Part shown: one piece after another, positions 1 through 64,000 of the stretch | How the letters are laid out: every line of letters begins with the position of its first letter | Position numbering within the stretch: the first letter of the stretch is position 1 | From: Escherichia coli | Lineage (GTDB): Bacteria > Pseudomonadota > Gammaproteobacteria > Enterobacterales > Enterobacteriaceae | DNA: 64,000 bases | Assembly: GCF_002854065.1 (NCBI RefSeq) | Contig: NZ_CP024147.1 | Strand: one strand, 5' to 3' | Program-made: the position numbers and the translations under genes | The notes under the pieces: generated by a model | The model's input: only the letters and a program-made list of their open reading frames with translations | Databases searched by the model: none | Told to the model about the DNA's origin: nothing

Positions 1-12032: not shown

Positions 12033-12304
12033 TTTGCTTGATCCCTATGAAATAACCGTACCGTTCATGAGACAATTCTAACCGTGAGCATTTCGCCGGT
12101 TGATTGTTTACGGCGAGACGGGAATTTGCTCACTTTTTGACTTTCCGTTACGCAACAGAAAAAGTTAAAAACGAAAAGACTAAAATCACATGTCTTGTGA
12201 CCTGCTAAATTGATTCACATGCTAAATCTGATAAGTTTTAATTTCAATGGTAGGTTTATTTCTTAGCTTTCGCTAGTAAACTGATAATCAGACAAAATGG
12301 TGAC
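12033..12304. promoter_or_regulatory. Divergent bcsR / bcsE intergenic control region (AT-rich)
   Basis: 272-bp AT-rich gap between divergently oriented bcsR (minus) and bcsE (plus); no individual promoter elements were mapped. Confidence 0.4.
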
Positions 12305-13876
12305 ATGAGGGACATTGTGGACCCTGTATTCTCTATCGGTATCTCATCATTATGGGATGAGCTGCGACATATGCCAGCAGGCGGCGTCTGGTGGTTTAAC
12401 GTCGATCGCCATGAAGATGCTATCAGTCTGGCGAATCAAACAATTGCATCCCAGGCTGAAACCGCACACGTCGCGGTCATTAGCATGGACAGCGATCCGG
12501 CGAAAATCTTTCAATTAGATGATTCTCAAGGGCCGGAAAAAATAAAATTATTTTCAATGCTAAATCATGAAAAAGGTCTATACTATTTGGCCCGTGATTT
12601 GCAGTGTTCTATTGATCCCCATAATTACCTTTTTATTCTTGTTTGCGCAAATAACGCATGGCAAAACATTCCTGCCGAGCGGCTGCGCTCATGGTTGGAT
12701 AAAATGAATAAATGGAGCAGGTTAAACCATTGTTCGCTTTTGGTAATTAATCCCGGAAATAATAACGATATACAATTTTCATTGTTGCTTGAGGAATACC
12801 GTTCACTTTTTGGTCTTGCCAGTTTGCGTTTTCAGGGCGACCAACATTTGCTGGATATTGCCTTCTGGTGCAACGAAAAAGGGGTCAGCGCCCGTCAGCA
12901 GCTTAGCGTTCAGCAACAAAATGGTATCTGGACATTAGTTCAAAGCGAAGAGGCGGAGATCCAACCACGCAGCGACGAAAAACGCATTCTGAGTAATGTT
13001 GCTGTACTGGAAGGTGCGCCGCCGCTATCGGAACACTGGCAACTGTTCAACAATAACGAAGTCCTGTTCAATGAAGCCCGTACCGCTCAGGCGGCGACGG
13101 TGGTCTTTTCTTTACAGCAAAATGCGCAAATCGAGCCACTGGCCCGCAGCATTCATACTCTGCGTCGCCAGCGCGGTAGTGCGATGAAAATCCTCGTACG
13201 GGAAAATACCGCTAGCCTGCGCGCCACCGATGAACGTTTGTTATTGGCCTGCGGTGCAAATATGGTTATCCCGTGGAATGCGCCACTCTCCCGCTGTCTG
13301 ACGATGATCGAAAGCGTGCAAGGGCAGAAGTTTAGTCGCTATGTGCCGGAAGATATCACTACCTTGCTGTCAATGACCCAGCCGCTCAAACTGCGTGGTT
13401 TCCAGAAGTGGGATGTGTTCTGTAATGCCGTCAACAACATGATGAATAACCCTCTTTTGCCTGCCCACGGTAAAGGTGTTCTGGTTGCCCTACGTCCGGT
13501 ACCGGGTATCCGCGTTGAGCAAGCCCTGACGCTATGTCGCCCTAACCGTACCGGCGATATCATGACCATTGGCGGTAATCGGCTGGTGCTGTTTCTCTCA
13601 TTCTGTCGGATTAACGATCTGGATACCGCGTTGAATCATATTTTCCCATTGCCTACTGGCGACATTTTCTCAAACCGTATGGTCTGGTTTGAAGATGATC
13701 AAATCAGTGCCGAGCTGGTGCAGATGCGCCTGCTTGCCCCAGAACAATGGGGCATGCCGCTGCCTTTAACACAAAGTTCTAAACCGGTCATCAATGCCGA
13801 GCACGATGGTCGCCACTGGCGACGAATACCAGAACCCATGCGACTGTTAGATGATGCTGTGGAGCGCTCATCATGA
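12305..13876 (+). CDS. bcsE: Cellulose biosynthesis protein BcsE (c-di-GMP-binding GIL domain)
   Basis: 523-aa [30 protein letters not shown]...; position and length match BcsE (YhjS). Confidence 0.9.
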
Positions 13877-14064
13877 TGACCATCAGCGATATCATTGAAA
13901 TTATTGTCGTTTGCGCACTGATATTTTTCCCGCTGGGCTATCTGGCGCGGCACTCTTTGCGACGCATTCGCGACACCTTACGTTTGTTCTTTGCTAAACC
14001 TCGTTATGTTAAACCGGCTGGGACGTTACGCCGCACGGAAAAAGCCAGGGCAACCAAAAAATGA
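13873..14064 (+). CDS. bcsF: Small membrane protein BcsF
   Basis: 63-aa ORF with one hydrophobic helix ([18 protein letters not shown]); ATGA overlap with bcsE, and its stop overlaps the bcsG start. Confidence 0.85.
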
Positions 14065-15740
14065 CTCAATTTACGCAAAATACCGCCATGCCTTCTTCCC
14101 TCTGGCAATACTGGCGCGGCCTTTCCGGCTGGAACTTCTATTTTCTGGTTAAGTTCGGCCTGTTGTGGGCGGGATATCTTAACTTCCATCCGCTCCTCAA
14201 TTTGGTGTTTGCCGCGTTTCTGCTGATGCCCATTCCGCGCTACAGCCTGCATCGCTTGCGCCACTGGATTGCCCTGCCGATCGGCTTTGCTTTGTTCTGG
14301 CATGACACCTGGTTGCCTGGCCCGGAAAGCATAATGAGCCAGGGTTCGCAGGTGGCGGGGTTCAGTACCGATTATTTAATCGACCTTGTCACACGCTTTA
14401 TTAACTGGCAGATGATTGGGGCCATTTTTGTTTTATTAGTGGCCTGGTTATTCTTGTCACAATGGATTCGCATTACCGTTTTTGTGGTTGCCATACTGCT
14501 ATGGCTGAACGTACTTACCCTGGCGGGACCAAGTTTCTCCTTGTGGCCAGCCGGTCAACCGACGACCACTGTAACAACGACGGGTGGTAACGCAGCGGCA
14601 ACCGTTGCGGCGACGGGTGGCGCACCGGTAGTGGGTGATATGCCCGCACAAACTGCACCGCCAACAACGGCGAACCTTAACGCCTGGCTGAATAATTTCT
14701 ATAACGCGGAGGCGAAACGTAAATCGATCTTCCCGTCTTCGCTGCCCGCTGATGCTCAGCCATTTGAACTACTGGTGATTAATATCTGTTCGCTTTCCTG
14801 GTCGGATATAGAAGCCGCCGGGTTGATGTCGCATCCGCTGTGGTCGCATTTCGATATTGAGTTCAAGAACTTTAACTCCGCCACCTCCTACAGTGGCCCG
14901 GCAGCGATCCGTTTACTGCGCGCCAGCTGCGGGCAGACTTCGCACACTAATCTGTATCAACCGGCAAATAACGACTGCTATCTGTTTGATAACCTGTCGA
15001 AACTGGGCTTTACCCAGCACCTGATGATGGGATATAACGGCCAGTTCGGCGGTTTTTTGAAAGAAGTTCGCGAAAATGGCGGCATGCAGACTGAATTGAT
15101 GGATCAAACAAATCTGCCGGTTATTTTGCTGGGCTTTGATGGTTCGCCGGTTTATGACGATACCGCCGTGCTTAACCGCTGGCTGGACGTTACCGAAAAA
15201 GATAAAAACAGCCGTAGTGCCACGTTCTACAACACGCTTCCACTGCATGACGGCAACCATTATCCGGGCGTCAGCAAAACAGCGGATTACAAAGCGCGGG
15301 CGCAGAAATTCTTTGATGAACTGGACGCCTTCTTTACTGAACTGGAGAAATCGGGTCGTAAAGTGATGGTGGTCGTGGTGCCGGAACACGGCGGCGCGCT
15401 GAAGGGCGACAGAATGCAGGTATCTGGCCTACGTGATATCCCTAGCCCGTCTATCACCGACGTCCCCGTTGGGGTGAAATTCTTCGGCATGAAGGCACCA
15501 CATCAGGGGGCACCGATTGTCATCGACCAACCGAGCAGCTTCCTGGCTATCTCCGATCTGGTGGTTCGCGTTCTTGATGGCAAGATTTTCACCGAAGATA
15601 ATGTTGACTGGAAAAAACTCACCAGTGGGTTGCCACAAACAGCACCGGTCTCCGAGAACTCAAATGCAGTAGTTATTCAATACCAGGATAAACCGTACGT
15701 TCGCCTGAACGGCGGCGACTGGGTGCCTTACCCGCAGTAA
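14061..15740 (+). CDS. bcsG: Cellulose phosphoethanolamine transferase BcsG
   Basis: 559-aa ORF with N-terminal membrane helices and a C-terminal alkaline-phosphatase-like domain; ends 2 bp before the first ldr repeat unit. Confidence 0.9.
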
Positions 15741-15744
15741 GCAC

Positions 15745-15776
15745 GAAAAAGGCCGCAGAGTTTCACCCCTGCGGCC
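15745..15776 (-). terminator. Rho-independent terminator hairpin of ldr copy 1; also abuts the bcsG 3' end
   Basis: Palindrome ggccgcag-N10-ctgcggcc at 15751-15776, with an A-run on the plus strand (a U-run on the minus-strand transcript). Confidence 0.6.
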
Positions 15777-15826
15777 TGGTCCGGGCGCAAATTGCCATTA
15801 CGGCAGCCTGACGCCCGCATGACACG

Positions 15827-15934
15827 TTACTTCCGCTTGTTCAGCCAGTTCACGATCATACTGGCAAGAATGCCAGCAATGACCGGAGTCGCTAAATCAT
15901 GCCAGAAGGCCATGCCCAGTTCTGCGAGCGTCAT
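15827..15934 (-). CDS. ldrD: Ldr-family type I toxin peptide (35 aa), copy 1
   Basis: MTLAELGMAFWHDLATPVIAGILASMIVNWLNKRK; the 80-aa track ORF 15827..16069 is an upstream extension of this 35-aa peptide. Confidence 0.8.
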   Translation of the reverse strand: MTLAELGMAFWHDLATPVIAGILASMIVNWLNKRK

Positions 15935-15984
15935 ATAGCCGCCTGTGTTGTAATGACAACGTTTCGCGGCTATTCTTGAATGGT

Positions 15985-16050
15985 CTAGGTTCAAGATTAG
16001 CCCCCGTGGTGTTGTCAGGTGCATACCTGCAACGTGCGGGGGTTTTCTCT
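15985..16050 (+). ncRNA. rdlD: Rdl-type antisense RNA partner of ldr copy 1 (coordinates approximate)
   Basis: Placed from the recalled LDR architecture (about 66 nt, antisense to the ldr 5' leader, starting about 50 nt beyond the ldr start codon); no ends were mapped from the sequence. Confidence 0.3.
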
Positions 16051-16309
16051 CTCCAGCAACCAATGCCACCAGGGATTAAGCCCCCGCAACATTGCGCATC
16101 ACCGGAATCCTTCCGGCTTATCGCTGATTCTACGACTGTTTTTCTGTTCCGGAATCCGTCACGTCTTCACTCTGTGCTGCGCATTCCGCAGAATATTATC
16201 CGCTTGCAATCGTTGCATTTTTCTTACGAAAAAGGCCGCAGAGTTTCACCCCTGCGGCCTGGTCCGGGCGCAAATTGCCATTACGGCAGCCTGACGCCCG
16301 CATGACACG

Positions 16310-16417
16310 TTACTTCCGCTTGTTCAGCCAGTTCACGATCATACTGGCAAGAATGCCAGCAATGACCGGAGCCGCTAAATCATGCCAGAAGGCCATGCCC
16401 AGTTCTGCGAGCGTCAT
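16310..16417 (-). CDS. Ldr-family type I toxin peptide (35 aa), copy 2
   Basis: MTLAELGMAFWHDLAAPVIAGILASMIVNWLNKRK; differs from copy 1 by one residue (A16 versus T16). Confidence 0.8.
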   Translation of the reverse strand: MTLAELGMAFWHDLAAPVIAGILASMIVNWLNKRK

Positions 16418-16467
16418 ATAGCCGCCTGTGTTGTAATGACAACGTTTCGCGGCTATTCTTGAATGGT

Positions 16468-16533
16468 CTAGGTTCAAGATTAGCCCCCGTGGTGTTGTCA
16501 GGTGCATACCTGCAACGTGCGGGGGTTTTCTCT
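16468..16533 (+). ncRNA. Rdl-type antisense RNA partner of ldr copy 2 (coordinates approximate)
   Basis: Same reasoning as for copy 1, shifted by the 483-bp repeat period. Confidence 0.3.
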
Positions 16534-16892
16534 CTCCAGCAACCAATGCCACCAGGGATTAAGCCCCCGCAACATTGCGCCTCACCGGAACCCTTCCGGC
16601 TTGCCGCTAATTTTACGATTGCTTTTTACTGTCAGCACTCGGCAATCTTCCTCATTGCGTGATGCCTTCCAGCTTAATTTCTTAATTTGCAATAGTTGCA
16701 GTTCATATCCGGGCTGACTCCAGACTGGTAGTGAAATGCGCAATTTTGTAGAATTGCGCCTCCTCGCGACCTCCCCAGTGAATCTGTTGCCTCATTTTTT
16801 ACATACTGCGTATTCGACTTCTCCACCTGTTGCGCAAGAGAAACTGGGTTTATTCATTTTTGCGAGGCCGACTTCTTTCTGGACAGGACTTT

Positions 16893-18164
16893 ATGCAGCA
16901 CAACACACTACCGAAACACGATCAGAAATTGCCGTTTACACGCTACGACTTCGGCTGGGTTTTATTATGCATAGGCATGGCGATTGGTGCCGGAACCGTA
17001 CTGATGCCAGTACAAATTGGCTTGAAGGGAATTTGGGTATTTATTACCGCAGCGATCATTGCTTATCCTGCCACCTGGGTAGTGCAGGACATTTATTTAA
17101 AAACCCTTTCTGAAAGCGATTCCTGTAATGACTACACCGATATTATCAGTCATTACCTGGGGAAGAACTGGGGAATTTTCCTCGGGGTTATCTACTTTTT
17201 GATGATTATCCACGGGATTTTTATCTACTCTCTCTCCGTGGTTTTCGACAGCGCCTCGTACCTGAAAACCTTCGGTTTAACCGATGCCGATCTTTCACAA
17301 TCTCTACTTTATAAAGTCGCTATTTTCGCCGTACTGGTAGCGATTGCGTCTGGTGGTGAACGATTACTGTTTAAGATTTCTGGGCCAATGGTGGTGGTCA
17401 AAGTAGGGATTATTGTCGTGTTCGGTTTTGCGATGATCCCGCACTGGAATTTCGCCAATATAACCGCCTTCCCGCAAGCCTCCGTCTTTTTCCGCGATGT
17501 CCTGCTTACCATTCCATTTTGCTTCTTTTCTGCAGTATTTATTCAGGTACTTAACCCAATGAATATTGCCTATCGTAAACGGGAAGCGGATAAAGTACTG
17601 GCAACCCGGCTCGCGCTGCGTACCCACCGAATTAGTTATATCACGCTCATCGCGGTGATACTGTTTTTTGCCTTTTCGTTTACCTTCTCAATTAGCCACG
17701 AAGAAGCCGTTTCTGCCTTTGAACAAAATATCTCGGCACTGGCACTGGCCGCGCAGGTGATCCCTGGGCATATCATTCATATCACCTCTACGGTGCTGAA
17801 TATCTTTGCCGTACTGACCGCATTCTTTGGCATTTATCTCGGTTTCCACGAGGCCATTAAAGGCATTATTCTCAATCTGTTAAGCCGAATTATTGATACC
17901 AAGAAAATTAACTCACGCATGCTGACTCTGGCGATCTGCGCTTTTATCGTCATTACGTTGACGATTTGGGTTTCGTTTCGTGTATCGGTGCTGGTGTTCT
18001 TTCAGTTGGGAAGCCCATTATATGGCATTGTGTCGTGCCTCATTCCGTTTTTCCTGATCTATAAAGTCGCACAACTGGAAAAACTTCGCGGATTTAAAGC
18101 CTGGCTGATTCTGCTTTACGGCATTTTGCTATGCTTGTCGCCACTGTTGAAGCTGATTGAGTAA
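16893..18164 (+). CDS. yhjV: Inner-membrane transporter YhjV (HAAAP family, hydroxy/aromatic amino acid permease-like)
   Basis: ORF 16830..18164; start trimmed to [25 protein letters not shown] (423 aa) with GGA-rich RBS upstream; polytopic membrane protein. Confidence 0.85.
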
Positions 18165-18193
18165 ACCGGAGCGCATGGCCCCGGTTTTGTGAG

Positions 18194-19198
18194 TTAACGC
18201 TGCGGATTTTCATCCTGATCAACAGCAAAACAAGCTACCAGTTGACCGCCGTAGTCTTTTAGCTGCGGCTGCAACTGGGTGCAGGGGCCGAAGCGCCGAC
18301 GACAGCGGGCGTTAAACGCGCAGCCCGGCGGTGGATTCAGCGGGCTTGGCAGTTCACCGGTGAGTTTGATGCGCTCGCGGCGATCGTCCGGGTTCAGGCG
18401 TGGTGTAGCGGAAAGTAGCGCCTGAGTGTACGGATGACGCGGGTTATTGAAGATTTGGTCTTTCGTTCCCTTCTCCACGCAGCGGCCCAGGTACATCACC
18501 ATCACTTCATCAGCAATGTGCTCCACCACCGACAGGTCGTGGGAGATGAAGACATAAGAAAGCCCCAGTTCCTGCTGCAAATCCATCATCAGGTTGAGCA
18601 CCTGTGCACGCACCGAGACGTCCAGCGCGGAGACCGGTTCATCGGCAATCACCACGTCCGGGTCGAGCATCAGACCACGGGCAATAGCGATACGCTGACG
18701 TTGTCCGCCGGAGAACATATGCGGATAGCGGTCATAGTGCTCGGTTTTCAGGCCGACTTTCGCCATCATCGACAGGGCTTTTTCCCGACGCTGTTCTTTG
18801 CTTAAACTGGTGTTGATCAGCAGCGGCTCTTCAAGAATTTGCCCGACTTTTTTACGCGGATTCAGCGAACCGTAAGGGTTCTGGAAGACAATCTGGATTT
18901 TCTGCCGACGCAGCTTCTGCGCCTGCGGATCGTGCTTAAGCAGATCCTGCCCCTGGTAATACAGCTCGCCGCCGGTGGGCGTTTCAATCATCGTCAGCAA
19001 CCGACCGAGGGTCGATTTACCGCAGCCAGATTCACCTACTACCGCCAGCGTTTTGCCACGTTCAAGGTTAAACGAAACGCCGTCCAGCGCCTTCACCAGA
19101 CGTTCCGGAGCGAACATACCTTTCTTCACCGGATAATGTTTTTTCAGGTCGATAGCCTGCAACAGCGGTTGTTGCGAGGTGGCCTCTTGCGTACTCAT
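18194..19198 (-). CDS. dppF: Dipeptide ABC transporter ATP-binding protein DppF
   Basis: 334-aa ORF with Walker [10 protein letters not shown] and ABC signature LSGGQRQR. Confidence 0.95.
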
Positions 19199-20178
19199 AG
19201 TGTCGGCCTCCCGGCATCATCAAGTGGGTAATGGCATTTGGACTGACGCCCGTCAGCGAGCATATTCAGCGCCGGTTCTTCAGCGCGACATCTGTCAGTG
19301 GCATAGGGGCAGCGCGGGTTAAGCAGGCAGCCGTTCGGGCGGTCGTACTTGCCGGGAACAACGCCAGGCAACGATGCCAGACGTTCTTTGTCCTGAGCAA
19401 ATTCCGGCAGCGCACGCAGCAATGCCTGAGTATACGGGTGACGCGGCGCATGGAAGATGGCGTGCGCATCGCCCGTTTCCACCACCTGACCGGCATACAT
19501 CACGATGATTTTATGTGCCGCTTCCGCCACCAGCGCCAGGTCATGGGTAATTAACACCAGCGCCATGTTCTCTTTCTGCTGTAGCTCCAGCAGTAGTTCA
19601 ATGATTTGCGCCTGAATGGTCACGTCCAGCGCAGTGGTTGGTTCATCGGCAATCAGCAGTTTTGGCCGACAGGCAATCGCCATGGCGATCATCACGCGCT
19701 GGCTCATGCCGCCGGAAAGCTGATGCGGGTAAACATCCAGACGCGATGCCGGATCGGGAATACCGACCTGATTCAGCAGGTCAATCGCCCGCTGACGGCG
19801 AGTACTCTTATTACCGCCCTGATGCACCTTAATCGCTTCCATAATCTGGAAACCCACGGTGTAGCACGGGTTAAGGCTGGTCATCGGGTCCTGGAAGATC
19901 ATCGCCACTTCGGCACCCACCAGGTTGCGGCGCTCTTTTTCCGAGATACGCTGCAAATCCTGACCGTTAAACTCCAGCTTTTCCGCCATCACGCGGCCCG
20001 GATAATCAATCAGCCCCATAATCGCCAGCGAACTGACCGACTTACCGGAGCCAGACTCACCCACAATCCCGACTACTTCGCCCTGTTTTACGCTGTAGCT
20101 GATGCGGTCTACGGCGCGGAACGGTGCGCTTTCGTCGCCGAAATGCACCGATAATTTATCTACATTTAATAACGCCAT
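19195..20178 (-). CDS. dppD: Dipeptide ABC transporter ATP-binding protein DppD
   Basis: 327-aa ORF with Walker [10 protein letters not shown] and signature LSGGMSQR; 4-bp overlap with dppF. Confidence 0.95.
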
Positions 20179-20188
20179 CTCGAACCTC

Positions 20189-21091
20189 TTACTGCTTCAG
20201 TTTGGGATCGAGCGCGTCACGCAGACCGTCACCCATCAGGTTAAATGCCAGCACCGTCAGCAGGATCGCCAGACCCGGGAAGGTCACGACCCACCAGGCG
20301 CTTTGCGCGAACTGCAACACGTCGGAGAGCATGGTGCCCCACTCCGGCGTTGGCGGCTGCGCCCCCATGCCGAGGAAACCAAGAGCAGCCATATCGAGAA
20401 TGGCGTTAGAGAAACCGAGCGACGCCTGAACAATCAGCGGCGCAAGGCAGTTCGGGAAGATGTTAATAAACATCTGGCGCATCGCCCCGGCACCTGCCAC
20501 GCGAGAAGCTGTAACGTAATCGCGATTCACCTCCACCAGCACGGCGGCGCGGGTTAAGCGCACATAGTGCGGCAAGGCAACGAAGGTTAGCGCCAGCGCG
20601 GCGTTACCAATCGACGGGCCGAAAATCGCCACCAGCACCAGTGCCAACAGCAGACTTGGCAGCGCCAGCATGATATCGACCACGCGCATGATGATGTTAT
20701 CGACCAGGCCGCCGAAGTAACCGGCGATCAGGCCGAGAATAACGCCCATAATCAGCGATAACACCACCACCAGACAGCCAACCAGCAGCGACAAGCGCGC
20801 GCCGTACATCAGCCGCGACAGCACATCACGGCCTACGTCATCGGTGCCCAGCAAGTGCGCCATGCTGCCGCCTTCCTGCCAGGCTGGCGGGGCGAGCAGT
20901 GCATCGCGGAACTGTTCAGCCGGGTTATAGGGCGCAATCCAGTTGGCAAAGATCGCGATAAACAGCACGATGACGACGTAAACCAGCCCGACGACCGCGC
21001 CTTTGTTGCGTTTAAAATAGTGCCAGAACTCCTGTAACGGGGTCATCGGCACCGGTGCGCTAATCACTTTATTTTCAGTAACCTGTGACAT
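20189..21091 (-). CDS. dppC: Dipeptide ABC transporter permease DppC
   Basis: 300-aa polytopic membrane ORF between dppB and dppD. Confidence 0.95.
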
Positions 21092-21100
21092 GATGTCCCC

Positions 21101-22120
21101 TTACTTCTTATGACGAATACGCGGGTTCACCACGCCGTACAGCAGATCGACCAGCAGGTTGACGAGGATAATCATCGTCGCCACCAGCAATACGCCGCCC
21201 TGCACTACCGGATAGTCGCGGCGTTGCAGTGCGTCAATCAACCAGCGCCCCAGACCGGGCCACGAGAAGATGGTTTCGGTCAGAATCGCCCCCGCCAGCA
21301 ATGTTCCCACCTGGAGGCCGATAACGGTCACTACCGGCAGCATCGCGTTACGCAGCGCATGGACGATAATCACCCGCATGCGGGTCAACCCTTTGGCGCG
21401 CGCGGTGCGGATGTAATCTTCACCCAGCACTTCCAGCATCGAGGAGCGCGTCATACGCACAATGACCGCCAGCGGGATGGTACCCAGCACAATGGCGGGC
21501 AAGATCATATGGGCGACGGCATCGATAAAGTTGCCGTCTTCACCCCAGATGGCGGTGTCGATCAGCATAAAACCGGTTAACGGATTGGAGTCATCGAGGA
21601 ACACCATATCGCTCACGCGACCGGAGACGGGCGTCAGGTTCCAGTGCACCGAAACCAGCATGATCAGCATCATGCCCCACCAGAAGATCGGCATCGAGTA
21701 GCCGGTCAGTGCCAGGCCAACCGCAGTGTGATCGAAAATGGAACCGCGTTTAACCGCAGCCAGCACACCAACCGGAATACCGACTGCCGTAGCAAAAATC
21801 ATCGCGCAGACACCAAGTTCCAGCGTGGCCTGGAAGCGCGGCACGAACTCTTCCCAAACCGGGATGCGGCTTTTCATTGAAATACCTAGATCGCCATGCA
21901 TAACGCCCCAAATGTAATGGAGATACTGCTGCCACATCGGTTTATCTAAGCCGAGTTCAGCCAGCAGCTGCGCGTGACGCTCTGGGGAGATCCCACGTTC
22001 GCCCGCCATGATCATCACCGGATCGCCCGGGATCATGTGGACAAAGGCAAATGTGAGAAGGGTAATACCGATAAACGTGGGGATGACGAGTCCCAAACGT
22101 CGGAGAATAAACTGCAACAT
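21101..22120 (-). CDS. dppB: Dipeptide ABC transporter permease DppB
   Basis: 339-aa polytopic membrane ORF MLQFILRRLGLVIPTFIGITLLTF.... Confidence 0.95.
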   Translation of the reverse strand: MLQFILRRLGLVIPTFIGITLLTFAFVHMIPGDPVMIMAGERGISPERHAQLLAELGLDKPMWQQYLHYIWGVMHGDLGISMKSRIPVWEEFVPRFQATLELGVCAMIFATAVGIPVGVLAAVKRGSIFDHTAVGLALTGYSMPIFWWGMMLIMLVSVHWNLTPVSGRVSDMVFLDDSNPLTGFMLIDTAIWGEDGNFIDAVAHMILPAIVLGTIPLAVIVRMTRSSMLEVLGEDYIRTARAKGLTRMRVIIVHALRNAMLPVVTVIGLQVGTLLAGAILTETIFSWPGLGRWLIDALQRRDYPVVQGGVLLVATMIILVNLLVDLLYGVVNPRIRHKK

Positions 22121-22292
22121 AACCCGGATTCTCTATAGTGACCCGCAGCCTGGAACTGCGTGTCTGTATTGCTCACAAATCAATTCCCGCCCTTATCGGA
22201 CAGGGAATGAAGTATTGCTGCCGGATGGCGCTGCACGCAGAGGCACAGCACCACCGGGTATGCAGATTGTTGACAAAGAGCGCTTTGTTTAT

Positions 22293-22391
22293 GCCGGATG
22301 CGGCGTTAACGCCTTATCCGGCCTACAAAATCGTGCAAACTCAATACATTGCAGAATTTTCGTAGGCCTGATAAGCGGAGCGCATCAGGCA
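22293..22391. repeat. Pair of inverted REP elements (BIME-like) in the dppA-dppB intergenic region
   Basis: gccggatgcggcgttaacgccttatccggcctac at 22293-22326 and its inverted partner gtaggcctgataagcggagcgcatcaggc at 22362-22391. Confidence 0.6.
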
Positions 22392-22427
22392 GTTTTGCCT
22401 TTGCCATCAGTCTTGTATGGCTTTTAA

Positions 22428-24035
22428 TTATTCGATAGAGACGTTTTCGAAGTGATGTTTGCCTAATGGATCAACCACATAGCCTTTAACTTCTTTGCGT
22501 ACCGGTTCAAACACGGTGGAGTGAGCGATGATCAGTGCCGGAGCCTGATCGTGCATCACCACCTGCGCTTGCTTGTACAGTTCAACGCGTTTGTTATGGT
22601 CGTCGGTAGCACGCGCCGGTTGAATCAGATCTTCAAACGGTTTGTAGCACCATTTTGAGTAGTTGGAGCCTTGTTCAGAGGCGGCGCAGCTGAACAGGGT
22701 GGCGAAGAAGTTATCCGGATCCCCGTTATCGCCAGTCCAGCCCATCATTACCGTCTGGTGCTCGCCATCTTTCGCACGCTTGAGGTACTCACCCCATTCG
22801 TAAGTGACAATTTTGGCCTGCACGCCCACTTTCGCCCAGTCTGCCTGAATCATCTCCGCCATGCGGCGAGCGTTCGGGTTATACGGACGTTGTACCGGCA
22901 TCGCCCACAGGTCGATGGAGAAACCTTTTTCCAGACCCGCTTCTTTCAGCAAGGCTTTCGCTTTTTCAGGATCGTAGGTGTAGTCCTGAACGTCGTCGTT
23001 ATAGCCCCACATGGTTGGCGGGATCAGGTTTTTCGCTGATACACCCGCGCCCTGATAAACCGCTTTGATGATCGCGTCTTTGTTCACCGCGTAGGTCAGA
23101 GCCTGGCGAACTTTCACGTCATCGAGTGGTTTTTTCTGCACGTTATACGAGAGATAACCGACGTTCAGCCCCGGCATTTCCATCAGGTTGATAGATTTAT
23201 CCTGCTTCATGCGGGCGATATCTGCCGGGTTCGGGTACGGCATCACCTGGCATTCATTTTTCTGCAATTTAGCGTAACGCACGGAAGCGTCAGGGGTAAT
23301 AGAGAAAACCAGCGTATCGATCTGCGGTTTGGTGCCCCAGTAGCCATCAAACGCTTTGTAGCGGATACGGGAATCTTTTTGATACTGCTGTAACTGGAAC
23401 GGACCGGTTCCGATTGGGTTGAGGTCCAGTTTTTCCGGTGTACCGGCTTTCATCATCGCATCAGCATATTCTTTTGACAGAATAGAGGCGAAGTCCATTG
23501 CCAGGTCAGCGAGGAACGGCGCTTCCGGGCGAGTCAGCACAAACTGAACGGTGTTGTCGTCCACCTTTTTCACTTCGCTGATCAGCTCCGGCAAGCCCAT
23601 GCCTTCGAAGTATTCGTAGCTGCCGCCAGAAACTTTATGGTACGGGTTTTGCGCGTTTTTCTGACGATCGAACGAGAACACCACGTCATCGGCATTCATT
23701 TCGCGCGTCGGTTTGAATTCTTTATTGTCGTGCCACTTCACACCTTTACGCAGATGGAAGGTATAGGTTTTACCGTCTTCGCTGACTTCCCACTTTTCAG
23801 CGAGGCCCGGGATCACTTCGGTGGTGCCGATTTTAAATTCAACCAGGCGGTTATAAAGCGGTACGGAAGAGGCGTCATAGGTGGTACCGGAGGTAAACAG
23901 CTGCGGGTTAAACCCTTCCGGAGATCCTTCTGAGCAATAAACCAGAGTTTTAGCCTGAACACTTGCTGCGACGGTCATAGCCACCAGGCTGAGACCAAGC
24001 TTCAGCATCCCTGACTTTTTCAAGGAAATACGCAT
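22428..24035 (-). CDS. dppA: Periplasmic dipeptide-binding protein DppA
   Basis: 535-aa ORF MRISLKKSGMLKLGLSLVAMTVAASVQA (signal peptide), SBP family 5 fold; first gene of dppABCDF. Confidence 0.95.
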   Translation of the reverse strand: MRISLKKSGMLKLGLSLVAMTVAASVQAKTLVYCSEGSPEGFNPQLFTSGTTYDASSVPLYNRLVEFKIGTTEVIPGLAEKWEVSEDGKTYTFHLRKGVKWHDNKEFKPTREMNADDVVFSFDRQKNAQNPYHKVSGGSYEYFEGMGLPELISEVKKVDDNTVQFVLTRPEAPFLADLAMDFASILSKEYADAMMKAGTPEKLDLNPIGTGPFQLQQYQKDSRIRYKAFDGYWGTKPQIDTLVFSITPDASVRYAKLQKNECQVMPYPNPADIARMKQDKSINLMEMPGLNVGYLSYNVQKKPLDDVKVRQALTYAVNKDAIIKAVYQGAGVSAKNLIPPTMWGYNDDVQDYTYDPEKAKALLKEAGLEKGFSIDLWAMPVQRPYNPNARRMAEMIQADWAKVGVQAKIVTYEWGEYLKRAKDGEHQTVMMGWTGDNGDPDNFFATLFSCAASEQGSNYSKWCYKPFEDLIQPARATDDHNKRVELYKQAQVVMHDQAPALIIAHSTVFEPVRKEVKGYVVDPLGKHHFENVSIE

Positions 24036-24045
24036 TATTCTGCTC

Positions 24046-24068
24046 CAATTGTGATGTTTGTTGTTTTA
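24046..24068 (-). promoter_or_regulatory. C/A-rich element in the dppA 5' leader next to the RBS (candidate GcvB sRNA pairing site)
   Basis: Minus-strand leader reads aacaacaaacatcacaattGGAGcagaataATG; the CA-rich tract just upstream of the SD is the kind of sequence GcvB targets. Confidence 0.35.
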
Positions 24069-24752
24069 ACCCTTTGCAGTGGGTTGTCGCTGCCTGACCT
24101 TTTTTGTTTTTTGCCCGGTCGGGTCAACGTTATGAGGTGGGGATGCCGTACTAATTAACATCAGTGTAACAGTGCGGATCCTCCATAAAATGCCCCTCGT
24201 GACCTACAATCTGTCAACAGAATGTGAAAACGTCAATACAGCCAACCGGGATTTACACCAACGGTGAGAATCCACAAACAAAGATTAAAAAAACTTCAAA
24301 CAGCTATTTGCAGCAGAGAAATTTGTGCTACTCCAACATGACCAGAACAATCAGCTTAATATTTAGCAACATTTGGTGATTAAGTTTTATGCATTTAATG
24401 AAAAAAATCTGAGGAAAAGGTGGATATCTGAGCGATTAATACCATGAACGCTAAAACGCACAGCGGAAAATGCCAGCGCCAGCCATAAGTAACGCAAAAA
24501 AAGATTTAAGCAAATATAAAAAAAGACAATGGTTTCTGTCACAAATCCGTTAATGGATAGTGAGATATGGGGCGCAAATTTGGCAGGGAAATGTGTGGTG
24601 TGCTGCCGTTTAGGTCGGATAAGACGGGTACGCTGCATCCGACAATGAGTGCGCTGCCGTTGCCTGATGCGACGCTGACGCGTCTTATCAGGCCTACGTC
24701 GAGTCGAACCTCCCTGCCCCCGGAGGTTCTCATCCTCTTCAGATCGCAGAAA

Positions 24753-24782
24753 GCAAAAAACCAGCCCGTAGGCTGGTTTTTC
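24753..24782 (-). terminator. Rho-independent terminator downstream of proK (bidirectional hairpin)
   Basis: ccagcc-cgta-ggctgg hairpin flanked by an A-run and a T-run, directly 3' of the tRNA on the minus strand. Confidence 0.6.
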
Positions 24783-24787
24783 TAAAT

Positions 24788-24864
<77 letters not shown>

Positions 24865-24955
24865 AATGCGGGGCGCATCTTACTGCGCAGATACGCCCTC
24901 GTCAATCCCTTAATAGCAAAATGCCTTTTGATCGGCGAGAAAGTCAGCAGGCCTC

Positions 24956-26647
24956 TTAGTTAGCCACTGCCTCTTTTGTCTGCGGGATGTGACACCAGTT
25001 GTTGTTTTCGTTAATTCCACCATCCGGTGAAGTATAGCCAAGACAACCCATGATGGTGTCGTACAGCTCTACGTGACGGCGTGGCACTTTCATGTCGGCT
25101 GCTTTTTTCAGCTGCGCAAACGCCTGCGCATTGACCGGATTTTCCAGATATTTATCTGACATCCAGACCATCATCGGTACGCGGAACTGCTCCGCCGGTG
25201 CCAGTTCACGCGGCGTGCCGTGCAGGTGCTCGCGTTCATTAATTGACTCGCCGTGGTCAGCGGCGTAGAACACAATAGCTTTCTTATCGCGAACCTGATC
25301 AATCACACTGGAGATAAAGTGATCCACATAGGTCACCGAGTTGTCATAGGAGTTGATCATCTGCGCTTTGGTACATCCGCTATCAACACCAATACATTCC
25401 GGCTTCCACTGCGCAAAGCTGCGCGGGTAACGCTGGGTGTAGTTAAAGTGCGAACCTTTGGTATGCAGAATGATTAGATGCTTACCATCCGGGTTGCGCC
25501 CCAGCGATTGCTGCATTTCGTCTACCAGCAACATATCATCTACCGGCTTGCCACGGTTACGTGGCTCCGCACCAATCTGTTCACGGTAAGCAATATTGTC
25601 CGCCATCGTATTGCTGTAGAACCACATTTCGCTCTGCATAGCGTAGAGGTCAGAACTGAATCCTAACTGCTTCAGTACCGCGAAAATGTTCTGTTCTTTT
25701 AATGTGCGCTGCGGATTATCTTCCGCGCCCCCCTGACGTACAAACATGCAACGCAGAGAGAGTTTGGTTGCGGTATCACAGGAGTAACCACGGAACGCCG
25801 CCAGATTTTTCTCCTGGGCCAGCTTCGGCGTGGTATTACGCTCATAGCCGAAAATGCCCATATGGTCCCAACGCGTAGTTTCACCGATGATAAACACGAC
25901 ATAAGTGTCATTAACATTTTGCGGTGCCTGATAAGTGAATTTCTTCGCCGGGTTAAGCAATGAATTATTATCGGAAGATTCATCGACCCGCGCCCAGGCG
26001 TACAGCCCCAACGCAGAAAGCCAGTTTGATGGCAGATAAGAGTTCGCTACGACACCGCCATAACTCGGCAAATCAACGCCGGTCGCCCTCTCCACTTTCT
26101 TCTGCTGGATATCCAGCAAACGAATCGGTGCCCAAACCATAATTCCCGCCAGTACGACGACCGCCAGGCTGCGAATACGCTGCCCTGGGGTTCGCAGTTG
26201 TCGGAGCAAGGTGTAGCGACAGCGGTTATTCCAGATAAGGATAAGAGGCAATGCGCTAACGGCGATTAACCAGAGAATAAAGTTCAGACCAACAACTTCT
26301 TTTGACAGGTCGATATCGGTGGTCATGACGGAAGCGATGATGCCATAACCAATGACCACATTAAGGAAGGTCATGTAATAGCTGGCACCTGCGGAAAAGA
26401 GCACAACCAGCGATGCCAGAATACGCCAACTGCGGCGGCCAAACAGCGAAAGAAGACGTAGTAAAAAGAAGGTCACCAGTACGGTGGCGGCCAGTTCAAC
26501 AACAGCAGAAATGCCTTTCCAGACGGTAAAATCGTGCGCATAGCTGCCGAAGCGGCGGTAAAAAACCGCGCCATTCATAAAAAGGCCAATATAGATTGCA
26601 AGCAAAAAGCTCAGCTTCTGCTGTGTAATCGATTTGATGTATCTCAT
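24956..26647 (-). CDS. eptB: Kdo2-lipid A phosphoethanolamine transferase EptB
   Basis: ORF 24956..26680; start trimmed to [23 protein letters not shown] (563 aa); N-terminal membrane helices plus sulfatase-like domain. Confidence 0.9.
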
Positions 26648-26901
26648 GCAAACAAACCCTGGACAAACAGGTGATAACACCCTGCTTAGCGGCTTTTCAG
26701 GCCCAGCAGGGGAAAAGTGCGGAGGTAGTCAGATAAGTAAAATCTACACGCGCGAATAAGTAGACCACAGCAAAGGGAAAAAGTGTGGGGAAAGAGTGTG
26801 CATGAAGCACAAATTTACAAAAGTGCAAGTCCGGAATAGACCATTTTAACGGATTAACGACTATTCAGAGATAGGTTGGGCCAGGATGCTGGCCCAGTAA
26901 C

Positions 26902-27432
26902 TTACTCATAGGTGATGGAAAAATTGACAAGGGCATTCGCTGTGCCACCAGTGGCCTGAGTGTTGACGACCACATAACTCGCCTGGTAGTGAAGCGACGT
27001 GGTTTCGCCATCAATCGCCCATTCAATCGGCGTTCCGCTGGAGCCTTTGGGTACTTGCTGCGTTCCTTTATCGTCCTCTATCTTCAACGCAACCCCCGTT
27101 GCGCCACCAGCCTCAAGGGCAAACATGGAATCATCATCGCTGTCCGACTGACTGTCCATCTCAACGGTCGCTTTGGATATCCCATCACACTCTTTGAGTT
27201 CAATGGTGAAATCTTTCTTGCTCAACACCGTACCGACTGCCGCAGGTTTTTGCAGCGTCATTGTTCCCATATCGACTTCGAGATCGCTTTTTTCCATCTC
27301 GCAAGCTTTAGTGGTGATAGTGATGGAGAAATGAATATCCCCTGCCGGGCCAAGATCCGTCGCCGCATTCACCCCGCAGGCAAACAGACTCAAACTGGCG
27401 ATGCCGCTATGCAGCAATAGATTGAATTTCAT
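26902..27432 (-). CDS. lpfE: Fimbrial minor subunit, LpfE-like
   Basis: Signal peptide MKFNLLLHSGIASLSLFACGVNA, fimbrial-subunit C-terminus ...ALVNFSITYE; last gene of the chaperone-usher cluster. Start uncertain (alternative MKWSDAM at 27450). Confidence 0.6.
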   Translation of the reverse strand: MKFNLLLHSGIASLSLFACGVNAATDLGPAGDIHFSITITTKACEMEKSDLEVDMGTMTLQKPAAVGTVLSKKDFTIELKECDGISKATVEMDSQSDSDDDSMFALEAGGATGVALKIEDDKGTQQVPKGSSGTPIEWAIDGETTSLHYQASYVVVNTQATGGTANALVNFSITYE

Positions 27433-27436
27433 GGCA

Positions 27437-28498
27437 TCACTCCATTTCAAGATATATGGTCGTTACGCCTTCAAACGTCCCGCCTTTAGGCGCTTTACCC
27501 GTCGTGCTAATCGGTAAAGCCAGCAGTCGAATCGCGGCATTGCGGTGAGTTTTAGAATCCAGGCTGCTCAAATTTAATAACGTGGTGCTGCTTGCATCAT
27601 TCGGTACCAAAATTTTGCCGCTGGAATCTTTCACCAGTACGCCAATATCGGGGTTGCCCATATCCACCGCTCGGGGATCGTCAGCATTGGTTGCCCCCTC
27701 AAGGCGCAACGAGACTTTGATACCATCCGAGATATTGTTGCAATCAAAGCCGAGGTTAATTTCTTGCTCTGTCGCACCTTCAGGCATTTGCCCTTGTCTG
27801 TTTTTAAACGCTGAGGAGGGGAATTCACCAAATGGCACATCCAGCACCGTGCCGGGCTTTATTTCGCAATCCTGAGTTATGGTGACGCGGCCCTGAATAG
27901 ATACGGAAGTTATGGGTATTGTTCCGTAATCTTTATTTGTTTTGGAGGCATACAGTTCGGCAATTAATGTAGGGGGAATGACTGAATCGCCGATAAAGGG
28001 TTTAGTAATCAAGAAAGAAAGTAATCCTCCTCCGCCCATATAAGGAGTAGTGATGACTTCATTACAGCCCGTTACCTGAAGCGCCTGTTGACCTTTAAAG
28101 GGGACAAAACCATATTGCCCCGAACTTACCTGAATTTTTGTAGATACAGACAGTTCATCGGTTAAGTAATAATACTTAAAACCACCGATATCCCTGGTCA
28201 TATTCGCTATTCCACTAACCCCTTGTATCAACGTATCTTTTTCAATTTTATAGTCACCCTTATCAGGACATTCACAAATTATCGATACATTTTGTCCATT
28301 CGACCAGTTAAGGACATCCGTTAAAACCGTCCCTGCGACGTTTTTACTTGCATCGGGAACACCGACATCCACATCGACGTTATAGTGATAGGTCGTGCCA
28401 TCCACAGGGGTACATGGCCCCCAGGAACCTCCGGCCAATGCCTTGCCAGAAAATCCGAATACGCATCCTAATAAAGATAATGCTATTGCCGCTTTCAT
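27437..28498 (-). CDS. lpfD: Fimbrial tip adhesin-like protein, LpfD-like
   Basis: ORF 27437..28522; start trimmed to signal peptide MKAAIALSLLGCVFGFSGKALA; about 353 aa, placed between usher and minor subunit. Confidence 0.6.
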   Translation of the reverse strand: MKAAIALSLLGCVFGFSGKALAGGSWGPCTPVDGTTYHYNVDVDVGVPDASKNVAGTVLTDVLNWSNGQNVSIICECPDKGDYKIEKDTLIQGVSGIANMTRDIGGFKYYYLTDELSVSTKIQVSSGQYGFVPFKGQQALQVTGCNEVITTPYMGGGGLLSFLITKPFIGDSVIPPTLIAELYASKTNKDYGTIPITSVSIQGRVTITQDCEIKPGTVLDVPFGEFPSSAFKNRQGQMPEGATEQEINLGFDCNNISDGIKVSLRLEGATNADDPRAVDMGNPDIGVLVKDSSGKILVPNDASSTTLLNLSSLDSKTHRNAAIRLLALPISTTGKAPKGGTFEGVTTIYLEME

Positions 28499-28512
28499 TT
28501 CGCTCTCCTTGC

Positions 28513-31086
28513 TTACTGGCAATTGGCTGAAACAGGAACAATTCCGCCCTGTTTTAATTCCAGGGATAATTTATATGGAGCCACGCATTGCTGCGACGCG
28601 TCATTACCCCATTTAATCAGTACCCGCCCTTCCTCTGGCATCCCGCTAATATAGAGCTGCCCTTCCTCACCGACGATACTGCTCACCTCGTTTTGTTTAT
28701 CGGTGATTAGCGTTGCCGTTGCTCCAAAGGGCACCGGACTGCCCGCGGAACGAAGCAGCGTCATTAATACGCGGTAACCAACGCGGGTATCAAAACGCGC
28801 TCTGACAATCGCTCCACGCGTTGGCACCACTTTCTGGAACGCATTTTCAACGTCAACATCGTCACCCAACGAATCGCTACGCAGTGAGATTTCGTTTTCA
28901 CGATACGGCATGGCGTAAGGCACGATCGCGTTACCCATCCAGTCAACCTGAACGCCGACGTTATTCACCACGCGGGCATTGCGCGCACCGGGTACGGAGA
29001 TGAGCGTCATGGTTTCGCCTAGCGGTTGGGAAAGCGTCACGCCTTCGCTATGAACTATCACGCCGCCGCGAACGCTGTAGTTGAGCTGCCGGTAATCTTT
29101 CCCGTAGCTATAGCCTACGTTGACATTACCGGACCCACCCTGATAGCCAACGTTAGCGTTACCGCTGTTACCCACACCGTTGCTGGCGTAGCCTTCCTGG
29201 ACACTGTAGCTCAGGTTGCGATCCTCAAGCAGCGTTCCGCTGACCCCAACCTGTTGATTGGTACGACCATCCTGGTCGGTCGTGACGCGATAGTTACTCC
29301 AGGCCCGGCCTAGTGGAACGGAAATATTGAAAGACCACAAGCGATCGCTTTCATCCCATTCAGGGCTTTTATTCCAGCTATATGCAATACTGTAACTGAC
29401 CTTGCCAATACGTCCGTTGTAACCCGCCGATACCGTGTTCTGTTTACCTGCGTCGTTCCAGTAATCCTGCTGCGTTAAATTTAAATAAACAGAGCCATAG
29501 GCCCCTAATTGCTGCGTCAGGTTACCCTGTATTTCGCTGCGCTTGTGATAACGGTTATAGTCGCTGTCAGCGTCACTGCGCACATCGGTGGCTTCCTGGA
29601 AGGTATAGAAACCGCTGGTAGAGTACCGATAGCCCGCAAGGCGGAAATCGGTGCCGCTTTCGAAGCTCTTGGAATATAAGAAACGATAAGATTGTCCCTG
29701 GCTATCGCGATCGTTATTCAGTTCGCTTTTAGCCTGCGTCACATCAATGGAAATCGCCCCGATATAACCAAAGTTTTTCCCTATCCCTAATGCAAATGCA
29801 TTGTAATTATTAGAGATTAATACGCCGCCGTAGGCCGTCATCCCCCACGGTAAACCGTAGATCAGATCAAGCTGCCCGAAACGCGGCGAGGCGCTGTCAT
29901 AATTCCCGGCCTGATATTCACCTGCGGCAAAGCTATATTTGAGATGGCCTTCACGCTGGAAAATTGGCACCGATGAGAATGGCTGAATAAAGCGTTGTTC
30001 ACTGCCATCCGCTTCTTTAATAATGACCGTGAGATCACCGCTGTTTGCAGTGGGGTAAAGATCGTTTATTTCAAAGGCACCAGGCTGCACATAGGTGCGA
30101 TAAATAACGTAGCCGTTTTGTTCAATACTGACTTCGGCGTTGCTTTTGGCGATCCCTCGAACGATGGGTGCAAAGCCTCGCTGGCTGTCGGGCAGCATCT
30201 CTTCATCAGAGGCTAACATCGCGCCACGCATCTGAACGCTGTCAAAAATATCCCCCGCGGTCGCCGTATCCCCCATTGTTAATTGCGCTTTGAAAGGGAT
30301 GATGGCCCTACTCAAAGACGTACCGATATTATCCCACTGCGCTTTGCCACCGGAATGGCTCCAGGTACTGTAATTCCGTAACCGCCAAGCGCCAAGGTTC
30401 AGCCCGCTGCGTAAGTTGAGGTAGTAGCTGTCGCTCTTTAGCGTATCTTTACCATCATCATGATGAACAGTGCCATTATCATCGACATAACTGCTGGAAG
30501 ACCCCGAAGAGTCATATTCACTGTTGCTCCCGCTAAAACTGTAATCCAGCAATAATGCCGGGATACCTTCGTCCCATAAAGATTCCGGCACCGTGCCGCG
30601 CGCCACCTGGTGCATCGCCGCCTGAGGGAAACTTAATACCAGCTTTTGTTCACTGAAGTCGAAATGGCTTGAGGCCTGGGGAATGATTTCGTCAAACGGT
30701 ACGCAGGCTTCGGCAGGCACCTGATTCAGGGTCGGAAAGCTTTCAACGCGCACGCCCATCTCTGCCAGTTGCGTCCGGCTAAGGCAAGGCACAAGGGATT
30801 CCCCCATCGCTTTGCGCTGTGCTTCTGTGGCCTCTTTAAATTCCAGTGTGCGGGTTTCCATTCTCTGTTCATTGACGTAAACAGAGACACGATAGATGCC
30901 GGGTAACTGCTGTTCCTGGCCTTTTTCGAACATCGTTAAATCGACATGCTGACCCACACCCTGAACGTCCTCCAGGAATTTGGGGTTAAACTTTCCGGCA
31001 TGTGCAGAAAACGTGCTGGCAACAGCAACCGCCACCACAGAGATAGAAAAGGAAGAAAAAGTACGTGAAACGGTCTTCCGTGACAT
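28513..31086 (-). CDS. lpfC: Outer-membrane fimbrial usher, LpfC-like (reading frame intact)
   Basis: 857-aa ORF MSRKTVSRTFSSFSISVVAVAVASTFSAHA... with usher-type beta-barrel and plug regions; single uninterrupted frame. Confidence 0.8.
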   Translation of the reverse strand: MSRKTVSRTFSSFSISVVAVAVASTFSAHAGKFNPKFLEDVQGVGQHVDLTMFEKGQEQQLPGIYRVSVYVNEQRMETRTLEFKEATEAQRKAMGESLVPCLSRTQLAEMGVRVESFPTLNQVPAEACVPFDEIIPQASSHFDFSEQKLVLSFPQAAMHQVARGTVPESLWDEGIPALLLDYSFSGSNSEYDSSGSSSSYVDDNGTVHHDDGKDTLKSDSYYLNLRSGLNLGAWRLRNYSTWSHSGGKAQWDNIGTSLSRAIIPFKAQLTMGDTATAGDIFDSVQMRGAMLASDEEMLPDSQRGFAPIVRGIAKSNAEVSIEQNGYVIYRTYVQPGAFEINDLYPTANSGDLTVIIKEADGSEQRFIQPFSSVPIFQREGHLKYSFAAGEYQAGNYDSASPRFGQLDLIYGLPWGMTAYGGVLISNNYNAFALGIGKNFGYIGAISIDVTQAKSELNNDRDSQGQSYRFLYSKSFESGTDFRLAGYRYSTSGFYTFQEATDVRSDADSDYNRYHKRSEIQGNLTQQLGAYGSVYLNLTQQDYWNDAGKQNTVSAGYNGRIGKVSYSIAYSWNKSPEWDESDRLWSFNISVPLGRAWSNYRVTTDQDGRTNQQVGVSGTLLEDRNLSYSVQEGYASNGVGNSGNANVGYQGGSGNVNVGYSYGKDYRQLNYSVRGGVIVHSEGVTLSQPLGETMTLISVPGARNARVVNNVGVQVDWMGNAIVPYAMPYRENEISLRSDSLGDDVDVENAFQKVVPTRGAIVRARFDTRVGYRVLMTLLRSAGSPVPFGATATLITDKQNEVSSIVGEEGQLYISGMPEEGRVLIKWGNDASQQCVAPYKLSLELKQGGIVPVSANCQ

Positions 31087-31229
31087 TGAGCTATTTCTCC
31101 TGAAAAGATATTAATCAATCAACATTTTTAGTGATCATTTCCGCTGACGATCCAAAGTCATTGATGGCGTTATAGGTGATGCTGCCAACTTACTGATTTA
31201 GTGTATGATGGTGTTTTTGAGGTGCTCCA

Positions 31230-31505
31230 GTGGCTTCTGTTTCTATCAGCTGTCCCTCCTGTTCAGCTACTGACGGGGTGGTGCGTAACGGCAAAAGCAC
31301 TGCCGGACATCAGCGCTATCTCTGCTCTCACTGCCGTAAAACATGGCAACTGCAGTTCACTTACACCGCTTCTCAACCCGGTACGCACCAGAAAATCATT
31401 GATATGGCCATGAATGGCGTTGGATGCCGGGCAACCGCCCGCATTATGGGCGTTGGCCTCAACACGATTTTCCGCCATTTAAAAAACTCAGGCCGCAGTC
31501 GGTAA
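31230..31505 (+). CDS. insA: IS1 InsA (DNA-binding regulator/repressor)
   Basis: 91-aa [43 protein letters not shown]... (zinc-finger-like Cys pairs). Confidence 0.9.
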
Positions 31506-31927
31506 CCTCGCGCATACAGCCGGGCAGTGACGTCATCGTCTGCGCGGAAATGGACGAACAGTGGGGATACGTCGGGGCTAAATCGCGCCAGCGCTGGCTG
31601 TTTTACGCGTATGACAGGCTCCGGAAGACGGTTGTTGCGCACGTATTCGGTGAACGCACTATGGCGACGCTGGGGCGTCTTATGAGCCTGCTGTCACCCT
31701 TTGACGTGGTGATATGGATGACGGATGGCTGGCCGCTGTATGAATCCCGCCTGAAGGGAAAGCTGCACGTAATCAGCAAGCGATATACGCAGCGAATTGA
31801 GCGGCATAACCTGAATCTGAGGCAGCACCTGGCACGGCTGGGACGGAAGTCGCTGTCGTTCTCAAAATCGGTGGAGCTGCATGACAAAGTCATCGGGCAT
31901 TATCTGAACATAAAACACTATCAATAA
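31424..31927 (+). CDS. insB: IS1 InsB (transposase is made as an InsAB' fusion by -1 frameshift)
   Basis: 167-aa ORF in the -1 frame relative to insA, as in canonical IS1. Confidence 0.85.
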
Positions 31928-32515
31928 GTTGGAGTCATTACCGGCGTTATATTTAATTTTAGAAACGCTACCTACCCCGGCGGGTAATGTGATATTTAAT
32001 GCCCCTTTAGCGGGTACCATGCCTGCTTTTTCAATTTCTTTGTCATTCGCAAAAAATTGATTAAAGGTAATATTAAAAACTGTCGGATTATCAACGCGGA
32101 GCTGATTACCGTTACGCGTAAATCGCAGTTCATTTGGCGCGGTTTTTACATCACCCTTTAAACCTGCCGGGCGATAAAAAAGTTTGATTCGGGTGCGAAC
32201 GGCAATCTGCAAAACATTTTTGTTTTCGCTGTCGTCACTTTTAGATGGAATGGCTTTCACATTAACCCAGTAGACCGATTCGCGATCCTGAGGCAGGCCG
32301 GGCGTAATATTCACAATACGCAAAATATTGTTCTTTTCTGGATCAAGCTTGAATAGTGGGGGCGTAATAATAAACGGTGTTTTTTTGCTGCCCGCGGCAT
32401 CATCCACCCAGGATTGGATAAGAAACTCTTCCGTCTTACTTTTATTCTGTACGGTCAGCGGGTGATGCTGCCAACTTACTGATTTAGTGTATGATGGTGT
32501 TTTTGAGGTGCTCCA

Positions 32516-32791
32516 GTGGCTTCTGTTTCTATCAGCTGTCCCTCCTGTTCAGCTACTGACGGGGTGGTGCGTAACGGCAAAAGCACCGCCGGACATCAGC
32601 GCTATCTCTGCTCTCACTGCCGTAAAACATGGCAACTGCAGTTCACTTACACCGCTTCTCAACCCGGTACGCACCAGAAAATCATTGATATGGCCATGAA
32701 TGGCGTTGGATGCCGGGCAACTGCCCGCATTATGGGCGTTGGCCTCAACACGATTTTACGTCACTTAAAAAACTCAGGCCGCAGTCGGTAA
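32516..32791 (+). CDS. insA: IS1 InsA, copy B
   Basis: 91-aa ORF; one substitution relative to copy A (NTILRHL versus NTIFRHL). Confidence 0.9.
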
Positions 32792-33213
32792 CCTCGCGCA
32801 TACAGCCGGGCAGTGACGTCATCGTCTGCGCGGAAATGGACGAACAGTGGGGCTATGTCGGGGCTAAATCGCGCCAGCGCTGGCTGTTTTACGCGTATGA
32901 CAGTCTCCGGAAGACGGTTGTTGCGCACGTATTCGGTGAACGCACTATGGCGACGCTGGGGCGTCTTATGAGCCTGCTGTCACCCTTTGACGTGGTGATA
33001 TGGATGACGGATGGCTGGCCGCTGTATGAATCCCGCCTGAAGGGAAAGCTGCACGTAATCAGCAAGCGATATACGCAGCGAATTGAGCGGCATAACCTGA
33101 ATCTGAGGCAGCACCTGGCACGGCTGGGACGGAAGTCGCTGTCGTTCTCAAAATCGGTGGAGCTGCATGACAAAGTCATCGGGCATTATCTGAACATAAA
33201 ACACTATCAATAA
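32710..33213 (+). CDS. insB: IS1 InsB, copy B
   Basis: 167-aa ORF; differs from copy A at several residues (MPGNCPHY...DFTSLKK...YDSLRK versus MPGNRPHY...DFPPFKK...YDRLRK). Confidence 0.85.
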
Positions 33214-42524: not shown

Positions 42525-42957
42525 TTTCTTACTCCTTTCACCCAAAAAAAGCGCACAACGACACACGCGTGTCTGACGTGACAAGGATAGTCCAGGACAG
42601 GCTTGCAGGATACCCTTTCTACGTAATCTTCCTGGTAAAATCATGGAGAAAATGAAACAAGGTTAATTTGTTGTTTCATTGTTAAAAAATGATATTGCCG
42701 TTGCCTTTTTTGTAGCCAGAGATTTACGCCTTCGCAGAAGGTTAGATTTTCGAAATCTTTACAAACCAGGAGTGGTAAGAGATATATCGGCATTTATCAG
42801 ATCGTTAGGTGGCTATAAGTCACGCTAAATGACTGGCTGAATCGAATCATAGCCAGAGCATGCCCTGACTTCACCCCGCTGTGTCTGCTTTTCCCGACTA
42901 TTCTTAATGAGCTTCGATGCAATTCACGATCCCGCAGTGTGATTTGAGGAGTTTTCA

Positions 42958-43248
42958 ATGGAATATAAAGATCCAATGCATGAGCTGTTGAGCAGCCTGG
43001 AACAGATTGTTTTTAAAGATGAAACGCAGAAAATTACCCTGACGCACAGAACAACGTCCTGTACCGAAATTGAGCAGTTACGAAAAGGGACAGGATTAAA
43101 AATCGATGATTTCGCCCGGGTTTTGGGCGTATCAGTCGCCATGGTAAAGGAATGGGAATCCAGACGCGTGAAGCCTTCAAGTGCCGAACTAAAATTGATG
43201 CGTTTGATTCAAGCCAACCCGGCATTAAGTAAGCAGTTGATGGAATAG
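42958..43248 (+). CDS. yiaG: Xre-family HTH transcriptional regulator YiaG
   Basis: 96-aa ORF with HTH segment TGLKIDDFARVLGVSVAMVKEWESRR. Confidence 0.85.
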   Translation: MEYKDPMHELLSSLEQIVFKDETQKITLTHRTTSCTEIEQLRKGTGLKIDDFARVLGVSVAMVKEWESRRVKPSSAELKLMRLIQANPALSKQLME

Positions 43249-43369
43249 ACTTTTATCCACTTTATTGCTGTTTACGGTCCTGATGACAGGACCGTTTTCC
43301 AACCGATTAATCATAAATATGAAAAATAATTGTTGCATCACCCGCCAATGCGTGGCTTAATGCACATCA

Positions 43370-43528
43370 ACGGTTTGACGTACAGACCATTAAAGCAGTG
43401 TAGTAAGGCAAGTCCCTTCAAGAGTTATCGTTGATACCCCTCGTAGTGCACATTCCTTTAACGCTTCAAAATCTGTAAAGCACGCCATATCGCCGAAAGG
43501 CACACTTAATTATTAAAGGTAATACACT
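43370..43528 (+). promoter_or_regulatory. cspA promoter and long 5' UTR (cold-shock regulatory leader)
   Basis: About 160 bp of leader upstream of the cspA ATG with RBS aggtaat; assignment by homology to the known cspA leader, boundaries approximate. Confidence 0.5.
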
Positions 43529-43741
43529 ATGTCCGGTAAAATGACTGGTATCGTAAAATGGTTCAACGCTGACAAAGGCTTCGGCTTCATCACTCCTGAC
43601 GATGGCTCTAAAGACGTGTTCGTACACTTCTCTGCTATCCAGAACGATGGTTACAAATCTCTGGACGAAGGTCAGAAAGTGTCCTTCACCATCGAAAGCG
43701 GCGCTAAAGGCCCGGCAGCTGGTAACGTAACCAGCCTGTAA
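43529..43741 (+). CDS. cspA: Major cold-shock protein CspA
   Basis: 70-aa [73 protein letters not shown] with RNP1/RNP2 motifs. Confidence 0.95.
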
Positions 43742-43768
43742 TCTCTGCTTAAAAGCACAGAATCTAAG

Positions 43769-43800
43769 ATCCCTGCCATTTGGCGGGGATTTTTTTATTT
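43769..43800 (+). terminator. Rho-independent terminator of cspA
   Basis: atccctgcc-attt-ggcggggat hairpin followed by tttttttattt. Confidence 0.7.
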
Positions 43801-43927
43801 GTTTTTCAGGAAATAAATAATCGATCGCGTAATAAAATCTAGTATTATTTTTGTGAAAAATAAATTTGGGTGCAATGAGAATGCGCAACGCCGTAAGAAA
43901 GGCGGGAATAACTTCCCGCCGAAGACT

Positions 43928-44066
43928 CTTACTCTTTCAAATTGCAGGCTAAAAATGCCGCCAGCTCATAACCCCCCTGTTTAATATGCAATTCACACAG
44001 TGAATCTCTTATCATCCAGGTGAAAAATAAAAGCGTGAAACAAATGGGTGCAGTACACTTTTTGAT
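43928..44066 (-). pseudogene. hokA: hokA-like Hok-family type I toxin remnant, 5'-truncated (no start codon, N-terminal residues replaced)
   Basis: Minus frame reads (stop)IKKCTAPICFTLLFFTWMIRDSLCELHIKQGGYELAAFLACNLKE(stop). The last 37 residues match recalled HokA; the first 13 (MPQKYRLLSLIV...) are missing and no ATG/GTG/TTG precedes the conserved part in frame. Confidence 0.5.
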
Positions 44067-44264
44067 TTATAGTCAGGTGGGACTTTTCTCTGTCTGCCTT
44101 TCGGTGAATACCTGAGACAAACAGTCTCAAGCACCCGTGGCTATTCTAGCTTAATAAGTTTGTTTCTTCTCCTTGATATAATCCTAAAAAATCTCATAAA
44201 ATTAATATATGAGATAATCTTTATTCAGCAGAAGATTATTAAAGGTTGCTGTATTATTTAGCGA

Positions 44265-44296
44265 TAAAAAAAGCCTGCCAGATGGCAGGCTTTTTA
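44265..44296 (-). terminator. Bidirectional Rho-independent terminator downstream of glyS
   Basis: aaaaaa-gcctgcca-gat-ggcaggc-ttttt, 13 bp 3' of the glyS stop. Confidence 0.6.
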
Positions 44297-44308
44297 ATAA
44301 CGGCGTTA

Positions 44309-46378
44309 TTACTGCAACAGCGAAATATCCGCAACGCGCAGGAACAGTTCGCGCAGTTTCTCCAGCATGGTCAGACGGTTGATACGCAATTCTTTGTCAT
44401 CAACCATGACCATCACTTTATCGAAGAAGGCATCGACCGGTTCACGCAGCTCTGCCAGTTCGACCAGCGCATCCTGGTAACGACCTTCCGCAAAGTACGG
44501 CTCCAGCTTGTCACGTAGCACCACAACCTGCATCGCCAGTTTAATTTCTTCCGGCTCTTTCAGAGTAGAGGCATTCACGCGATCGCTCAGCACTTCGTCA
44601 GATTTCGCCAGGATGTTAGATACACGTTTGTTCGCCGCCGCCAGTGCTGCAGCTGCTTCCAGGGTACGGAAGTGCGATACCGCTTTCATGCGGGCATCGA
44701 AATCAGCCGGACGAGTCGGACGACGCGCCAGTACCGCCTGGATGGTGTCAACGGTATAACCTTCGTCCTGATACCAGGCGCGGAAGCGACCGAGCATAAA
44801 GTCGATAACATCATCAACTACGTTGGCATTAGTCAGCTTATCGCCATACAGACGCACCGCTTCTTCGGTCAGCGTTTGCAGATCAAGGTTGAGGTTCTTC
44901 TCAACGATAATTCGCAGCACGCCAAGTGCGGCACGACGCAGCGCAAACGGGTCTTTGTCGCCTTTCGGATGCTGACCGATACCGAAGATACCCGCCAGAG
45001 TATCCATCTTATCAGCAATCGCCAGCGCACAAGCTACCGGGTTGGACGGCAGGTCATCACCGGCAAAGCGCGGCTGATACTGCTCATTCAGCGCGACGGC
45101 TACGTCTTCCGCTTCGCCATCGTGACGCGCGTAGTGCATCCCCATAACGCCTTGGGTGTCGGTGAACTCGAAGACCATGTTGGTCATCAGGTCACACTTA
45201 GACAGCAGGCCCGCACGGGTTGCGTGGTTAACGTCAGCGCCAATCTGTTCGGCGATCCAGCCAGCCAGCGCCTGGATGCGGTCAGTTTTGTCACGCAGCG
45301 TACCCAGCTGTTGCTGGAACAGCACGGTTTGCAGACGCGGCAGGTTATCTTCCAGACGTTTTTTACGGTCGGTGTTGAAGAAGAACTCGGCATCAGCCAG
45401 ACGTGGACGAACGACTTTCTCGTTACCAGAGATAATTTGCTGCGGATCTTTCGATTCGATGTTGGCAACGAAGATAAAGTTCGGCAGCAGTTTGCCGTCG
45501 TTCGCATACACCGGGAAGTACTTCTGGTCACCTTTCATGGTGTAAACCAGTGCTTCAGACGGCACCGCGAGGAATTTCTCTTCAAATTTCGCGGTTAGAA
45601 CGACCGGCCACTCCACCAGCGAAGCCACTTCTTCCAGCAGGCTTTCGCTTAAGTCAGCGTTACCGCCAATCTTACGCGCTGCTTCTTCGGCATCGGCTTT
45701 AATCTTCGCCTTACGTTCTTCGTAATCGGCGATGACTTTCCCACGCTCACGCAGAATTTCCGGATACTGATCGGCGTTATCGATGGTGAATTCCGGCTCG
45801 CCCATAAAGCGGTGGCCGCGAATCACGCGATCGGACTGAATGCCCAGAATGGTTGCAGGAATGACTTTGTCGCCCAGCAGCAGGGTCACGGTGTGCACCG
45901 GACGCACGAAGTGCACGTCGCTTGCACCCCAGCGCATCAGTTTCGGAATCGGCAGTTTCGCCAGCGAAGTCGCAACCATATTCGGCAGCAGTGCTTCAGT
46001 GCTTTCGCCCTTCACATGGGCGCGATACAGCAGCCATTCGCCTTTATCGGTAGTCAGACGCTCAGCCTGGTCAACGGTAATACCGCAACCACGCGCCCAA
46101 CCTTCTGCCGCTTTGCTCGGTTTGCCTTCAGCGTCGAACGCCTGGGCAATCGCCGGGCCGCGTTTTTCGATTTCACGATCCGGTTGCGCTTCCGCCAGGT
46201 TAGCTACTTTCAGCGCCAGACGACGCGGAGCAGCAAACCATTGAACGGTGCCGTGTGCGAGGCCAGCGTTATCCAGCTCCGCAGTAAAGTTCGCAGCAAA
46301 GGACTCTGCCAGGCTGCGCAGTGCTTTTGGTGGCAGCTCTTCAGTGCCGATTTCCACCAGAAAAGTTTTCTCAGACAT
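44309..46378 (-). CDS. glyS: Glycine--tRNA ligase beta subunit
   Basis: 689-aa [31 protein letters not shown]...; stop lies 9 bp downstream of the glyQ stop. Confidence 0.95.
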
Positions 46379-46387
46379 AGCCGCCTC

Positions 46388-47299
46388 TTACTTATCTTTG
46401 TTGCACATCGGGAAGCCGAGGGCTTCACGGGAAGCGTAATATGCTTCTGCCACTGCTTTGGTCAGGGTGCGAATGCGCAGAATGTAGCGCTGACGCTCGG
46501 TGACGGAGATGGCTTTACGCGCATCCAGCAGGTTGAAGCTGTGGGCGGCTTTCAGAATACGCTCGTAAGCTGGCAGCGGCAGCGGATTTTCCAGCGCCAG
46601 CAGCTGCTGCGCTTCTTTCTCGTACTGCTCAAAGCAGGTGAACAGGAAGTCCACGTCCGCGTATTCGAAGTTGTAAGTGGACTGCTCCACTTCGTTCTGA
46701 TGGAACACGTCGCCGTAGGTGGTTTTACCCAGCGGGCCGTCGCTCCAGACCAGGTCGTAAACGCTGTCTACGCCCTGAATGTACATGGCCAGACGTTCCA
46801 GACCGTAGGTGATCTCGCCGGTAACCGGTTTACACTCCAGACCACCAACCTGCTGGAAGTAAGTGAACTGCGTCACTTCCATGCCGTTTAGCCACACTTC
46901 CCAGCCCAGTCCCCAGGCACCCAGCGTCGGGTTTTCCCAGTTATCTTCCACGAAACGGATATCGTGGATAGTCGGGTCCATGCCCAGCTCTTTCAGAGAA
47001 CCAAGGTACAGCTCCTGAATATTGTCCGGCGATGGCTTAATGACCACCTGGAACTGATAGTAGTGCTGTAAACGGTTGGGGTTTTCGCCGTAGCGACCAT
47101 CGGTCGGGCGACGAGAAGGCTGAACATAAGCAGCCGCCATCGGTTCTGGCCCCAGCGCGCGCAGACAGGTCATTGGGTGAGAGGTTCCCGCGCCGACTTC
47201 CATGTCCAATGGTTGAACAATGGTGCAGCCCTGGCGAGCCCAGTAATCCTGTAAGGTCAGGATCAAGCCCTGGAAGGTCCTGGTATCAAACTTTTGCAT
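46388..47299 (-). CDS. glyQ: Glycine--tRNA ligase alpha subunit
   Basis: 303-aa [45 protein letters not shown].... Confidence 0.95.
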
Positions 47300-47393
47300 A
47301 TTATTTCGTGCTGGATACGTGTGGATTTAAAGGAAGGGATCAGTATACCCGCTGGATGGAAGATATACAGTATGAAACGGGAAAAAGCAGGGC

Positions 47394-47693
47394 TTAACGC
47401 ATGGAAAGATGCAAAAAATGGCCATCTGCGTCAAAAGAACAGACAAACTGCTCTTTACGGAAGGTATAACCGCGCATTTCATAGCTTCCCTGGAACTGTT
47501 CGAAGGCGGTGACGTCGATTTTTTGCTCGCCGGTGTTATAACGTTTTGCCGCCTGATCCTTGCATAACGCTTCCATATTCAACGAACGCAGAGGATCAAC
47601 CTTTACCCGTTGTGCTTTCTGCACGGGTGACGGTGTAGAACAACCCACTAGCACCATAAGCGCCATTGCCGGAAAGAAAGCGTTCATCATCAT
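47394..47693 (-). CDS. ysaB: Lipoprotein YsaB
   Basis: 99-aa ORF with signal peptide and lipobox (MALMVLVGCSTPSP). Confidence 0.8.
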   Translation of the reverse strand: MMMNAFFPAMALMVLVGCSTPSPVQKAQRVKVDPLRSLNMEALCKDQAAKRYNTGEQKIDVTAFEQFQGSYEMRGYTFRKEQFVCSFDADGHFLHLSMR

Positions 47694-47867
47694 TAAATTA
47701 CCGTCTGGTTTGCAGGTGAGTCTTATTATTTATATCGGTATAGTGGCTGATATCTTACGAATTTCCTTAAGCCTCTATAAGCTGTAGTGTTAAAACTCAG
47801 ATTATTCCAGTGCGCCAACTGAATGATTTATCGGTCAGACTTTTTTTAACCAGATACAGAGACACAG

Positions 47868-48863
47868 ATGCAGCCCAAAATTTACTGGATTGATAACCTG
47901 CGAGGGATAGCGTGTTTAATGGTGGTGATGATTCACACCACTACCTGGTATGTGACCAATGCTCATAGTGTTAGCCCCGTCACCTGGGATATCGCCAATG
48001 TTCTGAACTCTGCCTCTCGTGTCAGCGTGCCGCTATTTTTCATGATTTCCGGCTATCTCTTTTTTGGCGAACGCAGCGCCCAGCCGCGCCATTTCTTGCG
48101 TATCGGCTTATGTCTGTTTTTTTATAGCGCAATCGCGCTGCTCTACATTGCACTGTTTACCTCCATTAATGTGGAGTTAGCGCTGAAAAACCTGCTGCAA
48201 AAGCCAGTGTTTTACCACTTATGGTTTTTCTTCGCGATTGCGGTGATTTATCTGGTTTCACCGCTGATTCAGGTGAAGAACGTCGGCGGAAAAATGTTGC
48301 TGGTGCTAATGGTGGTGATTGGTATCATCGCTAACCCAAACACCGTGCCGCAGAAAATCGACGGTTTTGAATGGCTGCCAATTAACTTATATATCAATGG
48401 CGATACTTTTTACTACATTCTGTATGGCATGTTGGGCCGCGCTTTAGGGATGATGGACACACAGCATAAAGCACTGTCGTGGGTGAGCGCCGCACTGTTT
48501 GCGACGGGAGTTTTTATTATCTCTCGCGGGACATTATATGAATTGCAGTGGCGCGGAAATTTTGCCGATACCTGGTATCTTTACTGTGGGCCGATGGTTT
48601 TTATCTGCGCAATCGCGCTATTGACTCTGGTTAAAAACACGCTGGATACGCGTACCATTCGCGGACTTGGCTTAATCTCCCGCCATTCGTTGGGTATATA
48701 CGGATTCCACGCCTTGATTATCCATGCGCTGCGCACCCGGGGAATTGAGCTTAAAAATTGGCCAATACTGGATATTATTTGGATTTTTTGCGCGACGTTG
48801 GCAGCGAGTTTGTTACTTTCTATGCTGGTACAACGAATCGACAGAAACAGATTAGTGAGTTAA
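47868..48863 (+). CDS. wecH: O-acetyltransferase WecH (acyltransferase-3 family membrane protein)
   Basis: 331-aa polytopic [28 protein letters not shown].... Confidence 0.85.
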
Positions 48864-48866
48864 GTA

Positions 48867-48897
48867 AAAGCCCGGTCACATTGGACTGACCGGGCTT
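48867..48897. terminator. Hairpin between convergent wecH and yiaA (terminator-like, best fit for the minus strand)
   Basis: aagcccggtca-cattggac-tgaccgggctt; a U-run follows on the minus-strand transcript. Confidence 0.5.
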
Positions 48898-49421
48898 ACG
48901 TGAGTTATTCGCTGTATTCTTCCTGGGTAACCTGTGTTTCTTTTGGTGGGTTTATTCCGGCATCACGAATATTTTTCTGCACCGCTACTGCACCAAACAA
49001 GCTTAAGAAGAAAGCCAGTCCATAAAAACCTTTTTCGCTGAGTAATAATGTCGCATTCCACAGACCTACCATCAGTAATGCAACAGAGATAATAAAGACA
49101 GTCAGGCAGGTCATATAATAAATGGAAGTGGTCGGTATGCCTTCATACTTGTCCCGAACAGTCTTTTGATAAGACGCCGCAGAAAACAGTCCTAATACCA
49201 GTACGGCAAAATAATATCCTTTTTCATTTAACTGCATCTCTGCATTCCATAGCCCTAACAGATAGGTAACGATACCACCAACGAGAGCTATCCATGACAC
49301 AATACTAAAGGCCGGTGAATAGGTTGATATTAGACTGGCCCCCTGAATCTCCAGACAACCAATATCACTTAAATAAGTGATAGTCTTAATACTAGTTTTT
49401 AGACTAGTCATTGGAGAACAG

Positions 49422-49787
49422 ATGATTGATGTCTTAGGGCCGGAGAAACGCAGACGGCGTACCACACAGGAAAAGATCGCAATTGTTCAGCAGAGCTTTG
49501 AACCGGGGATGACGGTCTCCCTCGTTGCCCGGCAACATGGTGTAGCAGCCAGCCAGTTATTTCTCTGGCGTAAGCAATACCAGGAAGGAAGTCTTACTGC
49601 TGTCGCCGCCGGAGAACAGGTTGTTCCTGCCTCTGAACTTGCTGCCGCCATGAAGCAGATTAAAGAACTCCAGCGCCTGCTCGGCAAGAAAACGATGGAA
49701 AATGAACTCCTCAAAGAAGCCGTTGAATATGGACGGGCAAAAAAGTGGATAGCGCACGCGCCCTTATTGCCCGGGGATGGGGAGTAA
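49422..49787 (+). CDS. insC: IS2 OrfA (InsC), HTH transposase N-terminal component
   Basis: 121-aa frame from [41 protein letters not shown]...; the track ORF starts 45 nt earlier at an upstream ATG. Confidence 0.9.
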
Positions 49788-50650
49788 GCTTAGTCAGCCG
49801 TTGTCTCCGGGTGTCGCGTGCGCAGTTGCACGTCATTCTCAGACGAACCGATGACTGGATGGATGGCCGCCGCAGTCGTCACACTGATGATACGGATGTG
49901 CTTCTCCGTATACACCATGTTATCGGAGAGCTGCCCACGTATGGTTATCGTCGGGTATGGGCGCTGCTTCGCAGACAGGCAGAACTTGATGGTATGCCTG
50001 CGATCAATGCCAAACGTGTTTACCGGATCATGCGCCAGAATGCGCTGTTGCTTGAGCGAAAACCTGCTGTACCGCCATCGAAACGGGCACATACAGGCAG
50101 AGTGGCCGTGAAAGAAAGCAATCAGCGATGGTGCTCTGACGGGTTCGAGTTCTGCTGTGATAACGGAGAGAGACTGCGTGTCACGTTCGCGCTGGACTGC
50201 TGTGATCGTGAGGCACTGCACTGGGCGGTCACTACCGGCGGCTTCAACAGTGAAACAGTACAGGACGTCATGCTGGGAGCGGTGGAACGCCGCTTCGGCA
50301 ACGATCTTCCGTCGTCTCCAGTGGAGTGGCTGACGGATAATGGTTCATGCTACCGGGCTAATGAAACACGCCAGTTCGCCCGGATGTTGGGACTTGAACC
50401 GAAGAACACGGCGGTGCGGAGTCCGGAGAGTAACGGAATAGCAGAGAGCTTCGTGAAAACGATAAAGCGTGACTACATCAGTATCATGCCCAAACCAGAC
50501 GGGTTAACGGCAGCAAAGAACCTTGCAGAGGCGTTCGAGCATTATAACGAATGGCATCCGCATAGTGCGCTGGGTTATCGCTCGCCACGGGAATATCTGC
50601 GGCAGCGGGCTTGTAATGGGTTAAGTGATAACAGATGTCTGGAAATATAG
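49745..50650 (+). CDS. insD: IS2 OrfB (InsD), DDE integrase-fold transposase component (fused to OrfA by -1 frameshift)
   Basis: 301-aa [26 protein letters not shown]... overlapping the insC 3' end in the -1 frame. Confidence 0.9.
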
Positions 50651-50723
50651 GGGCAAATCCAGATATTTTGTTGTCCATCACAGTATTCCTTTCATTCCTG
50701 AATGTGTAAGAGCTTTATATTGC

Positions 50724-51065
50724 TCATACCGAGCGAAACAAACGCATTTGACCAAACAAGCAGACAAAAAAGGCGATGGGGTAGATCACCATTTCATAAG
50801 CATTGATAGGTGCATTTAAAACACCGATAAACAAGAGACCGATAGTGATTAACGCAACTAACTGGCAAATATGGGTAAAAAAATTATCCAGTTGCCCGCG
50901 TTTTTCTGCGCGAAGATATGCATAGTTGCCAAAAGTTGCTGTCATTAACACGCCAAGAAAATAGCCTTTTCCACTCAACAATGGGCATGAGATCCATAGC
51001 CCAACCAGATAAACCAGCGCCCCGACAACAAATAATAGTTTTGCCACAGTTTTTGAGGTTTTCAT
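50724..51065 (-). CDS. yiaB: Inner-membrane protein YiaB (paralog of YiaA)
   Basis: ORF 50724..51107; start trimmed to MKTSKTVAKLLFVVGALVYLVGLWISCPLL (113 aa); same two-helix-hairpin pattern as the yiaA product. Confidence 0.8.
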   Translation of the reverse strand: MKTSKTVAKLLFVVGALVYLVGLWISCPLLSGKGYFLGVLMTATFGNYAYLRAEKRGQLDNFFTHICQLVALITIGLLFIGVLNAPINAYEMVIYPIAFFVCLFGQMRLFRSV

Positions 51066-51233
51066 AACGATCTCCATATCTACCAGCGATACATTACGAG
51101 TAACCAACGAAAGACAAAACTGAAAAATGCCATTAACAAATGATTTTCAGAATAAATTCATACTAAATATTAATTAATTACTGAGATATATAGATGTGAA
51201 TTATCCCCCACCCGGTCAGGCAGGGGATAACGT

Positions 51234-52688
51234 TTACGCCATTAATGGCAGAAGTTGCTGATAGAGGCGACGGAACGTTTCTCGTCGTGGCTGATAAGCG
51301 GCATAACGCTGCGCATCTGGTAGATGCGACTGTTCTAACGGTAGCTGCGGCAACAACTCAATGAGCGATTTCTCTGGATTCGCCGCAATCTGCGCCAGCC
51401 TTGCTGCGCCCAGTGCTGGCCCCACATCCCCCCCCGTACGGTAATCGAGCTGCTGACCGCTGATATCCGCCAGCATCTGACGCCAGTACTCACTACGCGC
51501 CCCGCCACCAATCAACGTAACACTTTGCGGTTTAATGCCGCAGGCATGCACGACATCCATGCCATCTGCCAGCGCATAACCCACGCCTTCCAGCACTGCT
51601 CGCGCCAGTTCATTGGGGCCATGTTGATGAGTCAAACCAAAGAAAACCCCCTTCGCCTGGGGATTATTGTGTGGCGTACGCTCGCCGGAAAGATAAGGCA
51701 GAAACCAAACTGGCTCGGCACTTTCATCAGCCTGTTGAGCTGCAGCGATTAAAGCTGGGACATTGCTCAGGCCGGTTAATTTCGCGGCCCAATCCAGACA
51801 TGACGCTGCACTCAGCATTACAGACATTAAATGCCAACGCTGCGGTAGCGCATGGCAAAAGCTGTGTACGGCGCTTTCTGGCTTGCTTAAAAACCCTTCG
51901 CTGACAGCAAAATAGACCCCCGACGTCCCCAGCGATAACATTGCCTGATTAGCATCAACCATTCCCACACCAACCGCACCAGCTGCATTGTCGCCACCGC
52001 CTGCGATAACTGGCACCGCCGCCATACCCCACGCTTTCGCAATTTCAGGTAACAAAGCACCAGTAATTTCGCTGCCTTCGTATAATGCGGGCATCTGGTC
52101 ACGAGATAAGTCGCAAGCCTGCAGCATGACGTCACTCCAGTCACGCTTTGCGACATCCAGCCACATGGTGCCAGCTGCGTCAGACATATCGCTGGCAAAC
52201 TCCCCCGTCATACGCAGACGCAAGTAATCTTTCGGTAATAATACTTTGTCGATTTGACGGAATATCTCCGGCTCATGCCGCTGGATCCATAGCAATTTAG
52301 GCGCAGTAAATCCGGGCATCATCAGATTGCCGGTAATCACTCGTGATTGCGGAACTCTCGCTTCCAGCAAAGTGCACTCTTGCGCACAGCGCCCGTCGTT
52401 CCACAAAATGGCAGGGCGCAATACCCGTTGTTGAGCATCCAGTAAGGTTGCTCCATGCATCTGGCCGGCAATACCCAATGCTTTAACGTCCTGCAGAGAA
52501 TGCTGATCGCCCAGAGCTTTCATTGCGCGATCAGTTGCCTGCCACCACTGTTCCGGGTCTTGTTCCGACCAGAGTGGATGCGGGCGCGAAACGGTCAGCT
52601 TTTCCGTTTGCGAAGCAACCACCTCACCCTGCTCGTTAAGCAAAATAACTTTTACGCCCGAGGTGCCAAGATCTATCCCGATATACAT
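51234..52688 (-). CDS. xylB: Xylulokinase
   Basis: 484-aa ORF MYIGIDLGTSGVKVILLNEQGEVVASQTEKL... (FGGY kinase family). Confidence 0.95.
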   Translation of the reverse strand: MYIGIDLGTSGVKVILLNEQGEVVASQTEKLTVSRPHPLWSEQDPEQWWQATDRAMKALGDQHSLQDVKALGIAGQMHGATLLDAQQRVLRPAILWNDGRCAQECTLLEARVPQSRVITGNLMMPGFTAPKLLWIQRHEPEIFRQIDKVLLPKDYLRLRMTGEFASDMSDAAGTMWLDVAKRDWSDVMLQACDLSRDQMPALYEGSEITGALLPEIAKAWGMAAVPVIAGGGDNAAGAVGVGMVDANQAMLSLGTSGVYFAVSEGFLSKPESAVHSFCHALPQRWHLMSVMLSAASCLDWAAKLTGLSNVPALIAAAQQADESAEPVWFLPYLSGERTPHNNPQAKGVFFGLTHQHGPNELARAVLEGVGYALADGMDVVHACGIKPQSVTLIGGGARSEYWRQMLADISGQQLDYRTGGDVGPALGAARLAQIAANPEKSLIELLPQLPLEQSHLPDAQRYAAYQPRRETFRRLYQQLLPLMA

Positions 52689-52759
52689 ATCGATCGTTCC
52701 TTAAAAAAATGCCCGGTATCGCTACCGATAACCGGGCCAACGGACTGCACAGTTAGCCG

Positions 52760-54082
52760 TTATTTGTCGAACAGATAATGATTTACCAGATTTTCCAGTT
52801 GCTCCTGGCGACCACTCTGATGCACCGGAGACAAATTATGTTCCTGAGCATATTTGGCTAAATCTGCCAGTGACATTTGGCCTTTCAGGATTTGCTGGCC
52901 TAATTCGCTATTCCAGCCGGAATAACGCTGCGCGATGCGTTTATCCAGCTCGCCATCTTCAATCATGCGCGCTGCAATTTTCAGCGCCAGTGCCATCGTA
53001 TCCATCGCGCCGATATGACCGTAAAACAGATCATATTTATCAGTACTTTGACGACGTACTTTGGCATCGAAGTTCAGACCGCCGGTGGTGAAACCGCCTG
53101 CTTTGAGAATTTCATACATTACCAGCGCATTCTCTTCCACACTGTTCGGGAACTGATCGGTGTCCCAGCCCAGTTGAGCATCGCCACGGTTCGCGTCGAC
53201 AGAACCAAACAGGCCAAGCGCAATGGCGGTGGCAATTTCATGATGGAAAGAGTGACCTGCCAGCGTCGCGTGGTTAGCTTCAATGTTCAGTTTAATCTCT
53301 TTTTCCAGACCAAACTGTTTCAGGAAGCCATAGACTGTCGCAGCATCGTAATCATATTGATGTTTAGTCGGTTCTTGCGGTTTCGGTTCGATAAGCAACG
53401 TGCCCTGGAAGCCGATTTTATGTTTATGCTCAACCACCATTTGCATAAAGCGGCCCAGTTGTTCACGCTCCTGACGCAAATCGGTATTTAACAGCGTTTC
53501 GTAACCTTCACGACCGCCCCACAGGACATAGTTTTCACCACCCAATTTATGGGTTGCTTCCATCGCTGTAACAACTTGCGTTGCCGCCCAGCTGAAGACT
53601 TCTGGATCTGGGTTCGTCGCCGCACCCGCGCCATAGCGAGGGTTTGTAAAGCAGTTAGCGGTTCCCCACAGCAGCTTCACGCCGCTCTCTTCTTGCTTGC
53701 CTGCCAGGACATCAACCATTTGCGCAAAATTATTGATGTACTCTTTTAACGACGCGCCCTCAGGGGAAACATCCACATCGTGGAAGCAATAAAATGGCAC
53801 ATGTAACTTGTGGAAAAACTCAAATGCGACATCTGCTTTACGCTTCGCCAACGCCAGTGCCTCACCAGGCTGCTGCCACGGACGATTAAACGCCCCCACA
53901 CCAAACATATCCGCCCCGTTCCAGCAGAAGGTGTGCCAGTAGCAGGCGGCAAATCGCAAGTGCTCTTCCATACGCTTGCCCAACACCAGTTCGTCGGGAT
54001 TGTAGTGACGGAATGCTAACGGGTTTGAGGATTTTGAGCCTTCATAACGAACGCGATCGAGCTGGTCAAAATAGGCTTGCAT
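52760..54082 (-). CDS. xylA: Xylose isomerase
   Basis: ORF 52760..54094; start trimmed to [28 protein letters not shown] (440 aa). Confidence 0.95.

Positions 54083-64000: not shown

What the first reader, a model, noticed from the sequence alone, without database searches (positions are those of the whole stretch)
15743..16629. Two tandem ldr/rdl type I toxin-antitoxin units where K-12 has a single ldrD
A roughly 400-bp unit containing a 35-aa Ldr toxin ORF and its terminator hairpin appears twice with a 483-bp period (15743 and 16226). The peptides differ by one residue (T16 versus A16). From memory, K-12 has one LDR unit (ldrD/rdlD) next to bcsG and a triple tandem only at another locus, so this is a copy-number variant of a toxin locus right beside the cellulose genes. 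The near-identical repeats are also a substrate for unequal recombination.
Basis: partly seen in the sequence, partly recalled or inferred. Interest (0 to 1): 0.55.

Follow-up and report, generated by a model that had tools for sequence, protein, structure and literature searches.

The report
Two tandem Ldr/Rdl toxin-antitoxin units
Between the cellulose gene bcsG and the transporter gene yhjV this E. coli carries two tandem copies of the known ldrD/rdlD small-toxin/antisense-RNA module where K-12 has one, but this is an ordinary, already annotated state of a repeat array that ranges from one to four copies across E. coli.

Summary
Window 15743-16119 and 16226-16602 are 377-nt direct repeats with 3 mismatches and a 483-nt period. 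Each holds a minus-strand 35-aa Ldr ORF (Pfam Ldr_toxin, 34/35 identical to LdrD of PDB 5LBJ), a plus-strand RdlD antisense RNA (Rfam RF01813, 89 bits, the two copies identical) and terminators for both RNAs. The peptides differ only at residue 16 (T versus A). K-12 MG1655 has one ldrD/rdlD at this locus and a triple array only at kdsA-chaA, so the comparison from memory holds.

It is not unusual. In a systematic sample of 60 of 5,426 complete E. coli genomes, the bcsG-yhjV interval held 1 unit in 24, 2 in 6, 3 in 14 and 4 in 12. RefSeq already annotates these arrays, including the two-unit form in strains 100416, CUWW06 and probably Nissle 1917. The spacer between units is shared across strains and with Escherichia sp. 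E1V33, so the array is old, not a fresh duplication. Genomes with at least 99.3% identical flanks carry 1, 2, 3 or 4 units, which fits frequent unequal recombination. The T16 allele is rare but real. Verdict: a known type I toxin-antitoxin in a known copy-number-variable array. Low interest.

The parts
14061..15740 (+). bcsG (cellulose phosphoethanolamine transferase), left flank of the array
   Evidence: 559-aa ORF. It is the same gene order as K-12 and the other E. coli genomes.
15743..16225 (.). LDR unit 1, an 'internal'-type unit of 483 nt
   Evidence: Direct repeat. It is 96-99.6% identical to the upstream units of the 2-, 3- and 4-unit arrays of other strains, and only 87-89% identical to terminal units.
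15750..15777 (-). Intrinsic terminator of ldr mRNA, unit 1
   Evidence: An 11-bp G+C-rich stem followed by a T-run. It is conserved in all LDR units aligned.
15827..15934 (-). ldr ORF of unit 1: 35-aa toxin, rare T16 allele
   Evidence: ORF. Pfam Ldr_toxin E=7.7e-26. 34/35 identical to PDB 5LBJ LdrD. The exact peptide is on record in the public collection (8 contigs counted; 10 contigs read) but in none of the 5,405 matching records of complete E. coli genomes.
15948..15976 (+). Candidate rdl promoter of unit 1 (TTGTAA, 17 nt, TATTCT), read by eye
   Evidence: Sequence inspection only. It falls below the threshold of the consensus scan. Its position fits an RdlD 5' end at G15983, taken from the Rfam alignment.
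15983..16048 (+). rdl antisense RNA gene, unit 1
   Evidence: Rfam RF01813, 89.2 bits, full length 1-66. Predicted stem-loop with U-tail, -29.5 kcal/mol, z=-4.4.
16015..16092 (-). 25-aa ORF in the ldr 5' leader, partly covered by RdlD. It is one candidate for the proposed 'ldrX' leader ORF.
   Evidence: ORF list. It is kept in K-12 LDR-A, B and D, frameshifted in LDR-C, and lacks the ATG in Citrobacter sedlakii. Function untested.
16127..16132 (-). Candidate -10 box (TAGAAT) of the ldr promoter, unit 1. The inferred mRNA 5' end is near 16119-16121.
   Evidence: The box aligns across D-type and A/B/C-type units and Citrobacter. High identity between the two repeats stops exactly here. Inferred, not mapped.
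16120..16225 (.). Inter-unit spacer (upstream region of the ldr promoter of unit 1)
   Evidence: It differs from the equivalent region of unit 2. It is homologous to the inter-unit spacer of Escherichia sp. E1V33 and of other E. coli arrays.
16226..16708 (.). LDR unit 2, the terminal unit and positional orthologue of K-12 LDR-D
   Evidence: 97.3% identical to K-12 LDR-D over 483 nt, and 97% identical to the last unit of the 3-unit arrays.
16233..16260 (-). Intrinsic terminator of ldr mRNA, unit 2
16310..16417 (-). ldr ORF of unit 2: 35-aa toxin, common A16 allele (the WP_001295224 sequence)
   Evidence: The exact peptide is on at least 1000 contigs. It differs from K-12 LdrD by F3L.
16466..16531 (+). 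rdl antisense RNA gene, unit 2, identical to unit 1
   Evidence: Rfam RF01813, 89.2 bits. Identity to unit 1 shown.
16610..16615 (-). Candidate -10 box (TAAAAT) of the ldr promoter, unit 2
   Evidence: Alignment. Inferred.
16893..18164 (+). yhjV (putative transporter), right flank of the array
   Evidence: ORF. The 423-aa product and gene position are the same as annotated in K-12 and other genomes.

Best explanation
The region is a two-unit allele of the chromosomal LDR-D array, made of ldrD/rdlD-type type I toxin-antitoxin modules, at its usual site between bcsG and yhjV.

Each unit appears to carry the following. A minus-strand ldr mRNA of about 375 nt runs from an inferred start near 16120 (unit 1) or 16603 (unit 2) to a hairpin terminator. 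It has a 5' leader of about 185 nt, followed by a 35-aa hydrophobic inner-membrane toxin ORF. A 66-nt RdlD RNA is made from the opposite strand and is fully complementary to the middle of that leader.

By analogy with K-12 ldrD/rdlD, the short-lived RdlD pairs with the stable ldr mRNA and blocks its translation. Published work shows that the duplex is an RNase III substrate. If RdlD falls, LdrD is made, and when overproduced it arrests growth.

The two rdl genes and their target segments are identical, so I infer that the two units share one antitoxin pool. They would then act as a double dose rather than as two insulated modules.

Unit 2 is the orthologue of the single K-12 unit. Unit 1 is an 'internal' array unit with a different sequence upstream of its promoter. 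The copy number (1 to 4, rarely more) changes by unequal homologous recombination between units.

Shown here: the sequence anatomy, the family membership, K-12 having one unit, and the population distribution. Inferred: the transcript ends, the promoters, shared regulation, and the recombination mechanism.
For: Repeat structure. Ldr ORFs. Pfam PF13940 full length, E=7.7e-26. 34/35 identity to the solved LdrD structure 5LBJ. Two full-length Rfam rdlD hits at 89.2 bits, against a gathering score of 50. Terminators on both strands. The predicted ldr mRNA is highly structured (-177.9 kcal/mol, z=-9.3), and RdlD folds as a stem-loop with a U-tail.

K-12 has one unit here and three at kdsA-chaA. Positional orthology of the units across strains. 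The same two-unit architecture, with a homologous spacer, occurs in Escherichia sp. E1V33.

Copy-number sample: 24, 6, 14 and 12 genomes with 1, 2, 3 and 4 units, giving a sample mean of 2.25. This agrees with 12,383 D-type ldr matches in 5,404 genomes, or 2.29 per genome. The closest genomes by flank identity carry 1 to 4 units. An independent assembly, GCA_035821435.1, matches the window at 5107 of 5108 positions, including T16.

[quoted passage not shown] RdlD inhibits translation by an unknown mechanism, and the LdrD structure is a membrane helix (PMC8309996). An ldrD-rdlD dsRNA is captured in vivo, and RNase III affects the transcripts (PMC7373196). Lineage-specific tandem duplication of ldr-rdl: PMC2887945.
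Against: No expression data exist for this strain. The consensus sigma-70 scan found no promoter in the region, so the promoters are read by eye and from alignment only.

The two units differ upstream of the -10 box, and in the -10 box itself (TAGAAT versus TAAAAT), so they may not be expressed equally. The effect of A16T on toxicity is unknown.

The leader-ORF model is not supported by clean conservation. The in-frame upstream ATG is absent from LDR-A/B/C. The 25-aa ORF is frameshifted in LDR-C and lacks its ATG in Citrobacter.
Confidence: 0.93

Rival explanations
1. The second copy is an assembly artefact: a repeat wrongly expanded, or a mis-join.
For: Tandem repeats near 500 nt are sometimes mis-assembled from short reads. 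The E. albertii contig breaks inside its LDR next to yhjV.
Against: The two copies differ at 3 positions within the repeat and have different distal ~106-nt segments. The same two-unit structure is present in complete genomes 100416 and CUWW06. It is also present, including T16, in the independent assembly GCA_035821435.1 at 5107/5108 identity.
Confidence: 0.01
2. It is a recent duplication specific to this strain or its close lineage, and so a new event relative to other E. coli.
For: The transcribed parts of the two units are 99.2% identical. Only about 11% of sampled genomes have exactly two units.
Against: Unit 1 groups with the upstream units of 3- and 4-unit arrays in unrelated strains (96%). 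Its spacer is homologous to the inter-unit spacer in Escherichia sp. E1V33. High identity within the array is better explained by gene conversion, or by contraction from a longer array. The nearest relatives by flank identity (99.4-99.7%) mostly have 3 units.
Confidence: 0.04
3. One of the two units, most likely unit 1 with T16 and the non-K-12 promoter context, is silent or encodes an attenuated toxin, so that functionally there is only one module.
For: The T16 allele is rare: it is absent from all 5,405 matching records of complete genomes. The region upstream of the unit 1 promoter differs from that of the characterised K-12 unit.
Against: In unit 1 the ORF, the sequence around the start codon, rdl, the terminators and the -10 box (TAGAAT, the same as in K-12 LDR-D) are all intact. 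Internal units are conserved across strains. T16 recurs in several array backgrounds.
Confidence: 0.1

Closest known systems
E. coli K-12 LDR-D (ldrD/rdlD, b4453/b4454) between bcsG and yhjV
   Same: Same locus, same orientation and same parts. Unit 2 is 97.3% identical to K-12 LDR-D over 483 nt. The peptide differs by F3L only (unit 2) or by F3L plus A16T (unit 1). RdlD is a full-length Rfam match.
   Different: K-12 has one unit and the window has two. Unit 1 has an inter-unit spacer that K-12 lacks.
E. coli K-12 LDR-A/B/C triple array (ldrABC/rdlABC) between kdsA and chaA
   Same: A tandem array of the same kind of module, with the same internal layout: terminator, ORF, antisense RNA over the 5' leader, conserved -10 box.
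   Different: A different locus with a ~535-nt period. It is only 71-73% identical in DNA, and the peptide is about 57% identical according to the literature. It belongs to the LdrB group rather than the LdrD group (PMC2887945).
Multi-unit LDR-D arrays annotated in other E. coli: 2 units in 100416 and CUWW06 (Nissle 1917 also appears to have 2, from its span); 3 units in ST131 18044 and EcPF7; 4 units in MS6198
   Same: Same locus and same unit types. 100416 and CUWW06 have 100.0% identical flanks and the same two-unit layout. For Nissle 1917 the two-unit state is inferred from the span alone.
   Different: Copy number differs. In addition, 100416 and CUWW06 carry A16 in both units, whereas the window has T16 in unit 1.
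hok/sok and ibs/sib type I toxin-antitoxin loci
   Same: A small membrane toxin repressed by a cis-encoded antisense RNA. ibs/sib and ldr/rdl are both known to be tandemly duplicated within a single intergenic region.
   Different: The toxin families are unrelated. Sib RNAs discriminate between cognate targets (abstract of PMC2943612), whereas here the two Rdl RNAs and their targets are identical.

Membership tests
Ldr/Rdl (LDR) type I toxin-antitoxin | 35-aa hydrophobic Ldr peptide (Pfam PF13940 Ldr_toxin) | tested here: met
   Full-length Pfam match 1-35/35, E=7.7e-26. 34/35 identical to LdrD of PDB 5LBJ. Both ORFs are intact.
Ldr/Rdl (LDR) type I toxin-antitoxin | Rdl sRNA encoded in cis on the opposite strand, complementary to the ldr 5' leader and not to the ORF or start codon | tested here: met
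   Rfam RF01813 at 89.2 bits (gathering score 50), full length, in both units. Each lies 49 nt beyond the ldr start codon on the opposite strand.
Ldr/Rdl (LDR) type I toxin-antitoxin | Own transcription signals for both RNAs (promoters and intrinsic terminators) | tested here: inconclusive
   Terminators were found for both RNAs in both units. No promoter passed the consensus scan. The candidate -10 boxes rest on alignment and inspection only.
Ldr/Rdl (LDR) type I toxin-antitoxin | The peptide is toxic when overproduced, and Rdl counteracts it | not testable with these tools
   Known for K-12 LdrD/RdlD from the literature. Not tested for the L3/A16 or L3/T16 peptides of this strain.
LDR-D locus (positional orthologue of K-12 ldrD) | Lies between bcsG and yhjV, with ldr on the strand opposite to both | tested here: met
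   The same arrangement occurs in E. whittamii, Escherichia sp. E1V33 and Citrobacter sedlakii.
Copy-number-variable LDR-D tandem array | The same unit types and inter-unit spacer recur in other genomes with different unit numbers | tested here: met
   Sample of 60 genomes: 24, 6, 14 and 12 with 1, 2, 3 and 4 units. Arrays of 2, 3 and 4 units were verified by annotation. Unit orthology. Spacer homology.

The most novel reading that the evidence does not exclude
The LDR-D array next to the cellulose genes might act as a fast-switching dosage locus. Unit number (1 to 4 or more) changes among near-identical lineages. The internal units carry a different promoter-upstream region, and so possibly different regulation, from the terminal K-12-type unit. 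Copy number, or recurrent alleles such as A16T, might then tune stress-induced growth arrest or persistence and be under selection rather than neutral.
Probability: 0.08. Interest if true: 0.4.

Novelty: already known. Interest (0 to 1): 0.12.

Why it matters
It matters little beyond correct annotation. Both ldr ORFs and both rdl genes should be annotated, and analyses that take K-12 as the reference should not assume a single ldrD. The useful by-product is a rough population picture. K-12's single unit is the commonest single state (about 43% of the sample) but still a minority: 2 to 4 units together make up about 57%. Unit number also differs among genomes whose flanks are at least 99.3% identical. 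This means that deletion or persistence studies of 'ldrD' in non-K-12 strains must account for several identical toxin and antitoxin copies.

Tried and rejected
1. The NCBIfam scan of both peptides gave no family. Pfam and PDB were used instead.

2. The consensus promoter scan found no sigma-70 site in 15650-16950. Promoter calls are therefore only by alignment and by eye.

3. The Kawano et al. 2002 DNA Research paper comparing LDR copies between strains is not in the held library, so I could not check whether per-locus copy numbers were already tabulated. A full-text search for Ldr, copies and phylogroup found nothing relevant.

4. The genome-contig scan with a 17-mer from rdl gave 28 loci. 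Only 8 were enterobacterial LDR loci. The rest are the chance matches expected for a 17-mer in 298 Gb.

5. Leader-ORF test: neither the in-frame upstream ATG nor the 25-aa ORF is cleanly conserved across the D-type units, the A/B/C-type units and Citrobacter. I do not endorse a specific ldrX.

6. The fresh-duplication and assembly-artefact readings were rejected.

7. Two scripts failed for trivial reasons: a wrong regular expression and a wrong file path. Both were rerun.

Full report
OBSERVATION. The repeat finder gives one direct-repeat family, 15743-16042 and 16226-16525, 483 nt apart. A base-by-base comparison extends the near-identity to 15743-16119 versus 16226-16602. That is 377 nt with three mismatches, at 15889, 16098 and 16108. 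After that, the remaining ~106 nt of each period are only loosely alike. Each copy has a minus-strand 35-aa ORF. ORF 15827-15934 encodes MTLAELGMAFWHDLATPVIAGILASMIVNWLNKRK, and ORF 16310-16417 encodes the same peptide with A at residue 16. Each has a minus-strand hairpin terminator, at 15777..15750 and 16260..16233. The flanks are bcsG (14061-15740, +) and yhjV (16893-18164, +).

WHAT IT IS. Both units are complete ldr/rdl type I toxin-antitoxin modules.
- The peptide is a full-length match to Pfam Ldr_toxin PF13940 (E=7.7e-26).
- It is 34/35 identical to the LdrD whose NMR structure is PDB 5LBJ.
- On the plus strand, 49 nt beyond each ldr start codon, Rfam finds a full-length rdlD antitoxin RNA (RF01813, 89.2 bits against a gathering score of 50), at 15983-16048 and 16466-16531.
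- The two rdl copies are identical. They fold into the expected stem-loop with a U-tail (-29.5 kcal/mol, z=-4.4).

An alignment of mRNA-sense sequences was made from the window, K-12 LDR-A/B/C/D, E. whittamii, Escherichia sp. E1V33, MS6198 and Citrobacter sedlakii. It shows a conserved -10-like box (TAGAAT, TAGTAT or TAAAAT) just upstream of the point where conservation begins (AAGCCGG...). In the window this places the ldr mRNA 5' ends near 16120 and 16603. The near-identical 377-nt block therefore coincides with the inferred ldr transcription unit, from start to terminator. This is an inference, not a mapped end. The predicted 377-nt RNA is unusually structured (-177.9 kcal/mol, z=-9.3).

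HOW IT MOST LIKELY WORKS. From the literature on K-12:
- LdrD overproduction is toxic and RdlD counteracts it. RdlD overlaps the long 5' UTR rather than the ribosome binding site. A leader ORF ('ldrX') coupling model was proposed but not confirmed (PMC4147584).
- RdlD inhibits ldrD translation by an unknown mechanism, and LdrD is a membrane-binding helix (PMC8309996).
- An ldrD-rdlD duplex is captured in vivo as an RNase III product (PMC7373196).

I looked for a leader ORF. In D-type units an in-frame ATG inside the RdlD-complementary segment reads straight into ldr. A separate 25-aa ORF (16092..16015, minus strand) ends inside that segment. The in-frame ATG is absent from LDR-A/B/C. The 25-aa ORF is frameshifted in LDR-C and has no ATG in Citrobacter. 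The comparative evidence therefore does not settle the model.

The two rdl genes and their targets are identical, so I infer that the two units share one antitoxin pool and behave as a double dose. This differs from the ibs/sib family, where cognate pairs discriminate (abstract of PMC2943612).

COMPARISON WITH K-12. MG1655 has exactly one ldrD and one rdlD between bcsG and yhjV. It has a triple ldrABC/rdlABC array only between kdsA and chaA.

HOW UNUSUAL IS TWO? Not at all. I searched the 5,426 complete E. coli genomes with a 5-kb query made only of the two flanks (window 13243-15742 joined to 16630-19129), and read the size of the interval from the span of each hit. The 60 genomes were taken at even steps down the ranking.

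| Units in the interval | Genomes | Note |
|---|---|---|
| 1 | 24 | one of these has a small deletion |
| 2 | 6 | includes Nissle 1917 |
| 3 | 14 | |
| 4 | 12 | |
| other | 4 | two carry insertions, two are partial or plasmid hits |

The implied mean is 2.25 units. This agrees with an independent count: a 60-mer from the D-type ldr ORF matches 12,383 places in 5,404 genomes, or 2.29 per genome, with a maximum of 6. RefSeq annotation confirms the reading for arrays of 2 units (CUWW06, 100416), 3 units (EcPF7, ST131 strain 18044) and 4 units (MS6198).

AGE AND DYNAMICS. In a 20-unit alignment, the last unit next to yhjV in every strain is the orthologue of K-12 LDR-D (window unit 2 versus K-12, 97.3%). 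The upstream units of different strains group with each other (window unit 1 versus EcPF7 u1/u2 and MS6198 u1, about 96%). Upstream units are only 87-89% identical to terminal units, and the difference lies in the promoter-upstream spacer. Escherichia sp. E1V33 has the same two-unit layout with a homologous spacer, whereas E. whittamii and Citrobacter sedlakii have one unit at this locus. The array is therefore old and shared, not a new duplication.

Copy number nonetheless changes quickly. Among the 40 genomes closest to the window by flank identity:
- the two with 100.0% identity have 2 units;
- those with 99.4-99.7% identity have 3 units (24 genomes) or 4 units (6 genomes);
- the O145:H28-type genomes at 99.3-99.4% have 1 unit (8 genomes).

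This is what unequal recombination between ~380-nt near-identical repeats would produce. The mechanism itself is inferred.

THE T16 ALLELE. The exact 60-mer around the A16T codon is absent from all 5,405 matching records of complete genomes, each of which has one mismatch. The exact peptide is nevertheless on record in the large public collection (8 contigs counted; sequence confirmed). Ten contigs that carry it were read and eight places are shown. In these the T16 ORF occurs in 4-, 3-, 2- and 1-unit arrays on different backgrounds. One assembly, GCA_035821435.1, matches the window at 5107 of 5108 positions and has T16 in the same unit. T16 is therefore a real, rare and apparently recurrent allele, not a sequencing error. 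Its effect is unknown.

RIVALS. An assembly artefact is excluded by the internal differences between the units and by the independent assemblies. A strain-specific duplication is excluded by the cross-strain orthology of unit 1. A silent or attenuated unit 1 cannot be excluded without expression and toxicity data, but every recognisable element is intact.

NOVELTY AND VERDICT. The module, its locus and its tendency to duplicate in tandem in a lineage-specific way are all described (PMC2887945). The exact two-unit allele is already annotated in RefSeq genomes. The finding is real and correctly interpreted, but it is ordinary. The only mildly new output here is the rough copy-number distribution and the evidence that it turns over among close relatives.

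LIMITS.
- The distribution rests on a 60-genome systematic sample plus one aggregate count.
- Promoters and transcript ends are inferred.
- No expression or toxicity data exist for this strain.
- The key comparative paper (Kawano et al. 2002, DNA Research) was not available.

Noticed in passing
window 31175-31946 and 32460-33228: Two IS1 copies, both on the + strand, each with InsA (91 aa) and InsB (167 aa) ORFs. They bracket a 528-nt fragment of the long-polar-fimbria chaperone gene lpfB. In the near-identical strain 100416 the lpf operon is uninterrupted, so lpfB is disrupted in this strain.
   Followed up: partly
window 49332-50661: A 1330-nt insertion relative to strain 100416, between yiaB and yiaA. 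It carries IS2-like InsC/InsD ORFs (49377-49787 and 49745-50650, + strand).
   Followed up: partly
window ~12267-12279: Strain 100416, otherwise 99.94% identical here, has an IS1 between the divergent bcsE and bcsR genes. The window lacks it, so the bcs control region is intact in this strain.
   Followed up: partly
window ~43929-44066 (- strand), next to cspA at 43369-43796: A second type I toxin gene lies in the window. It is a hok-family ORF (...CFTLLFFTWMIRDSLCELHIKQGGYELAAFLACNLKE) at the place where strain 100416 annotates hokA, just downstream of the cspA thermoregulator (Rfam RF01766, 501 bits). The start codon and sok were not checked.
   Followed up: partly
window 22327-22369 and 24613-24694; tRNA at 24791-24864 (-): Rfam gathering-level hits to ES036 (CssrF) and naRNA4 (CssrE) in the dpp/eptB region, and a tRNA that is annotated as tRNA-Pro in strain 100416.
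   Followed up: no
loci L036-L042 (other assemblies carrying the T16 Ldr allele): The rare A16T Ldr allele appears in the bcsG-proximal unit of 4-unit and 2-unit arrays, in the middle unit of a 3-unit array, and in a single-unit locus, on flanks 98.0-99.98% identical to the window. This suggests recurrent mutation or gene conversion between units.
   Followed up: partly
hits H49 and H97 (other E. coli genomes): Two sampled genomes have larger insertions in or near the bcsG-yhjV-dppF region. One has an IS1 (span 7146). The other carries a HipA-family toxin gene among its annotated features (span 8216). Neither was examined.
   Followed up: no

What the first reader, a model, noticed from the sequence alone, without database searches (positions are those of the whole stretch)
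15741..15776. The bcsG 3' end runs straight into the terminator hairpin of the oppositely transcribed ldr toxin
Only about 10 bp separate the bcsG stop (15740) from a strong GC hairpin (15751-15776) whose U-run lies on the minus strand, so it is built as the ldr terminator. bcsEFG transcripts reading through would be antisense to ldr mRNA, and the same hairpin is duplicated with the LDR unit at 16234-16259.
Basis: seen in the sequence. Interest (0 to 1): 0.25.

Follow-up and report, generated by a model that had tools for sequence, protein, structure and literature searches.

The report
ldr toxin terminator abutting bcsG
The hairpin just after the E. coli cellulose gene bcsG is the transcription terminator of the oppositely oriented Ldr toxin gene, a known and ordinary feature that is anciently fixed at this spot; whether bcsG also uses it is untested.

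Summary
bcsG stops at 15738-15740. A GC-rich hairpin (15750-15777) starts 10 nt later. Its U-run lies only on the minus strand. An identical hairpin sits at 16233-16260, at the start of the second LDR unit.

The window is the E. coli bcsEFG | LDR-D (ldr/rdl type I toxin-antitoxin, two tandem units) | yhjV locus. K-12 has the same junction with one unit.

The hairpin is the ldr intrinsic terminator and part of the LDR unit:
- Every LDR copy examined has it, including ldrA/B/C at another locus.
- Its stem covaries across genera.
- Its wobble pairs work almost only in the ldr-sense RNA.

On the bcsG strand it is weaker and lacks a U-tract, so it is not a canonical terminator there. The first plus-strand intrinsic terminator after bcsG is that of rdl, about 300 nt on. 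Read-through would therefore be antisense to the whole ldr gene. Published K-12 Term-seq lists no 3' end at the hairpin on either strand, so read-through remains unproven.

New here:
- The bcsG-hairpin junction also occurs in Citrobacter and the Klebsiella oxytoca group.
- Raoultella and Kluyvera have the hairpin without ldr/rdl, a hint of a gene-boundary role.

Known element, low interest.

The parts
14061..15740 (+). bcsG coding sequence (cellulose phosphoethanolamine transferase), last gene of bcsEFG; stop TAA at 15738-15740
   Evidence: ORF list. Annotation of the near-identical strain CUWW06 and of K-12.
15741..15749 (-). Spacer between the bcsG stop and the stem. It includes the A-run 15746-15750, which is the U-tract (UUUUUCGU) of the ldr terminator on the minus strand. 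The predicted ldr mRNA 3' end is about 15742-15745. The LDR unit boundary is at 15743.
   Evidence: Sequence, terminator scan, repeat boundary. The 3' end position is inferred from the usual 7-9 nt distance after a terminator stem.
15750..15777 (-). Terminator hairpin of ldr copy 1: 11 bp with a 6-nt loop. The core GGCCGC/GCGGCC is invariant across genera.
15782..15817 (-). Second conserved hairpin in the ldr 3' UTR (CGGGCGCA...UGACGCCCG), between the ldr stop and the terminator
   Evidence: Folds. Conserved in all K-12 LDR copies and in other genera.
15827..15934 (-). ldr copy 1, a 35-aa type I toxin (MTLAELGMAFWHDLATPVIAGILASMIVNWLNKRK)
15983..16048 (+). rdl copy 1 antisense antitoxin RNA. 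Its terminator is the first plus-strand intrinsic terminator downstream of bcsG.
   Evidence: Rfam RF01813, 89.2 bits against a gathering score of 50. Terminator scan. K-12 Term-seq 3' end at 3700201/2.
15743..16225 (-). LDR unit 1 (terminator to promoter region), 483 bp
   Evidence: alignment to K-12 LDR-D.
16226..16708 (-). LDR unit 2. Its 3' 300 bp are nearly identical to unit 1, and its promoter-proximal part has diverged.
16233..16260 (-). Terminator hairpin of ldr copy 2, identical to the first, followed by TTTTCGTAAG
16310..16417 (-). ldr copy 2 (Ldr with A16 instead of T16)
16466..16531 (+). rdl copy 2
   Evidence: Rfam RF01813, 89.2 bits.

Best explanation
The hairpin is the Rho-independent terminator of the ldr toxin mRNA and an integral end-piece of the LDR (ldr/rdl type I toxin-antitoxin) repeat unit.

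On the minus strand, RNA polymerase transcribes ldr and the 3' UTR. The 11-bp GC-rich hairpin forms, and the transcript is released in the UUUUUCGU tract, about 2-5 nt short of the bcsG stop codon. This keeps ldr transcription out of bcsG. It probably also gives the ldr mRNA a 3' end resistant to exonucleases.

The LDR-bcsG junction is old. It is shared by Escherichia, Citrobacter and the Klebsiella oxytoca group. That is why the hairpin sits 7-10 nt after the bcsG stop in all of them. Each tandem duplication of the unit copies the hairpin.

On the plus strand the same DNA gives a weaker hairpin (9 bp plus an A.C mismatch) with no U-tract. It is therefore not a canonical terminator for bcsEFG. 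Most likely it acts at most as a pause or collision site and a 3'-exonuclease block. Polymerases that pass it run antisense through ldr until the rdl terminator (ending at 16048) or until Rho acts.

Shown: the anatomy, the conservation, the covariation, the strand bias, and membership in LDR-D.
Inferred: the actual termination points, any bcsG read-through, and any effect on ldr.
For: Anatomy:
- An 11-bp stem followed by a T-run on the minus strand only, at both copies.
- The fold is -28.5 kcal/mol, z = -3.9, on the minus RNA and -22.4, z = -2.2, on the plus RNA.
- The hairpin stands alone in the fold of the 379-nt predicted ldr mRNA.

Identity:
- 35-aa Ldr ORFs, rdlD Rfam hits of 89 bits, and a 483-bp tandem repeat.
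- The K-12 bcsG-ldrD-rdlD-yhjV locus is collinear and differs by one loop base.

Part of the LDR unit:
- The same stem and U-run are in ldrA/B/C next to kdsA.
- The repeat boundary lies just past the U-run.

Selection on the RNA structure:
- In 22 distinct hairpins, 96.7% of cells are paired and 5 of 11 pairs change on both sides; for percent paired, further pair types and covariation score 0 of 500 shuffles reach the observed value (1 of 500 for pairs changed on both sides).
- Structures with the 3' partners slid by 1-3 columns pair in 36-61% of cells.

Selection on the ldr strand:
- There are 15 G.U pairs in the ldr sense against 1 in the bcsG sense.
- Unpaired cells number 8 against 22 of 187.
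- The ldr-sense hairpin is more stable in 16 of 17 LDR-linked hairpins; in the window it is -22.3 against -16.9 kcal/mol.

Age of the junction:
- It is in 5371 of 5426 E. coli genomes.
- It is also in other Escherichia, Citrobacter amalonaticus and sedlakii, and K. oxytoca, grimontii, michiganensis and spallanzanii, with Ldr peptides and rdl hits.
- Fozo et al. 2010 (PMC2887945) infer vertical inheritance of an LdrD group from an enterobacterial ancestor.

Plus strand:
- The 8-nt tail after the stem contains 1 T.
- The C/G ratio downstream peaks at 1.56, just below the 90th percentile of the window background (1.59), so any rut site is weak.
- K-12 Term-seq lists plus-strand ends inside bcsG (3699668) and at rdlD (3700201/2) but none at the hairpin.
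Against: - No experimental 3' end for ldrD at this hairpin could be retrieved. The Adams et al. curated list has no minus-strand end here. It also lacks ends for kdsA and ldrA-C, so it is not exhaustive.
- The hairpin persists next to bcsG in Raoultella and Kluyvera, which have no ldr or rdl there. This does not fit a purely ldr-serving element and points to some use on the bcsG or boundary side.
- The sequences in the covariation set are related, so shuffle statistics overstate independence.
Confidence: 0.85

Rival explanations
1. Dual-use boundary element. Besides terminating ldr, the hairpin defines the 3' end of bcsEFG mRNA. It would work in two ways. As a pause site, converging polymerases collide and are released there. 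As a stem-loop, it stops 3' exonucleases after Rho-dependent or read-through termination further on. On this view little bcsG transcription crosses into ldr.
For: - It is the only stable hairpin between the bcsG stop and ldr.
- In 46 of 56 species-level loci a hairpin of -14 kcal/mol or better starts within 30 nt of the bcsG stop, against 4 of 55 coding control windows. These hairpins belong to unrelated sequence families: the LDR type, a CCCTCTCCC...GGGAGAGGG type, and canonical A-tract/stem/U-tract terminators. The position therefore seems to need a hairpin.
- Raoultella and Kluyvera have the LDR-type hairpin next to bcsG but no ldr or rdl. Similarity to the K. oxytoca locus ends 0-6 nt after the stem.
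- In Raoultella the A-run is gone and the stem is equally stable on both strands.
- A single-molecule study of E. coli convergent terminators proposes that the hairpin traps polymerases from either side and that collisions complete termination (bioRxiv 10.1101/2022.10.23.513370).
Against: - There is no U-tract on the plus strand, and there is an A.C mismatch in the plus-strand stem in E. coli.
- K-12 Term-seq calls a bcsG-internal plus-strand end but none at the hairpin.
- In one Citrobacter amalonaticus genome (L010) a deletion removes half the hairpin, so its loss is tolerated.
- Hairpins at operon ends are generic, so the 46 of 56 figure is not specific.
- There are only two independent hairpin-only lineages.
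Confidence: 0.35
2. Reversed origin. The hairpin was originally the terminator at the bcsG/dpp gene boundary, as in Kluyvera today. The ldr/rdl cassette later settled beside it and adopted it. Later duplications, both tandem and to the kdsA-chaA locus, carried it along.
For: - In Kluyvera intermedia the hairpin lies in the 80-nt gap between convergent bcsG and dppF, with its U-run on the dppF strand.
- It is near-identical to the K-12 ldrA terminator, including the loop GGGGTAACA, with one compensatory A-U to C-G change.
- The hairpin-only lineages show a break of similarity right at the stem edge. This would also be expected if the cassette were an insertion next to a pre-existing hairpin.
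Against: - Every LDR copy at a different locus has the hairpin.
- E. coli dppF uses a different hairpin, shared with yhjV.
- LDR at bcsG is found on both sides of the Escherichia-Klebsiella split, and Raoultella is, from general taxonomic knowledge rather than any test here, close to the K. oxytoca group. Loss is therefore more parsimonious than repeated gain.
- Fozo et al. 2010 infer vertical descent with losses.
- The direction of the event cannot be read from the breakpoints alone.
Confidence: 0.12
3. Chance palindrome or generic intergenic repeat (REP/BIME-like) with no specific role.
For: The simple terminator scan finds 8 sites in the 5-kb region against 5.8 expected by chance, so such patterns are common.
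Against: - These two sites are by far the strongest, with 11 pairs and 8 G-C.
- Covariation and conservation hold across genera.
- Position and orientation are fixed relative to ldr in every LDR copy.
- The 23-mer of the hairpin has no other match of 18/23 or better in the 64-kb window, apart from one site inside bcsG.
- Rfam gives no other family here.
Confidence: 0.01

Closest known systems
LDR-D (ldrD/rdlD) of E. coli K-12, described by Kawano et al. 2002 (Mol Microbiol 45:333, as cited in PMC4147584)
   Same: It has the same flanking genes (bcsG, yhjV), the same 86-nt gap from the bcsG stop to the ldr stop, and the same hairpin apart from one loop base. It also has the 35-aa toxin and an rdl RNA opposite the ldr 5' UTR.
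   Different: The window carries two tandem units where K-12 has one. Copy number at this site varies from 1 to 3 among E. coli, and BL21(DE3) has three (PMC5435950).
Bidirectional (overlapping) intrinsic terminators between convergent genes in E. coli (SEnd-seq work of Ju et al. 2019, from my own knowledge; collision model in bioRxiv 10.1101/2022.10.23.513370)
   Same: One hairpin sits between two convergent transcription units, and the two 3' ends would fall within a few nucleotides of each other.
   Different: The canonical form has an A-tract upstream and a U-tract downstream, so both strands read stem plus U-run. Here only the ldr strand has it, and wobble pairs weaken the plus-strand stem. 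True examples after bcsG are seen in other genera (L016, L043, L045, L048).
3' stem-loops that stabilise mRNA ends after Rho-dependent termination or read-through (REP-type elements; the Dar and Sorek 2018 concept, PMC6061677)
   Same: On the plus strand this is a GC-rich stem with no U-tract directly after a stop codon. It resembles the CCCTCTCCC...GGGAGAGGG hairpins after bcsG in Enterobacter, Lelliottia and Kosakonia.
   Different: No plus-strand 3' end at the hairpin is listed in the K-12 Term-seq data I could read. The element is not a member of a dispersed repeat family.
hok/sok-type toxin mRNAs, whose 3' end folds back on the 5' end
   Same: The ldr mRNA is predicted to be very structured (z = -8.3), with the region between the stop and the terminator pairing with the start-codon region. 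There is a weak match of the ldr 5' UTR to the Rfam 'sok' model (30.6 bits, below the gathering score of 59). Reviews propose hok-like control (PMC4147584).
   Different: In the predicted fold the terminator hairpin takes no part in the long-range pairing. No 3' processing of ldr mRNA is documented in what I could read.

Membership tests
Rho-independent (intrinsic) terminator, ldr strand | GC-rich stem-loop | tested here: met
   11 bp with 8 G-C pairs and a 6-nt loop; -22.3 kcal/mol for the 28-nt core.
Rho-independent (intrinsic) terminator, ldr strand | U-tract directly after the stem on the transcribed strand | tested here: met
   UUUUUCGU when the closing U is counted. It is conserved in all LDR-linked copies.
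Rho-independent (intrinsic) terminator, ldr strand | Lies downstream of the gene's stop codon, same strand, no intervening gene | tested here: met
   The ldr stop is at 15827-15829 and the stem starts 49 nt downstream.
Rho-independent (intrinsic) terminator, ldr strand | Base pairing maintained by compensatory change | tested here: met
   5 of 11 pairs change on both sides and 96.7% of cells are paired.
Rho-independent (intrinsic) terminator, ldr strand | Transcript 3' ends map to the U-tract | tested here: inconclusive
   No minus-strand end is listed here in the Adams et al. 2021 supplementary file 1. The list also lacks kdsA and ldrA-C ends. Other data sets were not retrievable.
Rho-independent terminator, bcsG strand | U-tract directly after the stem on the plus strand | tested here: not met
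   The tail is GGUCCGGG, with 1 T in 8.
Bidirectional terminator between convergent genes | Hairpin between convergent genes | tested here: met
   bcsG (+) and ldr (-) converge on it.
Bidirectional terminator between convergent genes | A-tract upstream and U-tract downstream, so both strands have stem plus U-run | tested here: not met
   Only the A-run at 15746-15750 is present.
LDR / ldr-rdl type I toxin-antitoxin locus | 35-aa hydrophobic Ldr peptide gene | tested here: met
   Two ORFs, annotated as Ldr family toxin in the near-identical strain.
LDR / ldr-rdl type I toxin-antitoxin locus | cis-antisense Rdl RNA opposite the ldr 5' UTR | tested here: met
   RF01813 at 89.2 bits, found twice.
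LDR / ldr-rdl type I toxin-antitoxin locus | Long direct repeat of about 500 bp | tested here: met
   Period 483, with 300 nt nearly identical.
LDR / ldr-rdl type I toxin-antitoxin locus | Toxicity of Ldr and repression by Rdl | not testable with these tools
   Reported for LdrD/RdlD in K-12 (review PMC4147584).

The most novel reading that the evidence does not exclude
The LDR terminator hairpin is a conserved gene-boundary element in its own right, and bcsEFG transcription is wired to the toxin.

Polymerases leaving bcsG pass the U-less hairpin and produce a long antisense RNA. This RNA covers the ldr 3' UTR, the coding region and the Rdl target, and ends at the rdl terminator. It would act as an Rdl-independent repressor, by RNA duplex formation or by polymerase collision, and so tie Ldr expression to activity of the cellulose-modification operon.

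The presence of the hairpin beside bcsG in lineages without ldr/rdl there (Raoultella, Kluyvera) would reflect this boundary function.
Probability: 0.1. Interest if true: 0.45.

Novelty: already known. Interest (0 to 1): 0.17.

Why it matters
It matters little as it stands. The hairpin is the terminator of a toxin-antitoxin repeat described in 2002, and the K-12 reference genome has the same junction.

The comparative results add modest points:
- The bcsG-LDR junction predates the split of Escherichia, Citrobacter and the K. oxytoca group.
- The stem is under selection on the ldr strand.
- Two lineages have the hairpin but no toxin at this site.

If bcsEFG read-through were shown to silence ldr, it would be a simple natural case of a housekeeping operon acting as a second antitoxin for a type I toxin. 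It would also give a handle on the still unknown physiological role of Ldr.

Tried and rejected
- Published 3'-end maps. Only Adams et al. 2021 (PMC7815308) had readable tables, and they list nothing at the hairpin. No supplementary tables were held for PMC9023263, PMC6061677, PMC8848933, PMC4161252 or PMC12259150. The SMRT-Cappable-seq tables (PMC6131387) do not mention these genes. The SEnd-seq paper, the Kawano 2012 review and the Fozo 2008 review are not held.
- REP or another known RNA family. Rfam gives only rdlD, plus a sub-threshold 'sok' match on the ldr 5' UTR.
- Rho-dependent termination just after bcsG. The C/G ratio reaches only 1.56, just below the 90th percentile of the window background (1.59). 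No Rho region is listed between bcsG and rdlD in Adams supplementary file 2; the nearest is 3700397(+), beyond rdlD.
- My first hairpin scan of bcsG flanks tested only even lengths and used a faulty single-stem filter. I discarded it and replaced it.
- A 23-nt segment inside bcsG that resembles the hairpin (pair I1). I judged it a probable coincidence of the conserved PVGVKFFG codons.

Full report
**What is at the coordinates**

The window is E. coli chromosome. A 1.7-kb query around the finding matches 5425 of 5426 complete E. coli genomes. The best match is 99.8% identical and is annotated bcsG, ldrD, a second Ldr-family toxin, and yhjV.

- bcsG runs 14061..15740, with its stop TAA at 15738-15740.
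- Ten nucleotides follow (GCACGAAAAA).
- Then comes the palindrome GGCCGCAGAGTTTCACCCCTGCGGCC at 15751-15776.
- With the closing A-U pair the stem is 15750-15777: 11 pairs, 8 of them G-C, with a 6-nt loop.
- On the minus strand it is followed by TTTTCGTGCT. On the plus strand the tail is GGTCCGGG.
- An identical hairpin lies at 16233-16260.
- That second hairpin is inside a tandem repeat, 15743-16042 = 16226-16525, period 483.

**Is it more than chance?**

- A 50-nt minus-strand RNA folds at -28.5 kcal/mol (z = -3.9; 1 of 200 shuffles as good). The plus-strand RNA folds at -22.4 (z = -2.2).
- The 191-bp junction spanning the bcsG end and the hairpin is present in 5371 of 5426 genomes.

**What the surroundings are**

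- Two 35-aa Ldr ORFs lie on the minus strand, at 15827-15934 and 16310-16417.
- Two rdlD antitoxin RNAs lie on the plus strand, at 15983-16048 and 16466-16531. Each scores 89.2 bits against Rfam RF01813, whose gathering score is 50.
- This is the LDR-D long direct repeat of K-12. MG1655 has bcsG (ending at 3699893), ldrD (3699980-3700087), rdlD and yhjV in the same order and with the same spacing.
- The K-12 junction aligns base for base with the window, apart from one loop base and one base of the bcsG-hairpin spacer just outside the repeat unit.
- K-12 has one unit and the window has two. E. coli genomes carry one to three at this site, and BL21(DE3) is reported to have three (PMC5435950).

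**Is the hairpin the ldr terminator?** Four lines of evidence say yes.

1. Only the ldr strand has the U-run.
2. The hairpin travels with ldr rather than with bcsG.
   - K-12 ldrA, ldrB and ldrC lie next to kdsA. They have the same stem GGCCGCAGG/CCUGCGGCC and a U-run on the ldr strand.
   - The tandem-repeat boundary in the window (15743) falls two or three bases past the U-run.
3. The pairing is maintained by compensatory change.
   - I aligned 22 distinct hairpins from Escherichia, Citrobacter, Klebsiella, Raoultella and Kluyvera.
   - 96.7% of cells pair and 5 of 11 pairs change on both sides. For percent paired, further pair types and the covariation score none of 500 shuffles reaches the observed value (one does for the count of pairs changed on both sides).
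   - Structures with the 3' partners slid by 1-3 columns pair in only 36-61% of cells.
   - The sequences are related, so the shuffle test overstates independence. The changes GCAG:CUGC to GCAA:UUGC and to GCCG:CGGC are nevertheless clear.
4. Selection acts on the ldr-sense RNA.
   - Among LDR-linked hairpins there are 15 G.U pairs in the ldr sense and 1 in the bcsG sense.
   - Unpaired cells number 8 against 22 of 187.
   - The ldr-sense hairpin is the more stable one in 16 of 17 cases. In the window it is -22.3 against -16.9 kcal/mol.

In a fold of the predicted 379-nt ldr mRNA (-181 kcal/mol, z = -8.3) the terminator stands alone at the 3' end. The 5' end of that mRNA is my own guess, taken from a TAGAAT -10 box.

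**What happens on the bcsG strand?**

- The plus-strand RNA forms a 9-bp stem interrupted by an A.C mismatch and has no U-tract. It fails the definition of an intrinsic terminator and of a canonical bidirectional terminator.
- The C/G ratio downstream peaks at 1.56, just below the 90th percentile of the window background (1.59), so any Rho-utilisation site is weak.
- The first plus-strand intrinsic terminator after bcsG is that of rdl, ending at 16048.
- A polymerase that passes the hairpin would therefore copy the antisense of the ldr 3' UTR, the coding region and part of the 5' UTR. The resulting RNA would end with the Rdl sequence.

Whether read-through happens is not shown. In the curated Term-seq tables for MG1655 (Adams et al. 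2021, PMC7815308):

- The plus-strand 3' ends in this locus are at 3699668, inside bcsG (window 15515), and at 3700201/2, the rdlD end.
- Nothing is listed at the hairpin on either strand, and ldrD never appears.
- The nearest Rho-dependent region is 3700397(+), beyond rdlD.
- The same tables lack kdsA and ldrA-C ends, so absence from them is weak evidence.
- No other 3'-end data set could be read.

**Comparative genomics**

I scanned one genome per species with the BcsG C-terminus. This gave 58 loci, of which I analysed 56.

*Loci with LDR.* The arrangement is: stop codon, 7-10 nt including an A-run, GGCCGC...GCGGCC, then one to three LDR units with Ldr peptides and rdl hits. It occurs in:
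- other Escherichia species;
- Citrobacter amalonaticus and C. sedlakii;
- Klebsiella oxytoca, K. grimontii, K. michiganensis and K. spallanzanii;
- a Klebsiella metagenome bin.

The neighbour on the far side differs: yhjV and dppF in Escherichia and Citrobacter, and a bcsZ-like endoglucanase gene in K. oxytoca. The conserved linkage is therefore bcsG with LDR. This fits the vertical inheritance with lineage-specific duplication and loss inferred by Fozo et al. 2010 (PMC2887945).

*Loci with the hairpin only.* Two lineages have the hairpin but no ldr or rdl.
- Raoultella, together with 'Enterobacter sp. JUb54', which has the same locus. Similarity to K. oxytoca ends at the 3' edge of the stem. 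The A-run is lost and the stem is equally stable on both strands.
- Kluyvera intermedia. The hairpin sits in the 80-nt gap between convergent bcsG and dppF, with its U-run on the dppF strand.

*A counter-example.* One Citrobacter amalonaticus genome (L010) has a deletion running from the hairpin loop into ldr, so the hairpin can be lost.

*Hairpins after bcsG in general.* In 46 of 56 loci a hairpin of -14 kcal/mol or better starts within 30 nt of the bcsG stop. Only 4 of 55 control windows inside bcsG do so. The hairpins belong to unrelated families.

Together these observations hint that a stem-loop at the end of bcsEFG is useful in itself, and that in E. coli the ldr terminator fills that slot. 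They do not prove it. I give that dual-use reading about one chance in three. The reverse history, in which the hairpin is ancestral to the bcsG/dpp boundary and was adopted by ldr, cannot be excluded from the breakpoints alone. It is less parsimonious.

**Verdict**

- The element is the known terminator of the known LDR-D toxin-antitoxin unit.
- What remains open is experimental: where bcsEFG transcripts end, and whether they affect ldr.
- Interest is low.

Noticed in passing
window 15466-15488 (+), inside bcsG: CCGTTGGGGTGAAATTCTTCGGC matches the ldr-sense hairpin sequence at 19 of 23 positions. It is the only other site in the 64-kb window with 18/23 or better. It encodes the conserved peptide PVGVKFFG and stays at 14-20 of 23 in other genera, so it is probably a coding coincidence. 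The K-12 Term-seq 3' end inside bcsG (3699668 = window 15515) lies 27 nt downstream of it.
   Followed up: partly
L008 3244-5164 (Escherichia sp. MOD1-EC7003): A group II intron lies on the ldr strand immediately after bcsG (Rfam domains D1-D4 and the intron 3' domain). Its 3' end (...CCTAC) joins TCGATGCTTACTGCGG, which is in or just after the U-run of the ldr terminator. The contig breaks at the intron 5' end (GTGCG), so the upstream exon is not seen. Some bacterial group II introns are known to insert just after terminator stem-loops (my own knowledge).
   Followed up: partly
L028-L032 (Raoultella clade) about 3250-3279; L039 (Kluyvera intermedia) 3251-3276: LDR-type hairpins sit next to bcsG with no ldr or rdl. 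In Raoultella a methionine-aminopeptidase-like gene follows. In Kluyvera the hairpin is the only structure between convergent bcsG and dppF.
   Followed up: yes
window 15743-16121 (-), predicted ldr mRNA: The mRNA is predicted to be extremely structured (z = -8.3). The 3'-UTR segment between the stop and the terminator pairs with the start-codon region in the minimum-energy fold, reminiscent of fold-back inhibition in hok. The ldr 5' UTR gives a sub-threshold hit to the Rfam 'sok' model (30.6 bits against a gathering score of 59).
   Followed up: no
window about 16728 (+), equivalent to K-12 3700397: Adams et al. 2021 list a strong Rho-dependent termination region (score 13.3, 'orphan') on the plus strand between rdlD and yhjV. 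The plus strand just after rdl is C-rich (C/G 1.8 at 16040-16117).
   Followed up: no
window 15892 vs 16375: The two LDR units differ by one base in their first 300 nt, which gives Ldr T16 in one copy and A16 in the other. Their promoter-proximal 180 nt are much more diverged, so the two ldr copies may be expressed differently.
   Followed up: no
L034, L036, L038 (Klebsiella oxytoca group) internal unit junctions: The junctions between tandem LDR units repeat the last bases of bcsG (CAATAAAACGAAAAA, or a diverged copy of it in L036 and L038). The duplicated unit there starts inside the bcsG stop-codon region. In E. coli the unit starts 3 nt after the stop.
   Followed up: partly
window 18165-18193: yhjV (+) and dppF (-) converge with only 29 nt between them. 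They share one small hairpin (ACCGG...CCGGT), followed by TTTTG on the yhjV strand.
   Followed up: no
L010 3241-3450 (Citrobacter amalonaticus AUH_CA_2023_1): A deletion runs from the hairpin loop into the ldr coding region. It leaves half a hairpin, the first 14 codons of ldr and a weak rdl hit (51.8 bits): a decaying LDR.
   Followed up: partly

What the first reader, a model, noticed from the sequence alone, without database searches (positions are those of the whole stretch)
24036..24068. C/A-rich element beside the dppA ribosome-binding site (candidate GcvB target)
The dppA leader reads AACAACAAACATCACAATTGGAGCAGAATAATG on the coding strand: a C/A-rich tract directly upstream of the SD, the class of sequence bound by the GcvB sRNA to repress amino-acid and peptide transporters. 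The long dppA leader (22.4-24.5 kb region upstream) and the REP pair downstream of dppA are classic post-transcriptional control features.
Basis: partly seen in the sequence, partly recalled or inferred. Interest (0 to 1): 0.25.

Follow-up and report, generated by a model that had tools for sequence, protein, structure and literature searches.

The report
Known GcvB target site in dppA leader
The C/A-rich stretch just upstream of the E. coli dppA ribosome-binding site is the already well-studied place where the small RNA GcvB pairs to shut down translation of the dipeptide transporter, so the finding is correct but ordinary.

Summary
The window is E. coli chromosome. The ORF at 22428-24035 (-) is dppA. 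The quoted 33-mer is present, at 24065..24033 (-), 3 nt off the stated coordinates.

E. coli GcvB is predicted to pair through its G/U-rich R1 region (nt 57-82) with dppA -30..-7. The duplex has 24 bp (21 Watson-Crick, 3 G-U; -29 kcal/mol) and covers the GGAG Shine-Dalgarno. It is the best site in the leader and the best of 47 translation-initiation regions in the window.

The tract is unpaired in the predicted leader fold. It lies inside the published 165-nt 5' UTR, and promoter plus UTR are identical to K-12. It is conserved next to the SD in about 90 Enterobacterales dppA leaders and absent from Burkholderiales and Rhodospirillales homologues.

Published work shows GcvB/Hfq-dependent repression of this K-12 leader. 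In Salmonella, the four ACA motifs act as a translation enhancer that GcvB masks.

Verdict: interpretation supported and already known. The REP pair downstream is real. A conserved, covarying hairpin with an A-rich loop (-94..-53) was noticed; it may be an Hfq landing site.

The parts
24042..24065 (-). C/A-rich element, the predicted GcvB R1 pairing site (dppA -30..-7). It overlaps the Shine-Dalgarno.
   Evidence: Duplex with GcvB nt 57-82: 24 bp (21 WC + 3 GU), two 1-nt bulges on the GcvB side, -29.2 kcal/mol. Unpaired in the MFE and centroid folds of the 5' UTR. Conserved across Enterobacterales.
24050..24064 (-). ACAACAAACATCACA: four ACA motifs in 15 nt (translation-enhancer module).
   Evidence: It matches the description in Yang et al. 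2014 (PMC3879156): four ACA in a 15-nt segment of the Salmonella dppA target site, whose deletion lowers expression by 96%.
24043..24046 (-). Shine-Dalgarno GGAG (-11..-8).
   Evidence: Read from the sequence. The GGAG columns are invariant or nearly so in the 40-genus alignment.
24033..24035 (-). dppA start codon ATG.
22428..24035 (-). dppA coding sequence (535 aa, periplasmic dipeptide-binding protein).
   Evidence: NCBIfam NF043070 equivalog, 1177 bits; RefSeq annotation of near-identical genomes.
24036..24200 (-). dppA 5' UTR (165 nt). The transcription start at 24200 is taken from the literature.
   Evidence: Urban & Vogel 2007 cloned fusions from the annotated start site, and the dppA insert begins at -165 (PMC1807950). 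The window is identical to K-12 over this span.
24208..24236 (-). Inferred dppA promoter: TTGACG (24236..24231), 17-nt spacer, CAGATT (24213..24208).
   Evidence: Read by eye. The spacing fits a start at 24200, and the hexamers are conserved in Salmonella. The consensus scan did not report it because the -10 hexamer matches only 3 of 6. This is an inference.
24088..24129 (-). Conserved hairpin (-94..-53). Its roughly 17-20-nt apical loop holds AAAAAACAAAAAA (24112..24100). Candidate Hfq distal-face site.
   Evidence: Present in the MFE fold. On 41 Enterobacterales leaders, 7 pairs all show compensatory changes, 85% of cells are paired against 69% when shuffled (0/500), and the covariation score is 0.50 against 0.21 (0/500) and 0.08-0.15 for slid partners. 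The Hfq role is inferred.
24068..24085 (-). Small hairpin AACCC-ACUGCAAA-GGGUU directly 5' of the C/A element.
   Evidence: MFE and centroid folds. Present in Escherichia, Citrobacter, Salmonella, Kluyvera, Kosakonia and others, but not order-wide.
22285..22392 (-). REP pair (BIME-like) in the dppA-dppB spacer.
   Evidence: Rfam REP-derived families ES036 (52 bits, above gathering) and partial naRNA4 matches; inverted repeats I1 and I2; sequence reading.

Best explanation
The element is the GcvB target site and translation enhancer of the E. coli dppA mRNA.

dppA is transcribed from a promoter about 165 nt upstream of the AUG. In this 5' UTR, a single-stranded C/A-rich tract (-30..-12, four ACA motifs) sits directly against the GGAG Shine-Dalgarno and boosts translation initiation. 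When glycine or peptides are abundant, GcvA induces the Hfq-dependent small RNA GcvB. The G/U-rich R1 region of GcvB (about nt 57-82) forms a duplex of about 24 bp with dppA -30..-7. This masks both the enhancer and the SD, blocks 30S binding, and so lowers synthesis of the dipeptide-binding protein.

Shown here: the sequence, its position, the predicted pairing and accessibility, conservation, and identity to the K-12 leader that was tested experimentally. Taken from the literature: GcvB/Hfq-dependent repression, the transcription start, and enhancer activity. Inferred: that 30S exclusion is the mechanism in this strain, and that this strain carries gcvB.
For: Pairing:
- All 12 best solutions for whole GcvB against -200..+60 fall on one site, GcvB 57-83 with dppA -31..-6 (hybrid -28.4, total -15.6 kcal/mol).
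- Pair by pair there are 21 WC and 3 GU pairs covering the SD.
- It is the best of 47 initiation regions in the window (z about -3.3).
- The RNA used is GcvB by Rfam RF00022, 199 bits. gcvB is present in 5425 of 5426 complete E. coli genomes and at least 99% identical in 5389 records.

Accessibility: the tract is unpaired in the MFE and centroid folds.

Conservation:
- An ACACAACA-CAUCAC consensus abuts the SD in about 90 Enterobacterales leaders from about 50 genera while the flanks diverge. Mean duplex energy with R1 is -29.0 kcal/mol against -20.7 for Burkholderiales, Rhodospirillales and other outgroups.
- The 68 nt ending at the ATG are at least 99% identical in 5067 of 5422 E. coli records.
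- Promoter and UTR are identical to K-12.

Literature:
- E. coli dppA::gfp from -165 is repressed 3.2-fold by GcvB, and 1.6-fold in a hfq deletion (PMC1807950).
- dppA is R1-dependent and verified in E. coli and Salmonella, with high RIL-seq, CLASH and MAPS counts (PMC9299463).
- Four ACA in 15 nt act as an enhancer, and their deletion lowers expression by 96% (PMC3879156).
- The footprint and the R1-deletion result are summarised in PMC4104026.
- TRIC-seq localises the GcvB-dppA contact (bioRxiv 10.1101/2025.09.11.675593).
Against: Energy statistics alone are only moderate.
- Against dinucleotide shuffles of the leader, z is -2.4 and 1 of 40 shuffles does as well.
- In a hybrid-only scan of the whole window the site ranks about 9th of 25,590 tiles.
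- The longest perfect Watson-Crick run is only 10 nt.
- C/A-rich tracts and ACA clusters are not over-represented in the window.

gcvB itself lies outside the window, so its presence in this strain is inferred. Nothing experimental was done on this strain. The Sharma 2007 primary paper could not be read, so its footprint coordinates are known only second-hand.
Confidence: 0.95

Rival explanations
1. The tract is mainly a cis-acting translation enhancer (ACA motifs, possibly read by ribosomal protein S1 or the 30S subunit). Its conservation reflects the need for high DppA synthesis, and complementarity to GcvB is secondary. This overlaps with the best explanation rather than excluding it.
For: Four ACA in 15 nt. 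In Salmonella, deleting or randomising them lowers dppA-lacZ by 96% to more than 99%, independently of predicted structure (PMC3879156). The reviewing statement that GcvB 'masks CA-rich translation enhancers' of gltI and dppA (PMC9988348).
Against: Enhancer function does not explain why the conserved consensus (CACAACAUCAC) is the near-exact complement of R1 over about 20 nt. It also does not explain why GcvB R1 is required for repression (PMC9299463, PMC4104026). dppA homologues in GcvB-less orders carry no such tract yet keep an SD.
Confidence: 0.35
2. The tract (AAC-AAC-AAA..., ARN-like triplets) is itself an Hfq distal-face binding site. Hfq alone, not GcvB pairing, occludes the ribosome-binding site.
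For: Hfq CRAC finds ARN repeats at or next to SD sequences and mRNA seeds. The dppA 5' UTR binds Hfq about 10-fold more tightly than GcvB does, and competes with a distal-face binder (PMC4104026). The tract starts with three ARN triplets (read from the sequence).
Against: Repression needs GcvB and its R1. A stronger A-rich candidate for Hfq lies upstream, in the loop of the conserved hairpin at -77..-65. A ternary Hfq-GcvB-dppA complex forms.
Confidence: 0.1
3. It is a chance C/A-rich tract with no regulatory role.
For: Tracts of this composition are about as frequent in the window as expected (4 against 2.4). G/U-rich R1 gives low hybrid energies with many unrelated sequences.
Against: Position-specific conservation across about 50 genera while the flanks diverge; near-invariance in more than 5000 E. 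coli genomes; published functional data on the identical sequence.
Confidence: 0.01

Closest known systems
GcvB R1 - dppA C/A-rich target site (Sharma et al. 2007, Genes Dev 21:2804; Pulvermacher et al. 2008; Urban & Vogel 2007)
   Same: Same gene, same position next to the SD, same R1 partner. The sequence is identical to the K-12 leader used in published reporter assays and differs by 1 nt from the Salmonella site (AACAACAUACAUCACAAUUGGAG).
   Different: Nothing substantive. This is another E. coli isolate carrying the same allele.
ACA-motif translation enhancers silenced by GcvB (yifK and dppA; Yang, Figueroa-Bossi & Bossi 2014, PMC3879156)
   Same: Four ACA within 15 nt directly upstream of the SD, as described for Salmonella dppA.
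   Different: Enhancer activity was measured in Salmonella, not on this E. coli allele. The E. coli tract has AAA where Salmonella has AUA between the second and third ACA.
Other R1 targets with C/A-rich sites (oppA, gltI, argT, livJ, livK, tcyJ, sstT, cycA)
   Same: Amino-acid or peptide uptake genes, a C/A-rich single-stranded target, Hfq dependence, and translational repression.
   Different: In gltI the site lies far upstream of the SD (about -57 to -45, from my recollection of Sharma 2007). In dppA it abuts and includes the SD, so direct occlusion is sufficient.
Competitors for the same interaction: the SroC sponge, the prophage anti-sRNA AgvB, and Salmonella DapZ
   Same: AgvB carries a CACAACA mimic of this kind of target and relieves dppA repression (PMC4104026). 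SroC sponges GcvB (PMC4474525).
   Different: These are trans-acting RNAs encoded elsewhere. None was looked for in this window.

Membership tests
GcvB R1 target site (C/A-rich element at an ABC-transporter RBS) | C/A-rich, single-stranded stretch in or just upstream of the ribosome-binding site of an amino-acid or peptide transport gene | tested here: met
   18/19 C+A at 24067..24049, ending 1 nt (-12) before the GGAG at -11..-8. Unpaired in the MFE and centroid folds. The gene is dppA.
GcvB R1 target site (C/A-rich element at an ABC-transporter RBS) | Extended complementarity to the G/U-rich R1 region of GcvB | tested here: met
   GcvB 57-82 with dppA -30..-7, 24 bp, -29.2 kcal/mol hybrid and -15.6 with accessibility. 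Top site in the leader and top of 47 initiation regions. The shuffle z of only -2.4 and hybrid-only rank of 9th in the window show that energy alone is not decisive.
GcvB R1 target site (C/A-rich element at an ABC-transporter RBS) | The site lies within the transcribed 5' UTR | tested here: met
   Not mapped here. The published E. coli fusion starts at the annotated start site, -165 (PMC1807950), and the window is identical to K-12 from -225 to +36. The element is at -30..-7.
GcvB R1 target site (C/A-rich element at an ABC-transporter RBS) | Conserved in lineages that carry GcvB and absent where GcvB is absent | tested here: met
   94 Enterobacterales leaders against 20 loci grouped as outgroups: ACA count 4.5 against 0.55, duplex energy -29.0 against -20.7 kcal/mol; alignment consensus ACACAACACACATCAC-ATTGGAG. 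Presence or absence of gcvB in those genomes was not checked; it is assumed from general knowledge.
GcvB R1 target site (C/A-rich element at an ABC-transporter RBS) | GcvB- and Hfq-dependent post-transcriptional repression in vivo, and in-vitro footprint or toeprint | not testable with these tools
   Published for the identical K-12 leader (3.2-fold, 1.6-fold in a hfq deletion; PMC1807950) and listed as verified in E. coli and Salmonella (PMC9299463, Table 1). The footprint and R1-deletion result are summarised in PMC4104026.
GcvB R1 target site (C/A-rich element at an ABC-transporter RBS) | gcvB encoded in the same genome | not testable with these tools
   gcvB is not in this 64-kb window (the Rfam scan covered only 19-29 kb). 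It is present in 5425 of 5426 complete E. coli genomes.
ACA-motif translation enhancer | Several ACA trinucleotides clustered shortly upstream of the SD | tested here: met
   Four ACA in ACAACAAACATCACA, 24064..24050.
ACA-motif translation enhancer | Expression drops when the ACA motifs are replaced, independently of structure | not testable with these tools
   Shown for Salmonella dppA-lacZ (PMC3879156).
REP/BIME element in an operon spacer | Paired, inversely oriented REP palindromes between dppA and dppB | tested here: met
   Rfam ES036 at 52.4 bits (gathering 37.6) and partial naRNA4 matches at 22287-22422; inverted repeats. An effect on mRNA stability was not tested.
Hfq distal-face (ARN)n site | Single-stranded A-R-N repeats near the sRNA pairing site, bound by Hfq | tested here: inconclusive
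   AAAAAACAAAAAA sits in the loop of a covarying hairpin at -94..-53. Hfq binding to this loop was not tested. Tree et al. show only that the dppA 5' UTR as a whole binds Hfq tightly.

The most novel reading that the evidence does not exclude
The covarying hairpin at -94..-53 displays an A-rich loop of about 13-20 nt some 20-35 nt upstream of the C/A element. It may be a dedicated, structurally presented landing pad for the Hfq distal face, co-conserved with the GcvB site across Enterobacterales. On this reading the dppA leader is a two-part module, with Hfq docking on the loop and GcvB pairing at the enhancer and SD. Reduced-genome symbionts lack the C/A element; whether they keep the hairpin was not checked.
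Probability: 0.2. Interest if true: 0.3.

Novelty: already known. Interest (0 to 1): 0.08.

Why it matters
GcvB control of dppA is a textbook case of a small RNA repressing a transporter by masking a C/A-rich enhancer next to the ribosome-binding site. It links peptide uptake to amino-acid status. Finding it here shows only that the first-stage reader can recognise a known regulatory site from raw sequence. The one modest addition is comparative. The target site, and an upstream hairpin with an A-rich loop, are conserved across about 50 enterobacterial genera. The target site is missing from dppA homologues of orders not known to have GcvB.

Tried and rejected
- RNA.duplexfold on full-length GcvB against 260 nt of leader gave a meaningless end-to-end 'duplex' of -94.5 kcal/mol. 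I replaced it with a windowed search that adds accessibility terms.
- A hybrid-only scan of the whole window with R1 showed that G/U-rich R1 gives equally low energies with several GC-rich coding segments, so raw hybrid energy was dropped as a criterion.
- The longest perfect Watson-Crick match at the dppA site is only 10 nt. The longest in the window (14 nt, GcvB 131-144) lies inside the yhjX coding region, about 0.09 such matches are expected by chance, and yhjX is not mentioned in PMC9299463. I treated it as probably chance.
- The consensus promoter scan did not report the published -165 promoter because its -10 hexamer CAGATT matches only 3 of 6. It did propose GTGACA-18-TATATT at 24542..24513, and I found no support for that giving a longer leader.
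- The Sharma et al. 2007 primary paper is not held (PMC2045133), and the supplements of PMC9299463 are not held. Exact footprint coordinates and RIL-seq tables could not be checked.
- I assumed the window was colinear with NZ_CM128593 in order to name distant genes. The offset is 1.6-2.9 kb beyond the lpf region, so those names rest on ORF size and translation only.
- PMC4299497 concerns the Halobacterium dpp operon and is irrelevant.

Full report
**Observation.** The window is Escherichia coli chromosome. A 1.26-kb query around the finding matches 5425 of 5426 complete E. coli genomes, and the features annotated under it are dppA, tRNA-Pro and eptB (annotation). The ORF at 22428..24035 (-) is 535 aa and scores 1177 bits against the NCBIfam DppA equivalog, whose cutoff is 1005. 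The quoted 33-mer occurs once, on the - strand, at 24065..24033. Relative to the A of the AUG (24035), the GGAG Shine-Dalgarno is at -11..-8. The C/A tract AAAACAACAAACAUCACAA runs from -32 to -14 and is 18/19 C+A. It contains four ACA within 15 nt.

**Is it more than chance?** Not by composition. The window holds four tracts of this C/A richness against 2.4 expected from block shuffles, and two clusters of 4xACA in 15 nt against 3.8 expected. The signal lies in position, complementarity and conservation.

**Pairing with GcvB.** gcvB is not in the window, so I used the MG1655 gene (NC_000913 2942696-2942901). Rfam confirms it as RF00022 at 199 bits. It is present in 5425 of 5426 E. coli genomes and at least 99% identical in 5389 records.
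- A windowed duplex search with accessibility terms, over all of GcvB against dppA -200..+60, put all 12 best solutions on one site: GcvB 57-83 with dppA -31..-6 (hybrid -28.4, total -15.6 kcal/mol).
- Pair by pair, this is 24 bp (21 Watson-Crick, 3 G-U) with two single-base bulges in GcvB. It spans -30..-7 and so includes the SD.
- Controls: z is -2.4 against 40 dinucleotide shuffles of the leader, and one shuffle did as well.
- It ranks about 9th of 25,590 tiles in a hybrid-only scan of both strands.
- It ranks first of 47 translation-initiation regions of long ORFs in the window, at -15.3 against -11.9 for the next, with mean -4.4 and sd 3.3.
- The prediction is therefore favourable and points at R1, but thermodynamics alone would not prove it.

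**Context in the transcript.** Promoter and 5' UTR are identical to K-12 MG1655 from -225 to +36. Urban & Vogel cloned their E. coli dppA::gfp fusion from the annotated transcription start, and the insert begins at -165, which is window position 24200. They found 3.2-fold repression by GcvB, falling to 1.6-fold without Hfq (PMC1807950). By eye, TTGACG-17-CAGATT sits correctly upstream of 24200 and is conserved in Salmonella. The consensus scanner missed it because the -10 hexamer is weak. In the predicted fold of the 195-nt leader, the C/A tract and the SD are unpaired.

**Conservation.** A degenerate pattern for the DppA peptide YCSEGSPEGFNPQ retrieved 120 loci from reference genomes.
- In 94 Enterobacterales leaders from about 50 genera, the region just upstream of the SD averages 4.5 ACA and 77% C+A. 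It pairs with R1 at a mean of -29.0 kcal/mol.
- In 20 loci that I grouped as outgroups (Burkholderiales, Rhodospirillales and similar), the values are 0.55 ACA, 57% and -20.7 kcal/mol. One of the 20 is really a mislabelled Kosakonia-like MAG.
- A 40-genus alignment gives the consensus ACACAACACACATCAC-ATTGGAGCAGA while the flanks diverge.
- The exceptions are reduced-genome symbionts, a Plesiomonas MAG and one probable paralogue.
- Within E. coli, the 68 nt ending at the ATG are at least 99% identical in 5067 of 5422 records. One variant has A-to-G at -26, which would still allow a G-U pair.

**Literature.**
- dppA is listed as an R1-dependent target verified in both E. coli and Salmonella, with high RIL-seq, CLASH and MAPS counts (PMC9299463).
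- The four ACA motifs of the Salmonella dppA target site are a translation enhancer. Deleting the 15-mer lowers expression by 96%, and randomising it can abolish expression (PMC3879156).
- The footprint and the R1-deletion evidence of Sharma 2007 are summarised by Tree et al. They also show tight Hfq binding to the dppA 5' UTR and de-repression by the prophage anti-sRNA AgvB (PMC4104026).
- TRIC-seq localises the GcvB-dppA contact.

**Mechanism.** GcvB R1, assisted by Hfq, pairs with -30..-7 of dppA mRNA. This masks both the ACA enhancer and the SD and so prevents 30S binding. The sequence, the pairing and the conservation are shown here. Repression, the transcription start and enhancer activity come from published work on identical or near-identical sequence. 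Exclusion of the 30S subunit in this strain is inferred.

The REP pair between dppA and dppB is real (22285-22330 and about 22358-22392). The 'long leader, 22.4-24.5 kb' is not. That span is mostly the coding sequence, the UTR is 165 nt, and the rest of the 750-bp spacer up to tRNA-Pro holds another REP-type element (naRNA4, 24613-24694).

**Extra.** A hairpin at -94..-53 (24129..24088) carries AAAAAACAAAAAA in its loop. Across 41 Enterobacterales leaders, its 7-bp stem covaries. 85% of cells are paired against 69% when shuffled, and the covariation score is 0.50 against 0.21 (0 of 500 shuffles reach either value). With slid partners the score is 0.08-0.15. It is a plausible Hfq distal-face site, but that role is untested.

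**Verdict.** The feature is already known, so interest is low.

Noticed in passing
window 24088-24129 (-), loop A-tract 24100-24112: Conserved, covarying hairpin in the dppA 5' UTR (-94..-53) with an A-rich (ARN-like) apical loop. Across 41 Enterobacterales leaders all 7 stem pairs show compensatory changes (covariation 0.50 against 0.21 when shuffled, 0/500). It may be an Hfq distal-face docking site next to the GcvB site.
   Followed up: partly
window 34902-34915 (-): A 14-nt perfect Watson-Crick complement (ACAGGAAGTGAAAA) to GcvB nt 131-144 (the R2 side). It lies about 600 nt inside the yhjX-like MFS transporter ORF (34285..35532). About 0.09 such matches are expected by chance per window, and yhjX is not mentioned as a GcvB target in PMC9299463.
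   Followed up: partly
window 60308-60318 (-): The second cluster of 4xACA in 15 nt in the window (ACACAACAACAGCGA). It includes an 11-nt perfect complement to GcvB R1 nt 76-86 and lies about 88 nt inside a 274-aa ORF (59582..60406; bax by size). Significance unknown.
   Followed up: no
window 24613-24694: A REP-derived element scoring above the Rfam gathering threshold for naRNA4/CssrE (64.8 bits), between tRNA-Pro (24788-24864) and the dppA promoter. Some RefSeq genomes annotate a 'hypothetical protein' nearby in the proK-dppA spacer (overlap with this element not checked).
   Followed up: no
window 24513-24542 (-): A promoter-like site, GTGACA-18-TATATT (10 of 12), about 470 nt upstream of the dppA AUG. 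If active it would give a much longer leader. I found no evidence for it.
   Followed up: no
L006, L045, L039, L094 (dppA leaders of the Pantoea symbiont 'Brub', Ca. Pantoea edessiphila, Arsenophonus nasoniae and a Plesiomonas MAG): These reduced-genome or outlying lineages keep dppA but have lost or degraded the C/A-rich element (0-2 ACA, R1 duplex energy -13 to -18 kcal/mol). Whether gcvB is also lost there was not checked.
   Followed up: no
L124:151-218 (E. coli Ec-2939) against window 24033-24100: A natural variant of the target site, A-to-G at -26 (AACAG instead of AACAA), which would turn an A-U pair with GcvB into G-U. There is a second change at -54 in the hairpin stem (GGCAACG against GGCAGCG).
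   Followed up: partly
window about 26.9-34 kb: An lpf (long polar fimbriae) operon lies between eptB and yhjX. It is absent from K-12, so this is a non-K-12 lineage. The window is not colinear with the best-matching genome NZ_CM128593 beyond this region (offset 1.6-2.9 kb).
   Followed up: no

Follow-up and report, generated by a model that had tools for sequence, protein, structure and literature searches.

In the paradigm offered by the hok/sok system of plasmid R1, translation of hok depends on the mok reading frame. Chromosomal hok loci of Escherichia coli K-12 have been inactivated by insertion sequences, with IS150 being the element found at hokA, and an interruption of the K-12 hokA locus by IS150 is reportedly described in the 1999 work of Pedersen and Gerdes (Mol Microbiol 32:1090). 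It is also known that insertion sequences may leave behind solo terminal-repeat scars, which arise by illegitimate deletion of the element. More generally, hok/sok loci have been reported to be hotspots for the insertion of mobile elements in E. coli (bioRxiv 10.1101/527788). Here we describe a hokA locus within a 64,000-nucleotide stretch of E. coli DNA (hereafter the window), which is very probably a decayed hokA/sokA type I toxin-antitoxin cassette that first received an IS150 insertion and then underwent a 1,542-bp deletion at a microhomology. In the literature library that was searched, no paper was found that describes this hokA-IS150 scar.

The hokA remnant is situated in the cspA-glyS intergenic region of the E. 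coli chromosome, and is flanked in the window by cspA (43529-43741, plus strand) and glyS (44309-46378, minus strand). In K-12 MG1655 the annotation of the equivalent interval (examined at 3719800-3722600) includes hokA, mokA and sokA, of which the last two are pseudogenes. An entire IS150 with insJ/insK lies between hokA and glyS; the original prediction had likewise placed one at this cspA-hokA-glyS locus. The two loci share the cspA-hokA-glyS arrangement, the identity of the element, an insertion point that agrees within 2 nt, and the destruction of the mok/sok control region. They differ in that both IS150 and the 50-aa hokA ORF are complete in K-12, with the element placed 32 bp upstream of the hokA ATG in the opposite orientation, its right inverted repeat (IRR) towards glyS, whereas the window preserves only 12-16 nt of the left inverted repeat (IRL) and has lost hokA codons 1-12. 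The K-12 junctions, at locus positions 834 and 2276, are bordered by GTT towards glyS and by TAC towards hokA, and on the hokA side some 40 bp of the native leader (TGAGG...GCCTCT, including the mokA Shine-Dalgarno sequence and ATG) are missing. This absence of a target duplication, taken together with the missing ~40 bp, indicates that the K-12 arrangement is itself the outcome of an insertion plus a deletion or rearrangement.

Relative to hok/sok of plasmid R1 (PF01848, RF01794), the locus in the window retains homologous counterparts of the C-terminal 38 residues and of the 5' leader hairpin, but is devoid of the mok start, the Sok target, the hok Shine-Dalgarno sequence and start, and half of the transmembrane helix. 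Its resemblance to solo IS scars is closer, as it displays a short terminal fragment of an insertion sequence that abuts a truncated host gene at a microhomology junction. There is no difference in principle from such scars, and in the present case the full-length precursor arrangement could be seen in another genome.

Some additional features of the neighborhood were recorded. A small ORF on the plus strand (43881-43952) overlaps the 3' end of hokA on the opposite strand and was left intact by the deletion; its counterparts are K-12 ysaE (b4793) and, in relatives, the 'hypothetical protein' WP_212734940.1. The CspA protein encoded at 43529-43741 on the plus strand and in relatives (WP_000014594.1) is labeled cspE in many RefSeq records ('transcription antiterminator/RNA stability regulator CspE') and cspA in others, and the Rfam cspA thermoregulator model matches the cspA mRNA with about 400 bits. 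When a 20-kb segment (34000-54000) was used as the query, none of the genomes proved identical to it; the ranking was governed mostly by coverage, with THO-010 (99.2% identity) at the top. The first ~290 nt of the segment (34000-34290) were covered by none of the best 40 genomes listed, which may reflect a difference specific to the strain around the yhjX/lpfA boundary.

Alignment to intact alleles, translation and the Pfam HOK_GEF profile delimit the hokA remnant to 43929..44045 on the minus strand, where it comprises codons 13-50 and the TAA stop (43931-43929). The minus strand of this region reads TAA (44069-44067) ATC AAA AAG TGT ACT GCA CCC ATT TGT TTC ACG..., and its translation between the two stop codons is IKKCTAPICFTLLFFTWMIRDSLCELHIKQGGYELAAFLACNLKE. 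Intact HokA begins with MPQKYRLLSLIV-ICFTLLFF... (in its full form MPQKYRLLSLIVICFTLLFF...), and hence residues 1-12 are missing in the window. The original prediction had proposed that the last 37 codons of a Hok toxin remain; this count holds if the ATT within the ATTT shared with IS150 is excluded, and becomes 38 (I13-E50) if it is included. Its accompanying description of a replaced N-terminus, with an in-frame stop and no usable start codon, was borne out: a TAA (44067..44069, minus strand) closes the frame upstream, and no ATG, GTG or TTG occurs in the remnant frame before Met23 (44015). The IS-derived codons upstream share the frame of the remnant, which has no Shine-Dalgarno sequence, the native one and the ATG both falling within the 108 nt that have been deleted. 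Against HOK_GEF (PF01848) it still scores 71 bits, but covers only model positions 9-42 of 42, as against 1-42 for intact HokA; with model positions 1-8 absent it is not a full-length HOK_GEF domain with its N-terminal transmembrane helix, of which ~10 of roughly 20 hydrophobic residues are left.

In order to define what has been lost, we aligned the window to two reference IS-free alleles (O157 AR-0429 and 2014C-3307). The window is collinear with both of these, except between ...CTATAAATCAAAG and ATTTGTTTCACGC..., where 108 nt of the intact alleles (TGAGGCC...AATAGTG) are replaced by AA followed by TGTACTGCACCC, which represents 12 IS150-specific bases. These 108 nt hold the mokA Shine-Dalgarno sequence (GAGG), the mokA ATG and 20 mokA-specific codons running in frame into hokA, as well as the Sok-target leader and the hokA Shine-Dalgarno sequence, ATG and codons 1-12. 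The sokA promoter was presumably also contained within them.

The remaining pieces of the cassette are a presumptive promoter, ~79 nt of leader, the solo IS150 end of 12-16 nt, Hok codons 13-50 and a 3' terminator hairpin. The retained 5' leader of the hokA mRNA (44063..44136, minus strand) starts at its 5' end, GGGUGCUUGAG, includes the first hairpin and stops where IS150 was inserted; it was recognized by means of Rfam RF01794, a model that in practice describes the hok leader from the 5' end to the hok AUG. The window obtains 56.9 bits with this model, which is below the gathering score of 59, whereas intact alleles obtain 119.6-124.9 bits; the confident alignment in the window is confined to model positions ~1-66 (the first hairpin, 44136 to ~44071), while the intact allele scoring 119.6 bits aligns over positions 1-157. 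Judged by the gathering score, the mok start and the Sok-complementary region, the window no longer possesses a complete hok leader. Just upstream of the leader 5' end, a TAGAAT (44143..44148, minus strand) is, from its position relative to the Rfam-defined start, a putative -10 element of the hokA promoter; a simple sigma-70 promoter scan did not call this presumed promoter, and the -10 assignment is accordingly putative. At the other extremity, the 3' end of the hokA transcript, a terminator-like hairpin, GGCGGGAAGTTATTCCCGCC, with a T-rich tail (43901..43920, minus strand) has been retained.

At the exact point where the window diverges from the intact alleles lies the 16-mer TGTACTGCACCCATTT (44042..44057, minus strand), in the position noted earlier, when it had been suspected to be the beginning of the IS150 terminal repeat. 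Reading the ends of IS150 directly from K-12 MG1655 gave TGTACTGCACCCATTTTGTTGGACG for the left end and TGTACTGACCCCAAAAAGTTGGACAG for the reverse complement of the right end, and the alignment shows that the 16-mer (44057-44042) is identical to nt 1-16 of the K-12 IRL. One refinement is necessary: nt 1-12 are IS-specific, while nt 13-16 (ATTT) are equally native hokA sequence (gtgATTTgtttc, codon 13), which limits the unambiguous IS origin to 12 nt. The match to TGTACTGCACCCATTT is unique in the window, with 0.05 matches expected even when 2 mismatches are allowed. A local blastn comparison of the whole IS150 with the window gave nothing beyond the 16-mer, with no IRR and no transposase orfA/orfB in the 64 kb, in agreement with the earlier statement that no IS150 is present. 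The fragment is thus a remnant of IS150 rather than an element, as it matches the start of the IRL but is accompanied by neither the IRR nor the frameshifted orfA/orfB. Between the leader and the IRL are the left-junction bases (44058..44062, minus strand), consisting of AAG (44060-44058), the left copy of the 3-bp target-site duplication of IS150, and two extra A residues (44062-44061) that are absent from every IS-free allele. The right AAG copy has gone with the element in the window, and both copies are visible in full-length relatives.

The most informative comparison came from a search of 5,426 complete E. coli genomes with a 53-nt query spanning the junction. The exact scar junction was present in 12 of these, and a thirteenth genome, CUPS04, matched over the flank and the IS end only. 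CUPS04 possesses a full 1,443-bp IS150 between glyS and an intact 50-aa hokA. Its left junction, ATCAAAAAG/TGTACTGCACCCATTTT (gactataaatcaaaaag/TGTACTGCACCCATTTTGTTGG), is identical to that of the window, including a run of five A residues (A5), such that the window and a full IS150 share a 37-nt junction; its right junction is GGTCAGTACA/AAGTGAGG (GGGGTCAGTACA/AAGTGAGGCCCC). Two ATTT copies in CUPS04, one at IRL nt 13-16 and the other at hokA codon 13, are 1,542 bp apart, and removal of one copy along with the intervening sequence yields the window sequence exactly. The suspicion that this locus bears the scar of an IS150-associated deletion, which also removed the hok 5' end, is therefore well founded, being upheld by the IRL 16-mer, the CUPS04 junction and the sufficiency of a single 1,542-bp deletion. 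Genomes of other E. coli lineages with IS150 in this orientation (for example CUVET16-559 and S6, and CUPS04 with the A5 variant) have the same site, orientation and AAG duplication as the window; they differ from it in bearing the full 1,443-bp element and an intact hokA ORF, the window corresponding to the state after the 1,542-bp deletion.

From these comparisons we infer the following order of events. In an ancestor, IS150 would have inserted in the hokA leader (native ...ATCAAAG^TGAGG...), directly ahead of the mokA Shine-Dalgarno sequence, with its IRL facing glyS and AAG duplicated. Subsequently, a RecA-independent deletion of 1,542 bp would have joined the ATTT of IS150 nt 13-16 to that of hokA codon 13. 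This step would have eliminated 108 nt of native sequence as well as IS150 nt 17-1443 and the AAG copy on the right, and was probably caused by replication slippage or illegitimate end joining. The location of the endpoints, inside the IRL and in hokA, the disappearance of the transposase gene and the 4-nt microhomology all favor such an illegitimate deletion over transposase action.

The two extra A residues deserve separate consideration. As native variation they were rejected: no IS-free allele with the A5 run (ATCAAAAAGTGAGG) was found, the best matches being 97.8% identical with a 2-nt gap. Shared by no genomes other than CUPS04 and the 12 with the scar, the A5 run thus represents a derived character of the IS150-bearing state. 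At the same time, the flanks of CUPS04 and the window disagree at 19 of 914 positions, as against 2-3 for the IS-free alleles of O157 and THO-010, implying that CUPS04 is not a close relative in this region and should be taken as an illustration of the precursor rather than as the ancestor. The shared A5 could be a homoplasy, produced by slippage or by a homopolymer error in the single CUPS04 assembly. The main weakness of our reconstruction lies in the distance of CUPS04 and in the two extra A residues, for which it does not account.

A related scenario, namely a deletion made by the IS150 transposase itself (adjacent deletion or abortive transposition) or derivation of the scar from an IS150 copy of the K-12 type, appears very unlikely. 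IS3-family elements do generate adjacent deletions, and the K-12 IS150, with its unduplicated flanks (GTT versus TAC) and the ~40 bp of native sequence lost on one side, attests that an IS-associated rearrangement has occurred at this locus. But transposase-mediated deletions keep an intact IS end, and usually the whole element, while here one endpoint is within the IRL (nt 12-16) and the other in hokA, the entire transposase gene is lost and the junction coincides with the ATTT microhomology. Moreover, the remnant IRL faces glyS, where K-12 has the IRR; given this opposite orientation, the scar is not derived from a K-12-type insertion. The IS150 origin suspected at the outset stands, with the refinement that the parental insertion was not the K-12 one but an IS150 of opposite orientation, a type common in other E. 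coli lineages. The illegitimate deletion between the two ATTT copies remains the reading that we adopt.

The suggested search for an intact hokA or a full IS150 at this site recovered both in abundance. The locus is IS-free and intact in ~2,800 of the 5,426 complete genomes, encoding the standard 50-aa HokA with MPQKYRLLSLIV, and with this as the norm in related strains the idea, entertained at the outset, that the window merely has a divergent allele is rejected. IS150 in the orientation of the window is found in ~908-1,006 genomes, typically as ATCAAAG/IRL...IRR/AAGTGAGG with the classical 3-bp AAG duplication, and the oppositely oriented K-12-type junction, ATCAAAGTT/IRR, in 1,467. All told, IS150 occupies the hokA insertion site in >2,400 genomes, or nearly half of the complete E. 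coli. Rare junctions have A4 (isolate 68) or GTG (R12 and 09A22CPO026), and an ST131 genome (2019_APHA) shows ATCAAAG/IRR with an IS1 inside the IS150 (locus positions 2173-2870). In THO-010 an unrelated IS2 lies between cspA and hokA (locus positions 10223-11451).

These distributions also bear on whether the 16-nt likeness to IS150 is fortuitous, or the junction an assembly artefact in which an IS has been collapsed. A 16-nt match to IS150 in 64 kb has, on its own, a blastn E-value of only 0.077. Nevertheless, the match begins precisely at nt 1 of the element, at the very site where IS150 is inserted in the genomes enumerated above, and the junction held in common with a full IS150 extends well beyond it. 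As for an artefact, the same junction recurs in 12 independently assembled complete genomes, and a collapsed repeat would have left the 108 nt of unique sequence in place. Both possibilities are effectively refuted.

We further compared the flanks of the window and 7 of the 12 scar genomes using MAFFT, the alignment containing homopolymer indels. Relative to the window, the seven genomes have 0-6 flank substitutions over 914 nt and 0-2 over 460 nt; all eight loci resolve into two sub-haplotypes, the first comprising the window, 100416 and GDSC2227PM, and the second SCU-316, O78-3, NCTC10444, KV7 and NCTC9112. By comparison, the IS150-bearing genomes show 16-31 flank substitutions relative to the window, and the nearest IS-free alleles (O157 and THO-010) 2-3. 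That 12 complete genomes of unrelated origin bear the scar, against flanks of two closely related haplotypes, indicates that it has been inherited and did not arise during assembly. A single deletion, with modest divergence or recombination thereafter, accounts for these data most simply.

The insertion site itself, ATCAAAG^TGAGG, has accepted IS150 in both orientations with junction variants of 1-2 nt: A3, A4, A5 or GTG may precede the IRL, and nothing or TT the IRR. S6, R12 and the ST131 strain share one flank haplotype and yet display three different junctions, which suggests a true hotspot and/or unstable junctions. This invites the more ambitious proposal, which we hold to be possible but doubtful, that the ATCAAAG/TGAGG bond is a sequence- or structure-specific hotspot for IS150, used again and again by insertions of either orientation on several haplotypes. 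From insertion the locus would pass cyclically through junction slippage (A3/A4/A5, GTG, GTT) to microhomology deletion, under selection for silencing of the toxin, with the window as the end state. In a weaker variant of this proposal, the promoter and the leader hairpin may still give rise to a hybrid RNA with some regulatory role.

One other allele at the site merits mention. In BS-04 (NZ_CP172819.1), about 25 nt beyond locus position 2012, the sequence reads ATCAAAG-TGTACT-ATGCCTGAACACC in place of TGAGGCTACCCT, with a 3-nt deletion further on (CTCTTTCTTGG). This allele (ATCAAAG-TGTACT-ATGCC) is limited to a single genome. It resembles an IS150 footprint shorter than that of the window, but a pair of small deletions (AGGC and CC) explains it equally well.

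Returning to the single-deletion history, its functional consequence can be predicted from the surviving sequence. Having no canonical start, no Shine-Dalgarno sequence and no mok coupling, and left with half of the membrane helix, the hokA remnant is regarded by us as a pseudogene that would be incapable of making toxin. Expression of a Hok protein is accordingly improbable, although the retained promoter may still yield a hybrid transcript of about 242 nt. Such a transcript, for which a length of 242 nt is predicted, folds stably (z = -3.6), and this fold is uninformative with regard to function.

Public annotation takes a different view. In all scar genomes inspected, PGAP gives the name 'type I toxin-antitoxin system toxin HokA' to 43929-44066, a product of 45 aa that starts at a non-canonical ATC directly after the TAA, and the feature originally delineated at 43928-44066 coincides within one base with this PGAP ORF of identical alleles. 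The corresponding proteins are WP_032213338.1 and WP_032194292.1. Of the two main 45-aa variants, both named toxin HokA, one is present on 202 public contigs and the other on at least 1,000, and a third variant (L to S) on 22; a G-for-S change was seen, among the loci examined, solely in the window and strain 100416. As these contig counts indicate, the scar allele is no rarity among draft genomes, and it has acquired substitutions.

Taken at face value, these records would portray the hokA allele as divergent yet functional, its 45-aa toxin having an alternative N-terminus (MKKCTAP...), and this portrayal could draw on the uniform PGAP calls, the wide distribution of the name and the 71-bit HOK_GEF score. 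We consider it highly improbable. The annotated ATC, placed right after the TAA, simply maximizes the ORF; it is served by no Shine-Dalgarno sequence, and the mok frame has been deleted with its own Shine-Dalgarno sequence, as have the Sok target and its leader. Furthermore, 7 of the 8 N-terminal residues of the putative toxin stem from insertion-junction bases and IS150 repeat DNA, and the hydrophobic helix is halved. The pseudogene interpretation is hence the one that we retain.

In conclusion, the scar and the pseudogene are real, but represent ordinary gene decay and entail no new mechanism. Occupancy of hokA by IS150 fits the published observations on hotspots (bioRxiv 10.1101/527788), and the scar adds one more state to those of the locus. 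It offers a clean example of IS purging, in which the full-IS arrangement and the scar can both be demonstrated, forming an unusually complete before-and-after pair, and the scar is usable as a lineage marker. Beyond its value for population genetics, the finding calls for a correction of annotation: the toxin name has spread through RefSeq and nr, onto at least 1,200 public contigs, and since the remnant bears this name, censuses of toxin-antitoxin systems based on protein names or Pfam matches will count a dead locus as a toxin.

Follow-up and report, generated by a model that had tools for sequence, protein, structure and literature searches.

The yiaA gene of Escherichia coli, which encodes a small membrane protein with no known function, is found interrupted by an IS2 element in the 64-kb stretch of DNA analysed here (hereafter the window). 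The locus raises the question of whether the insertion is genuine, what it leaves of yiaA and of the expression of the neighbouring genes, and whether IS2 reached this place once or uses it repeatedly.

The element had been identified in a sequence-only reading of the window as a 1331-bp IS2 with intact orfA and orfB (insC and insD), and both its boundaries and its coding content proved to be exact. Alignment to the copy annotated as 'insertion sequence:IS2A' in E. coli K-12 MG1655 gave 1330 identical bases out of 1331, the two copies differing by 1 base, and the InsC and InsD proteins are identical to K-12 InsC1 and InsD1. Copies that are 100% identical to the one in the window are present in ETEC6, CUVET16-819, CUVET19-1426 and PCN061, where the NCBI automatic annotation (PGAP) records the IS2-family transposase as intact and as made by programmed frameshift; in the window, the slippery motif of the -1 frameshift, A6G (AAAAAAG), is located at 49739-49745. 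The first bases of the element are TAGACTGGCC (its left-end sequence, as read from 49331, is TAGACTGGCCCC) and its last bases, up to 50661, are GGGGCAAATCCA. The detected arms of its inverted repeats are 79% complementary, and its termini are those of the reference (Table 1). No other IS2 copy is found within the 64 kb.

As a member of the IS3 family, IS2 transposes by a copy-out/paste-in process via a minicircle intermediate. Judging from its intact ends and reading frames, the copy in yiaA would be transposition-competent. The MG1655 IS2A element, located in yaiX, shares with it the 42/41-bp imperfect inverted repeats, insC and insD, the A6G motif and the 5-bp duplication, and likewise splits a non-essential gene into two pieces, the insertion site being the only difference between the two cases. 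Regarding transcription signals, the left inverted repeat (IRL) of IS2 contains the weak transposase promoter P_IRL (PMC3299598), while the right inverted repeat (IRR) carries an outward-facing -35 box that is used in the minicircle junction promoter (PMC9330008, PMC3299598).

Table 1. Positions in the window of the features of the interrupted yiaA locus, and neighbouring target sites of IS2-type elements in other strains.
Feature	Position	Strand	Basis or remark
Hairpin and U-tract, terminator-like, directly 3' of yiaA stop	48861-48896	-	Fold dG -21.2 kcal/mol, z -4.92
yiaA 3' remainder: 139 native codons plus duplicated codons 5-6, stop	48905-49330	-	Reconstruction equals K-12 YiaA
Open frame, IS2 IRL region into yiaA remainder	48905-49465	-	Starts GTG 49465 (186 aa), ATG 49411 (168 aa)
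Target duplication, left copy, GATAT	49326-49330		Sequence and empty-site reconstruction
IS2, complete, 1331 bp	49331-50661	+	Identity to MG1655 IS2A and four genomes
IRL, 42 bp	49331-49372	+	Arm detected at 49340-49372; length per PMC3299598
insC (orfA), 121 aa, helix-turn-helix	49422-49787	+	Pfam HTH_Tnp_1, E 1.8e-19
insD (orfB), 301 aa, DDE integrase core	49745-50650	+	Pfam rve and rve_3
IRR, 41 bp	50621-50661	+	Arm detected at 50621-50653; length per PMC3299598; faces yiaA stub and yiaB, antisense
Target duplication, right copy, GATAT	50662-50666		Sequence and empty-site reconstruction
yiaA 5' stub: start, codons 2-5, two bases of codon 6	50662-50678	-	Read from sequence
yiaB, paralogue, 113 aa, intact, separate transcription unit	50724-51065	-	CUWW06 match; Pfam YiaAB; PMC10127797
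Other insertion, duplication GGTTG	49322-49326		CP61_Sichuan, 2017.10.01CC; in CP61_Sichuan 4 bp off the window site, same orientation
Other insertion, duplication ATATT			SX4, SX48; 1 bp off the window site, inverted
Other insertion, duplication ACAGT	50680-50684		Just upstream of yiaA ATG; once per orientation (Br_167_kylling, RM10410)

The perfect 5-bp target duplication that had been claimed, GATAT, is present on both sides of the element. An empty site was provided by CUWW06, the closest complete genome (100% identity across 94% of a 23-kb query), in which the wecH-yiaA-yiaB-xylB locus is uninterrupted and yiaA is annotated as intact. After removal of IS2 and one GATAT, the window showed 0 mismatches over 4,664 bp against CUWW06. 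The same excision restores the N-terminus of YiaA as it had been proposed, in a 145-aa protein that has the same sequence as K-12 b3562 and WP_001296808.1; standard YiaA does begin with MDNKIS, and neither the IS2 ends nor the duplicated 5-mer departs from the reference. The exact empty site far exceeds a chance repeat of a 5-mer (1 in 1,024).

Searches for the same allele elsewhere returned no match: the two window junctions gave 0 single-piece matches in 5,426 complete RefSeq E. coli genomes, and the left junction gave 0 matches in JGI metagenome contigs and 0 in the GTDB species-representative genomes. An allele that is matched in no other public sequence searched, in a class of elements that is commonly misassembled, could in principle come from an IS2 repeat put in the wrong place by the assembler. 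Target duplications, however, are not produced by misassembly, and the full-length element, its exact termini, the perfect 5-bp duplication and the base-perfect empty site in the sister strain CUWW06 make an artefact of this kind extremely improbable. A genuine transposition being retained, the insertion would be recent, because its flanks are identical to those of CUWW06. Further insertions, of IS1 and IS5, set the window and CUWW06 apart, and IS movement in this lineage therefore appears to be recent and ongoing.

The lpf fimbrial operon was noted to contain a directly oriented pair of IS1 copies (31175-31942 and 32461-33228) with 98.96% identity. The first, with GGCGTTATA at its flanks, is common to the window and CUWW06; the second, located in lpfB with the 9-bp duplication CGGTCAGCG, has no counterpart in CUWW06. 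The window, for its part, lacks a further IS1 and an IS5 in yhjY that are present in CUWW06. Elsewhere, a segment of about 405 bp is duplicated in tandem with 97.5% identity (15743-16147 and 16226-16632), in the interval from the ORF at 14061-15740 to the ORF at 16830-18164.

As for the gene itself, the placement of IS2 after codon 6 of yiaA, with six codons cut from the other 139, was borne out by the sequence and by the reconstruction. On the minus strand, yiaA starts with the ATG at 50678-50676 and reads ATG GAC AAC AAA ATA TC before entering IS2. The break therefore falls inside codon 6, between TC and A, and codon 6 of the stub still encodes serine solely through the first base of IS2, which turns it into TCT. 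The stub retains the promoter and the ribosome-binding site of the gene, on the IRR side, and the native start now opens a 64-aa ORF that runs into IS2 in antisense and ends at 50484 according to the ORF list. On the IRL side, the 3' remainder stays in frame to the stop at 48905 and has neither a promoter nor a start codon of its own, while both YiaAB two-helix domains are intact downstream of the break (Pfam YiaAB, E 6e-40, two stretches). The reconstructed ORF fits YiaA of the PF05360 YiaA/YiaB inner membrane protein family, as it equals the reference YiaA and holds two YiaAB domains.

By parting the promoter, the ribosome-binding site and six codons from the 139-codon body, the insertion would leave the native expression signals of yiaA to drive a 64-aa nonsense ORF into the antisense strand of IS2, and would leave the body without expression signals. 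Consequently to such a separation, yiaA::IS2 would most likely behave as a null allele. A polar effect on other genes would not be expected, since yiaA and yiaB have been reported as separate transcription units (PMC10127797) and the unit of yiaA has no downstream gene.

The presumed loss of YiaA has to be weighed against the possibility that its body is still made as a chimera starting in the left end of IS2, for instance at ATG 49411 (168 aa), with both membrane domains kept. Both YiaAB domains do lie 3' of the break and the frame is uninterrupted from IS2 to codon 5 of yiaA, so that a low-level product can be envisaged, and PGAP labels analogous IS-initiated ORFs as 'inner membrane protein YiaA' in TUM24567, CP61_Sichuan and SX4. 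These calls, however, represent a homology-driven choice of start and not evidence of expression. A Shine-Dalgarno sequence is absent before both ATG 49411 and GTG 49465, a consensus scan gave no promoter-like site facing out of IRL, the outward -35 box described for IS2 sits in IRR, at the opposite end (PMC9330008), and transcription in the required direction would oppose the inward transposase promoter P_IRL. With this balance, production of a chimeric YiaA is regarded as quite improbable and a null allele as the preferred reading. Exact look-ups of the 168-aa and 186-aa chimeric forms in public gene calls returned no match. PGAP start codons placed inside an IS2 end for a disrupted yiaA were noted in WP_426472938.1, WP_086589615.1 and WP_258146677.1; the PGAP 'YiaA' chimera calls are probably annotation artefacts that conceal disruptions.

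Regarding the neighbouring genes, the paralogue yiaB had been described as intact and as lying just downstream of yiaA. The first part holds, with 0 mismatches to CUWW06, whereas the second does not, yiaB being upstream of yiaA by the direction of transcription. YiaB shares 31% identity with YiaA, and a compensation of yiaA loss by yiaB can be put forward as speculation. A terminator-like hairpin with a T-run, as a consensus match only, was also seen within the 3' coding end of yiaB on the minus strand (50772-50790), about 46 nt before the stop; it adjoins several of the IS2 insertion sites found in other genomes (50748-50780).

It had also been suggested that IS2 could drive transcription of the yiaA 3' piece, or of wecH in antisense. 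Neither suggestion found support, as the -35-bearing IRR faces away from the 3' piece, the consensus promoter scan detected nothing promoter-like directed out of either end of IS2, and a hairpin terminator separates yiaA from wecH. This hairpin lies between the two genes, which are convergent, and consists of a 10-bp G+C-rich stem followed by UUUUACUU; it was missed by the terminator scan. With a stable hairpin following the yiaA stop, read-through into wecH is therefore unlikely.

The closest known precedent for activation is the ampC fusion promoter created by IS2 (Jaurin and Normark 1983, as cited in PMC9330008), where an end of the same element lends its -35 box to a flanking -10 box. Unlike in the ampC case, the -35-bearing end points away from the gene body in yiaA::IS2 and the flanking -10 is weak and mis-spaced, so no activation is expected. 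On the other side of the element, the outward -35 box of IRR that serves the minicircle junction and ampC fusion promoters meets a flank offering TATTTT at 18-bp spacing, and a fusion promoter made of IRR and flank (TGGAAA, 18 nt, TATTTT) might drive an antisense RNA over the yiaA stub and yiaB and thereby alter yiaB expression. This arrangement, however, matches only 8 of 12 consensus positions with a non-optimal spacing, which places it below the threshold of the scan, whereas the IS2 junction promoter reportedly requires a spacer of exactly 17 bp (PMC3299598); moreover, there is no further plus-strand gene for 3.7 kb. An effect on yiaB through this route is accordingly held to be improbable, and the insertion is taken to act on yiaA without activating its surroundings.

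While the window allele itself was matched in no other genome, it was of interest to establish whether IS2 occurs elsewhere at this locus. Among 5,426 complete E. coli genomes, 77 have an IS2-type element within about 1.7 kb of yiaA-yiaB, 53 in the orientation of the window and 24 more in the inverted one. When the flanks from 25 representatives were placed on the empty site, 21 distinct insertions emerged, that of the window included, of which 19 fall within 745 bp of uninterrupted sequence (49025-49330 plus 50667-51105). The other yiaA/yiaB::IS2 alleles each have their own 5-bp duplication and are therefore independent events, so that at least 20 independent insertions of IS2-type elements exist besides that of the window, in both orientations, several of them 1-20 bp from the window site (Table 1). 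Two insertion sites were each used twice. One cluster comprises 49322-49330 and 50667-50684. A second cluster, at 49261-49291, accounts for six events, and one site in it was used by two different IS2 variants (strains E3 and O22:H8 154). Among the other strains with IS2 at yiaA/yiaB are the TUM strains, ETEC6 and PSS-15. In the TUM strains and in CV601, two different insertions are found on flanks identical to those of MG1655, which itself has no IS2 at yiaA-yiaB; the source of the TUM strains is recorded as 'Laboratory developed' and CV601 is recorded as the parent of strain T159A, a derivative made in the laboratory. An apparent orientation bias, the first 13 mapped insertions (the window's included) all being oriented as in the window, was rejected: the search had joined same-strand pieces only, and an inverted query recovered the 24 further genomes.

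Several of the yiaA-yiaB insertions are IS2 variants 95.6-98% identical to the window copy. At least two such variants, one with about 95.6-95.9% and one with about 97-98% identity to canonical IS2, insert in yiaA-yiaB (transposases WP_089541817.1 and WP_102384962.1). An IS2 copy was also noted in the 5' end of wecH, with the duplication GATAG (window positions 47906-47910), and secondary events are associated with it: N25 has an IS4 inside the wecH IS2, in 23CRST038 a second IS3-family element lies in the 3' part of yiaA, and in MS 196-1 the left flank of the wecH IS2 is replaced by a TniQ-family gene.

The frequency of these insertions was compared with that at control positions by means of three 80-nt queries, in which AT-rich, non-essential flanks from the window were fused to the IS2 left end. 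True matches numbered 0, 0 and 0 for the control flanks versus 15 genomes for the yiaA flank, the counts being rough because the genomes are phylogenetically non-independent, the control regions are three and some group members were assigned to sites by group. The collection holds roughly 16,000 chromosomal IS2 left ends and, therefore, about 1 genome would be expected per 540 bp and orientation. The G+C content of the yiaA-yiaB segment is 36-42% versus 53-58% in the neighbouring genes. The duplicated 5-mers show a weak G-(A/C)-T-A-(T/G) tendency; a target consensus was tried and discarded, only a weak G at position 1 (9/14), a T at position 3 and an A at position 4 of the duplication being discernible, with no usable motif.

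Two causes of this recurrence were considered, the first being selection for the loss of yiaA or yiaB, in which case the window insertion would be an adaptive knockout. Many independent disruptions across lineages and hosts are consistent with such a selection, and most insertions do disrupt or uncouple one or other of the two genes. In 61 genomes, however, the 200 bp surrounding the window site are split, and about 55 of these genomes carry an IS2-type element there (some assigned by group), though E. coli has many other active IS families; this proportion would point to IS2-specific targeting and not to a general selection against yiaA. Furthermore, the insertion points lie within a few bp of one another, identical sites having been used again in either orientation, some of them are intergenic, and two arose on MG1655-identical flanks, while a regional preference of IS2 is already documented (PMC3299598). 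Selection for yiaA/yiaB loss is consequently judged unlikely. The second cause, a target preference of the element itself, agrees with the published behaviour of IS2, whose insertion is non-random and regional with no strict consensus and for which a link to intrinsic DNA curvature has been proposed (PMC3299598). IS2's known structure-dependent target preference would explain the recurrence, and it is this preference, not selection against yiaA, that we infer as its probable cause.

Hot targets of IS2 have been published for a region of phage P1 (Sengstag et al. 1983), for hemB (Lewis et al. 1994) and for nfsB (Whiteway et al. 1998), as these are cited in PMC3299598. They show regional clustering without strict consensus, as at yiaA-yiaB; the difference is that the P1, hemB and nfsB targets were defined by experiment, whereas the yiaA-yiaB target is deduced from natural and laboratory genomes. 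A literature search for yiaA-yiaB as an IS2 target found no paper on it, the matches being IS26 and similar word matches. IS2-type elements appear to use the AT-rich yiaA-yiaB segment as a regional hot target throughout E. coli. That these roughly 0.75 kb represent a natural hot target not reported before and particular to IS2-type elements, reached by at least 20 separate events in both orientations and sometimes at the identical base, is considered more likely than not.

Taken together, the locus is with high confidence explained by a recent insertion of IS2 into codon 6 of yiaA, with the usual 5-bp duplication, within a segment apparently preferred by IS2 and with yiaA likely null as a result. 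The yiaA::IS2 allele is in this respect an ordinary, recent and presumed knockout by a textbook mobile element. Being specific to the strain represented by the window, it is of use mainly for marking the lineage and for showing that IS elements are still moving in it. The annotation of IS-initiated chimeras as intact 'YiaA' hides disruptions of this kind from gene-content surveys. For IS2 itself, yiaA-yiaB seems to add a new case to the regional target preference already known, and the recurrence of insertions there constitutes a ready natural data set on the target choice of the element; if the hot target is true, yiaA-yiaB could serve as a chromosomal model of how the transpososomes of IS2 and the IS3 family are targeted by DNA shape rather than by sequence.
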